Assembly: GCA_963753595.1 (NCBI GenBank)
Contig: CAVWCX010000002.1
Span: 68,060 to 132,059, forward strand
DNA from: Candidatus Methanoperedenaceae archaeon
Lineage (GTDB): Archaea > Halobacteriota > Methanosarcinia > Methanosarcinales > Methanoperedenaceae
Direction: 5' to 3'
DNA length: 64,000 nucleotides
Below are positions 1 through 64,000 of this stretch, in pieces. Positions within the stretch are counted from its first letter, which is position 1; each line of letters opens with the position of its first letter. A program made the translations under genes and the position numbers. The notes beneath the pieces were generated by a model, which had not been told where the DNA came from, did no database searches, and worked only from the letters and a program-made list of their open reading frames with translations.

Positions 1-407
1 GTCAGGCCGAACATTAATAAAGAGATCGGCTGGTTCCCGGTTTTTTTGACACCGGAAAGTAAGAGCATCATCGATTTTCAAGGATTTTCCCCGGGAATTC
101 ATTCCAGTCCACTGGCATGGAGATACGTTCACTATCCCGGATGGTGCGACATGGATCGCAAAAAGCCAGGCTTGTGCGAACCAGGCCTTTGAATATGATG
201 ATGGAAGGGTAATAGGACTTCAATTCCACCTTGAATATAACGCTAAAAGCATTGACCTCATGTTCAGGAACTGCCTTGAGGATATCACGGAAGGGAAATA
301 TATCCAGAAACCCGATGAAATCCTGGAAAATATAAATAATGTCCAGGAAACAAATCGATTATTGAATCTTCTTCTGGACAAGATGGCAGGAAAATTTAGC
401 GAATAAT
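1..407 (+). CDS. Class I glutamine amidotransferase (GMP synthase-like), 5' truncated by window edge, apparent frameshift near 55-60
   Basis: Frame 1 reads KEIGWFPV; frame 2 reads HWHGDTFTIPDGA...NQAF...GLQFHLE, typical GATase1 motifs; stop TAA at 405-407. Confidence 0.75.
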
Positions 408-531
408 CATGGATGACATAGCATGTGTAAAATTCATGATCGTGTAAAGACTGAGGCGAAAGCTTTTATTACATCACTGCGTAAAAGCGGAAAAATAATT
501 ATTCTATAATTTAAGATCAAAGAGGATTATT

Positions 532-919
532 ATGAAGTTTCAGGGAAAATCAGTACGAAAATATACAGGCGGAAGACTCATACGGCAAAGAGGTAAGAAA
601 AAATACGAGCTTGGTGGAGAGCAGGCCAATACTCATCTGGGCGAAACCATTCGCAAAACAGTGAAAACATTGGGCGGCTCAGAAAAAAGTACGCCTCTTA
701 AGAGCACAAACCGCAATAGTAACAGACCCATCAACAAAGACATCAAAGGTCGTAAAAATAGAGACTGTTACCGGAAATCCGGCAAATACACACTATGTAA
801 GGCGAAACATTGTGACAAAAGGCTCCATAATCAAGACTGAAATCGGAAGCGCCCGCGTCACGAACAGGCCTGGACAGGAAGGCAGCATCAACGCTGTTCT
901 CATACCCAGTACTGCTTAA
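532..919 (+). CDS. rps8e: 30S ribosomal protein S8e, with a one-base frameshift in the A-run at 683-688
   Basis: N-terminus MKFQGKSVRKYTGGR...KKYELG; shifted frame continues VRLLRA...NPANTHYVRRNIVTKGSIIKTEIGSARVTNRPGQEGSINAVL to TAA 917-919. Confidence 0.92.
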
Positions 920-2003
920 AAGTAACCCATAATTCCGGAAGATGCTCCTGTAATATTTTGTTATTACAGCAAGCATCCATTTTTATTCTTTTTTCAAGAG
1001 CGCGGCCCAGCGGCCTGCCAAGCAATCTGTGTATTTTAGTTTCATATTCGCAAATCTGCCCGATATCATCATTTTCCAGCGCTTTTATAATCGTTTTTCC
1101 TGCTAATTCACCCGCAAGTATTGCATTATTGATGCCCGCGCCCGTTATCGGGTCAGCCATTCCTGCGCTGTCACCTGCAAGAAGAACGCTGCCAGATACA
1201 AGTTTTTCCCGAAGGCCTCCAATAGGAAGGGCGCCTGCGATATATTCTTTTTTATTACCAGAAAGTCGATGTGCGATTTTGGATCCGGCTATAAATGCAT
1301 CAAGGTTCTCCCGCGGGGATTTTTTAGCTTTTATCATTCCCAGCCCGACTTTGGCTGAATTTTCCCCGGTCGGATAAATCCAGATATATCCGCCCGGGGC
1401 ATAATCAAAATCAAAAAATATCTCACAGGTTTGCGAAATGGGCTCGATACCCTTAATGTGATACTGGGCGCATGCGGCAAATCTTTGCCCAGGTAATCCC
1501 AGTATTGAAGCTGTCTTTGAAAAAACACCATCTGTGCCAATGATTATTCTTCCGGAGGCACTACCATTACGGAATTTCACTATACTGGGACTTACCTGGC
1601 CGATTGAATTTTCCTGGTTTGCCTGGTTTACCTGATTTTGTGGACTTATTGGACTTAATGGACTTATATTGACGAGAGGTGAATTCCACATGACCTTAGC
1701 CCCCGATTCGGTTGCTTTTGACAATAAACCCATATCGAACGAAGGTCTATCCACCACATATCCATTCAATGAAAAATCATGATACGAATTGTCAGGAAAA
1801 TAGGTACGCATTTGGTTTATATTTGACTGGAGAATAGTTTCATCAGGGACATCAAAATTTATTGTTTTACTGATATAACCGGCGCAAGGTGACCTGCACT
1901 TTTCATTTTTCTCAAGGATGAGGACATTAAAACCTGCCTGAGCTGCTGTTCTTGCAGTAACAGAGCCGGCAGGTCCTGCACCGATGACGATCAAATCATG
2001 CAT
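900..2003 (-). CDS. Geranylgeranyl reductase family FAD-dependent oxidoreductase
   Basis: GAGPAG dinucleotide-binding motif, DRPSFD, GYIWIYP, GDSAG..DPITGAGI. Confidence 0.85.
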   Translation of the reverse strand: MHDLIVIGAGPAGSVTARTAAQAGFNVLILEKNEKCRSPCAGYISKTINFDVPDETILQSNINQMRTYFPDNSYHDFSLNGYVVDRPSFDMGLLSKATESGAKVMWNSPLVNISPLSPISPQNQVNQANQENSIGQVSPSIVKFRNGSASGRIIIGTDGVFSKTASILGLPGQRFAACAQYHIKGIEPISQTCEIFFDFDYAPGGYIWIYPTGENSAKVGLGMIKAKKSPRENLDAFIAGSKIAHRLSGNKKEYIAGALPIGGLREKLVSGSVLLAGDSAGMADPITGAGINNAILAGELAGKTIIKALENDDIGQICEYETKIHRLLGRPLGRALEKRIKMDACCNNKILQEHLPELWVTFKQYWV

Positions 2004-2746
2004 TAGCGATAGACCCATTCATGTGAGTAATACTTTGGCAAAAGAGTGTTAGTAAGCTCCTGTTCCTTATTGCTCAGGGATCCGGATTTTAAACGTATGG
2101 AAAAGCGTTCCTCAAATTTCTGTTTCATAACATTTTTAATCTCTTCCATATCACGCTGTTCCCCGAGTTCCCTGTCAAGCCATGTAAGCCCTTCCCGTAC
2201 GGATGCAATTTTTTTATCCATGAATTTCTCTTTCGGGATATTTGATATCCGAAGCATCTCTTCTATATCAAAATCAAGAAGAAGAGTTCCATTCTGGAGC
2301 AGTTTTCCTTCCCAGCGCGTCTGGGCGTTTCCTGAGATCTTTTTGTTATCCACAACTACATCGTTTATCGGACGAAAAGCTGCATTCATCCTGTAATGTA
2401 TTAGTGTATCAATGAGGACGCCGCATACCTGTTTATATGATTCGATTATATCCATGGGGAACAGCTCATTATCGATCGTTCCCACAACACCATAATTTAC
2501 CTGCCTGCAACGGTCATCTGAAAACGCAATGCCTCCACCGCTTATACGTCTTGTGATCGTATAGTCTTTGCATTGCATGAGGTTCAATTCGACTTCTGCC
2601 TTCTGGAAAAAACCAAGTATAATGGATTTTTTCGGGGTCCAGAAAAAGAAGGTATTTCCTTCATCGGATTTCAGTATTGCTTCATCCATGGCCATCATAT
2701 CGCGAATATCCACAAGCCCGAAATCAATAAAACGCCATTCTTCCAT
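2003..2746 (-). CDS. lplA: Lipoate-protein ligase, catalytic subunit (LplA-N)
   Basis: RRISGGG, NDVVVDNKKISGNAQ, LQNGTLL motifs. Confidence 0.88.
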   Translation of the reverse strand: MEEWRFIDFGLVDIRDMMAMDEAILKSDEGNTFFFWTPKKSIILGFFQKAEVELNLMQCKDYTITRRISGGGIAFSDDRCRQVNYGVVGTIDNELFPMDIIESYKQVCGVLIDTLIHYRMNAAFRPINDVVVDNKKISGNAQTRWEGKLLQNGTLLLDFDIEEMLRISNIPKEKFMDKKIASVREGLTWLDRELGEQRDMEEIKNVMKQKFEERFSIRLKSGSLSNKEQELTNTLLPKYYSHEWVYR

Positions 2747-2747
2747 A

Positions 2748-3035
2748 TTATCCCTCCAGCGCTTTCATTATGGATTCGGTAAAGTCAGCGGGTGATGTCC
2801 CAGGTGATTGGATCTTTTCCCGTATGTAAATATCTTCTATCTTATGTTCCACATCAACACGATTTGCCTTAACACCTTTAAGTTCTTCGGCGATCATGAA
2901 GAAAGACTCTTCAGGAAACAGGAAAAAATCTCCTGAGATGTTTATTTCTTTTATCCTGCCGTTCTCGGTCGTGACAAATGATCTTATGAGTCCACCTTTT
3001 GATTTATGGATTCCCTGTGGCGTTTTTATTTCCAT
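2748..3035 (-). CDS. Lipoate-protein ligase accessory subunit (LplB / C-terminal domain)
   Basis: KSKGGLI...I.ISGDFFLFPE motif, adjacent to lplA. Confidence 0.85.
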   Translation of the reverse strand: MEIKTPQGIHKSKGGLIRSFVTTENGRIKEINISGDFFLFPEESFFMIAEELKGVKANRVDVEHKIEDIYIREKIQSPGTSPADFTESIMKALEG

Positions 3036-3088
3036 GGTATTTACTCCAGCTTATTCAGGAACATCCTGCTTCTATAAAAAAATATCAC

Positions 3089-3304
3089 TTACATTCGAGT
3101 TCCTTTGTTTTGCCAGGCTATTTTGTGTGAACCCATTATTCCTGTCCTGAACCTTGGACATTTATCTGCACCGCAGTTCTTGGAAAATCGTTCCACACAT
3201 TCTGTGACCATTCGTATGGGCAAAGTATCTGTGTTTTCATAACCGGCAAAGGAAGCAAATAAACCTTTACCGATAGCACAGCCTGATATGGCCCTGATTT
3301 CCAT
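3089..3304 (-). CDS. Small hypothetical protein (4 Cys)
   Basis: 71-aa ORF with GGGAG upstream, co-oriented with the lpl genes. Confidence 0.45.
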   Translation of the reverse strand: MEIRAISGCAIGKGLFASFAGYENTDTLPIRMVTECVERFSKNCGADKCPRFRTGIMGSHKIAWQNKGTRM

Positions 3305-3453
3305 GATTTTCTCCCACTACAGTTCCCACTATAGTAAATAAAACAATTAATAATTATAATATATATACTTACCTGTCGTTTAAAAAATTAAGACTGTTTT
3401 CCTTAATTATTTGTGAAAGAACATTTTATATTCTAAAATAATAAGTTAGATGC

Positions 3454-4047
3454 ATGCGTATCGGAGTTATCGCCATACAGGGAAATGTCGAAGAACATGT
3501 CATTGCATTAGGAAATGCACTTCGTGAGGCCGATCTTCAAGCTGAAATAATAAAAATAAAACATAAAGGGATTGTTGGTTCATGCGATGCTTTGATCCTG
3601 CCGGGGGGAGAAAGCACGACACTTGGCCGGCTCTTGAAACGGGAAGGCATTGCGGATGAAATAAAGACTGCTGCTAAAGCCGGGATCCCAATTATGGGAA
3701 CATGCGCAGGGCTTGTTCTTCTTGCAAAATATGGCGATGAACAGGTGGAAAAGACAGGGCAATCATTGCTTGAGCTTATGGATATCCATGTCAACAGGAA
3801 CGCATTCGGGCGCCAAAAAGAATCATTCGAGACCCTGATCGATTTTAATGGATTTGATGCGCCTTTTAACGCGATATTCATCCGCGCTCCAGGCATCACA
3901 GGATGTGCAAATGACGTGGAGATACTTTCAAAATATAACGATTCAATTGTGGCAGCAAGACAGGAAAATATGCTTGCCCTTGCATTTCATCCTGAATTGA
4001 CAGATGATTACAGGATACACCATTATTTTTTGAAAATGATAGGATGA
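3454..4047 (+). CDS. pdxT: Pyridoxal 5'-phosphate synthase glutaminase subunit
   Basis: PGGESTT, GTCAG, RNAFGRQ, FIRAP, FHPELT. Confidence 0.96.
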   Translation: MRIGVIAIQGNVEEHVIALGNALREADLQAEIIKIKHKGIVGSCDALILPGGESTTLGRLLKREGIADEIKTAAKAGIPIMGTCAGLVLLAKYGDEQVEKTGQSLLELMDIHVNRNAFGRQKESFETLIDFNGFDAPFNAIFIRAPGITGCANDVEILSKYNDSIVAARQENMLALAFHPELTDDYRIHHYFLKMIG

Positions 4048-4048
4048 A

Positions 4049-5173
4049 TCATCCCATCTGTTTCAATTTCTTCTCAATTTCGTTAAGATCATCCTGATAT
4101 GATTTCCTCTTATCTTCATATTCTTCATCAAGAAGATTCCCGGATTCATATTCTTTTTTAATATCTTTGATCTTAGAAGATAATTCCTGTTTTAGTTTTT
4201 CAAGTTCTTGTTTGTTTTTTCTTTCAAATTTTCCAGATAATATACCACTGCCAACCTTTGAAGGTTCTTTTACCTTATTTTCCTTTGGAATTCGGGCTGT
4301 TTTATCTGGGGTCTTGTCACCATTTCCTTGGGTTTTTAATTTTTTCTTTATGTAGGGATATGAAAGAGCAAGGATTATCAAAATACCGATAACGATATAC
4401 GGAGCATAGCTATTTCCCGCTTTCGAAGATTGTGATTTTTCTGCTCCTGAAGATAAAATTTCTAAATTAAGTTCATTGAACAGAGGGTTTGAAAACCTGT
4501 TTGTTTCACCCTTTGCATCTGATTCTGTAGGAATGATCTCATTACTATTTTCATCAAGGAATCTGCTTGTGCTTCCTTCAGATTTATTGACCTTTACTAT
4601 AACTGCTGCCAGTCCTGGTTTTTCCATGAACCTGTAATTTATTATGCCGGGGATAGCAAATTTCTTGGCAAATTTTCCCATACCCGACGGCGTCTCTGTT
4701 ACAATATATTCAACTGCATAAAGACGGGGCAAAGAGGAGTTCTTTTCAACAAATTCCTTCCAGCTTAAAATGTTTCCGTTTACATTGAAATCAAGAGGTA
4801 TCAATCCCCCGCCAGTCATCATTTCGGATCGGCTGAGTCTGATTGTTTCATTATCCGTTCCATCAGGTAACCATGTTCTTAGATCACCATAGAAATTTTC
4901 TGTTCCGATATTCCTGAAAATAAGGGTTTCACGGATGAACAATTTGTTTTCTGCCTTTAATTGGACCGAATCCACTTCGATCAGATGCTGGACCATTACA
5001 ATATCCTGGTCTGAATCTGTTGTATTGTTTAAGTCTATTGGCGGGATCGTTCCAGTATCTTGCAGGATAGTTATATTGCTGGCATTTCCGCCCATTCCTG
5101 CGAATCCTAAAGCGCCATTTGCCAACAAAATGACTAATAATGCACAGATTATTATTTTTTTTATGTTTTTCAT
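4049..5173 (-). CDS. Hypothetical membrane-anchored protein (signal peptide, one TM, C-terminal SHOCT-like coiled coil)
   Basis: Hydrophobic N-terminus, TM YIVIGILIILALSYPYI, C-terminal YESGNLLDEEYE. Confidence 0.65.
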   Translation of the reverse strand: MKNIKKIIICALLVILLANGALGFAGMGGNASNITILQDTGTIPPIDLNNTTDSDQDIVMVQHLIEVDSVQLKAENKLFIRETLIFRNIGTENFYGDLRTWLPDGTDNETIRLSRSEMMTGGGLIPLDFNVNGNILSWKEFVEKNSSLPRLYAVEYIVTETPSGMGKFAKKFAIPGIINYRFMEKPGLAAVIVKVNKSEGSTSRFLDENSNEIIPTESDAKGETNRFSNPLFNELNLEILSSGAEKSQSSKAGNSYAPYIVIGILIILALSYPYIKKKLKTQGNGDKTPDKTARIPKENKVKEPSKVGSGILSGKFERKNKQELEKLKQELSSKIKDIKKEYESGNLLDEEYEDKRKSYQDDLNEIEKKLKQMG

Positions 5174-5349
5174 TGATTCACTTCCATCCACAATTGTATT
5201 TAAGATAATAATTAAGTTATCTATTTTAAATTTGAATTCTATTTCGTTTATTTTTTATCTTTTCCTGAAATAATTTCGTTTATTCGTCGCAAAACTTATG
5301 AAGATAAGAGTTGCAGAGGATATATAAATACTGGAATATTTTGATCATT

Positions 5350-5997
5350 ATGCCCTACGCAGCAAAAGACAGACAGGAATTCATCAATCGTTCAAACCTT
5401 ATCCCGGATTCCAGAATCCTGGATTTTGGGGGAATGCTATCCGAAGAGCTCACTAATGCTGTTTTCGGGATAACCTCAAAAAGAGTACTGTCAAACGCAG
5501 TCCTTATAAAACCGCTGCTCTTGCCATTTAAGAATTCTGTCTTCAAATCAGTTGTTTCGTATCATTACTTTGATCTTGTCTCATCTGACAAACTTGATTT
5601 CCTGTTTGAAGAAACAGCAAGAGTGCTTGATAAAGACGCAAGCTTTTCATTCATGATAATGCAGTGGGCTGCAAACAATGAAGCGCAAAAGTCAAATCTG
5701 CTTTTTAATGAAGTACTGAAAAGCATTGGCGCGCTTTACCAGCATGATTTTGAAGATATCAGCAACAAGCTTAATGCATCGGGTTTCACAGAGATAACAG
5801 TTGAAAGCATCAGGCGTGATATCACGGTCCCTGAGGCATTTGTCAATGAGCACCTCTTGATGCTGGGGAACCTTGTTAAAATAGAAAAAACACAGGGCAG
5901 AGAAGGGTTAAAAGCACTTTCAAAGCAATACTTCCATAAAGTAAAAGAACATGGTGAAGCCATGCTGCCAGCTATACATTTTATCGCGAAGAAATGA
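5350..5997 (+). CDS. SAM-dependent methyltransferase-like protein (degenerate motif I)
   Basis: RILDFGG, LPFKNSVF, ETARVL resemble Methyltransf_11 motifs. Confidence 0.55.
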   Translation: MPYAAKDRQEFINRSNLIPDSRILDFGGMLSEELTNAVFGITSKRVLSNAVLIKPLLLPFKNSVFKSVVSYHYFDLVSSDKLDFLFEETARVLDKDASFSFMIMQWAANNEAQKSNLLFNEVLKSIGALYQHDFEDISNKLNASGFTEITVESIRRDITVPEAFVNEHLLMLGNLVKIEKTQGREGLKALSKQYFHKVKEHGEAMLPAIHFIAKK

Positions 5998-5998
5998 T

Positions 5999-6598
5999 AT
6001 GAAGAAAAAACATCTTGAGATGATGCTGGAAAAGGTGGAAGGTTTCAAGTCACCCAAAGCCGATAAGGAACAATATGCAACACCAGCAACTGTCGCGTCT
6101 GAGCTATTGCATTTCGCTTTTATGAGAGGAGACCTTTCTGATACAGTTTATGATCTTGGATGCGGAAGTGGCATCTTTGCTATTGGCGCTAAACTCCTGG
6201 GGGCAGAAAAGGTTATAGGTTTTGATGATGATAAAGAGGTTTTAGAGATTGCACGGGCAAATGCACATAAACTTGACGTTGATGTTGAGTTCGTATGCAG
6301 CAATATTTCCGATATCAGTGGAAAAGCGCATACGGTTGTAATGAATCCGCCTTTTGGCGCGCAGAAGAAAGGAAGTGATCGCCCTTTTTTGAGGAAAGCC
6401 CTCGAATTAAGCAGCGTGGTTTATTCCATACACAATGCCCAAAGTGCGGAATTTATAAATAAATTCATAAGCCCATCGGTCATAACAGAATACAAATTAA
6501 TAGATTTTCCGATAAAAAGGACATTCGGATTTCATAAGAAGGACAGACTGGTCATAAAAGTTGAGATCTACAGGATCGAGAAAAGAACAGAGGGATAA
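5999..6598 (+). CDS. METTL5-family N6-adenine RNA methyltransferase
   Basis: EQYATP, DLGCGSG, NPPFG; usual position before csl4. Confidence 0.9.
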   Translation: MKKKHLEMMLEKVEGFKSPKADKEQYATPATVASELLHFAFMRGDLSDTVYDLGCGSGIFAIGAKLLGAEKVIGFDDDKEVLEIARANAHKLDVDVEFVCSNISDISGKAHTVVMNPPFGAQKKGSDRPFLRKALELSSVVYSIHNAQSAEFINKFISPSVITEYKLIDFPIKRTFGFHKKDRLVIKVEIYRIEKRTEG

Positions 6599-7389
6599 TT
6601 ATTAGAATCAAACGAAAGAAAATAACAAGCAGGAGAAAGCTTGGCAAGGGTGATGAAAAAGAACCCAAGGAAGTAAAAGAAAGCGAGCTAGAGCTGGAAG
6701 AAGAAGTTGAAGAAGTAACCCCGGAATCGGAAATTACAGAAGAAACCGTACAATCGGAAGAACCTGTTGAATCCGAACAACCTGTTGAAGAAGCAATTGA
6801 GGAAGAAGCCGTTGAGGAAGTACCAAAAGAAGAAACCAGAAATGTTTTGCCTGGCGACCTTATTGGAACTCTGGAAGAATTCATGCCAAAAAGCGGCGCA
6901 TATATGGGCGGGGGGAATATTTACGCATCAGCCAGCGGTATTGTCAGGATAAACAATAAAGAGCGTTCCATATCAGTTGAACCGGTCACGAACACCCCCC
7001 CTCATCTTGTGGTTGGAGATATCATTATCGGACAGGTCACGGATGTGAAAGATTCAGTTGCGCTCATTGAGATCGCAGGAATTAAAGGCAAAGGCGAACG
7101 CGCGATCGTCAATGCGGACCAGGCGGCAATTCATGTATCAAATGTAAAAGACGCTTATGTCAAGGAATTGTATTATGAATTCGCTCCATTTGATATAGTA
7201 AAGGCAAGAGTACTTGACCTTCGCAACATGCGCCTGTCAACGGTCAATAAGGAACTTGGCGTTATGAAGGCTTATTGCGGCAATTGCAGGACCGTGTTGA
7301 AATTAGATAACAGCAAACTTAAATGTCCCAAATGTGAAAGGACCGAGACACGAAAATTATCTTCGGATTATGGGACAGGCATTATATAG
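6595..7389 (+). CDS. csl4: Exosome RNA-binding protein Csl4 with acidic N-terminal extension (probable ATA/ATT start)
   Basis: PGD.IG..EE, S1 domain, LGVMKAYCGNC...CPKC..TETRK zinc ribbon; frame is open upstream of the called TTG with no ATG. Confidence 0.88.
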   Translation: MIIRIKRKKITSRRKLGKGDEKEPKEVKESELELEEEVEEVTPESEITEETVQSEEPVESEQPVEEAIEEEAVEEVPKEETRNVLPGDLIGTLEEFMPKSGAYMGGGNIYASASGIVRINNKERSISVEPVTNTPPHLVVGDIIIGQVTDVKDSVALIEIAGIKGKGERAIVNADQAAIHVSNVKDAYVKELYYEFAPFDIVKARVLDLRNMRLSTVNKELGVMKAYCGNCRTVLKLDNSKLKCPKCERTETRKLSSDYGTGII

Positions 7390-7397
7390 GTGATATT

Positions 7398-7673
7398 ATG
7401 GAACTTACAATTCTTAAGAAGACGGACAAAGAAATAAATATTAAGGTAGCGGGTGAATCTCATACCATGCTCAACATGCTAAAGACCGCTTTGCTCAACA
7501 ACAAACATGTTGAAATAGCAACATATGATATAAAGCATCCAACGATCAGCGAACCGATCCTTTTCGTGAGGACAGATGGCGCAGACCCCATTGATGTGAT
7601 AAAAAAAGCATCGAAGGACCTGATCAAAGAATGCAAAGAGTTTATTGATCTTTTCACGAAGAAGACAAAGTAG
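7398..7673 (+). CDS. rpoL: RNA polymerase subunit Rpo11 (L)
   Basis: GESHTMLNMLK...YDIKHP; follows csl4. Confidence 0.93.
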   Translation: MELTILKKTDKEINIKVAGESHTMLNMLKTALLNNKHVEIATYDIKHPTISEPILFVRTDGADPIDVIKKASKDLIKECKEFIDLFTKKTK

Positions 7674-8124
7674 TTAAAGCCGCATACTCCTCATCGATAA
7701 GGTCATCCACCATAATCCCGTTCTCAACAGCAACGAGAATGGCGCTGACCTCTATTGATACCTGTTTTGAAAACTCTTCCTGTTTTTTATTTATCATCGC
7801 AATAACTTTTCTTTTATCGATCTTCGTGCCTTGTATTATACGATCGATTATCCTGTCAAAAATTGTTTTGTTATCCACAATTATGGGTTCGGGTTTCCAT
7901 CCTGAAGGTATCTCGATTTTAGTTATATCAAATGAAGGGCGCACAAGCTCCCCATCGCGTTTTAAAAGCCCAGATCTCAGCGCATCACTTAATTTGATTT
8001 TTGCCTGCTCAGGATTGAACCATTTCAGATCCAGGGAAAGTGCCAGGATAAATTCCATCTCCTTTAGCGCATCTTTTCCCCTTCTCTTAAAGGGCATTGA
8101 TACGGTATAAGTAAGATCAGACAT
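7654..8124 (-). CDS. DUF2240 family protein
   Basis: LSLDLKWFNPEQAK...GLL...PSFD...IP.GWKP. Confidence 0.75.
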   Translation of the reverse strand: MSDLTYTVSMPFKRRGKDALKEMEFILALSLDLKWFNPEQAKIKLSDALRSGLLKRDGELVRPSFDITKIEIPSGWKPEPIIVDNKTIFDRIIDRIIQGTKIDKRKVIAMINKKQEEFSKQVSIEVSAILVAVENGIMVDDLIDEEYAALTTLSSS

Positions 8125-8617
8125 TTCCGGCCTTTCTTTTAATCTCTTCAACAATTGTGTCGGCTATTCTTTCCGGATCAGTCCTTGCAAGACCATCGAT
8201 CAGATGAATGTTCATGGTAAGAACGCTGTTATCAAGGTTTGTCCTCACAAGATATGTATCGCCTTTGAAAGCCACACGATTGTATTTTGCATCCAGAACG
8301 GAATATTGCAGGTTAATTTTAAAATCAATTATTCCTTCAGGTGTAATATCCCTTAGCACCGAATCAAGAGTGTTCTTATTAAGAGGAACAAAATCAACGC
8401 TTTTATCTGCTATTTCAACCCCGATGCTTCTCTTGGCTTTTATAGGAGTAGCTTTGCGGTCAGGCCCATCTGTGACAAATGAACCGAACTGGCCGTCAAG
8501 TCCTGCAATTGTAATTACAAGGTAAGGGAGGTCGGCTTCGAATCTAAATTTGCGTTCAAATTCCGGGTTTTGTGGGAAAAGATGGTATGTGCGTCTCATA
8601 TCAGCATGTATCGTCAT
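8117..8617 (-). CDS. Hypothetical protein
   Basis: 166-aa ORF overlapping the DUF2240 start. Confidence 0.6.
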   Translation of the reverse strand: MTIHADMRRTYHLFPQNPEFERKFRFEADLPYLVITIAGLDGQFGSFVTDGPDRKATPIKAKRSIGVEIADKSVDFVPLNKNTLDSVLRDITPEGIIDFKINLQYSVLDAKYNRVAFKGDTYLVRTNLDNSVLTMNIHLIDGLARTDPERIADTIVEEIKRKAGNV

Positions 8618-8661
8618 GATTTCTTAAAAGCTTATTGCTTTGCATTATTTTACACTTTGCA

Positions 8662-9555
8662 TTATTCTATAACAGATACTCCATTACCTATTGTAGTTAT
8701 ATATGCCTCGCTTTTTACCTGTTTTTCTGAAAAAGCCCGTATCATCGCTTCTGCGATCGTCTCTCTTTCATCCATCCTGCAAACCGCGATCAATGTGGGC
8801 CCTGAACCGCTTATGGTCACACCTGCTGCGCCTGCCTGTATAGCACTCTTTTTAACTTCCTTATATCCTTTTATAAGTTTTGATCGGATCTCTTCTATGA
8901 CATGGTTCGCCATGCTATCCCCGATAAGTTTGATATCGTTTTTCATCATTCCGACCACCATAGAAGCAGCATTTCCCGTATTAAAAGAAATATCATCAAG
9001 AGATAGTTTTTTCGGAAGGATAGCGCGGGCATGGCGCGTGCTGACTAAGATTTCGGGATGAACAGCAACTATACCAATATTCTCAGGGTAAAGAGAAATT
9101 ATTTTATTTTTATGAACAATGACAAAACCGCCATATATAGCAGGTGCAACATTGTCGGCATGAACTGCTCCTGATACTGCTTCTTCACCCTTCGCAGCTA
9201 TTTGCACAAGCTCTTGCCGTGAAAGCCCAAGTGAAAACATTTCATTTATAGCAAATGCAACGCCTGCCGCGGGCGCAGCGCTGCTTCCAAGCCCGCTTGA
9301 AAGCGGGATATTCCTGCGTATTGTGATATTCACAGGACTATTCATGATCGAAGCAACGATACCTGCAGTATTTCTTTGCGGGTCAGTCGGAACATACTGG
9401 GAATCTCTTCCCAGGATCACTATTTTTGTGCTATCGCTTTTTTCGATCTCAATTATATCAAAAGGAGTTTCAAGGGCAATTCCAAATACATCAAAGCCTG
9501 CCCCAAGGTTAGCAGAAGTCGCAGGAACTTTTATTTTCAAATGATCTTTTGCCAT
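8662..9555 (-). CDS. thrB: Homoserine kinase
   Basis: VPATSANLGAGFD, IPLSSGLGSSAA, HADNVAP, ISGSGPT. Confidence 0.95.
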   Translation of the reverse strand: MAKDHLKIKVPATSANLGAGFDVFGIALETPFDIIEIEKSDSTKIVILGRDSQYVPTDPQRNTAGIVASIMNSPVNITIRRNIPLSSGLGSSAAPAAGVAFAINEMFSLGLSRQELVQIAAKGEEAVSGAVHADNVAPAIYGGFVIVHKNKIISLYPENIGIVAVHPEILVSTRHARAILPKKLSLDDISFNTGNAASMVVGMMKNDIKLIGDSMANHVIEEIRSKLIKGYKEVKKSAIQAGAAGVTISGSGPTLIAVCRMDERETIAEAMIRAFSEKQVKSEAYITTIGNGVSVIE

Positions 9556-10037
9556 TATCTTTTGTAACCAATAGTACGGAGGAATGATCTTCTTTCTTCT
9601 TTATCTTTGGCGCTTTCAATACCTTTTGGTTTTTCGCCATCAATGACGCCAAGGATGCCCCGGCCCTCTTCAGTCCGGGCTATAATAACTTCCAGGGGAT
9701 TGGATGTAGCACAAAAAATATTACATACTTCCTGAAGGCTTTTTATGGAATTCAGGACATTTATGGGAAAGGCATTTCGCATGAAAACTATGAAGCTGTG
9801 GCCGCATCCAAGTTCCATTGCATTAATTTGCGCCGCTTTGATAAGTTCTTCATCATTTCCATCAGTCCTTACAAGACACTTTCCTGAAGCTTCGCAAAAG
9901 GCCAGGCCAAATTTAATGCCCGGAGCCGAACTAATAAGCGTTTCGTACAGGTCCTCGGCGGTTTTTATGAAATGCGATTGGCCAAGGATCAGGTTTGTAT
10001 CAGGAGGCGCCGTTATTTTTATAGATTTTAATTCCAT
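9555..10037 (-). CDS. Adenosine-specific kinase family (DUF355)
   Basis: [33 protein letters not shown]. Confidence 0.88.
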
Positions 10038-10206
10038 GTTTCTCCCTTAATTATTATTGTTTTGTTGGTATTTAAATGATGCTGATTTTTATAATTTCCA
10101 TATTATAAGCAATAGTATGTCAATAAAAACACCCATGCTGGAATGAACATTATCCCCTTATAGTTTTTAAGCATAAAATCAATGCATAGAATTAAATTTA
10201 TACAAT

Positions 10207-10641
10207 TTAGGCAAGTGGATTGATTGTTTTTAGCCAGGGAATCTTTTTAAAGTCCTTTTCATTTTCCGTATAAATTGAGAATACATTATTCTCTTTCATA
10301 GTTGCAGCCAGTAATGCGTCCCAATAGTGAATGCCATGTTTTGAGCTGATTCCGATAGCTGATTTAATTGTTTGAGCATTAAAATTAAGGACATGCCAGC
10401 CCTTGAAATCTATGATATGTTCGATAAAGTCTTTTGCAACCTTTATGGGGATCGGATTTGAAATCTTTTTTGTTACAACAACATAGAACTCTGAAAGGTT
10501 CTGGACAGAAACGGTAAGATCTCTTTTTCTTTTCCAGCAGTCTGCCACAAGCTCATTGCATATCTTTCTCTTTTCAGGTTCACCCTCATCAAAAACATAG
10601 CTCAGTAAGTTCGAATCGATAAGGATAAGTTCATCGCTCAT
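10207..10641 (-). CDS. vapC: VapC/PIN-domain toxin
   Basis: LIDSNLL, QNLSEF, YWDALLAA, TENEKDF. Confidence 0.88.
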   Translation of the reverse strand: MSDELILIDSNLLSYVFDEGEPEKRKICNELVADCWKRKRDLTVSVQNLSEFYVVVTKKISNPIPIKVAKDFIEHIIDFKGWHVLNFNAQTIKSAIGISSKHGIHYWDALLAATMKENNVFSIYTENEKDFKKIPWLKTINPLA

Positions 10642-10870
10642 AGAGTTCATCCCTATCCCTGTATAGTCTCTTACCGAAATTGAATTTCAGTTCAAGTAGT
10701 GCCAATGCCTCTTGCGCTATTTTTTCCTGCCTTTTTTCATATACCCATTTCTGCATCGCTTCAGTCAGCGCTTTCCCAAGGTCTCCTTTTCTGGCGCCGT
10801 GGACATTGCGGACAAGCTTTCGAAAATCCTTTTCGACGTCGTCTTTGACGTTTACTGTTATCGTGCCCAT
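10631..10870 (-). CDS. Ribbon-helix-helix antitoxin (VapB-like)
   Basis: MGTITVNVKDDVEKDFR; C-terminal RDELYER; overlaps the toxin start. Confidence 0.8.
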   Translation of the reverse strand: MGTITVNVKDDVEKDFRKLVRNVHGARKGDLGKALTEAMQKWVYEKRQEKIAQEALALLELKFNFGKRLYRDRDELYER

Positions 10871-10933
10871 GAATGTAAATTGATTTTTGATGTATTTAAA
10901 TGTTTAGTAGTTATAAATTTTTATCAATTTTTT

Positions 10934-11683
10934 CTAAATTTTCAGTTCATCTATGTGAATCATTTCTTCAATATCAAGTAAAATAGATAACTCATTTGTA
11001 TCTATTTCAATTTCACTTTCCTGCACAAAAGCCATGGGATTTGTACCGCCGATCACAGCAATGCCCAGTTTATCCCTTCCCACCTGGATACCCAGTATAT
11101 CATTATTGGGCTCCCCGACTTCAAGAATACACGAGAATCCCGCTTCACCGAGGGAATCAAGCACATGTTCTATCCTGTCGCGGGCTGACATGGGAGCTTC
11201 TCTCAGATTTGCCAGTATCTTTCCAGTGCCGGTGTTGATCATCTGGGTCACAGATGTGAGTTCCTGGGACATAAAAACATCAAGGGGATCGATCGTCGTG
11301 CTGTCGTATGTCAAAACATCGGTAAATCTCAGTGGCGAACCTTCATGGATCTCAATAACCCCACCCAATTTCGGTTTTACAGGTATTCCGGCTTTTAGCA
11401 GGACCCCATCTATCGTGATACTGCAGGCTGTAGCTATTCCAACCTTTCCGGTTTCAATTTTGACATCGCCGATTTTTTCTCCCGGGCGTATTATTTTAAT
11501 ATATGGGCTTACTGCAAGCCCGCTATGGATAGCCTGCCTGAAAAGACCGATGATCTTTTTGAGCTCTGATTCATTTACTATGGAGATATTTACGATTATT
11601 TTACCTTTTCTTTTTACCGGATCAAAGGTAACCTCATACATCATATTTTCGATCCTTGAGATAATGAACATTAAATCAGCCAT
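10934..11683 (-). CDS. NrpR-family nitrogen regulator lacking the HTH (NrpRII-like, DUF128)
   Basis: [34 protein letters not shown]. Confidence 0.85.
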
Positions 11684-11759
11684 ATTAATTCAGAAGTCAT
11701 GTATAATTACAATGAGTCATAAACATACCGAAAGATTAAGTATTTTAGAATTGTAAGAA

Positions 11760-12779
11760 GTGATATTAATGAATAAACAGGTAGTAATTGATATTGTAAA
11801 AAATATTTTTTCAAATCGTGGTTACAATATAAGTTCTTCTGAAATGTGCGACCTTCTTGCTGAAAAGGATAATGAACATTTTTTAATAATATTTGAAAAA
11901 GACCCTAATTTTAATAATATCAGGTATTTTTCAAATAAGGCGAAAAGATATGGTAAGGGAATAGTGATATCAGATTCCTTTGATGAAAAGATACGCATGT
12001 TCGCACTTGATGATGGCCTTACTCTCTGGGACAGGGGGGAACTTGAAATGCAGATCGGCAGAGTAGTGCTGGGAGATGCTCTTTCAAAGTATGAGGAAAA
12101 ACAGACTGTAAAAGAGGAAAGTGTTTTTTCATCCATTCAAGATCAAGCGGAAGTAAATGAACATCTGGCAAAAGAACATTTTACAAAAGAAAATTATTCA
12201 CAGGATTATGAAAAAACTATAAAAGTAATGCTGCGTTGCGTACCTGTAAATATAGGAAAAAAAGATGCTTTATCAATAGCGCAAGCTAAAGTCGGAACGC
12301 CAAAAAGCCAGACATTGAAATTCATCCCGGTCTGGAATTATCGTTATTCTTTTAACATCCAGAAGAAATATAAATCAAAACTGGTTGACCTGACGGGTGA
12401 GGGTGAAGGATATATTCATGCTATAACGGGTGAGAATTTTTTTAATAAATACACAGACATCAGGGAAAATATCCTGATGCCTACCCAGAATTATGATATA
12501 AGGCAGCCAACTATCCAGAAAAAAGATGCTTCAGTAAAAGCCCTGAATTCCATTATCCGGGAACATACAAAGCAAGTAAGGCTGAATGAAATGATAGGTG
12601 ATACGATAGTCTTCGAAAACAGGATATTTGCGCCTGATCCATCTGAAATTAATCTAAATATGGATATACTGTACGTTCCTGTATGGGAGATAAAAGGTAA
12701 ACGCGAAGTAATTGATATAAACGGGTATGACGGGCATATAATGGCAATTAAGCTTTACAATGATGCTGAGCTGGTTTGA
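11760..12779 (+). CDS. Hypothetical protein with N-terminal restriction-endonuclease-like (Mrr-type) fold
   Basis: IFSNRGY..DLLAEK...GLTLWDR; C-terminal YVPVWEI..G....INGYDG. Confidence 0.55.
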   Translation: MILMNKQVVIDIVKNIFSNRGYNISSSEMCDLLAEKDNEHFLIIFEKDPNFNNIRYFSNKAKRYGKGIVISDSFDEKIRMFALDDGLTLWDRGELEMQIGRVVLGDALSKYEEKQTVKEESVFSSIQDQAEVNEHLAKEHFTKENYSQDYEKTIKVMLRCVPVNIGKKDALSIAQAKVGTPKSQTLKFIPVWNYRYSFNIQKKYKSKLVDLTGEGEGYIHAITGENFFNKYTDIRENILMPTQNYDIRQPTIQKKDASVKALNSIIREHTKQVRLNEMIGDTIVFENRIFAPDPSEINLNMDILYVPVWEIKGKREVIDINGYDGHIMAIKLYNDAELV

Positions 12780-12793
12780 ACCCGGATAGCCAC

Positions 12794-13645
12794 TCAAATC
12801 GTAATAGAATTAATTTTGGTACTATTTTTCATCATACCATTCTGGATAGAATTCAAAATATTCATCTCTATATTAACAAATTCATTGATTTTTTTGTATA
12901 TTGTCATTTTTCCCTCCCCTGTGGCAGAATATTTCTTTGTCCTCATGTTTCCCTTCTCGAATTCTGCATATAATACCCCGTCTTTCTTGAGTTTATATAA
13001 AATTGAATATACAGTCCCCTGGCTCAATAAAACATTATATTTTTTATTAATCTCTTTAATTATCTCCAGGCCGCACATGGGTTTTTCAGACAGGAACTTT
13101 AGTAATATTATCTCCAGATGGCTTTTGACTATATCTTCTGTGCAGGCAATATTATTATTAAAAATATTATTATTATTAAAAAAGGTCACAACAAAATTAT
13201 CCCGTGAATTGCTGATTTTATTTAATGAAAATATCGGCCCGGATTTGTCCAATGTCCTTATTTTATCGTAGTATTGCTTTACTTTTAGCAGGGATTTCAC
13301 TCTTTCACATAATATATCAATATCAAAAGGCTTGGACAGGAATTCATCAGCTCCCGCCTGAATGGCCTTTATCCTGTCAGGCTTATCCTTAAGGTTGCTG
13401 ATCAATATTACCGGGATTGAAATTGTATTTTCATTTCCTTTAAGCTTCCTGCACACTTCGTATCCACTCATGCCCTGCATTATTATGTCAAGGATTATTA
13501 TGTCCGGAAGGGATTTTTTAACCTGTGCCAATGCTTCATTTCCATTAAAAGCCTTGATTATCTCGTAATCATTAGATAGAATCCCATCCAGCAGTTCGAC
13601 ATTTACCGGTTCATCATCAACCACAAGTATCTTGCATTTATCCAT
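12794..13645 (-). CDS. Response regulator receiver fused to a PadR-type wHTH
   Basis: ILVVDDE, DIIM, GADEFLSKPF; C-terminal LSQGTVYSILYKL...KKYSATGEG. Confidence 0.85.
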   Translation of the reverse strand: MDKCKILVVDDEPVNVELLDGILSNDYEIIKAFNGNEALAQVKKSLPDIIILDIIMQGMSGYEVCRKLKGNENTISIPVILISNLKDKPDRIKAIQAGADEFLSKPFDIDILCERVKSLLKVKQYYDKIRTLDKSGPIFSLNKISNSRDNFVVTFFNNNNIFNNNIACTEDIVKSHLEIILLKFLSEKPMCGLEIIKEINKKYNVLLSQGTVYSILYKLKKDGVLYAEFEKGNMRTKKYSATGEGKMTIYKKINEFVNIEMNILNSIQNGMMKNSTKINSITI

Positions 13646-14140
13646 GATATCATAATCCCTCTTTTTTTAAAACCTTACCATAAGGAAGTTTATTATTAGC
13701 AGGAGCAATTATATAATGTGATTTGTGAAAAACGTGTGAACAAAATGAAAAAAAGAAGTCAGCTACATCAGATGGTCGCTGCTTCAACTTCGGAAGTTAT
13801 GGTGTTTAACTTTCAAATTTTGTTTAGTAATTTGTTTTAAATTTTGTTTCAAAATTTGAAAGATGAGAAACTTTATTTAACATCATGCATATTATAAGAA
13901 TGTAATGCCTATAACACATTGCCACAAGAAGAATACTTACCATACTATCTTCCATTGAGCCATCCACTCAATAATAAAAAGGCCAAATGTCATAGGCATT
14001 TCTGTTAATTATTTTATATGTGTATTACAAAGAACAAAAATAGGCCATATCATTCGCGCCCGGACATTCGGGGACTACACAGTTAATTATATTATAGGTC
14101 GAATGCATTTCAAGACTGTGGTATTGCGCGGAAATAGGAT

Positions 14141-15913
14141 ATGAATGATTTTTATCCCGGGAAAGGAGCAGAAATGAAAAAGACAAGCCCGGATTCAAAA
14201 GATTATTTGCTCATTGTCGGTTTTTCCCTTAGCGTGTTCTACCTGGTTTTTGAATCCTTTTTACATAGTTTCTGGAGTGGAAATACGTTTATGGAGGAGT
14301 TATTCCACCCAACCCGGGAGATACTGTTTATCCGGTCGTTTGTCGTATTTATTTTCATAGCGTTCACTTATTATTCCAGATATATTATCACTAAGACCAG
14401 GCGCATTGAAGAGGAAAAGAACCGCCTTCTTAAAGCTATAGCCAGCAGTACCGAAGGTATTACCATAGCCGATGAAAAAGACCGTTATCTATATGTAAAC
14501 GCCGCTTATGCCGGAATATTCGGCTATAACCGGGAAGATTTTATTGGAGAAACATGGCGCAAAATCACCCCCACCGAAATAATACCAGAAACCAAAAAGG
14601 CCCTGGAAGGAACTTTGAAAAATAAGGAAATAGGTATATTCAAGGGGGAGGTCCCTGGTTTAAAGAAAGACGGGGGGATAATTCCTACGGAAGTCATTGC
14701 CACAGGGATCTGGGATGAGAATGGAAATTACACCGGTCATATTTGTACAGTCAGGGATATTACCGAAAAAAAACAAACTGAAAATGATCTTAAAGAAAGC
14801 GAGAAAAAGTTCCGCACAATATTTGAAGGGACAGATGTCGGAATAGCGCTTTTCGATTGGAATGGACGGTTCATAGCGAACAATTCTGCGTTGCAAAAGA
14901 TTTTAGGTTTTGGTTCAAAAGAGCTTAACTTTGAGCTGATCAACGAATTGACCCATCCGGAAGATCTCAAGGCTGATTTAGGATATTACAATGAAATGAT
15001 GGCAGGGAAACGCGATGGTTACCAGATCGAAAAACGCTACATCAGAAAAGATGGTATAATTATTTGGGGGTTGCTGACCGTTTCACTTGTTAAGGGAGAT
15101 GATAAACCTCGATTCGTCATTTGCATGTTAAAAGATATCACAGAACGTAAGAATGCAGAAGGAATTCGTCTTGAGAATGAGCGCCTGATGTATTCAAATA
15201 AAGCCAAGAACGAGTTCCTGGCACACATGAGCCATGAGCTGCGTACCCCTTTGACTTCCATTATCGGATTTTCCCAACTCCTCAAGCGCAGGATAAACGG
15301 GGGATTAAATACAAAACAGGAGCTTTATGTGGATAACGTTGTTGAAAGCGGAAAATTCCTGCTTGATCTTATAAACGATATTCTTGACCTTAGCAAGATA
15401 GAAGCCCAAAAGCTGGAACTTTTTATCGAACAAATATCTGTGGACGAAGTCATGGAAGAAACTTTTGCAATATTGAAGGAACAGGCGGTAAACCGTAATA
15501 TAACAATGGTAATAAATATAGAACCCGGGCTGGATTTTATCCGGGCTGACAGGCAGAGATTAAAACAGGTGCTTTTTAACCTGTTAAGCAATGCTTTGAA
15601 ATTCAGTAAAGAAGAGGGAGGAACAGTGACAGTATCAGTCACAAAATCCGGGAACATGGCTCAATTTTCGGTATCGGATACAGGAATAGGCATAAAAGTT
15701 GATGACCTTGGTAAATTGTTCCGGAAATTTGAACAGCTTGATTCGGGATACAATAGAAAGAGTGAGGGAACAGGACTCGGACTTGCGATTTCAAAACAGC
15801 TTGTAGAACTTCATGGCGGCAAGATCATGGCCAAGAGCAGGTATGGTGAAGGGAGTACATTCATATTTTCCATTCCGATAGAGACAATAACGAACCAGGG
15901 AACATCCACCTGA
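14141..15913 (+). CDS. Membrane PAS-PAS sensor histidine kinase
   Basis: Two TM helices, two PAS/PAC repeats, H-box FLAHMSHELRTPL, NLLSNALKF, DTGIG, GTGLGL. Confidence 0.93.
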   Translation: MNDFYPGKGAEMKKTSPDSKDYLLIVGFSLSVFYLVFESFLHSFWSGNTFMEELFHPTREILFIRSFVVFIFIAFTYYSRYIITKTRRIEEEKNRLLKAIASSTEGITIADEKDRYLYVNAAYAGIFGYNREDFIGETWRKITPTEIIPETKKALEGTLKNKEIGIFKGEVPGLKKDGGIIPTEVIATGIWDENGNYTGHICTVRDITEKKQTENDLKESEKKFRTIFEGTDVGIALFDWNGRFIANNSALQKILGFGSKELNFELINELTHPEDLKADLGYYNEMMAGKRDGYQIEKRYIRKDGIIIWGLLTVSLVKGDDKPRFVICMLKDITERKNAEGIRLENERLMYSNKAKNEFLAHMSHELRTPLTSIIGFSQLLKRRINGGLNTKQELYVDNVVESGKFLLDLINDILDLSKIEAQKLELFIEQISVDEVMEETFAILKEQAVNRNITMVINIEPGLDFIRADRQRLKQVLFNLLSNALKFSKEEGGTVTVSVTKSGNMAQFSVSDTGIGIKVDDLGKLFRKFEQLDSGYNRKSEGTGLGLAISKQLVELHGGKIMAKSRYGEGSTFIFSIPIETITNQGTST

Positions 15914-16042
15914 AAATGCGCAATGCGCAAAAATCGCAGGGAAAAATATATGAAATTTTTCAGGACTACACAATATGAAATTTTGTTGGGAAAAGATAAT
16001 TAATAAGTAATCCAATCTTATGTCAACTGTGAAGGTGATATT

Positions 16043-16354
16043 ATTCAGGAGTACTCATTTAAAAGAGGTTTTTCCCCGGATATCGGGCGAATAAGAAGCG
16101 TGCTTGAGAAAAATTTTGAGACCGGGATCAAAGAGGATAATGGCAAATTAACCATTGTTTATGGTGCTTTCAGCCGTTTAACTGTCTCTATTGATAATAA
16201 AAAACTGATCGTGGATTCAGAATCAAATAAAGTAATAAAAGATGATGAAATTCTTGATACCAATAAGCGTTTCAGGATTTTTCTTGAAGAGGCAACGGGT
16301 TATACCGCTAAAGAAAGGCTCAAAATGGCAAAGAAAGCAGTTCAGGGAGTTTGA
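16043..16354 (+). CDS. DUF5611-like protein (probable ATT start)
   Basis: GGTGA RBS then ATT-CAG-GAG-TAC (xQEYSFKRGF); C-terminal FLEEATGYTAKER. Confidence 0.75.
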   Translation: MQEYSFKRGFSPDIGRIRSVLEKNFETGIKEDNGKLTIVYGAFSRLTVSIDNKKLIVDSESNKVIKDDEILDTNKRFRIFLEEATGYTAKERLKMAKKAVQGV

Positions 16355-16854
16355 ATTTGCAGGATGTCCTCAGGAGGCCTGATATTCCTGCCTGCCTCAG
16401 GATATGCGCAGGCACGGATGGTTCGGTCACACAGCTTCTTGAGGTACTGACTGGAAAAAGCGTAAAAGTTGAAACGATTTCCCAGGGTGTTATTAAGGCA
16501 ACAAGGGATATTGCCAGGCTTCTTGATATTGGAACCGGGGAAGATGTCAATGACCGTCTTGTTACATTGAAGGTCGATGACATCGTTTATGTCCTGGCGA
16601 AGTCCCTTTCGCCTATTAACAGGATTCCAGAGGCTGTCAGGGCCGACCTGATGCGGGCTGATATTCCTATAGGAAGGATATTGCGTGAGCATAAACTTGA
16701 GACCAGGCGCGATATTCTTAAAATGGAAATAGTGCACAGGGATTTTTTCGGACAACTGCCTGTTCTTTCAAGGGAGTATAAAATAATATATGAAAATGCT
16801 GTGCTGATGTGGATAAATGAATGTTTTCCGGTAGACGGACGATGGAAAATGTGA
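16351..16854 (+). CDS. Chorismate pyruvate-lyase family protein (DUF98)
   Basis: TDGSVTQLLE, ADIPIGRIL, SREY, INECFP. Confidence 0.85.
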   Translation: MNLQDVLRRPDIPACLRICAGTDGSVTQLLEVLTGKSVKVETISQGVIKATRDIARLLDIGTGEDVNDRLVTLKVDDIVYVLAKSLSPINRIPEAVRADLMRADIPIGRILREHKLETRRDILKMEIVHRDFFGQLPVLSREYKIIYENAVLMWINECFPVDGRWKM

Positions 16855-16998
16855 ACGGTTCGATTTTCATTTTTTGAGGCGAAAGCCTTTATTTTTAACA
16901 TAATTATTTTACCGTTGGTTTTTTAAACTTTTAGTATAATCATGCACCCAATGCAAAAATAAGGCTTATTGCATTAAATTAAAATTGCAGGAAGTATT

Positions 16999-17280
16999 AT
17001 GATCACTAAAAAAGACCTTGAGCATATTGGGTGGCTTGCACGCATTGAATTAAGTGAAGAAGACAAGGAAAAATATACACCAAAGCTCAACTCTGTTCTT
17101 GATTATTTCGGGGAGCTTGATAAAGCGGATACCGAAGGTGTGGAACCTTTATATCATGCAATGCCTGTGAGCAATGTTTTCAGGGAAGATGTTCCCACAG
17201 CATCGCTGTCGCAGGAAGAAGCGCTTTCCAACGCCCCGAAGAACCAGGATGGTTTCATAAAGGCACCAAGGATGATGTAA
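16999..17280 (+). CDS. gatC: Asp/Glu-tRNA amidotransferase subunit C
   Basis: LARIELSEE, NVFRED, NAP...GFIKAPR. Confidence 0.95.
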   Translation: MITKKDLEHIGWLARIELSEEDKEKYTPKLNSVLDYFGELDKADTEGVEPLYHAMPVSNVFREDVPTASLSQEEALSNAPKNQDGFIKAPRMM

Positions 17281-18699
17281 ATGGCATCGATCAATGAACT
17301 CACAGAAAGGATCCATGCCGATTCCTCGGAGGAAATCGTTGCCGAATACCTGGAAAGGATCGAAAAAAGCAAATTGAATGCTTTTATCTCGGTAGCAAAA
17401 GAAAGCGCACTTTTGCGTGCCAGGGAGATCGATTCGAATGGACATGACGGGCCGCTTGCCGGAATACCAGTAGCGATAAAAGACAATATTTCGACAAAAG
17501 GTATCGCGACCACATGCGCTTCAAAGATACTGACAGGTTATATCCCTCCTTATGATGCCCATGTTATTGAAAAACTGAAAAATGCCGGCGCGATCATAAT
17601 CGGAAAGGCGAACATGGATGAATTCGCAATGGGCTCATCCACAGAGACAAGCTTCTACGGCCCGACCCTTAATCCATGGGACACGACAAGAGTCCCTGGC
17701 GGCTCATCTGGCGGAAGCGCCGCGGCAGTGGCGGGAGGCGAAGCGCCACTTTCTCTTGGTTCGGATACCGGCGGCTCAGTCCGATGTCCTGCATCGTTTT
17801 GCGGTGTTGTGGGGTTAAAACCAACTTACGGGGTTATATCGCGCTACGGACTTATTTCATATGCCAACTCGCTTGAGCAGATAGGGCCTTTTGCAGCAAG
17901 CGTTCGTGATGTTACTACACTTTTTGATGTAATTTCAGGCTATGATCCCCGCGATTCCACATCTTTTGACAGGGAAACAAATTATTCATCAGCCCTCATA
18001 AACGATGTAAAGGGATTGAAAATTGGCGTTCCTGAAGAATATTTCGCAGAGGGGACAGATAAGAACGTTGAAAAGTCGGTAAGGGATGCCATCAATACCC
18101 TGGAAGAGCTCGGCGCGACAAGTGTTGAGGTAAAGATGCCGCATACAAAATATGCACTTTCTGCTTACTATGTTATTGCCATGAGTGAAGCATCCTCTAA
18201 CCTTGCCAGGTTTGACGGAATGAGATACGGCCTCCGGACCGAAGATTCGGACTGGCATACCACTTTCTCACAGGTAAGGTCAGCAGGCTTTGGCGATGAG
18301 GTCAAGCGGCGCATCCTGCTGGGGACATACGCCCTTTCGGCAGGGTATCATGATAAATATTACTTAAAAGCCCTGAAGATCAGGACCCTTATAAAACAGG
18401 ACTTTGAGCAGGCATTCGAGGATGTGGATGTTCTCATTACGCCTACTATGCCGTATCCGGCATTCAAGATCGGTGAAAAGATCGATGATCCTGTGTCGCT
18501 TTATCTTGCTGATGTTGATACTGTGCCAATAAATCTTGCAGGTGTTCCTTCCATATCATTGCCATGCGGCTTTTCAGGAGGCTTACCAATCGGGATGCAG
18601 GTGATAGGGAAGCATTTTGATGAAGCTGCAATTTTACGCACAGCTTTTGCATTTGAAGAGAATACGGATTTCCACACAAAGGAACCGGAGGGAAAGTAA
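17281..18699 (+). CDS. gatA: Asp/Glu-tRNA amidotransferase subunit A
   Basis: Amidase signature GGSSGGSAAAV, GSDTGGSVRCPA, EASSNLARFDG. Confidence 0.97.
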   Translation: MASINELTERIHADSSEEIVAEYLERIEKSKLNAFISVAKESALLRAREIDSNGHDGPLAGIPVAIKDNISTKGIATTCASKILTGYIPPYDAHVIEKLKNAGAIIIGKANMDEFAMGSSTETSFYGPTLNPWDTTRVPGGSSGGSAAAVAGGEAPLSLGSDTGGSVRCPASFCGVVGLKPTYGVISRYGLISYANSLEQIGPFAASVRDVTTLFDVISGYDPRDSTSFDRETNYSSALINDVKGLKIGVPEEYFAEGTDKNVEKSVRDAINTLEELGATSVEVKMPHTKYALSAYYVIAMSEASSNLARFDGMRYGLRTEDSDWHTTFSQVRSAGFGDEVKRRILLGTYALSAGYHDKYYLKALKIRTLIKQDFEQAFEDVDVLITPTMPYPAFKIGEKIDDPVSLYLADVDTVPINLAGVPSISLPCGFSGGLPIGMQVIGKHFDEAAILRTAFAFEENTDFHTKEPEGK

Positions 18700-20243
18700 T
18701 GTACGAGAATCCTGATGGCGTAATGATAGGGCTTGAAGTTCACGTCCAGTTGAACAAGCTGAAAACAAAGGTGTTCTGCGGATGCAGCACCGACTACCAT
18801 AACGATCCGCCTAACTCGCATGTGTGTCCCGTATGTCTCGGACTTCCCGGATCACTGCCTGTCATCAACAGGAAAGCAGTTGAATCAGCCATAAAAATCG
18901 GGCTTGCCCTTAATTGCGCAGTAGAAGAGCACACACAGTTTTACAGGAAGAATTATTATTATCCTGATCTTCCAAAAGGCTTCCAGATAACCCAGTATGA
19001 TTTTCCCATTTCAAGCGGCGGCTACATCATGATCGAGGGTGAAGATGGAGAACACAGGGTGGGAATAACACGGGCTCATATGGAAGAAGATCCGGGAAGG
19101 CTTGTGCATGAAGGAACGATCGATAAATCAAAATATACGCTTATCGATTACAACCGTTCAGGTATGGCGCTGATCGAGATAGTAAGCGATCCCGATATGC
19201 GAAGCCCGAAAGAGGCGCGCCGGTATCTCGACAAACTGCGAAACATCCTTGAATATCTTGATATTTTCGACGGGGATCTTGAAGGCGCGCTCCGTGTGGA
19301 TGCGAACATTTCCATCATGGGCGGCCAGCGTGCCGAGATAAAGAACATCTCATCGCACAAGGGCGCAGAACGCGCTCTCCTGTTTGAGATCGTGCGCCAG
19401 AAGAACGTGCTCAGGAGGGGCGGCGTGGTAGTCCAGGAGACGCGCCACTTTGACGAGGCGCGCGAAATTACGCTTTCCATGCGTTCCAAGGAAGAAGCAC
19501 ATGATTACCGCTATTTCCCCGAACCCGATCTTGTCCCTCTTAAGATTTCAGGCTGGGCGCCGGCCATCAAGGCAACGCTGCCTGAGCTTCCCGATGCAAG
19601 AAGGATGAGGTTTGTGCAGGAATATGGTATCATGGATGACCATGCCAAAGCGCTGACGTCGGAATTGAAGCTTGCAATATTTTATGAAGATGTTGTCGCG
19701 GAAAAAGCTGATCCAAAGACAGCGGCGGTCTGGATATGCGATGTACTTAAAGGGGAACTGAATTATCGCGACCTGACGATTGATTCTTTTAAGAAAGAGG
19801 ATATGATCGAGATAATAAAAATGCTTAAGGATAAGCTAATTACTGAGGATGGCGCGGTTGATTTAATTAGGATGATTCTTGATAAAGGTGGCTCGCCTAA
19901 GGAAATTGTTTTGAGAGAAAGAGACACCTTTTTAAGGATTGATGAGGGTTCTAGTGGTTTTGTTGAAGAACAAGCGAATCAGGCGATAAATGAGAACCCG
20001 CAGGCTGTGTCTGATTATAAAGCAGGGAAGGTAAAAGCCCTTAACTCACTCGTCGGCGCGGTCATGAAGAAGACGAAGGGAAGGGTGGATGCGAGGGCGG
20101 CGAGGGATATTCTAATAAATATTTTAAGTGGTGGATTTTACCCACCCTTAGAAGAAAAAATAAAAAAGAAAAGTATCAAAATAGGCAACGAAACGATAGA
20201 AGTATCTGAACCGATAGCAAAATTGCTGGAGAAAAAGGAGTAA
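18699..20243 (+). CDS. gatB: Asp/Glu-tRNA amidotransferase subunit B
   Basis: IGLEVHVQL, RKNYYYPDLPKGFQITQ, DYRYFPEPDL. Confidence 0.97.
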   Translation: MYENPDGVMIGLEVHVQLNKLKTKVFCGCSTDYHNDPPNSHVCPVCLGLPGSLPVINRKAVESAIKIGLALNCAVEEHTQFYRKNYYYPDLPKGFQITQYDFPISSGGYIMIEGEDGEHRVGITRAHMEEDPGRLVHEGTIDKSKYTLIDYNRSGMALIEIVSDPDMRSPKEARRYLDKLRNILEYLDIFDGDLEGALRVDANISIMGGQRAEIKNISSHKGAERALLFEIVRQKNVLRRGGVVVQETRHFDEAREITLSMRSKEEAHDYRYFPEPDLVPLKISGWAPAIKATLPELPDARRMRFVQEYGIMDDHAKALTSELKLAIFYEDVVAEKADPKTAAVWICDVLKGELNYRDLTIDSFKKEDMIEIIKMLKDKLITEDGAVDLIRMILDKGGSPKEIVLRERDTFLRIDEGSSGFVEEQANQAINENPQAVSDYKAGKVKALNSLVGAVMKKTKGRVDARAARDILINILSGGFYPPLEEKIKKKSIKIGNETIEVSEPIAKLLEKKE

Positions 20244-20254
20244 TATCGTTCAGA

Positions 20255-20400
20255 TAAATATTTTTTTAGCTCGCTCGGAGTAACCGCTTTTTTCTCAACA
20301 CCAAGAATTATTATATAATTTTTATTATTCCAAGTAATAAGCCCTGTCCCCATCTCATGAACAAAAATAGTAACGATAGCCACATCATAATATTCGATCG
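20255..20400 (-). pseudogene. Degenerate duplicate of the 3' part of the adjacent vapC
   Basis: IEYYDVAIVTIFVHEMG...GVEKKAVTPSELKK versus IEYQDVAIAATFVREKG...GVEKVAITPAEFKK. Confidence 0.8.
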
Positions 20401-20465
20401 GATGCCTCTCCTCTGTAACTCCCGCTGCCAAATCCTCCAATTCGCCAACGACTCCGCCGAAGAAA

Positions 20466-20894
20466 TCATATTTTCTTCTTAAACTCAGCCGGAGTTATTG
20501 CTACTTTCTCCACACCGGGAATTATATCAAAATGCTTCTTATTCCCGGTAAGCAGCCAGTCCCCCTTCTCACGAACAAAAGTAGCAGCGATAGCCACGTC
20601 CTGATACTCAATTGGAAGACCGTTTGCTATAAGGTAAGCATTCAGCTTTCCTATAATTTCGGCAATTTCCATATCAAGAGGTACGATCTGGAAACATGCA
20701 AAAAGTTCTTTTGCTTTTTTCGTGGCTTTTTTATAGTCTGTCCTGAGATATGTCCCTGTAAATATCTCAGATTCAACGACAAAGCTTATCAGAATAGAAT
20801 TATTTTGTTCAATCAGATGGTCAAGTAATCCTGCTGTTTCTTCTTTTCCTCTTTCAATATCCACGATTACACTGGTGTCTATGAAAATTTTCAT
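20466..20894 (-). CDS. vapC: VapC/PIN-domain toxin
   Basis: FIDTSVIVD, ESEIF.G, DVAIAAT, LTGNKKHF. Confidence 0.9.
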   Translation of the reverse strand: MKIFIDTSVIVDIERGKEETAGLLDHLIEQNNSILISFVVESEIFTGTYLRTDYKKATKKAKELFACFQIVPLDMEIAEIIGKLNAYLIANGLPIEYQDVAIAATFVREKGDWLLTGNKKHFDIIPGVEKVAITPAEFKKKI

Positions 20895-21136
20895 TGTAAA
20901 ATACCAAGGGTCTTAAGTCTCTCCCTGGAATCTTTTCTCATTTTTGCACGCACAGTATCGAAATCCTGTGGTAGAAAGTCGCGGAACTCCTTTATTTTTG
21001 GTAAATTTTTTCTAACTATGATCTTTTCATTATTCAGGGACATATCAACACTATCCCCTTCCCTGATCCCCAGCGCTTCCCTTATTTTTTTGGGGATGGT
21101 TATTTGTGCATGTCTTGTAACTGTAACGGTTGTCAT
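20891..21136 (-). CDS. AbrB/MazE/SpoVT-family antitoxin
   Basis: VTRHAQITIPKKIREALGIREGD. Confidence 0.9.
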   Translation of the reverse strand: MTTVTVTRHAQITIPKKIREALGIREGDSVDMSLNNEKIIVRKNLPKIKEFRDFLPQDFDTVRAKMRKDSRERLKTLGILQ

Positions 21137-21233
21137 AAATATTAGTATGAATCGGTAGTATTTAATATTTACTAATAATTTGTAGTAATAATATCCAATT
21201 CTCACCGCCTTTTGCGAACACAGGAAGGAAATC

Positions 21234-23389
21234 TCAAACTTCCCATCTCCCCAATTCAGCCTGCATATTCCTGCGCATTACCCCATCCAGTACACTTTCT
21301 GTATATCCAAAAGGCAAAAGCAAACTCCCGGCAGCGCGGGCAACGAACTCATAGTACTTGTCCCTGTCATACTGCGTGCTCTCATCCACAAGCTCTGCAA
21401 TTTTAACGCGCTTTGTGCAGCTTTTCGATGCGTGGTCTGTGAGCACGTATCTGATACTCTGCCCGGGCTGGATCGTTATACCTTCTTTCTGGAACTGCCG
21501 TATCGCCGCAGTATTATTGTTTGACTGCCTGTAATCCTGGAGGCTTCTGGATATACGGGCAGTAAGTATCATATCCTCGATCCTGCAATCACCCGCAAGC
21601 ACCCGCTTTGAATATTCCCGCAATATATCAAGAGCATCCGGTATCCTACGATAAAACCCTTCGGCATCGTCAGCGCGGCAAAGGCACGACAGCATCTCCT
21701 CCTGCATACGTATTATGAGCGCCGGCGTGTCACTTCGCCTCAGCTCTATGCCCCGCACCTTCAATTTTCCGTTAGTCATCACCCCATAGTAGCGATTCAG
21801 GGCTCCTGAGCCATTTGACCTGTTCGGCGGAATACTATCCACTTAAATACGCCCTTGTGCTCAAGCGTGATCCCTATGCGCTCACTTGCGCGCCTGCAAA
21901 GCCCGGCCGGGTCCTTCCCCTTCACCCACAGGCTGTCCACTATCCCGTGAAGTACTTCAAATCCCAGCTCTTCGGCCAGGTCAATGGTTTTTAGAAGGAT
22001 TTCCCTGCCGAATGCAGTTATTGATTCGTGGCATTCTATCCTTCCGAATCGCGCCTTGTTATAACCCATATAGCCAAAGCTTGTGACAAGCAGCCATTTG
22101 AGAAGGTTCTGCTTCTTCTCATATTCTTCTGCCCTGTCCGGAAATTCTGTGATCCTTTTTTTGAATTCCATGCGCCTCTCTATGAGGGGTTTTAGTACCC
22201 GCGGTATGAGACCGAGCCTTTTTTCGCAGATGTTATAACCAGTAAAAGGCACCCTTTGTTTCGAATCACGGCAGCATCCGCAAAGCACAGTTTCAGGCGA
22301 TATATTGTGGTTTACCATTATGTTCGGGAAAAGGGAGGCAAAATCAAGTTCTGCGGCATTTTCATGCAGCCCCACACGCGGTTCTATCACAAGCGCGCCC
22401 CTGTCTGCGACCATGAGTTCAAGCGCAGTCTTCCAGTTCTCGGCAAGGTTTCGTTTCCATGGAACAAGCACGCCATCTTTTTGTGCCTGGTTGACCTGCA
22501 ATGTGTTCACAGCGCTTCCCGGGCTTAAGCGCGAAAGTTCCTGCATGGGGATACCGGTGATCCGTGCAAGGTCGATAAGTCCCGGAAGGCCGCCTTCTTT
22601 GAACATGAACATAGAGCGGTCAAGGTGCAGCCTGCCTGAAAGGATATATCCCTGCGGCTTGTAGAATATCCTTCCGTAGCTGAAGTACGACGTGGCTTTT
22701 TTCGGGTATTTGTCTTTTATGCGTCCAAGCTGCAGAGGAATACCGTATTTTCCTGCCCTGTGATAAAGATACGGAAAGTCAAAGCTGTCTCCGCCGTTTG
22801 TTGTGATGATATCCGGGTCTTCTTTTGCAATAAGTCCTGAAATATTGCAAAGCAACTCAAATTCACTTCCCTCGAGCATGTTTTCTCCTAATGTGATGCT
22901 TCCCACAGGTTCATCCATTGTGATGATACCGTGCTTTCTTTTCGGTTTTACGGATAATTCTATGATCTTAAGATCCGGGATCGTGTAATCCATCGAATAA
23001 TGGTCAGCCATATGGTCACCTATATCGAGATTTGCCATTGGGAACATGTTTTTTGAATGAAGATATTGCCTCGCAGGGTTAAGATCTATGTTGTAAAGCA
23101 TGCATCCGCGTTCATCAAGCATCCGTGCTATTTCATAAATTATTTCGGCGTTCTTGACCTTCACTGCAATAATGGGCCCTGAAGATCCCGATAGATGCGT
23201 TTTTTTATTATCAAGGCAAGCTGAAATAACTCCGGGAAGCGTGGATATCAGTGATTTAAGTTCAGGATTTCCTGCGATATAAATTTCCGGATAGTAAATC
23301 TCAGTAACAGGCAGGCATGTGTCATTCTTTTTTATCCAGCATGTTATTGAGCTGTCCTCGTTGTCGTACTGTACATCCAGAAGATGCAT
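21234..23389 (-). CDS. polB2: Family B DNA polymerase, PolB2 subgroup; split by one missing base at ~21828/21829
   Basis: Altered motifs DFASLFPNIM, KWLLVTSFGY, HGIVDS (for YGDTDS); C-terminal LKVRGIELRRSDTP; the two ORFs join as WIVF(L)PNRS..ALNRYYG. Confidence 0.88.
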
Positions 23390-23627
23390 TTAATGCCTCC
23401 TGCATATGTTTAATCTCCTTTTGCTGCTCGATCAGTATTGACAGGAACATCGAATCCATGGGGTCAAGCATCGGGGTGACGGTTGATGAGGAGGAATGTT
23501 TTCTTGCCATGTTCATTATGATATCGAATGCGCCCCTGTCTTCTCCACGAAGAGCCCTCCTAAAGGTAGCAAGATCAAGGACGATGCTTTCAAGCAGCAC
23601 CCTGAAGCTTGGCACAGTCCTGCCCAT
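23322..23627 (-). CDS. Small helical PolB2-associated protein (arCOG07300-like)
   Basis: MGRTVPSFR...FRRALR.EDR..FD...ARKH; lies between radA-like and polB2. Confidence 0.8.
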   Translation of the reverse strand: MGRTVPSFRVLLESIVLDLATFRRALRGEDRGAFDIIMNMARKHSSSSTVTPMLDPMDSMFLSILIEQQKEIKHMQEALNASSGCTVRQRGQLNNMLDKKE

Positions 23628-24261
23628 TCATTTCACCTCCGAAAAAATCAATAAACCTGGTCTGTCCGGGCGGAACTGTTACATGCTCAAACAAATTATC
23701 GCCGTCATGCACTTTTATAAGGGTTTTTTTCTCATATATCCTGATAACCCGGTCAGCAGTTCCGGCTACCATCCGGTCTCCCCACCATACGCCACCAAAG
23801 CTTGTCACTACTGTAACAATACCTAAAGACTGTGTAATTTCTTTCAGGCTTTTGAGAATGGAGCCGAATAACTTTTTCCCATCTTCTGTTGAAAAAAAAT
23901 TAGATAAGTATAAAAAAGCAACAAGCGATGGTTTCCATCTGCTAACAGCTTCACGCAGTCCGTTAATGATCTCATCCACCTGATACTCGGTGAATGCGCG
24001 GGCGACATGGATACGTGAGAGCGTTTGTCGTGGTTTGTAACCCATGAATTTCACGGCTCTTGAAATTGCATAAGGGTTGAAGCTGTTTCCCCCGTCCACA
24101 ACTATGACATCCTGTCCCCTGCACGCGGCTCGGGCGCACAGGTTGAACAAAGCATCAGGGACAAGCGCTGATGTCCCCTCAATGACCGTGAGGCATGAGG
24201 GTTTAAAGCCCGATGGGTCAATACAACCGCATATCAATGGATTTGTTTGTGATGCACACAT
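23590..24261 (-). CDS. Inactivated RadA/RecA-like protein associated with PolB2
   Basis: Walker A degenerate (IEGTSAL); VDGGNSFNPY and LSRIHVARAFTEYQ retained. Confidence 0.85.
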   Translation of the reverse strand: MCASQTNPLICGCIDPSGFKPSCLTVIEGTSALVPDALFNLCARAACRGQDVIVVDGGNSFNPYAISRAVKFMGYKPRQTLSRIHVARAFTEYQVDEIINGLREAVSRWKPSLVAFLYLSNFFSTEDGKKLFGSILKSLKEITQSLGIVTVVTSFGGVWWGDRMVAGTADRVIRIYEKKTLIKVHDGDNLFEHVTVPPGQTRFIDFFGGEMNGQDCAKLQGAA

Positions 24262-24455
24262 ATTTTCACCAGTTTGGGAAATAGAAGTCTGTTTTCAAGG
24301 TATAATAGAAAGAGCAAAGAGCAGGGTGAAAGTGTCTGTGAATGCGTGACGGGATTGTTTGTGGAACACATCCCCCCAGGAAGTTAATAAGTGCCCGCTC
24401 ATCAACATTTTCAAGCTCATAAATGCCCAGACGGGGGGATCATTCCATTCTTTAC

Positions 24456-24490
24456 TTATATTACGATACACAGGGCACAATAGAAAGAAA
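24456..24490 (-). promoter_or_regulatory. Candidate regulatory box upstream of the radA-like/polB2 operon
   Basis: Minus strand CTTTC-tattg-TGCCCTGTGTAT-cgtaa-TATAA; near-copy upstream of ruvCAB. Confidence 0.5.
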
Positions 24491-24591
24491 ATTCAACACC
24501 GTTATTAAAAGTAAGAGCTGCATTCATACTGGCATTGAACATTTTGTGGGCTGTGGGACAAAATTGAAAGACACACCCCACATTTGAACCA

Positions 24592-24753
24592 TCAGTCCTT
24601 TAGAACAATAACAAAAACTCTTTTACCTATGTCCTTTTTTTGTGCATCTATCTTGGCACCATTTCCATAAGGTGTAACTTTTTTCTCATAAATCTCTTCA
24701 ACATTATCTTTAATTATCACTTTTCCACCTGAAACAGCTTTAACTTCTCTCAT
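24592..24753 (-). CDS. DUF2080-family transposon-associated protein
   Basis: EKKVTPYGNGAKID...IGKRVFVIV, inside the IS. Confidence 0.8.
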   Translation of the reverse strand: MREVKAVSGGKVIIKDNVEEIYEKKVTPYGNGAKIDAQKKDIGKRVFVIVLKD

Positions 24754-24806
24754 GTTATAGTATATACATGTAAACACTTATATACTTTGCGGTACATTGG
24801 GGGGTT

Positions 24807-25793
24807 ATGCTAAAAAGTGATGATATTAGAGACAGGATAAAGGACATAGATGATTTTCTACTAAAGCAATACAAGGATAGAAAGATAGAGAAGAAACGAG
24901 ATTGGCGGACTTATGAACAGCAATTGATGAAACGGATCAAAGGAGCAATCCGTAATCTTGAACCATTGATAGATCAATCAATAAATATTGAAATTCATAG
25001 AGGCCCAGGAAGACCTCCAGAGTTAGAACTAAAACAGAGAGTTATTATTCTATTATTGAAAGAATTATTGGGAGAAAGCAATAGAATGATGGCTTCAATG
25101 CTTGGTTTATTTTCTCTCCTTTCCGGAATTGATGTCGGCTATAAGACTGTAGAAAGATTGTATTCTAATCATGACGTTGAAATGGCAATTCATAATCTTC
25201 ACATACTCATTTTAAGGGAAAAAGGAGTTAAGAATATTGATGCATGTGGAGATGGAACTGGTTATTCATTGACGATAAAAAAGCATTATGCTTCTGAGAC
25301 TCAAATACGAAAGGATAAAGCAAAAGAGTATTCTGGAACTAAGGCTTTTGTTTATTCTTTCAAGTTACTCGACCTCAAATCAAAGATGTATGTAGCATTT
25401 GGAATGAGTTTAAAGAGTGAAAAAGAAGCTTTCGATAGAGCTATGGAAATGATAAAGAAGATTGATATACAAATCGATAGCATTAGGCTTGATAAATATT
25501 ATAGTTTTTCCTCTTATGTCGATAAATTTGGAGAAGCGAAAGTCTATGTCATTCCAAGAAAAAATGCCACAGTAAGAGGTTCGTGGAAATGGAAGGATAC
25601 GATGGAAGATTTTGTAAATAATACGTTCTCATATCTTGGACAGTATTTTCGTAGAAACAATTCTGAATCAGGATTTTCAGCAGATAAAAGAATGTTTGGA
25701 TGGACGGTGGGACAAAAAAGGGATGATAGGATTGATACCGCTTTGAATTGCACAGGGGTCTGGCATAATCTCATGAACCTGTACCCAGGTTAA
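24807..25793 (+). CDS. DDE transposase
   Basis: DACGDGTG, IRLDKYYS, YFRRNNSESGFS..KR.FG; enclosed by the TIRs. Confidence 0.9.
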   Translation: MLKSDDIRDRIKDIDDFLLKQYKDRKIEKKRDWRTYEQQLMKRIKGAIRNLEPLIDQSINIEIHRGPGRPPELELKQRVIILLLKELLGESNRMMASMLGLFSLLSGIDVGYKTVERLYSNHDVEMAIHNLHILILREKGVKNIDACGDGTGYSLTIKKHYASETQIRKDKAKEYSGTKAFVYSFKLLDLKSKMYVAFGMSLKSEKEAFDRAMEMIKKIDIQIDSIRLDKYYSFSSYVDKFGEAKVYVIPRKNATVRGSWKWKDTMEDFVNNTFSYLGQYFRRNNSESGFSADKRMFGWTVGQKRDDRIDTALNCTGVWHNLMNLYPG

Positions 25794-25808
25794 TTCTGTC
25801 CCACAGCC

Positions 25809-26819
25809 ATAATAAGGTATAGCTTCATCTGGTTTGGCAGATAAAGATATATCGGGAGTTGAAATCGTTTGAAAAATTTTATCTATTAAATTCTTAAATA
25901 AAATATCTATCTCTATATAACGATTCTCATGCATTAATTGAATTACTTTTTTTTCAAAATCATCCAAATCTTCAGGAAGATAATATTCAGATGATTTGGA
26001 TATTTTCGATGTTGGAATTAATGAAGTATCAAGTTTAATGCTTTTTGTCTTTGTTGGTTCAACTTTATGCATTGTCAAAATTTTAAAATTTTCATCACTA
26101 CATTTTGCTTTAGGATTTTGTTTATTTTTTGTTGAATCTCTTACTGATTTTAGTACTTTTTCAAATACATTATTAAAAGGTGCAAGATTATCCTCAGAAT
26201 CAATATTTTCTAAAGTTTTTATTAGATTATAAGTGAAAACTCCATGCTGTAATTCATGATCCTCCTGTGCTTCTTCATTAGAATCACATGCAGTAAGAAG
26301 ACCTGTTCCTTTATTTTTTCCAATTAGATCAATAAGTTTATCTATTTTTATGTCTCTTAATCTTGTATCTAACAATTCGCGTCTTAATGCACCTCCACTG
26401 TGGCAGGCATCAAAAATTATCAATTTTGAATTTGCCTTAATCTTATTAAGTTCGAGATTAAGAGTGAAGAGACTAATTGCTGTATGTTCCCAGTAATCCG
26501 CCTCGAAATCAGAAGGACAAATAAAACTATTTTGTGAATTTATTTTTTGTTGATCTGATTCTATAGTAAAACCATGCCCTGCAAAACTGAATATTATATA
26601 ATCCTCATCCCTTGCTTCACGTTCAAGGTCCGTAATTGTTTTTAAAATTTCAGTTCGTGTTGCGTTTTGGTTTAACAGTATTTTATGATATAAACAGTTG
26701 AATTGAGAATATTTATCGTGTATTTTCTCAGCGTCATTCACACAATAATTTAATTGTAAAGTTTCAGCCAATTTTGGATATTGATTAATCCCAATAGATA
26801 AAATTAAGATTTTTCCCAT
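25809..26819 (-). pseudogene. Caspase-family (peptidase C14) protein truncated at its 3' end by the IS
   Basis: IGINQY, VNDA, FAGHG and FDACHSG (His-Cys dyad), HGVFTY; ORF reads into the IS TIR after IPYY; AT-rich. Confidence 0.85.
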
Positions 26820-27084
26820 AGAATGAACATCTATAGTATATTTTGTCTAATTAAAACTTATCAACGATTTTCAATAATATTTTTAATAACCATTTTAATT
26901 CTTCCCAGTTTATTTAAACGTAAACCAGAAAAATTATTTAACTTCTCCTTATGCCGGAAAATTTTTACAAAAAGCAAACAAGCTATCAGATATACTAAAA
27001 CTCGAACATAAGAACATCAGCATTTGGATGCCTTTTGTATAGTCTAATCCGAAGTCGGTGTCTTATCGATATTGAATTTCAAAG

Positions 27085-28329
27085 TCAGATTTCCACAAAC
27101 CGCCCTGCCTTCCCCAATTCCTCCTCGATCCTGAGCAGCTGGTTATACTTCGCATTCCTCTCGCTCCTTGCCGGCGCGCCTGTCTTGATAAGCTCGGCGC
27201 CTATAGCCACGGAAATATCAGCGATCGTGGTATCTTCGGTTTCTGCTGACCTGTGGCTTACTACGACCTTGAACTTATTCTTCTGGGCAAGCCGCGCCGC
27301 GTCAAATGCCTCTGAGAGCGTGCCTATCTGGTTCACTTTGAGGAGCAGCGCATTTCCCGCATTCATTTTTATTCCTTGCTCAAGCCGCTTTACATTGGTC
27401 ACGAAAAGGTCATCGCCTATGATTATCGTATCCTTTAATTTTTTTGACAATTGCGCAAAATCTTCGAATGATTCTTCCTCGAATGGGTCTTCAATAGAGA
27501 GGATCGGGTATGTATCGACAAGCTCTGAATAGAAATCAATCAATTCCCCGCTTGATAATTTCCTGCCATCAACTTTATAATTGCCATCCTTATAGAACTC
27601 AGTGGCAGCAGAATCAAGACCGATCGTGATCTTCTTATTATATCCTGCAACCTCTATTGCATCCGTAAGCGCATCAAGGGCATCTGTGGTATTTTTAAGC
27701 GGCGGGGCATAACCGCCTTCGTAGCCCACATTGACCGCAGAATTGCCATATTTTTTCACAAGTATTGCGCCAAGGGTATGGTAAGTCTCAGCACCCATAC
27801 GAAGGGCTTCGGAAAAAGTCTTTGCGCCGCCGGGCTGTATCATGAATTCCTGTATCGCAAGCTCGTTTCCCGCGTGTTTTCCCCCGTTTATGACGTTCAT
27901 CGTGGGAACCGGAAGCGTGAATGCATTTGTTCCGCCTAGATAGCGGTAAAGCGAAATTCCCAGCGAATCCGCTGCGGCATGAGCCACGGAAAGTGAGACC
28001 CCGAGAATAGCATTGGCGCCGAGCTTTGATTTGTTCTCTGTCCCGTCAAGCTCAAGCATTATTGCATCTATTTCGCGCTGGTCGCGTACATCCATTCCCA
28101 GAAGTGCTTCCTGGATTTCTGTGTTGACATTGTTTACGGCTTTCGTGACGCCTTTTCCAAGATAACGCTTATCCTTGTCCCTTAATTCAAGAGCTTCATT
28201 GGTTCCTGTGGATGCCCCCGAAGGAACGCTTGCGCGCCCGAATCCGCTATCTGTAAAAACGTCAACCTCTACTGTGGGATTTCCCCGTGAGTCTAAGATT
28301 TCTCTTGCATGGATGTGCTCAATAAACAA
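27085..28329 (-). CDS. eno: Enolase
   Basis: [52 protein letters not shown]. Confidence 0.97.
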
Positions 28330-28500
28330 TTAATATCACCTTTTGGACTTTATTAGTTTAGATTATACTTGATAGTTTAGAGAAATAAAAACCCTTCTAG
28401 GCAAAACTTCGTTCATTATGAGTTACACTATACTTTTAATATAATGTAAACATAATTTGTTCCATCAATATGGATATTCTGGGAGTAAAAAGAGGTGATT

Positions 28501-28695
28501 ATGGATTCGAAATTTGACCGGGAAGAAAATCTGAAAGAGAGATTAAAATTCATACGTTTTTATGCCAAATGGGTCAAAACCGTTCCAAATGAGATATGGA
28601 GCAAGCAGCAGGCTGAGTTCATTGACAGCCTTTTTGATAATGCGAAGAATTTTTCATTAACACCCGAAAAGTACCTGAAGACCATCAGGAAATAG
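28501..28695 (+). CDS. Small hypothetical protein
   Basis: GAGGTGA RBS; ERLKFIRFYAKWVK..PNEIWSKQQAEFIDS. Confidence 0.65.
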   Translation: MDSKFDREENLKERLKFIRFYAKWVKTVPNEIWSKQQAEFIDSLFDNAKNFSLTPEKYLKTIRK

Positions 28696-28702
28696 CGACC
28701 CT

Positions 28703-31186
28703 TTACACAGCCTCTTGCTCCATAACCGTTTCAACAACAGCTCTCGGAGGATTCTCTTCGATCACAGGCCTGTCTTTCCTGTAATCTTTCAGCCTCCTGA
28801 TAATCACTTCTGCCAGGAATAACACTAGCGCCGCAAGAAGGTATGGTTCTTTTTCACTTATTGGCTCATTAACCGTTCGCACCGCTTTATCCTTGATATC
28901 CAGGAACATGAGCCCCTGGACTTCATCCTCGTTATACACGCTTCCGCCATTTGATTCAATCGCCGATACCAGTTTCTCATTAAACCCGATCTCCCTGTAT
29001 TCCAGCGGATAATTCACAGAAATCCCATATCCTGAAAGGTCATGGAAATCCCCGGTCTCAAGATTGATCGTGGTTTCATAAGTTGTCGGCCCTGTCCTTG
29101 AAAGATCAAGAGGTATCCCATCAAGTTTCACCTGCGGCAGCGTATCAGATGTGACAATGACCCTGCCGGATGTTCCCGCCCATATATCCTCGGCATTTAT
29201 CACAACACCTTCTTTCTGGCGCGGGTCACCGATCGCCCAGTTTATCATTGATGAGATAAGGCGCGAGTTCTCACCGCTATAGGCCGCAGGAGCCCATAGA
29301 GTCTCCACGCCGCCGTTATCGGTTGTGAAAGAAACGACCCTGCCAAGCCCGAAACCCCATGTTGTTAGGATGGGTTTGCCGCGCGTGGTGGCCACAAGCC
29401 TGTCCGAGCCCAGTTTTGGAGTAACCTCATTGTATCCGGTGACCGATGCTGTAATATTAATGTACTTTGTGATGAAATGGTTCGTGTCTATTGCTGCAAG
29501 GGGATATTCATATGTTACAGAAGGGGTTTCAACGGGTGTCGGGGTGGCGGATGGCCCTTCCCCTACCAAGGTACTTGCACGTTCATCGGGATATAAAAGT
29601 ACTACATCAGTTCCTGCTGCTTTTGCCAATTTATCATAATTATCAGTTGGCATCCTTGCCTCTTCTGGAAAAAGTATTTGAATGAATTGTATTTTGATTT
29701 CTTTTGTATTCAAATCTAACACTGTCTTCTCAGTTTGAGTAAGACCATCTGGATGTATGAATCCATCAGATATGACTATTATCTCTTTTGTTCCACTCAC
29801 CGAATTTAATAAATCTTCAGCCGCCTGTAAACCTTTATGAAGATCAGTGGGATTATCTCCCCCTTTCGGGCCGATTTCCCGTATGAAATTCTCAAGCTCC
29901 ACCTTATTTATTTCAGCGCCCATGGACAAAATGTTTGTTTGCCCTGTCAGGCCACTGAATGCTACAACACCGACCCTGCTGTCCTTTCCGATACTGCGGA
30001 TGATACTTATTGCATTTGCATCAATAAGACTGATTCGCGATTGAGTTCCGATACTACTGCTTAGAGCAGTACTGCCTGATGAATCAATTAAAATAACAAG
30101 GTTCCTTCCCCCTTTGAATTCTCCAGCCCTTGAAATTATAGGAAGTATTGCTTCGACCGGCGTATTATTGTAAGCTCCTTTATCATACGACGTTCCTCCG
30201 CCAACAACCACAAGTCCGCCACCGTTTCCCACATAATTCCGCAATGTATCGGCATTAAGCTCGGCTGCTCCCTTATTGTCTATTATCACAGTCTTATAAA
30301 GTGATAGTTCTGAAGGCAGGGAGCTCACGGTAGTAACGTCATAGAGGCTATTTGTGATCGTATAAAGAGGCGATTCCGTATCGCTCGTTACTGCCAGTAA
30401 CTTTGGCTTTGGCACTACGAATATTGATCTGTAAAACACATTGTTAATATTGAACCTGTCCTCTGTGCCCGGGGTTATCGTTGCTTTCATTTTGTGCGAA
30501 CCAAGAGATGTAAATGCGCCTGTGACAGGAATTACCTTTTCCCGTTCCTTCTGGGTAATGGATTCGCTCAGTACTGATTTACCATCTATTTCCACATCAA
30601 GCCTGTAGCTTATATCAGTACCTCCCTGCCTTACAACAACATTGAACACATTTTCATTCCCGATAATGATATTCTTAGCGCTTGCTATCTCGACACTTGC
30701 ATCATTATGGATGGTTTTTTGTTTTACAGCGAAAACTCTTGTTCCTGTCTGGGAAACAAACGAGATAGCATCGAATAAGTCTTTTCCGTAATTGGCGTTC
30801 CCGTCAGTTACAAGTAATAAGTTATTATTTTCAGACGCTCCTATCACCTCATCGCCTATTGGTGATTTTATTCCCGCGAATTCCCTGAATTTCGTGGGCG
30901 TTCTGGGCTGGATCGCATCAAATATCTTCTTCCCTGTATCTTTATTGAACAGGTCCATGCTCATAGTATTATCAGAGATCACAGTTATCCTTGGGGCATC
31001 ATCACGCACTGTTGTAATTCCCAGCGAGTAAGGCGAGGCAAGGGCAATTACCAGGAGGCTCAGGATGATGAGACGTGAAAATATGATCCATTTCGAAACA
31101 CCTTTTCTTATATAGTACAAACCGATAAGTATCAAAGGACTGATCAGTAAAAGGACATATGGATGCGCAAACTGGGGGAAAGCCAT
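28703..31186 (-). CDS. Membrane VWA-domain protein with GATase-like domain
   Basis: MIDAS DSSGS, ISDG, YVGNGGGLVVVGG, GLGRVVSFTTD; terminal TMs. Confidence 0.82.
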   Translation of the reverse strand: MAFPQFAHPYVLLLISPLILIGLYYIRKGVSKWIIFSRLIILSLLVIALASPYSLGITTVRDDAPRITVISDNTMSMDLFNKDTGKKIFDAIQPRTPTKFREFAGIKSPIGDEVIGASENNNLLLVTDGNANYGKDLFDAISFVSQTGTRVFAVKQKTIHNDASVEIASAKNIIIGNENVFNVVVRQGGTDISYRLDVEIDGKSVLSESITQKEREKVIPVTGAFTSLGSHKMKATITPGTEDRFNINNVFYRSIFVVPKPKLLAVTSDTESPLYTITNSLYDVTTVSSLPSELSLYKTVIIDNKGAAELNADTLRNYVGNGGGLVVVGGGTSYDKGAYNNTPVEAILPIISRAGEFKGGRNLVILIDSSGSTALSSSIGTQSRISLIDANAISIIRSIGKDSRVGVVAFSGLTGQTNILSMGAEINKVELENFIREIGPKGGDNPTDLHKGLQAAEDLLNSVSGTKEIIVISDGFIHPDGLTQTEKTVLDLNTKEIKIQFIQILFPEEARMPTDNYDKLAKAAGTDVVLLYPDERASTLVGEGPSATPTPVETPSVTYEYPLAAIDTNHFITKYINITASVTGYNEVTPKLGSDRLVATTRGKPILTTWGFGLGRVVSFTTDNGGVETLWAPAAYSGENSRLISSMINWAIGDPRQKEGVVINAEDIWAGTSGRVIVTSDTLPQVKLDGIPLDLSRTGPTTYETTINLETGDFHDLSGYGISVNYPLEYREIGFNEKLVSAIESNGGSVYNEDEVQGLMFLDIKDKAVRTVNEPISEKEPYLLAALVLFLAEVIIRRLKDYRKDRPVIEENPPRAVVETVMEQEAV

Positions 31187-33069
31187 TACAGTTCACCCCT
31201 CCAGCGCAGGTAATACAGTTCAAGGAACACCAGGAACATGGCTGCCATTATGAAATAAATATCAAGATTCTTTTGTTTCCGGATAGTCTCAGGCGAATAG
31301 ACAGGCTGTTGTGAAGCAGAAACGTTTGACGCCTCAGCCTCAAGCCCGCCGCTGACAAGATTTGATTCCCGTTCATCATACAAATTCACTGCCACGATCT
31401 TCCCCGGCACGTCATAAACTCCAACCTCATCAAGCAGCAGCGTATCAGTTGTCACCGTATCGGCAGGTGTAATCACTTTCACCGGCACAGGGAATTTTAT
31501 CAACATTCCCGTTTTTGCATTATATTCAGTCACATCAAGGCTTCCCTTTATCCATTCAAGCATCTGTTTCCAGAAAAGCGGATAACCCGGAAGCGTATGT
31601 AAGTCATTCCAGACCTGTTCATTAAGCGGGTCATAAATATTATTCCCCCCAGGGTCAGCAAGGCCGGAATAGACAACTATTCCTTTCCCGAATTTCCAGT
31701 AAGCAAGAATAGCTGATTTTTCTTTATCCCCGCTTTCAACAAGACCCACAGCGCCATTTTTCAGACGTGCCTTGAAATATTTCTTGACATCGGTTTTTTC
31801 AATGTCTATGCCTGCTGTTATTGTGGTCTGGCGCGCGATATTCAGGGATGTCTTATTTCCGAGTGTCCCCGGTTCAACCGGCAGGAGAGCCATATCCGTA
31901 AGACCCGAAGATGCAATTATTACGGCCGTTCCTCCGCTGCTGACATATTCATGCAGTTTTGTAACAGCGTCCTGCGGCATGGGGGCACTCACTACAACAA
32001 TATAACCGGACATCGAAGGTATGCTTTTCGGGTCAGCTTTTGTGACTTTTGTACCGGGAATAAGTCCAAGTGCAAGTATTGATGGCGATTTTGGATTATC
32101 CGTAATATAAAGGACATCACGCTGCATCGATGGCGGCACATAAATAAAGGCATTGTTATCAACAGGAAGAGCGTCATTGGAATCTATGGATATCTTCGTA
32201 GTCCCCGGGTTCAGGGAAAGGTCACTGATGCTGAAATATTCACTTGACTGGCCTTTGATATTGAGCGTATCCTTAACTGCATTCTTATCATTTATCGTAA
32301 CATCGATATTTACATCCCGTGCATCCTTATTGAAGTTCTTTATGACTATTTTGTAATCGCCCCCCGATTCAAACCAGCCATTAACGATACCAATATTGTC
32401 AGTCCGTCCACTTATGGTTATAAAATCAACTTTGATCCCGCTCGCTTCTGCGACTTTCTTTGCAATTGCCGGACTGTCACCGCTCCAGCTGATAAAATCA
32501 GAAAGGACAACGATCCTTCCGCCTTCGGGAAGCACCCTTTGCCCCAGGAGGATGGCGCTTGAAAGGTCAACACCTGTGGCTTTTGCCTTAAGTTTTGCGA
32601 GGGCATCCGTAGCGCTGCTCGCCGGGGCTTCTTTCATAACCATTACGGGAATACTCTGGGCAAGAATGATAGTATTTTTAGCACTTAAGAATTTATTTGC
32701 CTCATCCACTGCTTTTGTGAATCTTCCATCCGCCTGCATACTTCCTGAGGCATCAAGGATAATGACAGTTGAACCGCCGCCTGCTTCTTCGTTGGCCATA
32801 ATAAAAGGCGCGGCAATTGCAAGTGAAATGACAATAAGCGCAAGGAGCTGGATGAGAAAGAGCGGATCTTTCAGGAATTTCCTGAAAATATTAAGGCGCC
32901 TTTTCTTTTCAATGTCAAGAAGGAACATGACCGAAGGGATCTTTATTTTTTTTGCTCTTGGCCTGAGAAGATAAATAATTATAAGCGGAATAATTGATAA
33001 AAGCGCGTAAAGTCCGGCCTCATTGGCGTATTGCATCGGATTTGATAAAAATGAATCTAAAAGTGCCAT
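31186..33069 (-). CDS. BatA N-terminal/VWA-domain membrane protein
   Basis: PLIIIYLLRPR...IPSVMFL, ILDASGSM, LSDF. Confidence 0.85.
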   Translation of the reverse strand: MALLDSFLSNPMQYANEAGLYALLSIIPLIIIYLLRPRAKKIKIPSVMFLLDIEKKRRLNIFRKFLKDPLFLIQLLALIVISLAIAAPFIMANEEAGGGSTVIILDASGSMQADGRFTKAVDEANKFLSAKNTIILAQSIPVMVMKEAPASSATDALAKLKAKATGVDLSSAILLGQRVLPEGGRIVVLSDFISWSGDSPAIAKKVAEASGIKVDFITISGRTDNIGIVNGWFESGGDYKIVIKNFNKDARDVNIDVTINDKNAVKDTLNIKGQSSEYFSISDLSLNPGTTKISIDSNDALPVDNNAFIYVPPSMQRDVLYITDNPKSPSILALGLIPGTKVTKADPKSIPSMSGYIVVVSAPMPQDAVTKLHEYVSSGGTAVIIASSGLTDMALLPVEPGTLGNKTSLNIARQTTITAGIDIEKTDVKKYFKARLKNGAVGLVESGDKEKSAILAYWKFGKGIVVYSGLADPGGNNIYDPLNEQVWNDLHTLPGYPLFWKQMLEWIKGSLDVTEYNAKTGMLIKFPVPVKVITPADTVTTDTLLLDEVGVYDVPGKIVAVNLYDERESNLVSGGLEAEASNVSASQQPVYSPETIRKQKNLDIYFIMAAMFLVFLELYYLRWRGEL

Positions 33070-33078
33070 TATATCCCT

Positions 33079-33939
33079 CTATTTCTTCCCCGCTTCTCTT
33101 TTGTTCACAACTTCAAAAATGGAATCAAAAACAGGCTTATCAGTAGTTACAGTATGAAAATCAGCCCCTACCGTTATACAGGTTTCCTTGATCTTTGCGA
33201 TATGGTCATTCAGCCTCTTGCTGTATTCGGCACGAAGCCTTGGGCTTGTGTATATATCCAATTTTGCATCGGTCTCAAGGTCGATCAATTTTGCTTCTCC
33301 GCCAAGGTCAAGGCTTTTCTCAAGCGGGTCAAGCACCTGGATAAGCACAAGTTCATTATCCCCAAGCCTGAATATTGAGTTCCTGATCGCTTCAACATCA
33401 GTCATAAAATCAGATATTATAAAGACGAGGGACCTTGATTTTATAACGCTGGCATATTTTTCCATGCAATAATCAAAATGTGTCTTTCCTTTAAGCTGGG
33501 CGCTGTTAAGAAGATCAATTGTAAGGGAAAGATATTTTCTGCCTCGTTTGGGTCTTGTGATATCTATCTCTTCACCGAATGCAGCAACCGCGAATTTCTC
33601 ATTATCCCTGGTTACAAGATATGCAAATCCGAGCGCCAGCATAGCGGCATATTCAAATTTATTGCGAAAATCCATGCTCTTGCTGGTATCAAGCAGTATG
33701 TGGGTGGTCAAGCTTTTTTCTTCTTCGAATTCCTTTACATAAAGTTTTTCTGTACGCCCGTAAACTTTCCAGTCTATAGTTTTGAAATCGTCTCCCTGCG
33801 TGTATTCACGATAGCTTACCGGCTCCATTCCCCGGCCTTTCAGTATAGAGCGCCTGCTTCCGCTGTATGCGGTGGATACGCGTTTACGTACCATGAATGA
33901 GAAGCGGTCAAGCTCCTTGAAGAACGAAGTATCGATCAT
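33079..33939 (-). CDS. DUF58 family protein
   Basis: YREYTQGDDFKTIDWKVYGR, LDTSKSM, ISDF. Confidence 0.92.
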   Translation of the reverse strand: MIDTSFFKELDRFSFMVRKRVSTAYSGSRRSILKGRGMEPVSYREYTQGDDFKTIDWKVYGRTEKLYVKEFEEEKSLTTHILLDTSKSMDFRNKFEYAAMLALGFAYLVTRDNEKFAVAAFGEEIDITRPKRGRKYLSLTIDLLNSAQLKGKTHFDYCMEKYASVIKSRSLVFIISDFMTDVEAIRNSIFRLGDNELVLIQVLDPLEKSLDLGGEAKLIDLETDAKLDIYTSPRLRAEYSKRLNDHIAKIKETCITVGADFHTVTTDKPVFDSIFEVVNKREAGKK

Positions 33940-34887
33940 CTATTTCACGTTTTTAAGGAGATCTGATATCACCTGGTCTGTAGTCATGCCCTTGCGCTCG
34001 GACTCGAATGTCAGGATTATGCGGTGGCGAAGCACAGGATATGCCATGGCATCGATATCTTCCTTACTGACATAATTCCTGCCCTTCATAAGCGCCCGTG
34101 CTTTACCTGCAAGGATTATACCGATCGAGGCCCTTGGTGACGCGCCGTATTCTATATGTTCGCTCTTAGCCCTTGTTGCCTCCACGATCCTGATAGCTCT
34201 GACCTTTATATCTTCAGCGATCGGGACATCCCGAGTGAGCTTCTGGAGTTCAAGGACTTCGGTTTTTGAGACTACGCTTCTTACTGTCGGAACAATATTT
34301 TTAGTGTACCTGTTAACGATCTCATTCTCTTCCTCAAATGCAGGATAGTCCATATAGATCTTAAGGAGGAACCTGTCAAGCTGCGCTTCCGGGAGCGGGT
34401 ATGTACCTTCCATCTCGATGGGATTCTGGGTGGCAAGAATAAAAAAAGGCTTATCCAGCGGGTAGGTCTTGTTGCCCACTGTTACTTGTTTTTCCTGCAT
34501 CGCTTCAAGCATGGCGCTCTGGGTCTTTGGCGATGCCCTGTTTATCTCATCAGCAAGAACGATATTGGCAAACACTGGTCCTGGTTCAAACCTGTATTGT
34601 TTCTTCCCGCCGATATCCTCGATAATATACGTGCCTGTAATATCCGACGGCATAAGATCAGGCGTGCACTGTATCCTGTTGAACTTAAGGTCAAGGGCTT
34701 TGGATATCGTGCTGATCGTAAGTGTTTTTGCCAGCCCGGGATTGCTCTCCACAAGAGCATGGCTGTTACAAAGGATCGCTATCATCATCTGTTCAACTGC
34801 CTCATGCTGTCCCACGACCACTTTGCCGATCTCATCAAGAAGCTCCTTGAAAATCCTTGTCGAGCTTGAATATGTCTCGTTACTCAT
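33940..34887 (-). CDS. MoxR-family AAA+ ATPase
   Basis: PGLAKT, RIQCTPDLMPSD, DEINRA, ATQNPIEMEGTYPLPEAQLDRF. Confidence 0.95.
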   Translation of the reverse strand: MSNETYSSSTRIFKELLDEIGKVVVGQHEAVEQMMIAILCNSHALVESNPGLAKTLTISTISKALDLKFNRIQCTPDLMPSDITGTYIIEDIGGKKQYRFEPGPVFANIVLADEINRASPKTQSAMLEAMQEKQVTVGNKTYPLDKPFFILATQNPIEMEGTYPLPEAQLDRFLLKIYMDYPAFEEENEIVNRYTKNIVPTVRSVVSKTEVLELQKLTRDVPIAEDIKVRAIRIVEATRAKSEHIEYGASPRASIGIILAGKARALMKGRNYVSKEDIDAMAYPVLRHRIILTFESERKGMTTDQVISDLLKNVK

Positions 34888-34900
34888 GTTTTAACCTCTA

Positions 34901-35773
34901 TCATATTTTACTCCTTTCGATTGCATATTTATTAATTATCATCTTTTCGATTTCTGTTTTTGTCATCAGCATACTGTAGCCGCCATCAGAAACATTGGAA
35001 CCAAGGATATCAACAGGAAATGCCGCTGACTTGATGAACTGGTTATTTGTCTGGCTTGTATCCCTCACATCAAAACCCGTATCCATTCCGGAATATAATG
35101 TCAGGTCAATATTCTTTCCTTCAATGGATGCGATCTTTGGCTTTCCGAAAATGTCCCCTGACCCTTTTGCCCCGATGTTATCACTGTTTACGGGGCTGTT
35201 GGTAATATCGATCAGGCCAGTGTTATTTTCCTCTCCTCCAAAGACCTTTGTAATATTTGAAAGTGTATTTTCCGGTATCTGGTAATCTTGTGGGTTATTT
35301 GAAATAAAAACCATGCCTGCAATAAAAATGACCGTGATCAAGACCTTTGAGATTATCGTGCTTTTAGCCAGGAGTTTTGAAGGTGAAACAACCTTCATCG
35401 ATTCTGAAACTATGGTTTTCAATGATTCCACTATGATATTAGTCTCATCGCGGTTATCGTAGGCTGTCCTGAGTTTTTCATTCAGGTCAGGATATTTATT
35501 TTCAATCAATTTGATAACATTTAATTTACTATCCTTCCTATGCAATAAAATCGATAAGATGACGGCAATGATAATTGCAATAACAGGAGGAATGAATTTG
35601 ACCGGAATGGATGTGATAGGTAAGTATTTGTTCAGGAAATATTCAAGATTTATAATAATGAAAATTGCATAGAGAATGCTGAAAATTGCGATCAGGTCAA
35701 GGATAAAAAGCATCCGCATCCTGCTAAGAAATCCAATCCTGGTTTGTTTTAGCTTATCCAGAAATTCGTCCAT
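34901..35773 (-). CDS. Hypothetical membrane protein, first gene of the MoxR operon
   Basis: Three TM segments; IENKYPDLNEKLRTAYD. Confidence 0.7.
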   Translation of the reverse strand: MDEFLDKLKQTRIGFLSRMRMLFILDLIAIFSILYAIFIIINLEYFLNKYLPITSIPVKFIPPVIAIIIAVILSILLHRKDSKLNVIKLIENKYPDLNEKLRTAYDNRDETNIIVESLKTIVSESMKVVSPSKLLAKSTIISKVLITVIFIAGMVFISNNPQDYQIPENTLSNITKVFGGEENNTGLIDITNSPVNSDNIGAKGSGDIFGKPKIASIEGKNIDLTLYSGMDTGFDVRDTSQTNNQFIKSAAFPVDILGSNVSDGGYSMLMTKTEIEKMIINKYAIERSKI

Positions 35774-35862
35774 TCAGTCACCTTCACCCGCATTATTGGT
35801 TTTGATTATATTAAGTCTTGGGATAGGTAAGTTTATGTATTCAAAAAGGAATTAAGGCAACC

Positions 35863-35995
35863 TGAACCAAATTCTATTGGTTCAACATTAACCGTAGCAG
35901 GTTTTGGCCTGCGGCGTATGAATTGAAACAATTCGAATGCAGTAAAGCCTCAAAAGGTTTGCATGAGTCGGATCATAAATGATCTTACGGAGGAA
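35863..35995 (+). ncRNA. Candidate structured 5' leader of the rpl18e operon
   Basis: Five hairpins; closing stem CCGTA/TACGG overlaps the GGAGG RBS. Confidence 0.55.
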
Positions 35996-35999
35996 AAGA

Positions 36000-36362
36000 A
36001 TGAAAAATAATTACAAGACAAATGGAAGATTGCTGGACCTTATTTCAGGTCTTAAAGAACAATCCAGGAACAAACAGGTTCCTCTATGGCGCGATATTGC
36101 GATAAGGCTTGAGTGCCCCACAAGAGATGCTACTGAAGTCAATCTCAGCAGGATAAACAGGTACACAAAAGAAAAAGACCTGATCCTGGTACCCGGTAAA
36201 GTCCTGGGCGCTGGTGAATTGAATCATAAGTTAACTGTTGCAGCTGTAAGTTTCAGCGAAGGCGCAAGGAACAAAATAATCGAAGCCGGCGGTTCATGCC
36301 TCTCAATAGAAGAACTGATGAACAAAAACCCGGAAGGCTCCAGGGTAAGAATAATCGGGTGA
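36000..36362 (+). CDS. rpl18e: 50S ribosomal protein L18e
   Basis: [28 protein letters not shown]. Confidence 0.95.
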
Positions 36363-36366
36363 TAAC

Positions 36367-36786
36367 ATGACAGTAATAGACGCAAATAATCTTATTCTGG
36401 GAAGAATGGCAAGTACAGTAGCACAGCGAATATTAAATGGTGAACAGATCAATATCATAAACGCTGAAAAAGCGATCATCTCAGGCAGGAAAGATGCTAC
36501 ATTCGATCGATACCATGCTTATGTAGCTCGTGGTTCACGGGAATTCGGCCCTCGTTTCCCAAGAAGGCCGGACCAGATAGTGGCAAGAACGATCAGGGGT
36601 ATGATCCCGCATACGAAAACTTCAGGAAGGGATGCGTATAACCTGTTAAGGGTTTATGTCGGCGTTCCCCCGGAACTTAGTAAAGAACAGGCGATCACCA
36701 TAAATGACGCAAGTATTACACGTCTATCCACCAGTAATTATACTGTGCTTGGTGACTTGAGCAAGAGATTAGGATCAAAATTTTAG
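36367..36786 (+). CDS. rpl13: 50S ribosomal protein L13
   Basis: IDA..LILGRMAS, NAEKAIISG, PRRPD.I..RTIRGM. Confidence 0.95.
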   Translation: MTVIDANNLILGRMASTVAQRILNGEQINIINAEKAIISGRKDATFDRYHAYVARGSREFGPRFPRRPDQIVARTIRGMIPHTKTSGRDAYNLLRVYVGVPPELSKEQAITINDASITRLSTSNYTVLGDLSKRLGSKF

Positions 36787-36795
36787 GTGTTATAT

Positions 36796-37194
36796 ATGAA
36801 AATCGTTAATTCATCAGGAAAAAGGAAAACCGCAATTGCCCGGGCAACCATAAGGGAAGGAAAGGGGCGCGTAAGAGTAAACAAACAACCTATCGAAATA
36901 CTCGAACCAGCAATAATCCGTTTCAAAATGTCAGAACCTCTTGATTTTGCAGGTAATGTCATTCCCACTATCGATATCGATGTAAATGTCCATGGCGGCG
37001 GCATATTTGGGCAGGCAGGCGCTGTTCGTACAGCTATCGCAAGAGGTCTTGTGGACTGGACAAATGACACAGCACTCAGAGATGCATTGGCAACGTATGA
37101 CAGGAGTCTACTCGTGAACGACACCCGTTACAAACTGCCAAAGAAATTCGGCGGTCGCGGAGCCAGAAAGAGAAGACAGAAATCATACAGGTGA
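36796..37194 (+). CDS. rps9: 30S ribosomal protein S9
   Basis: [30 protein letters not shown]. Confidence 0.97.
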
Positions 37195-37197
37195 AAC

Positions 37198-37383
37198 ATG
37201 ATACCGGTACGATGCTTTTCATGCGGTAAAGTCGTCTCAAGCGTATGGGATGAATACAAGAAACGATCTCAGACCGAGGACCCAGGTAAAGTCCTGACTG
37301 ATCTGGGAATCGAACGATACTGCTGCAGGCGAATGCTGCTGACCCATGTAGAGTTGGTGGACCTCCTGGCACCGTACCAGTAA
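37198..37383 (+). CDS. rpoN: RNA polymerase subunit Rpo10 (N)
   Basis: [11 protein letters not shown]...RYCCRRM. Confidence 0.97.
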
Positions 37384-37386
37384 GGA

Positions 37387-37461
37387 GGGGTTGTAGGGTA
37401 GCCTGGTCCATCCTATAGCGTTCGGGACGCTGTGACCTGAGTTCAAATCTCAGCAACCCCA
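37387..37461 (+). tRNA. tRNA-Pro (CGG)
   Basis: Acceptor GGGGTTG/CAACCCC, anticodon arm TAGCG-TTCGGGA-CGCTG, T-loop GTTCAAATC; usual position after rpoN. Confidence 0.95.
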
Positions 37462-37586
37462 TTTCTCAGGACACGGCTATTGAATAGAACATGAACCACT
37501 CTCAGAGGGACTCTGAGAAAAAGAATAGTTAAAACAATTGAATTCATTGAACTTTAAGGTACTAAGGTTATTTTTGAGGTGATTTA

Positions 37587-37781
37587 GTGAGTGAAATAAA
37601 GCTGACGCGATATGAGCGTGCAAGACTTATCGGTGCAAGGGCGCTTCAGATCTCCCTTGGGGCACCGGTTTTGATAGATATTGACAAAGGTGAGCCCATA
37701 GATTTGGCTATGGCAGAATTAGAACAGGGAGTAATCCCGATAACAGTGAAAAGAACAGTAATAGAATTAAAAGCTTCATAA
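37587..37781 (+). CDS. rpoK: RNA polymerase subunit Rpo6 (K)
   Basis: [21 protein letters not shown]. Confidence 0.96.
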
Positions 37782-37793
37782 GGTGTGGTTTAA

Positions 37794-38420
37794 ATGGAAG
37801 ATATCATTGATATAAAACAGGATGTAAAACAGGATACTGGTTATGAATCGATCATTCCGCAGGACGAATACCTGACTGCAGGGATACATATTGGTACCCA
37901 GCAAAAAACAAAAGAAATGATGCGCTTTGTATACCGCGTCAGGACTGACGGCTTATATGTACTGGATATACAGGCAACCGACCAGAGAATAAGACTTGCT
38001 GCAAAATTACTTGCAAAATATGACCCGCAAAAGATCCTGGTCGTATCTGCAAGACAGTATGGTTATTATCCCTCGGAAATGTTCGCAAAGGTAATAGGCG
38101 CAAAAGCAGAAATTGGAAGGTTTATCCCGGGTACAATGACAAACCCGAAACTGCATAAATTCATAGAACCTGATATTCTTGTGGTAACAGATCCATCAGG
38201 AGATATGCAGGCAGTGAACGAGGCAGTCAATATCGGTATACCCGTAATTGGCCTGTGTGATACCAACAATTCATTAGGTAATGTTGACCTTGTAATTCCA
38301 ACAAACAATAAAGGGAGGAAAGCGCTGGCTTTGATATACTGGCTCCTTGCAAAAAAGACCCTTGAGGCAAGAGGAGAAAATATAACCCACACAGTAGCGG
38401 ATTTCGAAGCAGAACTTTAA
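37794..38420 (+). CDS. rps2: 30S ribosomal protein S2
   Basis: [33 protein letters not shown]. Confidence 0.97.
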
Positions 38421-38426
38421 GAGAAT

Positions 38427-39221
38427 ATGAGGGCTCCGGCGGTTTCGGGGCAATTTTACCCGCGAAATATTGACGACCTGGACATGGAGATCAGCCGGTG
38501 CTTTGAAGGTGTACCTGCTGGTGAGAAACAGGTTTTGGGAGCCGTTGTTCCTCACGCGGGTTATATTTATTCAGGAAATACGGCGGCTCATGTGTATTCG
38601 ATGCTGCCCGAGGCTGACACTTTTGTTCTATTAGGGCCAAATCATACAGGATATGGCTCTCCTGTATCTGTATCAAGCGAAAAATGGAGCACACCATTAG
38701 GTGAGGTCGGTTCAGATATAGAATTCATAAAGGCATTGCCTAAAAGGATCATTGATACAGATGAAACTGCTCACAAGTACGAGCATTCAATAGAAGTCCA
38801 ACTTCCTTTTCTCCAGCACAGGTTCAGTGATTTCAACATCGTCCCCATCTGCATGGGAATGCAGGATGAAGAAACAGCCATTGATGTAGGGATGGAACTT
38901 GCCGTAGCTTTGCGCAAGGTGAATAAAAAAATCGTGATAATAGCATCAAGTGACTTCTCTCATTATAAAAAAGATAAGGTAGCGCGGGAGGATGATGCAT
39001 ATTTCATAAATTCGATCCTAAATATGGATATCCCTGGTTTTTACCGGAAATTGTATGAGCGTAATGCTTCAGTATGTGGATATGGTCCAATTGCCGCAAT
39101 GCTTACGGCCTCAAAGGAACTTGGTGCAAAAAAAGCCACATTGCTCAAATACAGCACGAGCGGCGATGTTACCGGGGATCTTGCTGCTGTTGTGGGATAT
39201 GCGGGAATTATTGTGGAATAG
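38427..39221 (+). CDS. MEMO1 family protein (AmmeMemoRadiSam B)
   Basis: RAPAVSGQFYP, PHAGYIYSG, EHSIEVQLPF, ASSDFSHY, CGYGP. Confidence 0.93.
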   Translation: MRAPAVSGQFYPRNIDDLDMEISRCFEGVPAGEKQVLGAVVPHAGYIYSGNTAAHVYSMLPEADTFVLLGPNHTGYGSPVSVSSEKWSTPLGEVGSDIEFIKALPKRIIDTDETAHKYEHSIEVQLPFLQHRFSDFNIVPICMGMQDEETAIDVGMELAVALRKVNKKIVIIASSDFSHYKKDKVAREDDAYFINSILNMDIPGFYRKLYERNASVCGYGPIAAMLTASKELGAKKATLLKYSTSGDVTGDLAAVVGYAGIIVE

Positions 39222-39223
39222 TA

Positions 39224-39859
39224 ATGTATACGAAATTAATGATCATTGGTGGACTGTTCTGGTCATTGACCTACATTCTAATAATCAGGCGTGGTTTCAA
39301 AGATAGAACATATGGGATGCCGCTGGCCGCCCTTTGTGCAAATATTTCCTGGGAGGCAATTTTTTCGATTATATATCCCGTTTCCCCACCTCAACTTTAT
39401 ATAAACTACATCTGGTTCTTAATAGATGCCTTTATCGTGCTGCAATTTTTAAAATATGGCAGGTCGGAATTTCCCGCTCTTTCAAGTAAAAAATTCCATG
39501 CTATGTTCCTGTTAGCTTTAACCACCTGCTTTGGCCTGGTTTTATCCATAACAATGGAATTCAAAGATTTTCAGGGTGCATACGCAGCATTCGGACAAAA
39601 CCTGATGATGTCGGTATTATTCATCGTAATGCTATTTAACCGGGATGATGTTAGGGGGCAATCGATTTACATTGCACTTTGTAAAATGTTTGGTACTGGT
39701 ATAAGCAGCCTGGCTTTTTATTTATATCAACCCATTGCGCAGGGTTCTGTTCTTTTTAGTTTTCTTTTTATTTCAATTTTAATATATGATATTATCTATG
39801 TGATCTTGATTTATCAAAAATCTCGGAAAAATAATCTCCCTATCTGGAGCAGATTATAA
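39224..39859 (+). CDS. Integral-membrane terpene-cyclase-like protein (Pyr4/PaxB/XiaE family)
   Basis: About 7 TM; W..TY..II.R...DRTYGMP..ALCANISWE, RGQS..IA..K..GT, C-terminal YD.IY. Confidence 0.75.
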   Translation: MYTKLMIIGGLFWSLTYILIIRRGFKDRTYGMPLAALCANISWEAIFSIIYPVSPPQLYINYIWFLIDAFIVLQFLKYGRSEFPALSSKKFHAMFLLALTTCFGLVLSITMEFKDFQGAYAAFGQNLMMSVLFIVMLFNRDDVRGQSIYIALCKMFGTGISSLAFYLYQPIAQGSVLFSFLFISILIYDIIYVILIYQKSRKNNLPIWSRL

Positions 39860-39947
39860 TATTAGTTTCAGATATCTTTGCGTCAATTTTTGCCGGTAAC
39901 ATTACGTTATATTATGCATATTACAGTACTGAACTGAAAAACATATC

Positions 39948-40922
39948 ATGGAACTTTCATTTATCTTCATAATCGCTGTTGCTGTTGCTCTTTTCATGGG
40001 GCTTAATATCGGCGGCAATAATGCTGCCGCATCAATGGGCGCTGCATACGGGGCAAAAGTCAGGACAAAATACCAGGCTGTTTTACTCATAGGAGTATTT
40101 TCGGTTCTTGGTGCAGTGATAGATGGCGGGGCAGTCATCAAGACCCTTGGATCCGGGATTCTCCCGGCGGGAACAATTGTTCTACAGGGCGCTATTATTG
40201 CAGTAGCAGCATCTGGAATTACTGTATTTATTGCCAATATGCTAAGAGTTCCCATATCCACCAGCCAGGCAGCAGTCGGGTCAGTGGTCGGGATCGGGTT
40301 TTTCTATGGATCTTCAAAAATAAATGCAGGCTTTATCGGTTATATCATAAGCTGGTGGATCATCACTCCAATTCTGGCATGGTTGCTTGCTTATTTAATG
40401 GGGAAATATCTTTACACACACATCCTTATCTGGCTGGCTGACCACCATGAATCCGATGCTTCGATACGGAAATCCCTCAATATTCTTTTGACTATCTCAG
40501 GGTGTTATGTTGCATATTCAGCTGGCGCCAATAATGCTGCAAATGCAGTCGGTCCTTTTGTGGGGGCAGGAATTATCGGATCAATTCCAGGAGCGATTTT
40601 CGCAGGTCTTGCTATTGGTCTTGGCGCACTGCTCATGGGAGGGAGAGTCCTTGATACTGTTGGGAAAGAGATCACTGAACTATGCGTAATAAGGGCTACT
40701 TTCGTGGAATTCACATCAGCCTTCATAGTTCATATAGCATCCATAAAAGGGATACCGGTTTCATTAGGTGAAATCGTTGCCGCAGGAATAATCGGGATCG
40801 GATGCGCTAATAGCGGAATGCATGTTGTAAAAGGAGATGTTGTTAAGAAAATATTGATCGCATGGGTAGTTTCTCCTCTTCTTGCAGGAACTCTTGCATT
40901 CGGATTAATGAATTTCTTATAG
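39948..40922 (+). CDS. PiT-family inorganic phosphate transporter
   Basis: GGNNAA and GANNAAN signature repeats, PISTSQA; note Asn where PiT usually has Asp (GAND). Confidence 0.82.
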   Translation: MELSFIFIIAVAVALFMGLNIGGNNAAASMGAAYGAKVRTKYQAVLLIGVFSVLGAVIDGGAVIKTLGSGILPAGTIVLQGAIIAVAASGITVFIANMLRVPISTSQAAVGSVVGIGFFYGSSKINAGFIGYIISWWIITPILAWLLAYLMGKYLYTHILIWLADHHESDASIRKSLNILLTISGCYVAYSAGANNAANAVGPFVGAGIIGSIPGAIFAGLAIGLGALLMGGRVLDTVGKEITELCVIRATFVEFTSAFIVHIASIKGIPVSLGEIVAAGIIGIGCANSGMHVVKGDVVKKILIAWVVSPLLAGTLAFGLMNFL

Positions 40923-41204
40923 CACAAATAAGTTCTCAAGCAGCTCAAATCTGCTGATTGCCAGGTCTTTGCTTGCGATCCGCCTGATTATCACACGCCC
41001 CGTATCGAAAATTATTATTTTTTCAACAGGGGGGTTCGTAAGTATTATCATCTCGTTACCGGGGGTTACCTGCACGCTGTCAAACTGTTTTTTGAGTTCT
41101 TCGATCGCACCCGGTACAATTTTTATAGCGCCAAGCTCAGCTTCCCCACTGAAAAGGTCTTCATCGCCTTTCGTGAAGCATGGGTCGATCGTGATGATTT
41201 TCAT
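40917..41204 (-). CDS. Hypothetical protein
   Basis: IIIFDTGRVIIR; directly downstream of coaBC. Confidence 0.6.
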   Translation of the reverse strand: MKIITIDPCFTKGDEDLFSGEAELGAIKIVPGAIEELKKQFDSVQVTPGNEMIILTNPPVEKIIIFDTGRVIIRRIASKDLAISRFELLENLFVL

Positions 41205-42400
41205 TAATTCCTCACGATCTCTTCGACCTTATCTATGATCTCTATCGCTATCTGGCGCTTTGTGCCTGAAACCGGTTTTACCGAGCCATCGATCAAATAA
41301 ACAGTATTGTCTTCTGTTCCCATACCCCCGGAGGACACATCGTTTGCTACGACCATGCTTAGATGTGATGAATCCATCAACTTCCTGGCGCGCTTTATTA
41401 GCTCTTCTTCTGAGATGCCGGTTTCTGCTTTAAATCCAATTATTTTCAAGTCGGGATAAATTTTCCGCACTTCTTTTATAAGTTTAGGAGCAGGTTTCAA
41501 TGTCAGGATGAGTACATTTCCTGACTTTATTTTATCCTTTGAGGGCGTTACCGTGAAATCAGAGATCGCGGCAGCACTTATCAGCAGATCATATCCTTTA
41601 CCAAGCTCTTCGATCACAGCGCCCTTCATATCTTGTGCGCTTTCGGTATATAATTCGCAAATCCCCTGTATTCCAAGGCAGCCCCTGTGGACAAGAGTGA
41701 CATCAGCCCCTCTCCTGAATGCCTCAAGCGCAAGCTCGATGCCTGTTTTCCCTGAGGCGCGGTTTGTCAAAATCCGGATCGGGTCAATGCTTTCAGCAGT
41801 TGCACCTCCTGTTATAATTATACGCTTTCCTGAAAGTGTTTTTTTTCCGGCAGCCCTTTGTACCCTTAGCACTATTTCTTCAATGCCCGCTATCTTTGCT
41901 GCGCCTTCTTCGGTTACTGGATTAACGAACTCAACTCCGAGTTCTGTAAGTTTACCAATATTTTCAATAACGATAGGATGGTCGTACATGGATCCATGCA
42001 TGGCAGGAACAATTATGATCGGGATACCGGAACCAAAAGCTGTTGTTGCAAAGGTCGTGACAGATGTATCATCTATCCCATGTGCGATCTTTCCTATCGT
42101 ATTCGCCGTGCAGGGAGCGATCAAAAGTAATGATGCCCTGCCGCCTATGCCGCAAAAATCAACATGTTCCACATCACCTGTTATTTCAGTTATGACAGGA
42201 TTACCTGTAGCATATCGCATAGCTTCAGGATGTATTATCTTCCGGGCTGCATCGGTCATTACGGCATGCACATCAGCGCCATGCCTTTGCAGTTCCCGTG
42301 CAAGCTCCACACAACGCACAGCGGCAATGCTGCCAGTGATCCCAAGAACGATGGTCTTTTTTTCAAGGGATTTTGAAGTTTGTATTATCCGGGTTCCCAT
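41204..42400 (-). CDS. coaBC: Phosphopantothenoylcysteine decarboxylase / phosphopantothenate-cysteine ligase
   Basis: GITGSIAA, APCTANTIGK, PAMH, DPIRILTNRASGKTG, AAISDF, GFKAET. Confidence 0.95.
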   Translation of the reverse strand: MGTRIIQTSKSLEKKTIVLGITGSIAAVRCVELARELQRHGADVHAVMTDAARKIIHPEAMRYATGNPVITEITGDVEHVDFCGIGGRASLLLIAPCTANTIGKIAHGIDDTSVTTFATTAFGSGIPIIIVPAMHGSMYDHPIVIENIGKLTELGVEFVNPVTEEGAAKIAGIEEIVLRVQRAAGKKTLSGKRIIITGGATAESIDPIRILTNRASGKTGIELALEAFRRGADVTLVHRGCLGIQGICELYTESAQDMKGAVIEELGKGYDLLISAAAISDFTVTPSKDKIKSGNVLILTLKPAPKLIKEVRKIYPDLKIIGFKAETGISEEELIKRARKLMDSSHLSMVVANDVSSGGMGTEDNTVYLIDGSVKPVSGTKRQIAIEIIDKVEEIVRN

Positions 42401-42502
42401 CACTTCCTGATATATTGTATAAATGCTTATAATTTGCTTTCATGTGTTAAAGATTTGAATGCAAAATCTTATTAGTAATACATACTTATCAGGGACATCG
42501 AA

Positions 42503-42576
42503 GGGCTCGTGGTCTAGCCGGTTATGACGTCGCTCTCACACAGCGGAGGTCCTGAGTTCGAATCTCAGCGGGCCCA
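42503..42576 (+). tRNA. tRNA-Val (CAC)
   Basis: Acceptor GGGCTCG/CGGGCCC, anticodon arm TCGCT-CTCACAC-AGCGG, T-loop GTTCGAATC. Confidence 0.95.
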
Positions 42577-42663
42577 TAGATCCATATAGCTATTTTACCA
42601 TTGGCATGATTCCAATTTTCTATATTTTAAGCGAATAAAATAAAAATAAAGAAAAAATGAAAA

Positions 42664-42736
42664 AACAACGAACTAATACAAACTGAAACGAACTCCGGTA
42701 GCGTGAGTTCGTTTCAGTTCGTACGAGTTAGTTGTT
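42664..42736. repeat. 32-bp imperfect inverted repeat built from 10-nt-period ACGAACT units
   Basis: AACAACGAACTAATACAAACTGAAACGAACTC / GAGTTCGTTTCAGTTCGTACGAGTTAGTTGTT, 28/32 complementary. Confidence 0.85.
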
Positions 42737-42754
42737 AATAATATTTATGATTTT

Positions 42755-43927
42755 TCAACCCAGCTTCTTGAACAACCGCGCCTGGAAACCGTGATATTTA
42801 CAGAATCCTTCTGCATCCTTCTGGTCTATGGTTTTGCTGTCAAATGACGATATATCTGCAGAATACAATGCATAGGGTGATTTTCTTGCAATGACCTTTG
42901 CGCTTCCTTTGTAGAGCTTGACTTTGACAGACCCGGTAACTCTTTCCTGGGTTTTATCAATAAAAGCGTTCAGATCAGAATAAAGCGGTTCATCCACAAG
43001 CCCTTTGTAAGCAAGCTCGCTCCATGTATCATCCACAATCGACTTGAATCTTAATTCATCTCTTGTCAGGACAAGTTTCTCAAGATCTTTATGCGCCATC
43101 AGTAATATCGTAGCTGCCGGATGTTCGTAGTTCTCCCTGGCCTTGATCCCAAGCACCCTGTCTTCGATCATATCCGTTCGCCCCACGCCATGAGCCCCTC
43201 CAATCACGTTAAGCTTCTGGATCAATGGAACGCCATCTGATTTTTCACCATCAAGCGATACAGGAACGCCATTCTCAAAACCTATATCGATGATCTGTGC
43301 GACAGGTGCTTTTTCCGGTGAAACCGTCCACTCAAATATCTCCTCAGGGGGAACAAAATCCGGTTCTTCAAGCCGCCCGCCTTCTATACTCCGGCTCCAG
43401 ATATTTTCATCCACGCTCCACGGCTTTGATTTAGTTGCAGCCACAGGGATACCGTGTTTTTTCGCATATTCCATTTCCCATTCCCTTGTGAGGTTCATAT
43501 CCCTCATAGGAGCGATAACATCAAGTGAAGTGCTGCGGAACACTGTTTCAAATCTCAACTGGTCGTTGCCTTTACCTGTGCATCCATGAGCAAGAGCATG
43601 TGCTTTTTCCTTTTTTGCTATCTCAACGACTTTTTTCGCGATCAGCGGGCGGGCGATCGATGTTCCAAGCACATATCCTTCGTAGCTGCCGTTGGCCTTT
43701 ATGAGTGGAAAAATATAATCTTTTACGAATTCATCTTTAGCATCGATAGTAAAATGTTTCTGGCTGATCTTTTCGGCTTTTTTCTCAGCCAGTTCTATCT
43801 CTTTTGCGGGCTGGCCGACATCAACAGTAACCGTAATAGCATAATCGCAACCATAATGTTCTTTTAAAAGGGGGATGCACACGGATGTGTCAAGTCCGCC
43901 CGAATAAGCAAGTACAACTTTCTTCAT
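42755..43927 (-). CDS. argG: Argininosuccinate synthase
   Basis: [35 protein letters not shown]. Confidence 0.97.
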
Positions 43928-44015
43928 GGGTTGCCTATTATAGTGAGACAAGATTAAAAGTTTTTGCATCTTCTTTTTAGAAAAGTTATTTTATAATAAG
44001 ATATTATTACACTTC

Positions 44016-45290
44016 ATGGCAGACCTGGTAATCAAAGGGGGCACCGTGCTCACAATGTGCGGTGAAATCATCAAAAATGGTATGGTAGCCGTGGATAACG
44101 GTTTGATAACTTTTGCAGGAAAGGATACAAAAGTGAAAGCTGATAAAATGATCGATGCAAAAGGCTGCGCTGTAATGCCAGGTCTTGTAAATGCCCACAC
44201 GCATCTTCCAATGACGCTTTTACGGGGTCATGCAGATGGTCTTCCATACCGGGAATGGACAGAAAAGATCCAAAAAAGCGAGATGAAACTAACTCCTGAA
44301 CATATAAAGACAGGTTCCCGCCTTGGAATTCTTGAGATGATAAGATCAGGAACTACATCGTTCGCTGATATGTATATTCATATGGACGAGGTGGCAAAGG
44401 CCGTTGAAGGAACAGGTATAAGAGCCGCATTGGGCTATGGGATGATAGAGGGACTCAATGAAGATCCCGAAACGAAACTTAAGAACAGGGAGAAATTTGT
44501 AAAAAAATGGAACGGCGCGGCAAATGGCAGGATCACGGCTATGTATGCGCCTCATTCGGCTGCTTCCTGTTCAAAAGAATTTTTAATAAAAGTCAGGGAA
44601 CTCGCAAAAAAAGACGACGCAAGAATTCATATCCATGTGCTTGAAACCGAAGATGAGCTTGAATTAATGAAAAAACGTTATGGGATGTGTTCTATTAACC
44701 TGCTGGACAATATCAACATGCTTGGCCAGAATGTGCTGGCAGCGCACTGCATCTGGTTATCTGATGAGGATATTGGGATCCTGAAAAAAAAAGAGGTTAA
44801 CGTTGTCCACTGTCCCACGAGCAATATGGCTCTTGGGGCCGGCTTAGCGCGCGTGCCTGAAATGCTTGAAAAAGGTATAAACGTGGCACTGGGCACTGAT
44901 GGAGCTGCTTCAGGGGTGAGTCTTGATATGTGGAAGGAGATGAGAGCTGCCATGCTGCTTCATAAGCTTAAAGATCCACGAGCATTGCCCGCATCAAAAG
45001 TACTTGAGATGGCCACGGTCAACGGCGCACGGGCGCTGGGGATAAATGCGGGAGTACTCAAAGCTGGTTGCCTGGCAGATATAATAATTGTGGATTTGAA
45101 AAAACCACAGTTCATATCTTCAAATATCCATGTAGCGCTTGTGAATGGCGTATCGGGATGCGATGTCAGGACTGTGATTGTGGATGGAAAAATACTGATG
45201 GAAGATCATAAAGTTACTGTATTGAATGAAAAGAACGTTATCGATGACGGAATGGATGCGATATTAAAACTTGAACAGGAGTGTAATTGA
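44016..45290 (+). CDS. Amidohydrolase, MTA/SAH or 5'-deoxyadenosine deaminase family
   Basis: PGLVNAHTH, HIHVLET, AAHC, HCPTSN, LGTDG. Confidence 0.88.
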   Translation: MADLVIKGGTVLTMCGEIIKNGMVAVDNGLITFAGKDTKVKADKMIDAKGCAVMPGLVNAHTHLPMTLLRGHADGLPYREWTEKIQKSEMKLTPEHIKTGSRLGILEMIRSGTTSFADMYIHMDEVAKAVEGTGIRAALGYGMIEGLNEDPETKLKNREKFVKKWNGAANGRITAMYAPHSAASCSKEFLIKVRELAKKDDARIHIHVLETEDELELMKKRYGMCSINLLDNINMLGQNVLAAHCIWLSDEDIGILKKKEVNVVHCPTSNMALGAGLARVPEMLEKGINVALGTDGAASGVSLDMWKEMRAAMLLHKLKDPRALPASKVLEMATVNGARALGINAGVLKAGCLADIIIVDLKKPQFISSNIHVALVNGVSGCDVRTVIVDGKILMEDHKVTVLNEKNVIDDGMDAILKLEQECN

Positions 45291-45488
45291 TTTTACTGAA
45301 GGAACTGTATTGCGGATTCAATATCAATACCTTCCATCTTCAGGAATGATAGGCCATAATCTTTAAATGTCTATATGTATATATTGATATAGATTCTTGC
45401 CCTTAAATGACAGGTGGTTCAAGTTCAGGGGGTTCAAATGCTGCAATCTTTCCAGTATTTTATGCCAGCCTGGAATACTCGGTGATGG

Positions 45489-45689
45489 ATGAAAAAGATG
45501 AAAAATAGAGAAGTCTTCTTTGCTATAGGCATTTTAGTAATGTCGAGTGGATTCTATATGTTATTAGCGCAAACCGTAGGGGTGAAATTAGGAGATAATC
45601 TGTACCCGGTGCCAGTCATATATGATGGGATAATGTTGATTGTAATGGGTATCGCGATGGTAATTGTTTCATCAAGAGAATGGGATTAA
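45489..45689 (+). CDS. Small two-TM membrane protein
   Basis: GGTGA RBS, two hydrophobic segments. Confidence 0.55.
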   Translation: MKKMKNREVFFAIGILVMSSGFYMLLAQTVGVKLGDNLYPVPVIYDGIMLIVMGIAMVIVSSREWD

Positions 45690-46352
45690 GAAAAAGGATA
45701 AATAAAAAATTATCAAATAGTTGAAATTTTATTCTGAGAATGACTTTCCTGTAAAGATATTTTTATGGAAAAAATGAATTGATCTATACTGACCTCAGTC
45801 GGTCCAGAAAAAAATAGGTAAAAACCCTGCATTTCTATCTCCATTATTTTCCTTTCTATCAGCCAGTTCTTCCTTCTTTTCTCTAATTTGTTCATTCTTA
45901 TTGGCAGCTATTATTTTCTTTTTCATATTATTTTCACTCTTTGATGTGGCATTTTGGTGGTTGAGGAAGCCAGGAAAATTAGTTTTTTCGCTGATAAGAT
46001 AGGTCGGTAATGGCTTCCTCATTTTGCTAATACATTTATAATAATATAAATAATCCTACAATTATTTGAGTTTATTTTAGATTTTAAAGGTACTAAGACT
46101 AATATCTTTGTTTTTATTAGTTTATTGAAGGTTATATTACTGAAAAAAACATCCATATTACTTTATATGGTGGATAATTATGGTTCGAGAGTTCTAAATT
46201 TAAATTTGATTAAATGAAACAAATATCAAAGGTATTATCTAATTAGACTAATATTATTCACGAACCAGGAGTTGTTCAATTAATTACTTCATAAAGAGAT
46301 TATATTTGTAGATTATATCGGCCATAACTCATGAATTAAACAATAAGTTTAT

Positions 46353-46384
46353 ATAACAAAATTGTTATATAACAACATTGTTAT
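46353..46384 (+). promoter_or_regulatory. Two abutting 16-bp palindromes (ATAACAAnnTTGTTAT) over the TATA/TSS region
   Basis: ATAACAAAATTGTTAT 46353-46368 and ATAACAACATTGTTAT 46369-46384; TTTATATA at 46348-46355. Confidence 0.7.
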
Positions 46385-46387
46385 GTA

Positions 46388-47596
46388 TTGGAACGTGATA
46401 TTATGTTACCAGTAGGTTCTCCGGCAATTGGTGAAGATTTTATTGATCGCGAAAAAGAAGTTGAATACATCCTTTCAGCATTGAAAAAAGATAGCGTTCT
46501 TTTAATTGCACCCCGCAGATTTGGAAAAACTTCCATTATGAAAAGGGTAGAAAAAGAACTCTTGGATGAGGATATGATTTGTGTTTTTCTCGAAGTGGAA
46601 GATGTGTACTCTCCACAACGTTTCTTATCAGAAATCGTGATGGCGCTTGTTGAGAATGAAAAAATCAATCAAAAAATATGGCTGACATCAGCGCTAAAGA
46701 AGGGTTTTCAATGGTTTAGAGAGAACATAGAAGAACTTGAAACTCCAGTATTTAAAGCTAAACTCAGAACTAATATCGAAACTGACTTAAAAGATGATTG
46801 GGTGATAAAATCCAATCAGATATTTGAAATAATAAGTGGGATTGAAACAAATATCTATTTCATTATTGATGAGTTTCCCATAGCTATTAAAAATATAGAG
46901 CCAAAAGAAGCAGAAAAATTCTTGCATTGGTTCAGAAGACTGAGGCAGGTAACTAAAAATCTGAAATTTGTTTTTGGTGGTTCTGTAAGCATTGACCGTG
47001 TGGTCAGGGATATTGGAGGAGTTAGCGTTATAAATGATCTAAAAAGGGTTAGAATCGGTGGTTTCCAGAAAAAAGTAGCATTAAGTATCATTGAAAAGGT
47101 ATTCAGCGAAGAAGAGTGGCCTTACGAAGACTCATTTGGAGAGAAAATATTGGCCTGTACCGGGGAGATCTACATACCTTATTTCATAGCGATAATGCTC
47201 AGTGCTTTAAAAGAAGAAAAAGATTTGAGAGGTTTAGAAATCAAAGAAGAGCTTATCGAAAAAGTGTATAATCGCCGCATACTCGGCAACGAAGGGAAAC
47301 ATTATTTTGAGCATTATTCTCAAAGACTTTGCGTTTTCTATAAAGGAATGTCTGGCATGGAAGAAAAAGCTGCAAGAGCCTTATTAAGAAAGATTTGCAT
47401 TGTAGATTATTATCCAATAAATCTTGCATTTGGAATTTATAAGCAGGAAACTGGAAACGATGATTATGAAAAATTCATGGATTTGATAGCGGACCTTGGC
47501 AATGATTTCTATATTGAGTATGATCCAAAAAAAGGACTCAAATTCTACTCCAAAATGCTGAGAGATTGGTGGAGAGTGTATTATGGCGACAACTAA
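46388..47596 (+). CDS. P-loop ATPase (archaeal ATPase / STAND-like)
   Basis: FIDREKE, Walker A APRRFGKTS, Walker B FIIDEFP, C-terminal LRDWW. Confidence 0.85.
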   Translation: MERDIMLPVGSPAIGEDFIDREKEVEYILSALKKDSVLLIAPRRFGKTSIMKRVEKELLDEDMICVFLEVEDVYSPQRFLSEIVMALVENEKINQKIWLTSALKKGFQWFRENIEELETPVFKAKLRTNIETDLKDDWVIKSNQIFEIISGIETNIYFIIDEFPIAIKNIEPKEAEKFLHWFRRLRQVTKNLKFVFGGSVSIDRVVRDIGGVSVINDLKRVRIGGFQKKVALSIIEKVFSEEEWPYEDSFGEKILACTGEIYIPYFIAIMLSALKEEKDLRGLEIKEELIEKVYNRRILGNEGKHYFEHYSQRLCVFYKGMSGMEEKAARALLRKICIVDYYPINLAFGIYKQETGNDDYEKFMDLIADLGNDFYIEYDPKKGLKFYSKMLRDWWRVYYGDN

Positions 47597-50420
47597 TGAT
47601 TTAATTCTTTACAGGTATTCACCTGAAAACATGCCCCAGGAGATTCTAAGGAAGCTCTTTGTGGGCAGGGAAAAACTTCTCAAAAGCATGGTCAAAGAAA
47701 TCGAGAATGCCGCACGGAAAAAAACCCCACGATTCATCTTAATAGTCGGGCCAAGAGGAATAGGAAAATCTCATTTTTTGGTTTTATTATTTCACGAAAT
47801 AAACAATAGATTTGGTTCTTTCTTGATTCCAATAAAACTAAGGGAAGAAGAATATTCTGTTTATCGAGCGTCAGACTTGTTTTTAAGGATTTTGGAGGAA
47901 AAAAAGGAAGATACCAAAGAAATCCTTTCGCTTGCGAATGAAGATGAGATACTTCATGCTGCTATTGAAAAACTTAAACTTATATCAAAAAGGGATGGTA
48001 AAAGATACATTATTTTTATTGAAAACCTGCATGAATTATTCAAACAGTTAGATACCCACGAACTTCAGAAATTAAGAGCCATCTTTCAAAAGAATGATTT
48101 TTTCTCAGTTGTGGCCTCCGCACCTATGATATTCCCGGGTATATCTGAACATGATGAACCATTTTATAATTTTTTCCAAATTCAATTTCTCAGCGAATTT
48201 TCATTGGAGGAAATAAAATACCTGATACAGAAAATTGCTGAAGCTGAAAATAACAAGAAATTTCTTGATGATTTTAAAAAATACGAACCAAAAATTCACG
48301 GCATGTCACACCTTACAGGAGGGAGTCCAAGGCTTGTAATACTATTTTATGAGATGATCACAAGAGGGGAACTTGAAAACATAGAGAATGCTTTTTTCAA
48401 GATCATCGATGAACATACACCATACTACCAGGAGATATTCCAGCTATTAACAGGGCAGCGAAGAAGGATATTTGATGCTGTTATTTCCTCTGAAGCGCCA
48501 ATAACTCCCAAGCAAATTTCAGAAGTTGCCAGATTAGACCTCCCTACAGTCACAACCCAGCTTCGCAGACTTGAACAAGATGGATATGTCATTTCAAGAC
48601 CGATGGGAAGATCTACTAAATATGAAGTAAGAGAGAGGCTTTTCAGGCTTTGGAGGGAGATGAGACAACCTTTGGGAAGAAAAAGAGTGTCCATTCTTTT
48701 GGAGTTTTTGCAGTTTTGGTACACCACGGAAGAAAGAAAAGAGCTATTCAGAACAAAATTCAAGATGCTTGAAGATGGTGAAAAAAAGGTTCTGAAAGAT
48801 CTCTGCTATATTAGTGAAACTTTGCCTCTTGAGTCGAAAATTGAAGCCCTTCTGAAGCTTACGCCCAAGTTAATAGAATTTGGGGAGAGGGAGGAAGCTG
48901 CGAATGAAATCCAGAGTTTAAAGGAAACTGCAGCCCAATTTGGTGATAGAGACCTAGAAGGAAAAATACCATTGCATGAAGGAAACTTTTTGATTTCCGA
49001 AAAAAAATATGAAGAAGCACTGAAGGCTTTCAATAAGGCAATTGAGATAAATCCGAAAGACGGATATGTGATATCAAGGAAAGGTCTTGCCTTAGGAATT
49101 ATCGGCAGATATGAAGAAGCTCTGGAGGCTTTTAATAGGGCAATCGAGATCAATCCAAAAGATGGTTATGCGATATCAAGGAAAGGCTTTGCTTTGGTAA
49201 ATCTCGGTAGAAATGAAGAAGCTCTGGATGTTTTCAATAAGTTAATAGAGATTAACCCAAAGGATGATTATGCATTATCAAGGAAAGGTGTTGCTTTGGT
49301 AAATCTCGGTAGAAATGAAGAAGCTCTGGATGTTTTCAATAATTCATTCGAGATTAACCCGAAGGATGATTATGCATTATCATGTAAAGGTGTTGCTTTG
49401 ATAAATCTCGGTAGAAATGAAGAAGCTCTGGATGTTTTCAACAAGGTAATAAAGATAAATTCGAAAAATGATTTTGCATTATCAAGGAAAGGTATTGCAC
49501 TTGTAAATCTCGCTAGAAATGAAGAAGCACTGGAGACTTTAAATAAAGCAATTGAGATCAATCCGAAGGATGGAACTGCATTATCATGGAAAGGTGCTGC
49601 TTTAGGATTTCTTGGCAGACATAAAATAGCATTAGAGTTTTTCAATAAGGCAATCGAGATTAACCCGAAGGATCAATATGCATTTTCAAATAAAGGTGCT
49701 GCTTTAATAAATCTCGGTAGAAATGAAGAAGCACTGGATGCTTTAAATAAGGCAATCGAGATCAATCCGAAGGATCAATATGCATTTTCAAATAAAGGTG
49801 CTGCTTTAATAAATCTCGGTAGAAATGAAGAAGCACTGGATGCTTACAATGAGGTAATCGCGATTAACCCGAAGGATCAATATGCATTTTCAAATAAAGG
49901 TGCTGCTTTAGGAAATCTCGAAAGATATGAAGAAGCTCTTGATGCTTTTAAAAATGCTGCTGAGATCTTCCCGAAAGATGAAGACTTTATTGAAGGCACT
50001 ATAGAAACTTGTTTCAATTTTGCCCTCGATGAATTAAAGGCTGGAAACCGTGGAAATTCAATTAAATTCATGAAATTAGTTCATGAAATTGGTGCAGAGC
50101 TAAAAGAAGATAAAGTTGCCATGTTGGTGATAAATTTCTTGAAAAGCGCCGCGGATTCAGGAGATATTCAAATTGTTAAAATAGCAGTTGATGAGATAAT
50201 AAAATTGTACGGAAATAAGTATGAGGAACGTATCAAATTTATAATTAAGGCATTAGAAATCATTGAAACTAAAGACATCCAAAAATATTATAATTTACAG
50301 ATAGAAGAAAGAGAGATAGTAGGCGATATTGTAAAAAAGATTACTAAATCTGATGAACTGCTGCCAGAGGAAATCAGAAGAAAGGAAAGCCGTTTAACTG
50401 ATTATATTGATGCTGAATAA
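47583..50420 (+). CDS. STAND-like ATPase with wHTH and about 10 TPR repeats
   Basis: FVGRE, GPRGIGKS, IFIENL, TGGSPR, wHTH TPKQISE...TTQLRRLEQDGY, 34-aa repeats. Confidence 0.88.
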   Translation: MATTNDLILYRYSPENMPQEILRKLFVGREKLLKSMVKEIENAARKKTPRFILIVGPRGIGKSHFLVLLFHEINNRFGSFLIPIKLREEEYSVYRASDLFLRILEEKKEDTKEILSLANEDEILHAAIEKLKLISKRDGKRYIIFIENLHELFKQLDTHELQKLRAIFQKNDFFSVVASAPMIFPGISEHDEPFYNFFQIQFLSEFSLEEIKYLIQKIAEAENNKKFLDDFKKYEPKIHGMSHLTGGSPRLVILFYEMITRGELENIENAFFKIIDEHTPYYQEIFQLLTGQRRRIFDAVISSEAPITPKQISEVARLDLPTVTTQLRRLEQDGYVISRPMGRSTKYEVRERLFRLWREMRQPLGRKRVSILLEFLQFWYTTEERKELFRTKFKMLEDGEKKVLKDLCYISETLPLESKIEALLKLTPKLIEFGEREEAANEIQSLKETAAQFGDRDLEGKIPLHEGNFLISEKKYEEALKAFNKAIEINPKDGYVISRKGLALGIIGRYEEALEAFNRAIEINPKDGYAISRKGFALVNLGRNEEALDVFNKLIEINPKDDYALSRKGVALVNLGRNEEALDVFNNSFEINPKDDYALSCKGVALINLGRNEEALDVFNKVIKINSKNDFALSRKGIALVNLARNEEALETLNKAIEINPKDGTALSWKGAALGFLGRHKIALEFFNKAIEINPKDQYAFSNKGAALINLGRNEEALDALNKAIEINPKDQYAFSNKGAALINLGRNEEALDAYNEVIAINPKDQYAFSNKGAALGNLERYEEALDAFKNAAEIFPKDEDFIEGTIETCFNFALDELKAGNRGNSIKFMKLVHEIGAELKEDKVAMLVINFLKSAADSGDIQIVKIAVDEIIKLYGNKYEERIKFIIKALEIIETKDIQKYYNLQIEEREIVGDIVKKITKSDELLPEEIRRKESRLTDYIDAE
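49008..49980 (+). repeat. Tandem 102-bp TPR-coding repeats
   Basis: Near-identical units, e.g. 49643-49744 and 49745-49846. Confidence 0.9.
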
Positions 50421-50452
50421 ATATATGTTGTAATAAATTAACATTACCTCAA

Positions 50453-51310
50453 ATGAATCCCTCCCACATCGCCCGGTGCGCCCAGCTCGCCATGATCCTT
50501 GAGGTCTCAGCCACCCCGAAGCCTGGCAACATTGACCGCGATCACAATTATTCCGATACTCGCTTCGAACACTTCCTGGCAAGCGCTGTTGGAGTTTATC
50601 CAATACTTGAGAAGGCTGCCGCCTCAAAATACGGAATCGGGTTACTGATCCATAATTCAGTTATGGAAAGTTGTAAATGGCAAAGCGGCGGCAACACGCA
50701 TTTTGGGGCATTCATTCTACTTATCCCGCTTGTGATGGCAGGAGGCAGGTGTGAAAATAAATCATGCCTGAAAGAGCAGGTACAAAAGATCGTAAGGGAA
50801 ACGACTATTGATGACGCAGTTGAATTCTACCTGGCCTTTTCAAAAGCAAAAGTAAAAGTCAAACCAGTTGATGACCTTGACCTTTCAGATACTGATTCCA
50901 TTGAAAAAATAAAAGCAGAGGGATTGACCCTATTTGATATGATGGAGATATCCGGAAGCTATGATATGATCGCAGGGGAATGGGTAAATGGTTTTGAGAA
51001 GACATTTGAATGTGCTGCGCTTATCCAGGATAAGATCAAAAAATATGGGATAAATGAGGCTGTAGTTCTTACATTCATGGAGCTGTTATCAAGAAATAAA
51101 GACACATTCATAGTTACAAAATTTGATATTAAGAAGGCCGAAGAAGTTTCAATAAGAGCAAGGAACATTTTGCACAAAGATATGAATATAATAAATGAAA
51201 TTCGAAAATTTGATGAAGAGCTATTGAATGAAGGTGTCAATCCAGGTTCAACTGCAGATATTATTATTGCAGGATTATTTGTTTCACTTTTTGAGGGGAT
51301 GAGATTCTGA
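50453..51310 (+). CDS. citG: CitG-family triphosphoribosyl-dephospho-CoA synthase-like protein
   Basis: LEVSATPKPGN, GGNTHFG, NPGSTAD. Confidence 0.88.
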   Translation: MNPSHIARCAQLAMILEVSATPKPGNIDRDHNYSDTRFEHFLASAVGVYPILEKAAASKYGIGLLIHNSVMESCKWQSGGNTHFGAFILLIPLVMAGGRCENKSCLKEQVQKIVRETTIDDAVEFYLAFSKAKVKVKPVDDLDLSDTDSIEKIKAEGLTLFDMMEISGSYDMIAGEWVNGFEKTFECAALIQDKIKKYGINEAVVLTFMELLSRNKDTFIVTKFDIKKAEEVSIRARNILHKDMNIINEIRKFDEELLNEGVNPGSTADIIIAGLFVSLFEGMRF

Positions 51311-51876
51311 TAGATATCGAAGAATTCGGGATACAGGAAGGGATATCTGAGATTATTTTGACGACCATTTCAAATCATGGGATCCCGAATGCAGCACCCA
51401 TTGGTTTGCACATGAAGAACGGAAAACTTTTTGCCAGTATTTACAGATCAAAGACACTGGATAACATAATTGAGAAACCTGAAGCATGCGCAAATATCGT
51501 TGATGACCCTGTTCTATTTGTGCGATCTGCACTTTCGGATATTGAATCCGATAAATTCGAATTAGTTGAAGGATTCCCTGTCATAAAAGGCGCCCTGGGC
51601 TGGATCCTATTTGATTGCAGGATCAGGAAGGGTGAAAATATTTCAGTCGTTGAGCTCCTGGCAGTCAAATCAAAAATTTCGCATCGAAATATCAAGCCCG
51701 TAAATCGCGGTTTTAATGCAATTATAGAGGCAACTGTCCATGCCACACGATATGTCGTGTTAAAAGAACAAAAATACCTTGATCACATCGATCATTACAA
51801 TACAATCGTCCAGAAATGCGGCGGCGCAGGCGAGAAGGAAGCTATGAAGCTGCTTTATGATCTGATCCGCTTATAA
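51307..51876 (+). CDS. DUF447 family protein (probable CTG start overlapping the citG stop)
   Basis: Upstream in-frame GI.EGISEIILTT, PNAAPIG, NRGFNAIIEATVHATR. Confidence 0.82.
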   Translation: MIDIEEFGIQEGISEIILTTISNHGIPNAAPIGLHMKNGKLFASIYRSKTLDNIIEKPEACANIVDDPVLFVRSALSDIESDKFELVEGFPVIKGALGWILFDCRIRKGENISVVELLAVKSKISHRNIKPVNRGFNAIIEATVHATRYVVLKEQKYLDHIDHYNTIVQKCGGAGEKEAMKLLYDLIRL

Positions 51877-51913
51877 GAAATTTTCAAGGTCAAAACAGCA
51901 GAAGGACTATTTT

Positions 51914-52900
51914 TTATTTGATTTTAATATGTTCCCTGGCAGCAGCCGTTGTCTCTCTTCCCTGTGGTGTTCTTTTGATAAATCCGATCTGGATAAGATA
52001 AGGCTCGTAAACTTCTTCAATTGTCCTGACTTCTTCTCCTGCTGATATTGCAATGGTCTTGGCTCCCACTGGCCCTCCTCCAAAATCTCTTGAAATGATA
52101 CCAAGGATCTTCCTGTCAAGTTCATCAAGTCCGAGCCTGTCGATCCCAAGCATCGTGAGCGCTTTATCCGCAACATCCTGCGTGATGTTGCCTTCTGCTC
52201 TCACAAGGGCATAATCCCATACGCGCCGAAGCAGCCTGTTAGCTATTCGTGGTGTTCCCCGGCTTCTTTTTGCGATCTCAATAGAACCATCCTTTGTTAT
52301 GGGGATCTTAAGGATGGAAGCGCTGCGGGAAACAACTTCTACGAGTGCATCCACGGAATACAGGTTAAGTCTTGAGATAAAGCCGAACCTGTCCCGGAAT
52401 GGTGAACCAAGCAGCCCCACTCTGGTCGTGGCGCCAATGAGAGTGAATCGGTCAAGAGTCAATTTTATGGAGCGTGCGCTTGGTCCTTCACCGATCATGA
52501 CATCGATCTGGTAATCCTCCATCGCAGGATACAGGATCTCTTCAATAACAGAATTCAGGCGGTGAATCTCATCAATAAAGAGCACATCACCTTTCTTAAG
52601 AGCGGTGAGGATCGCCGCAAGATCTCCCGGTTTTTCAAGAACAGGACCCGAAGTGCTTTTGATATTGGAGCCCAACTCATGTGCGATTATATGGGCAAGA
52701 GTTGTTTTTCCAAGACCGGGAGGACCTGAAAACAGGATATGGTCAAGGGGTTCGCCCCGTTTCTTTGATGCTTCTATGAAGATCTTCAAAGACTCCTTGA
52801 GCGCATGCTGCCCTATGAAATCATCAAGCCTGCCGGGGCGGATGGTGAGTTCTTCTTTATCATCTTTTTGTGAGATCGGGGTGATTATTCGCTCTTCCAT
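51914..52900 (-). CDS. ruvB: Holliday junction branch-migration ATPase RuvB
   Basis: [57 protein letters not shown]. Confidence 0.97.
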
Positions 52901-53020
52901 TTTTATTCCTGGTGTTGATTTAAATATGAGCACTGACTATTGGTTTTCCTGTTACATTCACGGCTTATGAAATCCAAACTCTTTGGACTGTCCGGCGCAG
53001 CACTAAAAGAAGCGACTGTC

Positions 53021-53090
53021 TGGACAGGATTAACAGGATTTACAGGATTTTTGGTTGAATTTATCCTGTCCATCCTGTTAATCCTGTCTA
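53021..53090. repeat. Inverted repeat built from 3 x 9-nt ACAGGAT units per arm
   Basis: TGGACAGGATTAACAGGATTTACAGGAT / ATCCTGTCCATCCTGTTAATCCTGTCTA, 25/28 complementary. Confidence 0.9.
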
Positions 53091-53288
53091 AATTCTCAGC
53101 ACCCGCCAGCGCCTTCACCTCAAGATAATAATTTGAAAATAGATTTTTATTGTCAATTGCAGTTATCGCCAGTTGAGTCATTCGACCACCATTTTTTTAA
53201 AGATGCCACAGAGGTAAATAAGCTCCATGTATTATAAAGATTGTTTCATGATTATTTTCGTTAAGGGACGGCTTGAAGGGGCAAGAGC

Positions 53289-53867
53289 TCATTTCTCCTT
53301 CAATTTCAAAAGCGCCGCCTTTATAATCGCCTCCACCTTCTGTTCGCTCCCTGAAACCGCCTCCACCGCCCTCTGTGCCTCCTGCCTCGCGAATCCAAGT
53401 GAAACAAGCGCAGACACAGCATCATAATTGACATTACTCATGGGAAGCGCAAATCCTTCCATTTTCTTTGTCATTTTATCCTTCAATTCCAGTATCAGGC
53501 GCCTGGCATTCTTGGCGCCCACCCCGGAGATGCGGGTCAGGACTTTTTCATCCTCATGGATAATTGCAGCCGCAAGCTCTTCAATTTTTATTTGTGAAAG
53601 GATGTTCATGGCGATCTGGGGCCCGACCCTTGTTACACTTATCAGGAGCTTGAACATCTCAAGTTCGCTTGGGTGTAAAAAACCATAGAGTATGTGTGCA
53701 TCTTCCCTGACATGAAGGTAAGTATAAAGTTTTACTTTTTCTTTCCTGCCTGTGAGTTCATTCAATATCGGTTTTGTCACATTTACCTGATATCCTATCC
53801 CTCCGACATCAATTACCACAAATCCTTCGCCGCTCTGGGCGATATCACCATAGACATGGGAAATCAT
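53289..53867 (-). CDS. ruvA: Holliday junction DNA-binding protein RuvA
   Basis: IDVGGIGY, HVREDA..LYGF, GVGAKNARRLILELKDK, ALVSLGF. Confidence 0.95.
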   Translation of the reverse strand: MISHVYGDIAQSGEGFVVIDVGGIGYQVNVTKPILNELTGRKEKVKLYTYLHVREDAHILYGFLHPSELEMFKLLISVTRVGPQIAMNILSQIKIEELAAAIIHEDEKVLTRISGVGAKNARRLILELKDKMTKKMEGFALPMSNVNYDAVSALVSLGFARQEAQRAVEAVSGSEQKVEAIIKAALLKLKEK

Positions 53868-53870
53868 ATA

Positions 53871-54341
53871 TTATCTCATTATATTTATATGACATAAAGC
53901 AATCGACAACCCATCAGCAGCATCATCCGGTTTTGGTATCTCATCAAGGCCAAGGAGCCTCTTTATCATCTCCTGCATCTGTTTCTTGTCAGCCCTTCCC
54001 GAACCCGTTATTGCCTGCTTCACCTGGTTCGGGGTGTATTCAAATATCGGGATATTGCGCTGCTGGGCTGCAAGGAATATTACACCTCTTGCCTCGCTTA
54101 CACTCAACCCATTGGTGACATTCTTACTGAAAAAGAGTTTTTCAACTGAGATAACTTCCGGGTTGTATTTTTCAAAAAGAGATGTAATTTCGTTAAATAT
54201 CTCCAGAAGACGCTCTGGTGTTTGTTTGTCGGCTGATGTCCTGATACAGCCGTAGCTTATGGGAGTAATGTTCCCGTTTTCTGTTCTTATCACTCCAAAG
54301 CCTACGGTTGCAAGACCGGGGTCGATTCCGATTACGATCAT
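53871..54341 (-). CDS. ruvC: Holliday junction resolvase RuvC
   Basis: IGIDPG, VEKLFF, EARGVI, EYTPNQVKQAITGSG.ADK.Q, DDAADGL. Confidence 0.96.
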   Translation of the reverse strand: MIVIGIDPGLATVGFGVIRTENGNITPISYGCIRTSADKQTPERLLEIFNEITSLFEKYNPEVISVEKLFFSKNVTNGLSVSEARGVIFLAAQQRNIPIFEYTPNQVKQAITGSGRADKKQMQEMIKRLLGLDEIPKPDDAADGLSIALCHINIMR

Positions 54342-54507
54342 GGTATTTAAAAAGTGTTTAACCTTTATGTGCTTTTGCCATGCCACATAAATATTTGTCC
54401 TTCGCTTCAAGTTGGTCCTTCCCATAGGTATTACAGCAGGATAACGAAAGCGCTGTGTTATTAGCATAGTTGTCATGGTTTAGAAAATAGTATTCATCCA
54501 GACGAAT

Positions 54508-54892
54508 AGAACGCGGATGACGCGGATTGCGCGGATTCACACGGATTTGAGGCTTCTGTATATGATATTTCCTTTCTATCATTCGAGAAGATTGCTCTTT
54601 TGAAATCTGGTTTTTTCCAAAATTGAACAAAAGCCCGACTTGCTTATTGGTAGCTTTGAGATAATTGATCAACTGAGCCTTATTTTCATCTCTTAAACCC
54701 TCAGGCGCTTTTATTTCAAGAATTACCAGGTCATTTTCATAAACTTTTTCCAGAAAGCCATAGCCCAGTACATTATAGACTTTGTAAAACGAATTTATTA
54801 TTTTTTATGTTATTTCTGAATACAACACAGTACCTCCTTTTTAGTGGAGAACGGATAATTCGATCCGCGAGCATCCGCGCAATCCGCGTTCC
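54508..54892 (-). mobile_element. Cassette: GxxExxY pseudogene enclosed by inverted arrays of CGCGGAT units
   Basis: Arms 54508-54547 (AGAACGCGGATGACGCGGATTGCGCGGATT...) and 54863-54892 (ATCCGCGAGCATCCGCGCAATCCGCGTTCC) are complementary; mobility is inferred. Confidence 0.6.
54560..54828 (-). pseudogene. GxxExxY (PD-(D/E)xK-like) protein pseudogene
   Basis: GGAGG RBS, GTG start, in-frame TAA at codon 8, LGYGFLEKVYEN joined directly to DLVILEIKA (internal deletion), QLINYLKAT..VGLLFNFG, then a frameshift. Confidence 0.85.
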
Positions 54893-54909
54893 ATTTCATT
54901 TGCACTTTG

Positions 54910-54940
54910 TTATACTCATATACAGGGCATTGTGAAAGTA
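54910..54940 (-). promoter_or_regulatory. Candidate regulatory box upstream of GxxExxY-ruvCAB
   Basis: Minus strand ACTTTC-acaa-TGCCCTGTATAT-gag-TATAA; near-copy at 24456-24490. Confidence 0.5.
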
Positions 54941-55271
54941 ATAAAATTTGAATTAATCATCGCTGCTTTTCCTGAATGCTGTATACACAATCCGAGTCTC
55001 CGCTTAGGTTCGCTAAAAATACACAAATTGTTTTTTTGATATATGCCATTCAATCTATTTCATAGGTAGAAACAAGTGTAAAAACAATTTATTGAGTGTT
55101 ATACATAAAATTAAAGCCAATAAATACAGTATGGATATTTGTATATTTAGTGAACGAAAGCTTTATCCGAGAATAGTTTCAACCTTTATGATGAGAGCGG
55201 GATAGTGTGAATATGAAATAATACGAAATCCCACTCTTGAAAAGATACTCTAAAATAAAGGTGGAAAGATC

Positions 55272-55712
55272 ATGCCAAAAATAGTAGTCGTATATCTAAG
55301 CACATCAGGTAACACAAAAGCCATGGCCGATGCGATCGTAGAAGGCGCTGTATCAAGAAATGTCGATGCGGTTGCCATGAACTTCCATGAGGCAAAATTG
55401 GAAGACGTAAAATCTGCTGACGCGATAGCGATCGGCTCATCAACATTTTATTACAAGATGCTGCCCCCTATGGAAAAGTTCATTGACAGCTTATCAAAGG
55501 CTAACCCCAAAGGAAAAATCGGAGCAGCCTTCGGGTCTTATGGCTGGAGCGGTGAAGCGCCCGGATTGATCGCCGAAAAATTGCGTGAAATTGGTGTCAA
55601 AGTCATCGATCCGGTGCTGCGTGTACAGTATAAACCAGAGGAAAAGGATCTTGAAGAATGCAAGCGCCTGGGAAAAGACCTTGCTGAGAAGGTAAAAAAA
55701 GCTAATAAATAG
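55272..55712 (+). CDS. Flavodoxin (FprA-type short chain)
   Basis: YLSTSGNTKAMA, GSST, AFGSYGWSGEA. Confidence 0.92.
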   Translation: MPKIVVVYLSTSGNTKAMADAIVEGAVSRNVDAVAMNFHEAKLEDVKSADAIAIGSSTFYYKMLPPMEKFIDSLSKANPKGKIGAAFGSYGWSGEAPGLIAEKLREIGVKVIDPVLRVQYKPEEKDLEECKRLGKDLAEKVKKANK

Positions 55713-55758
55713 ATTATACGATAAACATTAGTATCAAAAATTACCATATAAAGGACTA

Positions 55759-56262
55759 ATGTGGACTATTATCCAGGAAAAATTTAAAAATCATCCAGCC
55801 CAGGAAAAAGTGATCAGATTGCTTCTGGAAAGAGGTTTCCAGATAAATGCCCAGGGCAGGGTAGTTTCAGGCGGTATCGAAATACCTCACACCCAGATCG
55901 CAAATGAGATAGAAGTTGATAGAAGAGTGGTTGACGCCACATGTGAAACTATTTCAAAGAATGAGAAACTGATGCAGATATTCCGGAATGTCCGCACAAT
56001 ACCGTTCTTAAGGGATGTGGCGCCATTGCTGGGTCTTGGTGTTATAGTCATTGCACCTGACAATGCTGCCCGAAAAGGTCTCCTCGGTGCGGTCGCAACA
56101 GCCGTGTCAGAGCACGGGGTAACTATCAGGCAGGCTGTATCTGATGATCCATACATTACGGAAAATCCGCAGCTTACAATAATTACGGAAGGAAAAACAA
56201 GCGGTGAACTCGTGGATTCCCTCACAAGAATAAAGGGCGTAAAAAGTGTGACTGTATATTAG
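55759..56262 (+). CDS. ACT-domain regulator of amino acid metabolism
   Basis: IEIPHTQIA..I.VDRRVV; C-terminal ACT-like GVTIRQAVSDDP. Confidence 0.82.
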   Translation: MWTIIQEKFKNHPAQEKVIRLLLERGFQINAQGRVVSGGIEIPHTQIANEIEVDRRVVDATCETISKNEKLMQIFRNVRTIPFLRDVAPLLGLGVIVIAPDNAARKGLLGAVATAVSEHGVTIRQAVSDDPYITENPQLTIITEGKTSGELVDSLTRIKGVKSVTVY

Positions 56263-56436
56263 AATAAATAGTGAAGATAAAACAGCTTAATCCGAATGCT
56301 ATGCCTGCCATTGTATGTGTTTTGCCATTGATCTACAAGCTTTTGATAAAAAAACGGCAGGTTTAAATAAAATGCATTGAAAATTGATCGGTGTACAGAT
56401 GGCAGATACTGTTACATAAAAATGTGGTGGTAAAAC

Positions 56437-58596
56437 ATGAAAATAAAATCTTTTATCTCTTTATTGTTAATTGTAATAATAGTAACATCACCTGGATGCT
56501 TAGAATCTAAAAAATCACCTGTGCCCAATGAGACAAAAAATGCTACACCTGTGCCTATATTCACCACACCTGAACAAGAACTCTCTACCTCAAATGGAAC
56601 ACATTTAAAAATTAACGGAACATTCGAGACCTGGTCACGTGGTTATTATTCCAACAAGTCGTACAAGAATTCATATTTTAAAGTGATAACAAATTATGAA
56701 GGTTGGATTGCATTTCTCGATGAACAGGGCTATTCTATAGGGTCTAAAGGTGAAAGAACCATGAATTTGGAAGGTCAGTTGTTTCCTGGTTTAGATAAAA
56801 CTCCAAAGATAATAACATCTGATGATTTTAAAGAATATTTTATTATCGCAGCTATGATGGGGATGAGGAAAAATGCAGAAGGGCCTGAAATTGAGATAAA
56901 AAATATTAGCAGAGTAAATAATATAGTAGATGTTACAGTCAGCAGATATGATCCAGGAGTTGGATCCGCGATCATTAGCGCACCCTACCACATCGTTCTG
57001 GTCAAAAAGGAGCAGATACAAGAGAGTTCTACATTTGATTTCATAGATACTCAGGGCAGGCTCATGGAAAGGTCTGCAGGATATGATATCACATCTCTTG
57101 AAGCGGGAGAGACGGGAGAGGTTTTCAACGAATCCGGGGGAATTTTTACCAGGAAATGGGATGCAAGTAATTTTTTAGGTTTTTGGCGTGATTCGGAAAC
57201 AGGAGATTCTACCGAGACTCTTGCTATAAATCAGAGTATATTGAACAATAAGCACAGAGTAATAGAAAGACACAACTTGATATACACAACAAGATCTATT
57301 CCTATAAAATATCAGATTTACAGGCACACTGGCAAAGCACCTGAAGGAAAGGAGGGCTTCTATCAGGCAATAGGCTGGCTTGGGGAGAAATATGTATTTT
57401 TCCAGGGGAGCAGGATTGCAAAGGTAATATTTGAACAGAATGCAACAGAGGAAAAAGAATTGACCATTGGCGAGTCATGGGAATTGGGAGAAGGATACAG
57501 GTTAATCGCCAACTCAATTAGTGCAAGAGATCAGGCTGGCAGACAATCGTGGCTTACTCTCTTTAAGGATTCGAATACGCTCGTTGATATAATCATGGTG
57601 CAGTATGGAAAGGGTAACTTTTTCACTTATCAGATGAACGTGAGCGATGGTATTCCAAATTTTATGATTTATTGTTCAAGAGTAGAAAGTTTACCATATA
57701 AAGATGCAGCATATTTTAATAACACATGGCTAAGGTCTCAGGATATTACAGAGATAAGGGAAGGTCAGGTTTATGGCATCATGGAAATCATTTCCGTTAA
57801 TAACGGCATTATTGAGCTGAGAAATAAAGAACCGATCGATCTGGCTCCGGAAAATATTATCAATCTGATGGGTGACCTGAATATTCTTGTTGGAAGGTCA
57901 AGGACAGACCTGGAATTTTATCCTTTCTCTATCAAGAAGGGAGGAAAGTCCAGTGTTCACATTTCTTCCCCTTCATTAATCAAAATTATTTCAAGATCAC
58001 ATCCAATCCTGGAAAACAACATTGAAATAAATGAGCTCGAAGAAGATTATTATTTTGGTGACTTCAGTCAGGAATGTATTTTCCCCTGCGAGGGAAAAGA
58101 ACTCAATCTTTCTATCACCGGATATTATAAACGCAGCGGGATGAAGGCAAATATCCTGATAACCATGGACAATGCATTTGCTGAGAATGAAAGATTAAGG
58201 AATATAGAAATAAAACCGGTGAATGAAGAGAGAATTGTTTTTGAAACAATCACCTCAGGCAATTTAAGCGGTTATAAAAGTCCCGATGTCGTAATAATAA
58301 GAACCCTGTCGGATTGGAATAATGTCTGGCAGAAGCATGTGAGCTACCTGACCCAGAAGCCTCAACTGCCTGTAATTAATTCCACCAATGAAACGGTGGT
58401 CGCTGTCTTCTTTGGCGATTCTCCGGGTTTTGATGCAGACCTTATTGATGTGACAGGTGAAGAGCAGGACGTTTTCATCAATATACGGAAAATGTATTCA
58501 CAGAAGCTTTCACCAATTCAGCCATACATTATAGTCAAGTTTTCTAAAACGGAAGGAAATATTATACTAAGGACATTGAAATCGGAGTATAATTAA
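56437..58596 (+). CDS. Lipoprotein with Methanosarcinales S-layer domain flanked by PrcB-C-like domains
   Basis: Lipobox TSPGC; W.ASNF.GFW.D..TG.STE.L, IGWLGEKY, GESWELGEGY; AMMG...PYHIV motifs. Confidence 0.72.
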   Translation: MKIKSFISLLLIVIIVTSPGCLESKKSPVPNETKNATPVPIFTTPEQELSTSNGTHLKINGTFETWSRGYYSNKSYKNSYFKVITNYEGWIAFLDEQGYSIGSKGERTMNLEGQLFPGLDKTPKIITSDDFKEYFIIAAMMGMRKNAEGPEIEIKNISRVNNIVDVTVSRYDPGVGSAIISAPYHIVLVKKEQIQESSTFDFIDTQGRLMERSAGYDITSLEAGETGEVFNESGGIFTRKWDASNFLGFWRDSETGDSTETLAINQSILNNKHRVIERHNLIYTTRSIPIKYQIYRHTGKAPEGKEGFYQAIGWLGEKYVFFQGSRIAKVIFEQNATEEKELTIGESWELGEGYRLIANSISARDQAGRQSWLTLFKDSNTLVDIIMVQYGKGNFFTYQMNVSDGIPNFMIYCSRVESLPYKDAAYFNNTWLRSQDITEIREGQVYGIMEIISVNNGIIELRNKEPIDLAPENIINLMGDLNILVGRSRTDLEFYPFSIKKGGKSSVHISSPSLIKIISRSHPILENNIEINELEEDYYFGDFSQECIFPCEGKELNLSITGYYKRSGMKANILITMDNAFAENERLRNIEIKPVNEERIVFETITSGNLSGYKSPDVVIIRTLSDWNNVWQKHVSYLTQKPQLPVINSTNETVVAVFFGDSPGFDADLIDVTGEEQDVFINIRKMYSQKLSPIQPYIIVKFSKTEGNIILRTLKSEYN

Positions 58597-58608
58597 GGAT
58601 TGATAAAC

Positions 58609-59262
58609 ATGAAAATAAGATATTATATCTTTTTATTGTTAATTGTGATAATAGTGACATCACCGGGATGTTTAGAATATAAAAAATCACCTGTTCCCAA
58701 TGAGATAAAAAATGCTACACCTGTGCCTTCACCCAATATAACCGAACAGGAACCGCCTGTAAATAATGAGACAAAACTATTAAAGATCAACGATACATTC
58801 GAAACATGGTCAAGAGGTTATATATCTAACACTTCTGATGATAGACCAGATTTCAAAGTGATTACTAATTATAGCTATTGGAATGAGTTCCTGTATAATC
58901 AGGACCCATGGTATATAGGAAAAAAGTATGCGAAGCTGGAAGGTCAATTATTTCCAGGTTTAAATATAATTCCAAAGAACATGTCTACAGATGATTTTAA
59001 TAATTATTTTATTATGGCAGCTATGATGGGTAAGCAGTTCAAGACAGGTCCTGAGATTGAAATAAAAAATATCAGTATGTTAAATAACATAGTAAATGTC
59101 ACTGTTCGCCTTTATAAACCCACTTTTGGAGGAGCTGCTACCAGTTCTCCATACCATATTGTTATAGTTAAAAGGGAATTATTGTCCGAGGGTAATTCCA
59201 CGTTTGTTTTCGTAAGCACTGAAGGTAAGGAGCTGGAGAAATTAAATGTTGAGAACAAATAG
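58609..59262 (+). CDS. Lipoprotein paralogous to the N-terminal domain of the upstream gene (PrcB-C-like)
   Basis: Shared TSPGCLE.KKSPVPNE, FETWSRGY, LEGQLFPGL, AAMMG, PYHIV. Confidence 0.8.
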   Translation: MKIRYYIFLLLIVIIVTSPGCLEYKKSPVPNEIKNATPVPSPNITEQEPPVNNETKLLKINDTFETWSRGYISNTSDDRPDFKVITNYSYWNEFLYNQDPWYIGKKYAKLEGQLFPGLNIIPKNMSTDDFNNYFIMAAMMGKQFKTGPEIEIKNISMLNNIVNVTVRLYKPTFGGAATSSPYHIVIVKRELLSEGNSTFVFVSTEGKELEKLNVENK

Positions 59263-59334
59263 AAGTGAAATTTTGAACAATAGGATGGTGGATTGCAGAG
59301 ATTTGTGCCTGAAGGGCATAAATATTTTTTTGAT

Positions 59335-60225
59335 TTAAGCATCCTCAAGAAGCAAAAATCCATAAAACAACTTCGTCCCGATCTCATCAAATCCTTCCAG
59401 GTCATCCTGTTCTAATGTGACACCGTTTAGTGCTGCCAATGCCCCATCGGTTTTTGAGGTTTCATGAAGTACGATTGTATCCGCTGTAATTTTACCCAGG
59501 ATCCGGCTGTTTCGTCCTATCCTGACTTTTCCTTTTGTTGAAATAAGATTCCCATGGATAGTACAGCCCCTGCCTATGCTGATATCGCCCGAAGTGCGAA
59601 TACTTCCGAACAATGTATTCTGGTTTCCCATAGACATTGATCTTGAACGGAAATTCCCCAGCAGGCGGCAATGGCTTCCAACGATGGCGCGTGTATTTGC
59701 CCTTATTGTGTCAAGGTCGATTTTTGCCCTGTTCGGGATTGACAATAGTTTATTCTCCGGGGTATTATCCGAGAAAAGCTCATCTAATGCTTTTTCCACT
59801 TCTTCTTCACTGCCAAGTTGCAGCAGCGCCATCAAATAAAAGAAAATAAACATTACAACAGGAAGAGGCTGGCGTACTACCAGCCATCCTTTAACATCAT
59901 AGCCGCCATCGATCTTTACATTATTCCCGACATCAAGATTCCCTGCGGCAAAAAGTTTCCCTGTTATTTTAACAAATTCCCCAAGATATGCATCAGACTT
60001 TGTCCTGACTTCACCTTTGATCTCTGACCACATATCGATGCGGACATCATCCTGGGAAATGACATTCCCATTGATCTTGACATGCTCGCCGGCGACTATC
60101 AGGTTTGCGATCAGGCCGTAACCCAGTTCTGCGTAATTTCCTACAAGAACATCTCCCTGGACAACGATAGAGTGCTCTTCCATGACCGTATGATCGGGTA
60201 TTCTGAGTCCTTTTAGTTCAGCCAA
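59335..60225 (-). CDS. Beta-helix (bactofilin / acyltransferase-like) protein with central TM
   Basis: Repeated I.G.V hexapeptide-like units, PLPVVMFIFFYL. Confidence 0.7.
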   Translation of the reverse strand: MAELKGLRIPDHTVMEEHSIVVQGDVLVGNYAELGYGLIANLIVAGEHVKINGNVISQDDVRIDMWSEIKGEVRTKSDAYLGEFVKITGKLFAAGNLDVGNNVKIDGGYDVKGWLVVRQPLPVVMFIFFYLMALLQLGSEEEVEKALDELFSDNTPENKLLSIPNRAKIDLDTIRANTRAIVGSHCRLLGNFRSRSMSMGNQNTLFGSIRTSGDISIGRGCTIHGNLISTKGKVRIGRNSRILGKITADTIVLHETSKTDGALAALNGVTLEQDDLEGFDEIGTKLFYGFLLLEDA

Positions 60226-60299
60226 AAGCCTGCGCCTCTACTTCTGTATAGTTGCAGGGTATGATAAATATTAATATTAAATAGACCGATTTAACACTT

Positions 60300-60491
60300 A
60301 TGTGTGAACTAAAAGTAATCCTGAAAGGAAAAACGATCATGGAAGATGTGGTGCGAATCACACAGGAAAAGGACAATATCATACTCCAGAGCCTGCTTGG
60401 GGAGAGTAAGACCGTTCGTGGCAGGATCAAGGATGTCAATATAGCAAAACAGGAAGCTATAATAGAAGCTAATTCCATTGATGATATTTAA
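60300..60491 (+). CDS. CooT-family nickel-binding protein
   Basis: MCELKV...IMEDVV...LLGE.K. Confidence 0.82.
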   Translation: MCELKVILKGKTIMEDVVRITQEKDNIILQSLLGESKTVRGRIKDVNIAKQEAIIEANSIDDI

Positions 60492-60916
60492 TAATCCATT
60501 TTAAAATATGGGTGGTTAGCAATTCTGTTTAATAGAATAGAAGCATATGGAAAAATAAATCAAAAGATTGTCATTTAAGGAGAACATGGATACATTAAAG
60601 AATCTATTTGTTGAACAATAATTTCAGATATTGTAACTTGTTACAATAGTATAAAATAAGTTGCCAATGGTTTTAGGTAGGCGTTGGTAACCACAAAGAT
60701 ACACAGCCAACCTTATGGAAAAGCTTAAATATTTTTAAATTCAAAATACTTCTGTAATTCATGGAATTAAATGGTTGTTCGATGCAAAATATATTATGAA
60801 ATTGTAGCTAAAAAAATCGTGTATAAAATATATTGATATTAGTTCTCTCATAATGTTTTTGTATATTCAAGGTGGCACATCCATATGAAAATTTCCTTAG
60901 GACTTCAGGAGAAATT

Positions 60917-61522
60917 ATGATTGAGATTGGAATATTCATAACTGCTTTCATTGTTGTGATTATTACATTTATTGCGTTGAAAGTAATTGGAATACCCATT
61001 TATTTCCATCCGCTTGGAAAAGAAAGCATCAGGCTAATTCATGACGAATCAATTAAACCGCCTATGAATGAGGCGAAAGATTGGAGATTTAAGAAGATAG
61101 ATGAGGCTGAACGAAAAGGACAAAAAGTACTTTTGGCTAAAGTTGGCGAGTTTGGTATAGGAATGCTTGATACAGTAAAATATGCTTTGAATAAAGGATT
61201 TAGTGTCACAGTAGTGGGTAATAAGACCTACTGCAATTCCCGAGATGAAGTAATTAACCTTTTGAATGATGATGGTTTTTCTGGTAGATTTAAATTTTAT
61301 GTATTGGAACATAGACCGAAAGATCATTTTGCCATAATTGGTTCTAATCTTTTTATTGAAGATCCACATGAGTGGAATGCAGAAATTAAGAACTCAATGG
61401 GGATTACTAATGCGCATAAGTATATTTTAAATGAGTTTTATAGGAAGTTTGAAGATGCAATTAAGATGGCAAAAAAAACAGATATAGAGTTTATAAAAAC
61501 AATGCCTTGTTATGCAAAATAA
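60917..61522 (+). CDS. Hypothetical protein with N-terminal TM and possible degenerate PLD-like fold
   Basis: TM helix then RPKDHFAIIGSNLFIEDPH; AT-rich. Confidence 0.55.
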   Translation: MIEIGIFITAFIVVIITFIALKVIGIPIYFHPLGKESIRLIHDESIKPPMNEAKDWRFKKIDEAERKGQKVLLAKVGEFGIGMLDTVKYALNKGFSVTVVGNKTYCNSRDEVINLLNDDGFSGRFKFYVLEHRPKDHFAIIGSNLFIEDPHEWNAEIKNSMGITNAHKYILNEFYRKFEDAIKMAKKTDIEFIKTMPCYAK

Positions 61523-61544
61523 CAATTAAAAATGAGTTAAATAC

Positions 61545-61898
61545 ATGTTAGATTCAAATATCATATTATCTCCAATCATGGTTAGTGGTATAATTGGGAC
61601 AACCCTATCTCTGGCGGTTTTTTCTATGTTTCAAAATTCGAAATTTAGAACATGGATGAGCCCTAAATATTTTGATTTATTCGCAGCCACATCGTTTATA
61701 TTGTCATATTTTTGTACAATTAGTTATATACTGACCATAAATGAATATTTACTTAAGATTAGCTTGTTTTTTTTAATATTAGCCGGAATATTCCTTTTCA
61801 TATCAATTTTGTATTTATATAAATCACATATAGTTGAGGATGTTTTAAATCAAATAAAAGATACACCACAGCTGAATGAACTTTTCAATAAAAAATAG
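61545..61898 (+). CDS. Three-TM hypothetical membrane protein
   Basis: Three hydrophobic segments; AT-rich. Confidence 0.55.
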   Translation: MLDSNIILSPIMVSGIIGTTLSLAVFSMFQNSKFRTWMSPKYFDLFAATSFILSYFCTISYILTINEYLLKISLFFLILAGIFLFISILYLYKSHIVEDVLNQIKDTPQLNELFNKK

Positions 61899-61923
61899 TT
61901 AATATTTTTGGAGGGAATAAAAG

Positions 61924-62937
61924 ATGAAGGCAAAAGTCGCAATCAATGGTTATGGGACGATCGGGAAACGCGTTGCAGATGCAGTGGCTGCACAGGATGA
62001 CATGGAAATCGTGGGCGTCGTTAAGACAAGACCGAGTTTTGAGGCGCGCGTCGCGAAGCAAAAAGGGTACGATCTCTATGTGCCGTCAAATGAAAATTTG
62101 GAGGAATTCAAGAAATCAAAAATTGAGATCAGCGGAACACTTGTTGATCTTCTTGATAAAGCTGACATCGTTATTGATGCTACACCTGGAGATACCGGGG
62201 AGGAATACAAGAAACTCTATGCAAAACATGGGGTAAAGGGCATCTGGCAGGGCGGGGAGGATCACGAACTTACAGGATTTTCTTTTAACTCAGAGGCGAA
62301 TTATTCTGATGGCCTGGGACGCGATTTTGCACGGGTGGTTTCATGCAATACCACCGGTCTTGTCAGGATTTTGTATGCTCTTGACAATGCATTCGAAGTT
62401 AAGAAAGCAAGAGTAACATTAATGCGAAGGGCTGCTGACCCGAATGATATAAAAACAGGTCCTATAAATGCTCTTATCCCTGACCCGATCAAACTTCCCT
62501 CGCACCATGGCCCTGATGTCAATTCAATTCTTCCCGATATAGATATCACGACAATGGCTGTTAAGACTTCTACGACGCTTATGCATCTTCATGCGCTTAA
62601 TATTGTGTTGAAAAAGACCTGCAATGAAGCTGATGTTATCGGTGTCTTTGAAAAAAGACCGCGCATAAGGCTCGTATCCAGCAAGGACAGGATAAAATCA
62701 ACAGCAGAAGCAATGGAATTTGCAAAAGACCTTGGAAGGCCAAGAGGCGACATGTGGGAAAATGTGGTCTGGAAAGACTCAATTGCCATAAACAAGGGCG
62801 AGTTATATTTCTTCCAGGCGATACACCAGGAATCAGATGTAGTTCCTGAAAACGTGGATGCTATCAGGTCACTTCTTGAAATCGAGAAGGACGGGGCAAA
62901 ATCGATCAGGAAGACGAATAAGGCGCTGGGGATTTGA
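61924..62937 (+). CDS. gap: Archaeal type II glyceraldehyde-3-phosphate dehydrogenase
   Basis: NGYGTIGKRVADA, RVVSCNTTGL, PSHHGPD, QAIHQESDVVPEN. Confidence 0.97.
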   Translation: MKAKVAINGYGTIGKRVADAVAAQDDMEIVGVVKTRPSFEARVAKQKGYDLYVPSNENLEEFKKSKIEISGTLVDLLDKADIVIDATPGDTGEEYKKLYAKHGVKGIWQGGEDHELTGFSFNSEANYSDGLGRDFARVVSCNTTGLVRILYALDNAFEVKKARVTLMRRAADPNDIKTGPINALIPDPIKLPSHHGPDVNSILPDIDITTMAVKTSTTLMHLHALNIVLKKTCNEADVIGVFEKRPRIRLVSSKDRIKSTAEAMEFAKDLGRPRGDMWENVVWKDSIAINKGELYFFQAIHQESDVVPENVDAIRSLLEIEKDGAKSIRKTNKALGI

Positions 62938-63182
62938 GGAAAAAAGGTGCTGTTAATAGCCGAAAAACAAAAACACTTTCCTCATTCCAGCAATTTAATA
63001 AACTCCTTAAATCCCGATTGCTTAAGGATCGAAATTAAATCCCTTTAGAACCGGAGGCGCCGTCAATTGCCCCGGGGCCGCCAAGCTGCTGATAATGTGC
63101 CTGTTTCCCGCCAGAGATATTCCAGATGGATTTTCTGGCTCGCGCCTTGTCATTTACAGGAAGGTAGTATTCCCAATTATTA

Positions 63183-63398
63183 TTATAAAGCTTCCACAGG
63201 AGTCTCATCTGAGGCTCTCATTGTGATCTTTGAAGTCTCTGCAAGGAACTCGCTTGCATCCAGGATTTCCATTAAAACAGGTTTTCCTTTTTTTGAAAAG
63301 TGAACTATGATAGGACCGACTTCTTCAGCATAATCTATGGGATCTTCACTTACTTCATAAATTAGAATATCATTCTTTCTATTATAACTGATTTTCAT
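63183..63398 (-). CDS. DUF2283-family putative antitoxin
   Basis: MKISY....DILIY...GKPVLMEILDAS. Confidence 0.82.
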   Translation of the reverse strand: MKISYNRKNDILIYEVSEDPIDYAEEVGPIIVHFSKKGKPVLMEILDASEFLAETSKITMRASDETPVEAL

Positions 63399-63641
63399 AT
63401 CTACCTCTTTTTGCTGGATAAAATGTAATAACTCTAATTTCTTCACGTTCCATCTCGCAAATGACTCTCATTATATGATTTTCATCAAATTTATTTTGAA
63501 TTACCAATCTGCCTTTTTTCCTTCAACTGTCGATGCTGGATTCTCAATAATCTCTTTGATCTGGCTTTCAGATATCATGAGTCCATGCCTCTCAAAGAGC
63601 TTGAATTTGAATTTAGCATGATCTGTAAATATTATTTTCAT
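63382..63641 (-). pseudogene. DUF4258/RelE-like putative toxin with a frameshift in a homopolymer (63514-63519)
   Basis: MKIIFTDHAKFK...IIENP..TVEGKK, then in shifted frame GRLVIQ...MRVICE....IRVITFYPAKRGRY. Confidence 0.72.
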
Positions 63642-64000
63642 GTATTTTAAGATAAACCTGATATAATAATACAAGGGTTCAAGATTATATAATAGTTACT
63701 GATTCGATCTTCTTTAACATATTCACATCGAGAAAACATTGATTACTATCAAGGGGATATCATCCAGGCTCTATCTTTCATAAACGGCGCATTGCCGACC
63801 GTATTCCATGCCTGTTTCCCGGCCAGAGAAATTTCTGTCAGGGTGCGCGCCATGTCATTTACAGGAAGGTGGAAATGAAGGCTTTGCAATGGAATATTAT
63901 TATAGATTTGTGAAAGTGTGTCTCTGGAAGGTGATGGCAGCCATAGGGCAATATAAGGTTATAATACCTTTTTATATTCAAGAGGTGGCTTTATACTTCC

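Follow-up and report, generated by a model that had tools for sequence, protein, structure and literature searches.

The window analysed here, a stretch of 64,000 nucleotides from a contig of Candidatus Methanoperedenaceae archaeon, carries on its plus strand an operon whose first gene is rpl18e (eL18; 36000-36362; Pfam PF17135 and PF00828), followed by rpl13 (uL13; 36367-36786; PF00572) and rps9 (uS9; 36787-37194; PF00380). Further along the same strand lie rpoN (37198-37383), a tRNA-Pro (37387-37461; ARAGORN and the Rfam tRNA model), rpoK (37587-37781) and rps2 (37794-38420), the protein genes again being assigned by Pfam. Upstream, a gene encoding a DUF7502 protein (34901-35773, minus strand; reading frames and Pfam) is transcribed divergently, and the leader described here occupies the plus strand between this gene and rpl18e (35863-35999); all leader coordinates below refer to the plus strand. 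The 151-nt stretch around it (35855-36005) exists as a single DNA copy in the genome. Of the in-frame ATG codons at 35979 and 36000, the second is the true start of rpl18e, as shown by homologues, whose first residue aligns there, and by the fitting position of the Shine-Dalgarno (SD) sequence. This SD sequence, GGAGG at 35989-35993, lies 6 nt 5′ of the ATG and is invariant in all 26 sequences of the alignment A1 described below.

The operon promoter is marked in the sequence by a TATA box, TTTATGTA (35832-35839), which is kept together with its flank in 23 of 23 same-genus upstream regions and at a constant distance to the first hairpin of the leader, P0. Archaeal TATA boxes are centred near −26/−27 from the transcription start; applied to the box found here, this rule predicts a start at about 35860-35864, that is, at the first letters of P0. 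Metatranscriptome contigs from two studies, derived from relatives 90-99% alike, begin at 35875, 35879 and 35880, and RNA contigs of the same studies run unbroken through the leader into rpl18e and rpl13. Such contigs do not fix where a transcript truly starts, and DNA may be present in RNA libraries; read with this in mind, they give a weak hint that the leader is part of the rpl18e-rpl13 mRNA. A transcription start downstream of the fold had been named by the first-pass annotation as an observation that would speak against a leader; the contigs begin upstream of the multibranch fold and, again as a weak hint, argue against such a start. One further RNA run has coverage only from 36023, with an adapter-like loose end, and is uninformative on the leader. 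No run of T occurs between the fold and the SD sequence. By the dRNA-seq account of Methanolobus psychrophilus, most ribosomal-protein mRNAs carry long 5′ UTRs, with a mean of 165 nt (PMC5378194).

Fold of the leader and its conservation

The plus strand of 35855-36005 folds with a minimum free energy (MFE) of −43.7 kcal/mol, compared with a mean of −30.6 ± 3.4 kcal/mol for dinucleotide shuffles (z −3.86; 0 of 200 as stable), and the minus strand of the leader region is less stable relative to its own shuffles (z −2.58; 2 of 200 as stable). The plus-strand MFE fold reproduces the helices that the first-pass annotation had named, and the TATA box, hairpins, stems, SD sequence and rpl18e ATG that it listed all lie where it had placed them. 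Its picture of the architecture needs revision, as it had drawn a single five-branch loop and missed one helix, P3. Since P3 encloses P4 and P5, the leader consists of the hairpin P0, a spacer and a four-way junction (P1, P2, P3 and P6), from which the P3 arm opens into a three-way junction (P3, P4 and P5).

The comparative evidence starts from 41 related genomes, in 39 of which rpl18e was found and its upstream region extracted. The whole leader, comprising the promoter box, P0 and a core of about 100 nt, is alignable across 23 same-genus loci, and the core is kept in three loci of a second family (f2). These 26 sequences, aligned with MAFFT (alignment A1), yield an RNAalifold consensus of 27 pairs, and at 10 of these both sides have changed in a compensatory manner. 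A covariance model built from A1 (R1) was then supplied with 56 loci and aligned 55 leaders (alignment A2), the exception being L117, which matches R1 with filters off and not with default filters. In A2, 96.2% of 1332 pair cells hold standard pairs, against 84.7% in column shuffles, none of 500 of which reaches the observed value; when the partner column is slid by 1-3 positions, only 14-36% remain paired. Changes on both sides of the pair are seen at 20 of the 27 pairs. Because A2 was fitted to its own model, the counts were repeated on alignments made from sequence only, with a consistent outcome: 95.5% paired against 84.6% shuffled in the first MAFFT-only alignment, where 10 of 14 core pairs are compensated, and 97.7% against 91.6% in the second. 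The shuffle counts overstate significance, as related genomes are not independent, and the figures are descriptive rather than probabilities. However, the distinct types of compensated pairs are so numerous that there is little doubt that the helices are real. Conservation of the structure in relatives, which had been put forward as a test, is thus borne out, and we regard a real and conserved leader structure as virtually certain.

At the 5′ end, P0 (35863-35884) is a hairpin of 7-8 bp with a 6-nt loop, in which TGAACCAA (35863-35870) pairs with TTGGTTCA (35877-35884); it appears in the MFE fold and in the same-genus alignment, where 3 of its 7 pairs show compensatory changes among the 23 sequences. 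By eye, a hairpin is also seen at this place in family f2. The remaining helices are supported by the comparative fold and, except for P3, by the MFE fold. P1, which closes the four-way junction, pairs CCGUA (35892-35896) with UACGG (35986-35990), and its U-A pair changes to C-G in 10 sequences of A2. The last two G of its 3′ strand (35989-35990) are at the same time the first two G of the SD sequence, confirming the overlap that had been pointed out between closing strand and ribosome-binding site. P2 (35897-35912) pairs GCAGG (35897-35901) with CCTGC (35908-35912) and has compensatory changes at all four counted pairs. P3, found by RNAalifold, joins CGGC (35912-35915) to GUCG (35967-35970). 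Its outer pair is C-G in 18, U-G in 4 and U-A in 4 sequences of A1, and C-G in 26, U-A in 11 and U-G in 8 of the leaders in A2; its conserved wobble is G.U in 47 and A-U in 5 sequences of A2, further compensated forms occur in family f4, and the G and U of the 3′ strand are invariant (55/55 each).

Beyond P3, the junction strand J3/4 (35916-35919) reads G-Y-A-U in the letter counts of A2 and leads into P4, the hairpin GAATTG-AAA-CAATTC (35920-35934). Four of five pairs of P4 carry compensatory changes, and its closing pair is G-C in 51 of 53 distinct rows, the remainder of the helix being variable. Then comes J4/5, a GA at 35935-35936, and P5 (35937-35964), in which ATGCA (35937-35941) pairs with TGCAT (35960-35964) around AGCCT-CAAA-AGGTT. 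The 5-bp base of P5 is AUGCA/UGCAU here and ACGCA/UGCGU in most leaders; its first pair, A-U, is invariant (53/53 distinct rows), the other four show compensatory changes, and the distal part between the two strands ranges from 4 to about 90 nt across leaders. A second GA, J5/3 at 35965-35966, returns to the 3′ strand of P3. The last hairpin, P6 (35971-35984), has compensatory changes at 3 of 4 pairs in A2. It corresponds to the stem that had been proposed between GGATCAT (35970-35976) and ATGATCT (35979-35985); the innermost pair of that stem would leave a loop of 2 nt and does not form.

Junction core and natural variants

The most conserved part of the leader in A2 is formed by the unpaired letters of the three-way junction. 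Following the last C of the P3 5′ strand (54/55), J3/4 has G in 48 of 54, a pyrimidine in 48 of 54, A in 54 of 55 and U in 52 of 55 leaders; in J4/5, G is found in 54 and A in all 55; and J5/3 with the letters that follow it, G, A, G and U, is the same in every leader (55/55 each). The sequences flanking P5, CGAAC and GUGAG, could pair as C-G, G.A, A.G, A-U and C-G, so that the two GA steps of J4/5 and J5/3 may be the 5′ and 3′ halves of a tandem of sheared G.A pairs adjoining P5. The C-G pair on the far side of this tandem is kept in 52 of 53 distinct rows. Tandem sheared G.A pairs are the signature of the K-turn, and the letters would allow such a tandem to form beside P5. One of the 55 leaders, L026, has A for the first junction G, which breaks the proposed G.A pair, and L130, outside the 55, breaks the same pair.

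Natural variants show that the peripheral helices are free to vary in sequence and length and that some are dispensable. P4 is wholly missing in the Methanosarcinaceae-type leaders L068 and L071, which have 7 nt in its place. A minimal form, seen in L028, L030, L061, L067 and L146, lacks P2 and P6, and P1 and P3 are merged into one helix.

The Methanosarcinaceae-type leaders have an additional feature. The hexamer before their first junction GA is complementary to another whose first letter is the final one of the SD sequence, over 6 bp in 24 of 30 leaders and over 5 bp in the other six, compared with 7.8% of shuffles that reach 6; one of the 30 counted leaders, L160, is of the minimal form. 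By eye, the P3 3′ strand in leaders of this type also has two potential partners, the P3 5′ strand and a repeat of it further downstream. These features suggest that the leaders may adopt two mutually exclusive folds. Three other readings of the region were tried and rejected: an upstream reading frame from the conserved AUG of J3/4, for which the frames differ in length and content among species and have no SD sequence (judged by eye); pairing of the P2 loop with the SD sequence as a pseudoknot, since this loop is unconserved; and a hammerhead at the junction, on strand topology.

Distribution among archaea

On whole genomes, the full model R1 finds matches in 71 of 151 genomes of the order, one each except in G004, where two matches lie on separate contigs. 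The family counts are 45 of 48 genomes in f1, 19 of 20 in f2, 5 of 48 in f4, 1 of 6 in f6, none of 27 in f3 and none of 1 in f5. The misses in f3, where R1 overlooked the minimal form under genome-scale filters, and in f4 reflect a limit of the model and not absence, since the upstream regions in these families carry the core. When R1 was run on small sets of sequences, it matched all 11 f4 loci and both f3 loci. Applied to 31 loci of other families, R1 gave a single near-threshold match (E 0.91).

A second covariance model, R2, describes the core. At E ≤ 10 it has one match in the genome studied here, and it matches 30 of 151 genomes sampled from the phylum, once each, including 13 of 16 in f4, 6 of 6 in f7 and 10 of 10 in f15. 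Family f15 belongs to another class, so that the junction letters are conserved across at least two classes; in 118 genomes from 22 other families of the phylum, R2 found nothing. Of the 29 foreign matches, 26 lie within about 100 nt upstream of a located rpl18e, and the other three are in genomes without a listed place for this gene. Under strict filters R2 matched none of three genomes of genus g12 (Methanosarcinaceae), and leaders from two of these three, L025 and L114 (genomes G036 and G082), matched R1 in small searches. Among 80 named loci fetched by L18e alignment, R2 matched 32, all on the strand of the gene and just upstream of it. Their titles name Candidatus Methanoperedens or Methanoperedenaceae, Methanosarcina, Methanosarcinaceae or Methanosarcinales, Methanolobus, Methanomethylovorans and Candidatus Methanogaster, besides two entries titled ‘Methanobacteriota archaeon’ and one ‘Nanoarchaeia’ that is probably mislabelled. 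The other 48 named loci gave no R2 match; their titles name Methanomicrobiales genera, Methanobacteriaceae, Methanocaldococcus, Methanothermococcus, Methanomassiliicoccales, Thermoplasmatales, Poseidoniales, Bathyarchaeia, Odinarchaeota and others. Taken over its searches, the core model finds a single copy per genome, and every checked copy sits just upstream of rpl18e.

Lineages that lack the leader show one of two other arrangements: a tRNA-Leu precedes rpl18e, or the upstream reading frame directly adjoins it. In 40 rpl18e upstream regions from other families of the phylum, nine tRNA-Leu and one tRNA-Gly were identified with ARAGORN, in agreement with the statement of the first-pass annotation that a tRNA-Leu precedes the gene in many euryarchaea. 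In three more of these 40 loci, an intron-bearing tRNA-Leu-like sequence was noticed by eye.

Candidate functions and relation to known systems

Hallmarks of ribosomal-protein leaders are their position, their uniqueness in the genome, contact with the SD sequence and a small invariant core. The rpl18e leader lies in the 5′ UTR on the strand of the gene, has a covarying structure, contacts the ribosome-binding site and, as far as the RNA contigs tell, belongs to the mRNA. On balance, we consider it probable that this leader of about 140 nt is a regulatory element bound by a ribosomal protein encoded in the operon, an autoregulatory reading that draws on genomic position and analogy. An operon ribosomal protein in excess over free rRNA would bind the invariant junction and lock P1 and P3. 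Sitting beside the SD sequence and the start codon, the bound protein would then either hinder 30S binding or trap the initiation complex, and rpl18e, together with the genes coupled to it, would be translated less. The fold alone would not block initiation, because P1 covers only two letters of the SD sequence. As to the ligand, precedent would favour uL13 and position eL18, with uS9 the less likely candidate. A small-molecule pocket, or the binding site of a protein encoded elsewhere, would explain the invariant core equally well.

Leaders of this kind frequently, though not obligatorily, resemble the rRNA site of their protein, and a comparison with rRNA had been proposed for uL13, eL18 and uS9. 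No such mimicry was found. When the 16S and 23S rRNAs of three genomes were scanned for words and patterns, none of the core words of the leader turned up. A scan of rRNA for helices with GA on both flanks gave 142 and 49 raw combinations, which can be judged only with the true rRNA fold; the only checked candidate with all three extra marks, at about 2437-2458 of 23S rRNA, is a hairpin loop and not a helix in the Rfam structure and was discarded. On the 16S and 23S loci, R2 matched no more than parts of the core, and never with the junction (best 12.5 bits, E 0.14). The lack of an rRNA look-alike removes one possible support and leaves the protein-leader model standing.

How does the leader relate to known RNAs? 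Rfam 15 contains no match to it, even at E ≤ 10 with permissive filters, and nine leaders from different lineages likewise gave no match at E ≤ 1. The leader thus stands as a conserved structured element of the rpl18e-rpl13-rps9 operon that is absent from Rfam. The survey of Eckert and Weinberg 2020 puts forward four archaeal candidates, for S15 in Halobacteria, S15 in Methanomicrobia, eL15 in Euryarchaeota and L4 in Archaeoglobi (PMC7247131), and its Table 1 lists no archaeal leader for L18e, L13 or S9. As presented there, these candidates are likewise conserved structures directly upstream of archaeal ribosomal protein genes and are proposed to bind the encoded protein; they belong, however, to other genes and have other folds, and none matches the rpl18e leader. 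A search of the full-text literature on L18e in archaea and Methanosarcina turned up no description of such a leader or UTR. The best reading is that we are dealing with a new ribosomal-protein leader that is found neither in Rfam 15 nor in the table of the 2020 survey.

One of the closest parallels is bacterial. In E. coli, the rplM-rpsI 5′ UTR is reported to control production of both proteins via premature intrinsic termination (PMC6736130), and the 2020 survey lists L13 leaders for E. coli, Firmicutes and Bacteroidia that are three unrelated structures with the same task (PMC7247131). These are likewise structured 5′ UTRs ahead of an operon for uL13 and uS9. In the Rfam scans, however, the bacterial L13 leaders, including the Rfam L13_leader, show no sequence or structure match to the rpl18e leader; the archaeal operon begins with eL18, a protein that bacteria do not have; and, in contrast to the terminating UTR of E. 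coli, no run of T precedes the SD sequence.

Given the possible tandem G.A, the junction might act as a K-turn-like site. Its ligand would then be L7Ae, the protein that generally recognises K-turns in archaea; the operon does not encode L7Ae, which would co-regulate it from outside. CGAAC and GUGAG permit the tandem next to P5 with a C-G pair on its other side. Moreover, the leader of the l7ae gene in the same genome has a canonical C/D-like K-turn, an SD-adjacent archaeal element with tandem G.A pairs that shares with the rpl18e leader the A-U pair following them. L7Ae is reported to repress its own and other mRNAs through K-turns in their leaders (PMC5539422; PMC6298567). The architectures differ, though: the l7ae K-turn is a simple stem-loop with a 3-nt bulge, while the rpl18e leader has a three-way junction set inside a four-way junction. 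A standard K-turn, defined by a three-nucleotide bulge (PMC5061560), is ruled out, as the strand between P3 and the G.A pairs consists of 4 nt and the whole of P4, or of 7 nt in leaders that lack this hairpin. The k-junction of the TPP riboswitch type has in common with it a three-way junction around tandem G.A pairs, but in that fold the third helix belongs to the non-bulged strand (PMC10573300); P4 is on the opposite strand, directly before the first G.A, which rules out this form as well. The accessible part of the Sulfolobus RIP-seq report names no L18e or L13 mRNA (PMC5539422), and Sulfolobus, as far as searched, is without this leader. The additional invariant letters, G-Y-A-U and the G.U wobble, would be superfluous for L7Ae, and we regard regulation by this protein as unlikely. 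The same small, near-invariant core amid freely varying helices would also suit a riboswitch, whose three-way junction would bind a small molecule or ion reporting the growth state and set translation of the operon. P1, the closing helix, abuts the SD sequence, and the complementarity of the SD-proximal hexamer in Methanosarcinaceae-type leaders (full 6 bp in 24 of 30) resembles an alternative pairing. Yet a riboswitch class as a rule governs a number of genes for transport or biosynthesis, whereas this element is present once per genome and only before ribosomal protein genes; its conserved core is small, and no Rfam 15 riboswitch family matches it. A riboswitch is accordingly a rather improbable explanation.

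Two further explanations do without a bound ligand at the junction. The leader might stabilise the mRNA via its 5′ hairpin, serve in processing or tune translation to temperature, for which the location of P0 at or next to the predicted first base would be fitting. For Methanosarcinaceae, long 5′ UTRs with effects on stability and on the response to cold have indeed been reported (PMC5378194). Stability or thermometer elements, however, depend on pairing and have no need of unpaired letters that are invariant. In the rpl18e leader, it is the unpaired junction letters that are most conserved, across at least two classes, while the helices drift; a ligand-free element has only a small chance of accounting for this. 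Finally, the leader could be a relic or derivative of a tRNA-Leu, or a separate small RNA. Nine of the 40 loci sampled from other families do have a tRNA-Leu immediately before rpl18e, and the five arms of the leader would recall a long-arm tRNA. But ARAGORN and the Rfam tRNA model find nothing in the leader, in line with the initial impression that no tRNA is recognisable at the site; no similarity is detectable, and with P3 enclosing P4 and P5 there is no cloverleaf. A separate small RNA, in turn, is at odds with RNA contigs that bridge leader and genes and with the lack of a run of T between fold and SD sequence. We consider both origins very improbable.

Returning to the favoured ribosomal-protein leader, a more far-reaching version can be formulated, in which the junction would be the binding site of eL18 and the first eL18 autoregulatory RNA, the leader would also set the dose of RpoN and RpoK, and Methanosarcinaceae would switch between two exclusive folds, one with P3 and the other with an SD-proximal helix. 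To our knowledge, eL18 is found only in archaea and eukaryotes. In this complete form the proposal is a speculative one with an outside chance of being right. If true, an eL18 switch would couple the supply of ribosomes and RNA polymerase via RpoN and RpoK.

Few regulatory RNAs are known to us in archaea. The leader spans cultured and genetically tractable methanogens, such as Methanosarcina and Methanolobus, as well as the uncultured methane oxidisers Methanoperedens and Methanogaster, and the place before rpl18e has changed at the level of lineages, being taken by the leader, by a tRNA-Leu or by direct fusion to the upstream gene. If the proposed function is true, the leader would add a compact three-way-junction RNA to the known RNA-protein or RNA-ligand pairs, and it would show how these archaea balance eL18, uL13 and uS9, possibly together with two subunits of their RNA polymerase.

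Structural variants of the leader

Several relatives carry departures from the leader found in the window (35863-35999, forward strand). Within the same genus, P5, one arm of the three-way junction, holds insertions of approximately 60-90 nt at L010, L016 and L017, which look like two or three additional hairpins, and of approximately 40 nt at L013 and L014. The loop of the 5'-terminal hairpin P0 varies as well: most species among the same-genus loci L006-L023 show a run of 5-7 T, and the window's own loop is ATTCTA, without a T run. T runs can serve as termination signals in archaea. An aberrant leader was found in a relative titled 'uncultured Methanosarcinales' (L130:300-401), whose L18e is 70% identical. 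P4 and the first GA of the junction are missing from it, and its Shine-Dalgarno sequence reads GGAGA, not GGAGG; it is either a degenerate form or one that works differently.

What about alternative folds? In the Methanosarcinaceae-type leaders (L066, L068-L072, L114-L118, L132-L142, L173 and L175), the hexamer just 5' of the junction GA is complementary to the hexamer beginning at the last letter of the Shine-Dalgarno sequence, with a full 6-bp match in 24 of 30. These leaders also contain two copies of the P3 partner strand, either of which can pair with the P3 3' strand. The complementarity to the Shine-Dalgarno region and the alternative P3 partners together suggest a possible two-state fold, confined to this family.

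Gene starts, L18e-like matches and upstream tRNA-Leu-like sequences

Read from an in-frame ATG at window position 35979, which adds the stretch 35979-35999, the rpl18e frame is 127 aa long. This codon is located within P6 and P1 and has no Shine-Dalgarno sequence; gene callers may wrongly choose it as the start. The same kind of upstream in-frame extension accounts for the rpl18e open frames of 131-162 aa in several relatives. Several genomes additionally contain weak second matches to L18e residues ~62-110, each with one in-frame TAA or TGA (for example, G032:C1:1358959-1359081). They probably represent the related L15 and L27A-type domain, PF00828 in Pfam, which also matches L18e, running over a gene border. 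At L089, L100 and L102 (families f12, f19 and f21), a tRNA-Leu-like sequence with long inserts in the D-loop region lies immediately 5' of rpl18e. ARAGORN made no call on these three sequences, which are probably intron-bearing tRNA-Leu genes.

Doubtful assignments

In a record titled 'Candidatus Nanoarchaeia archaeon' (L137), the leader is complete and of the Methanosarcinales type, scoring 51.7 bits, and the L18e shares 58% identity with that of the window; the contig is probably mislabelled or misbinned. Genome G004 has the leader and rpl18e in two copies, on contigs C21 and C62, and the two encoded proteins share 98% and 95% identity with the L18e of the window. The assembly is 6% contaminated, and the duplication probably represents two strains in one bin.

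The L7Ae leader of the same genome

The L7Ae gene, whose ATG is at L120:1450, lies on the same contig, and its own leader (L120:1395-1449) is found ~13.5 kb ahead of the window. Immediately 5' of the L7Ae Shine-Dalgarno sequence, it contains a C/D-box-like K-turn: a small stem-loop with GA on either flank. This putative K-turn fits the published autoregulation of L7Ae.
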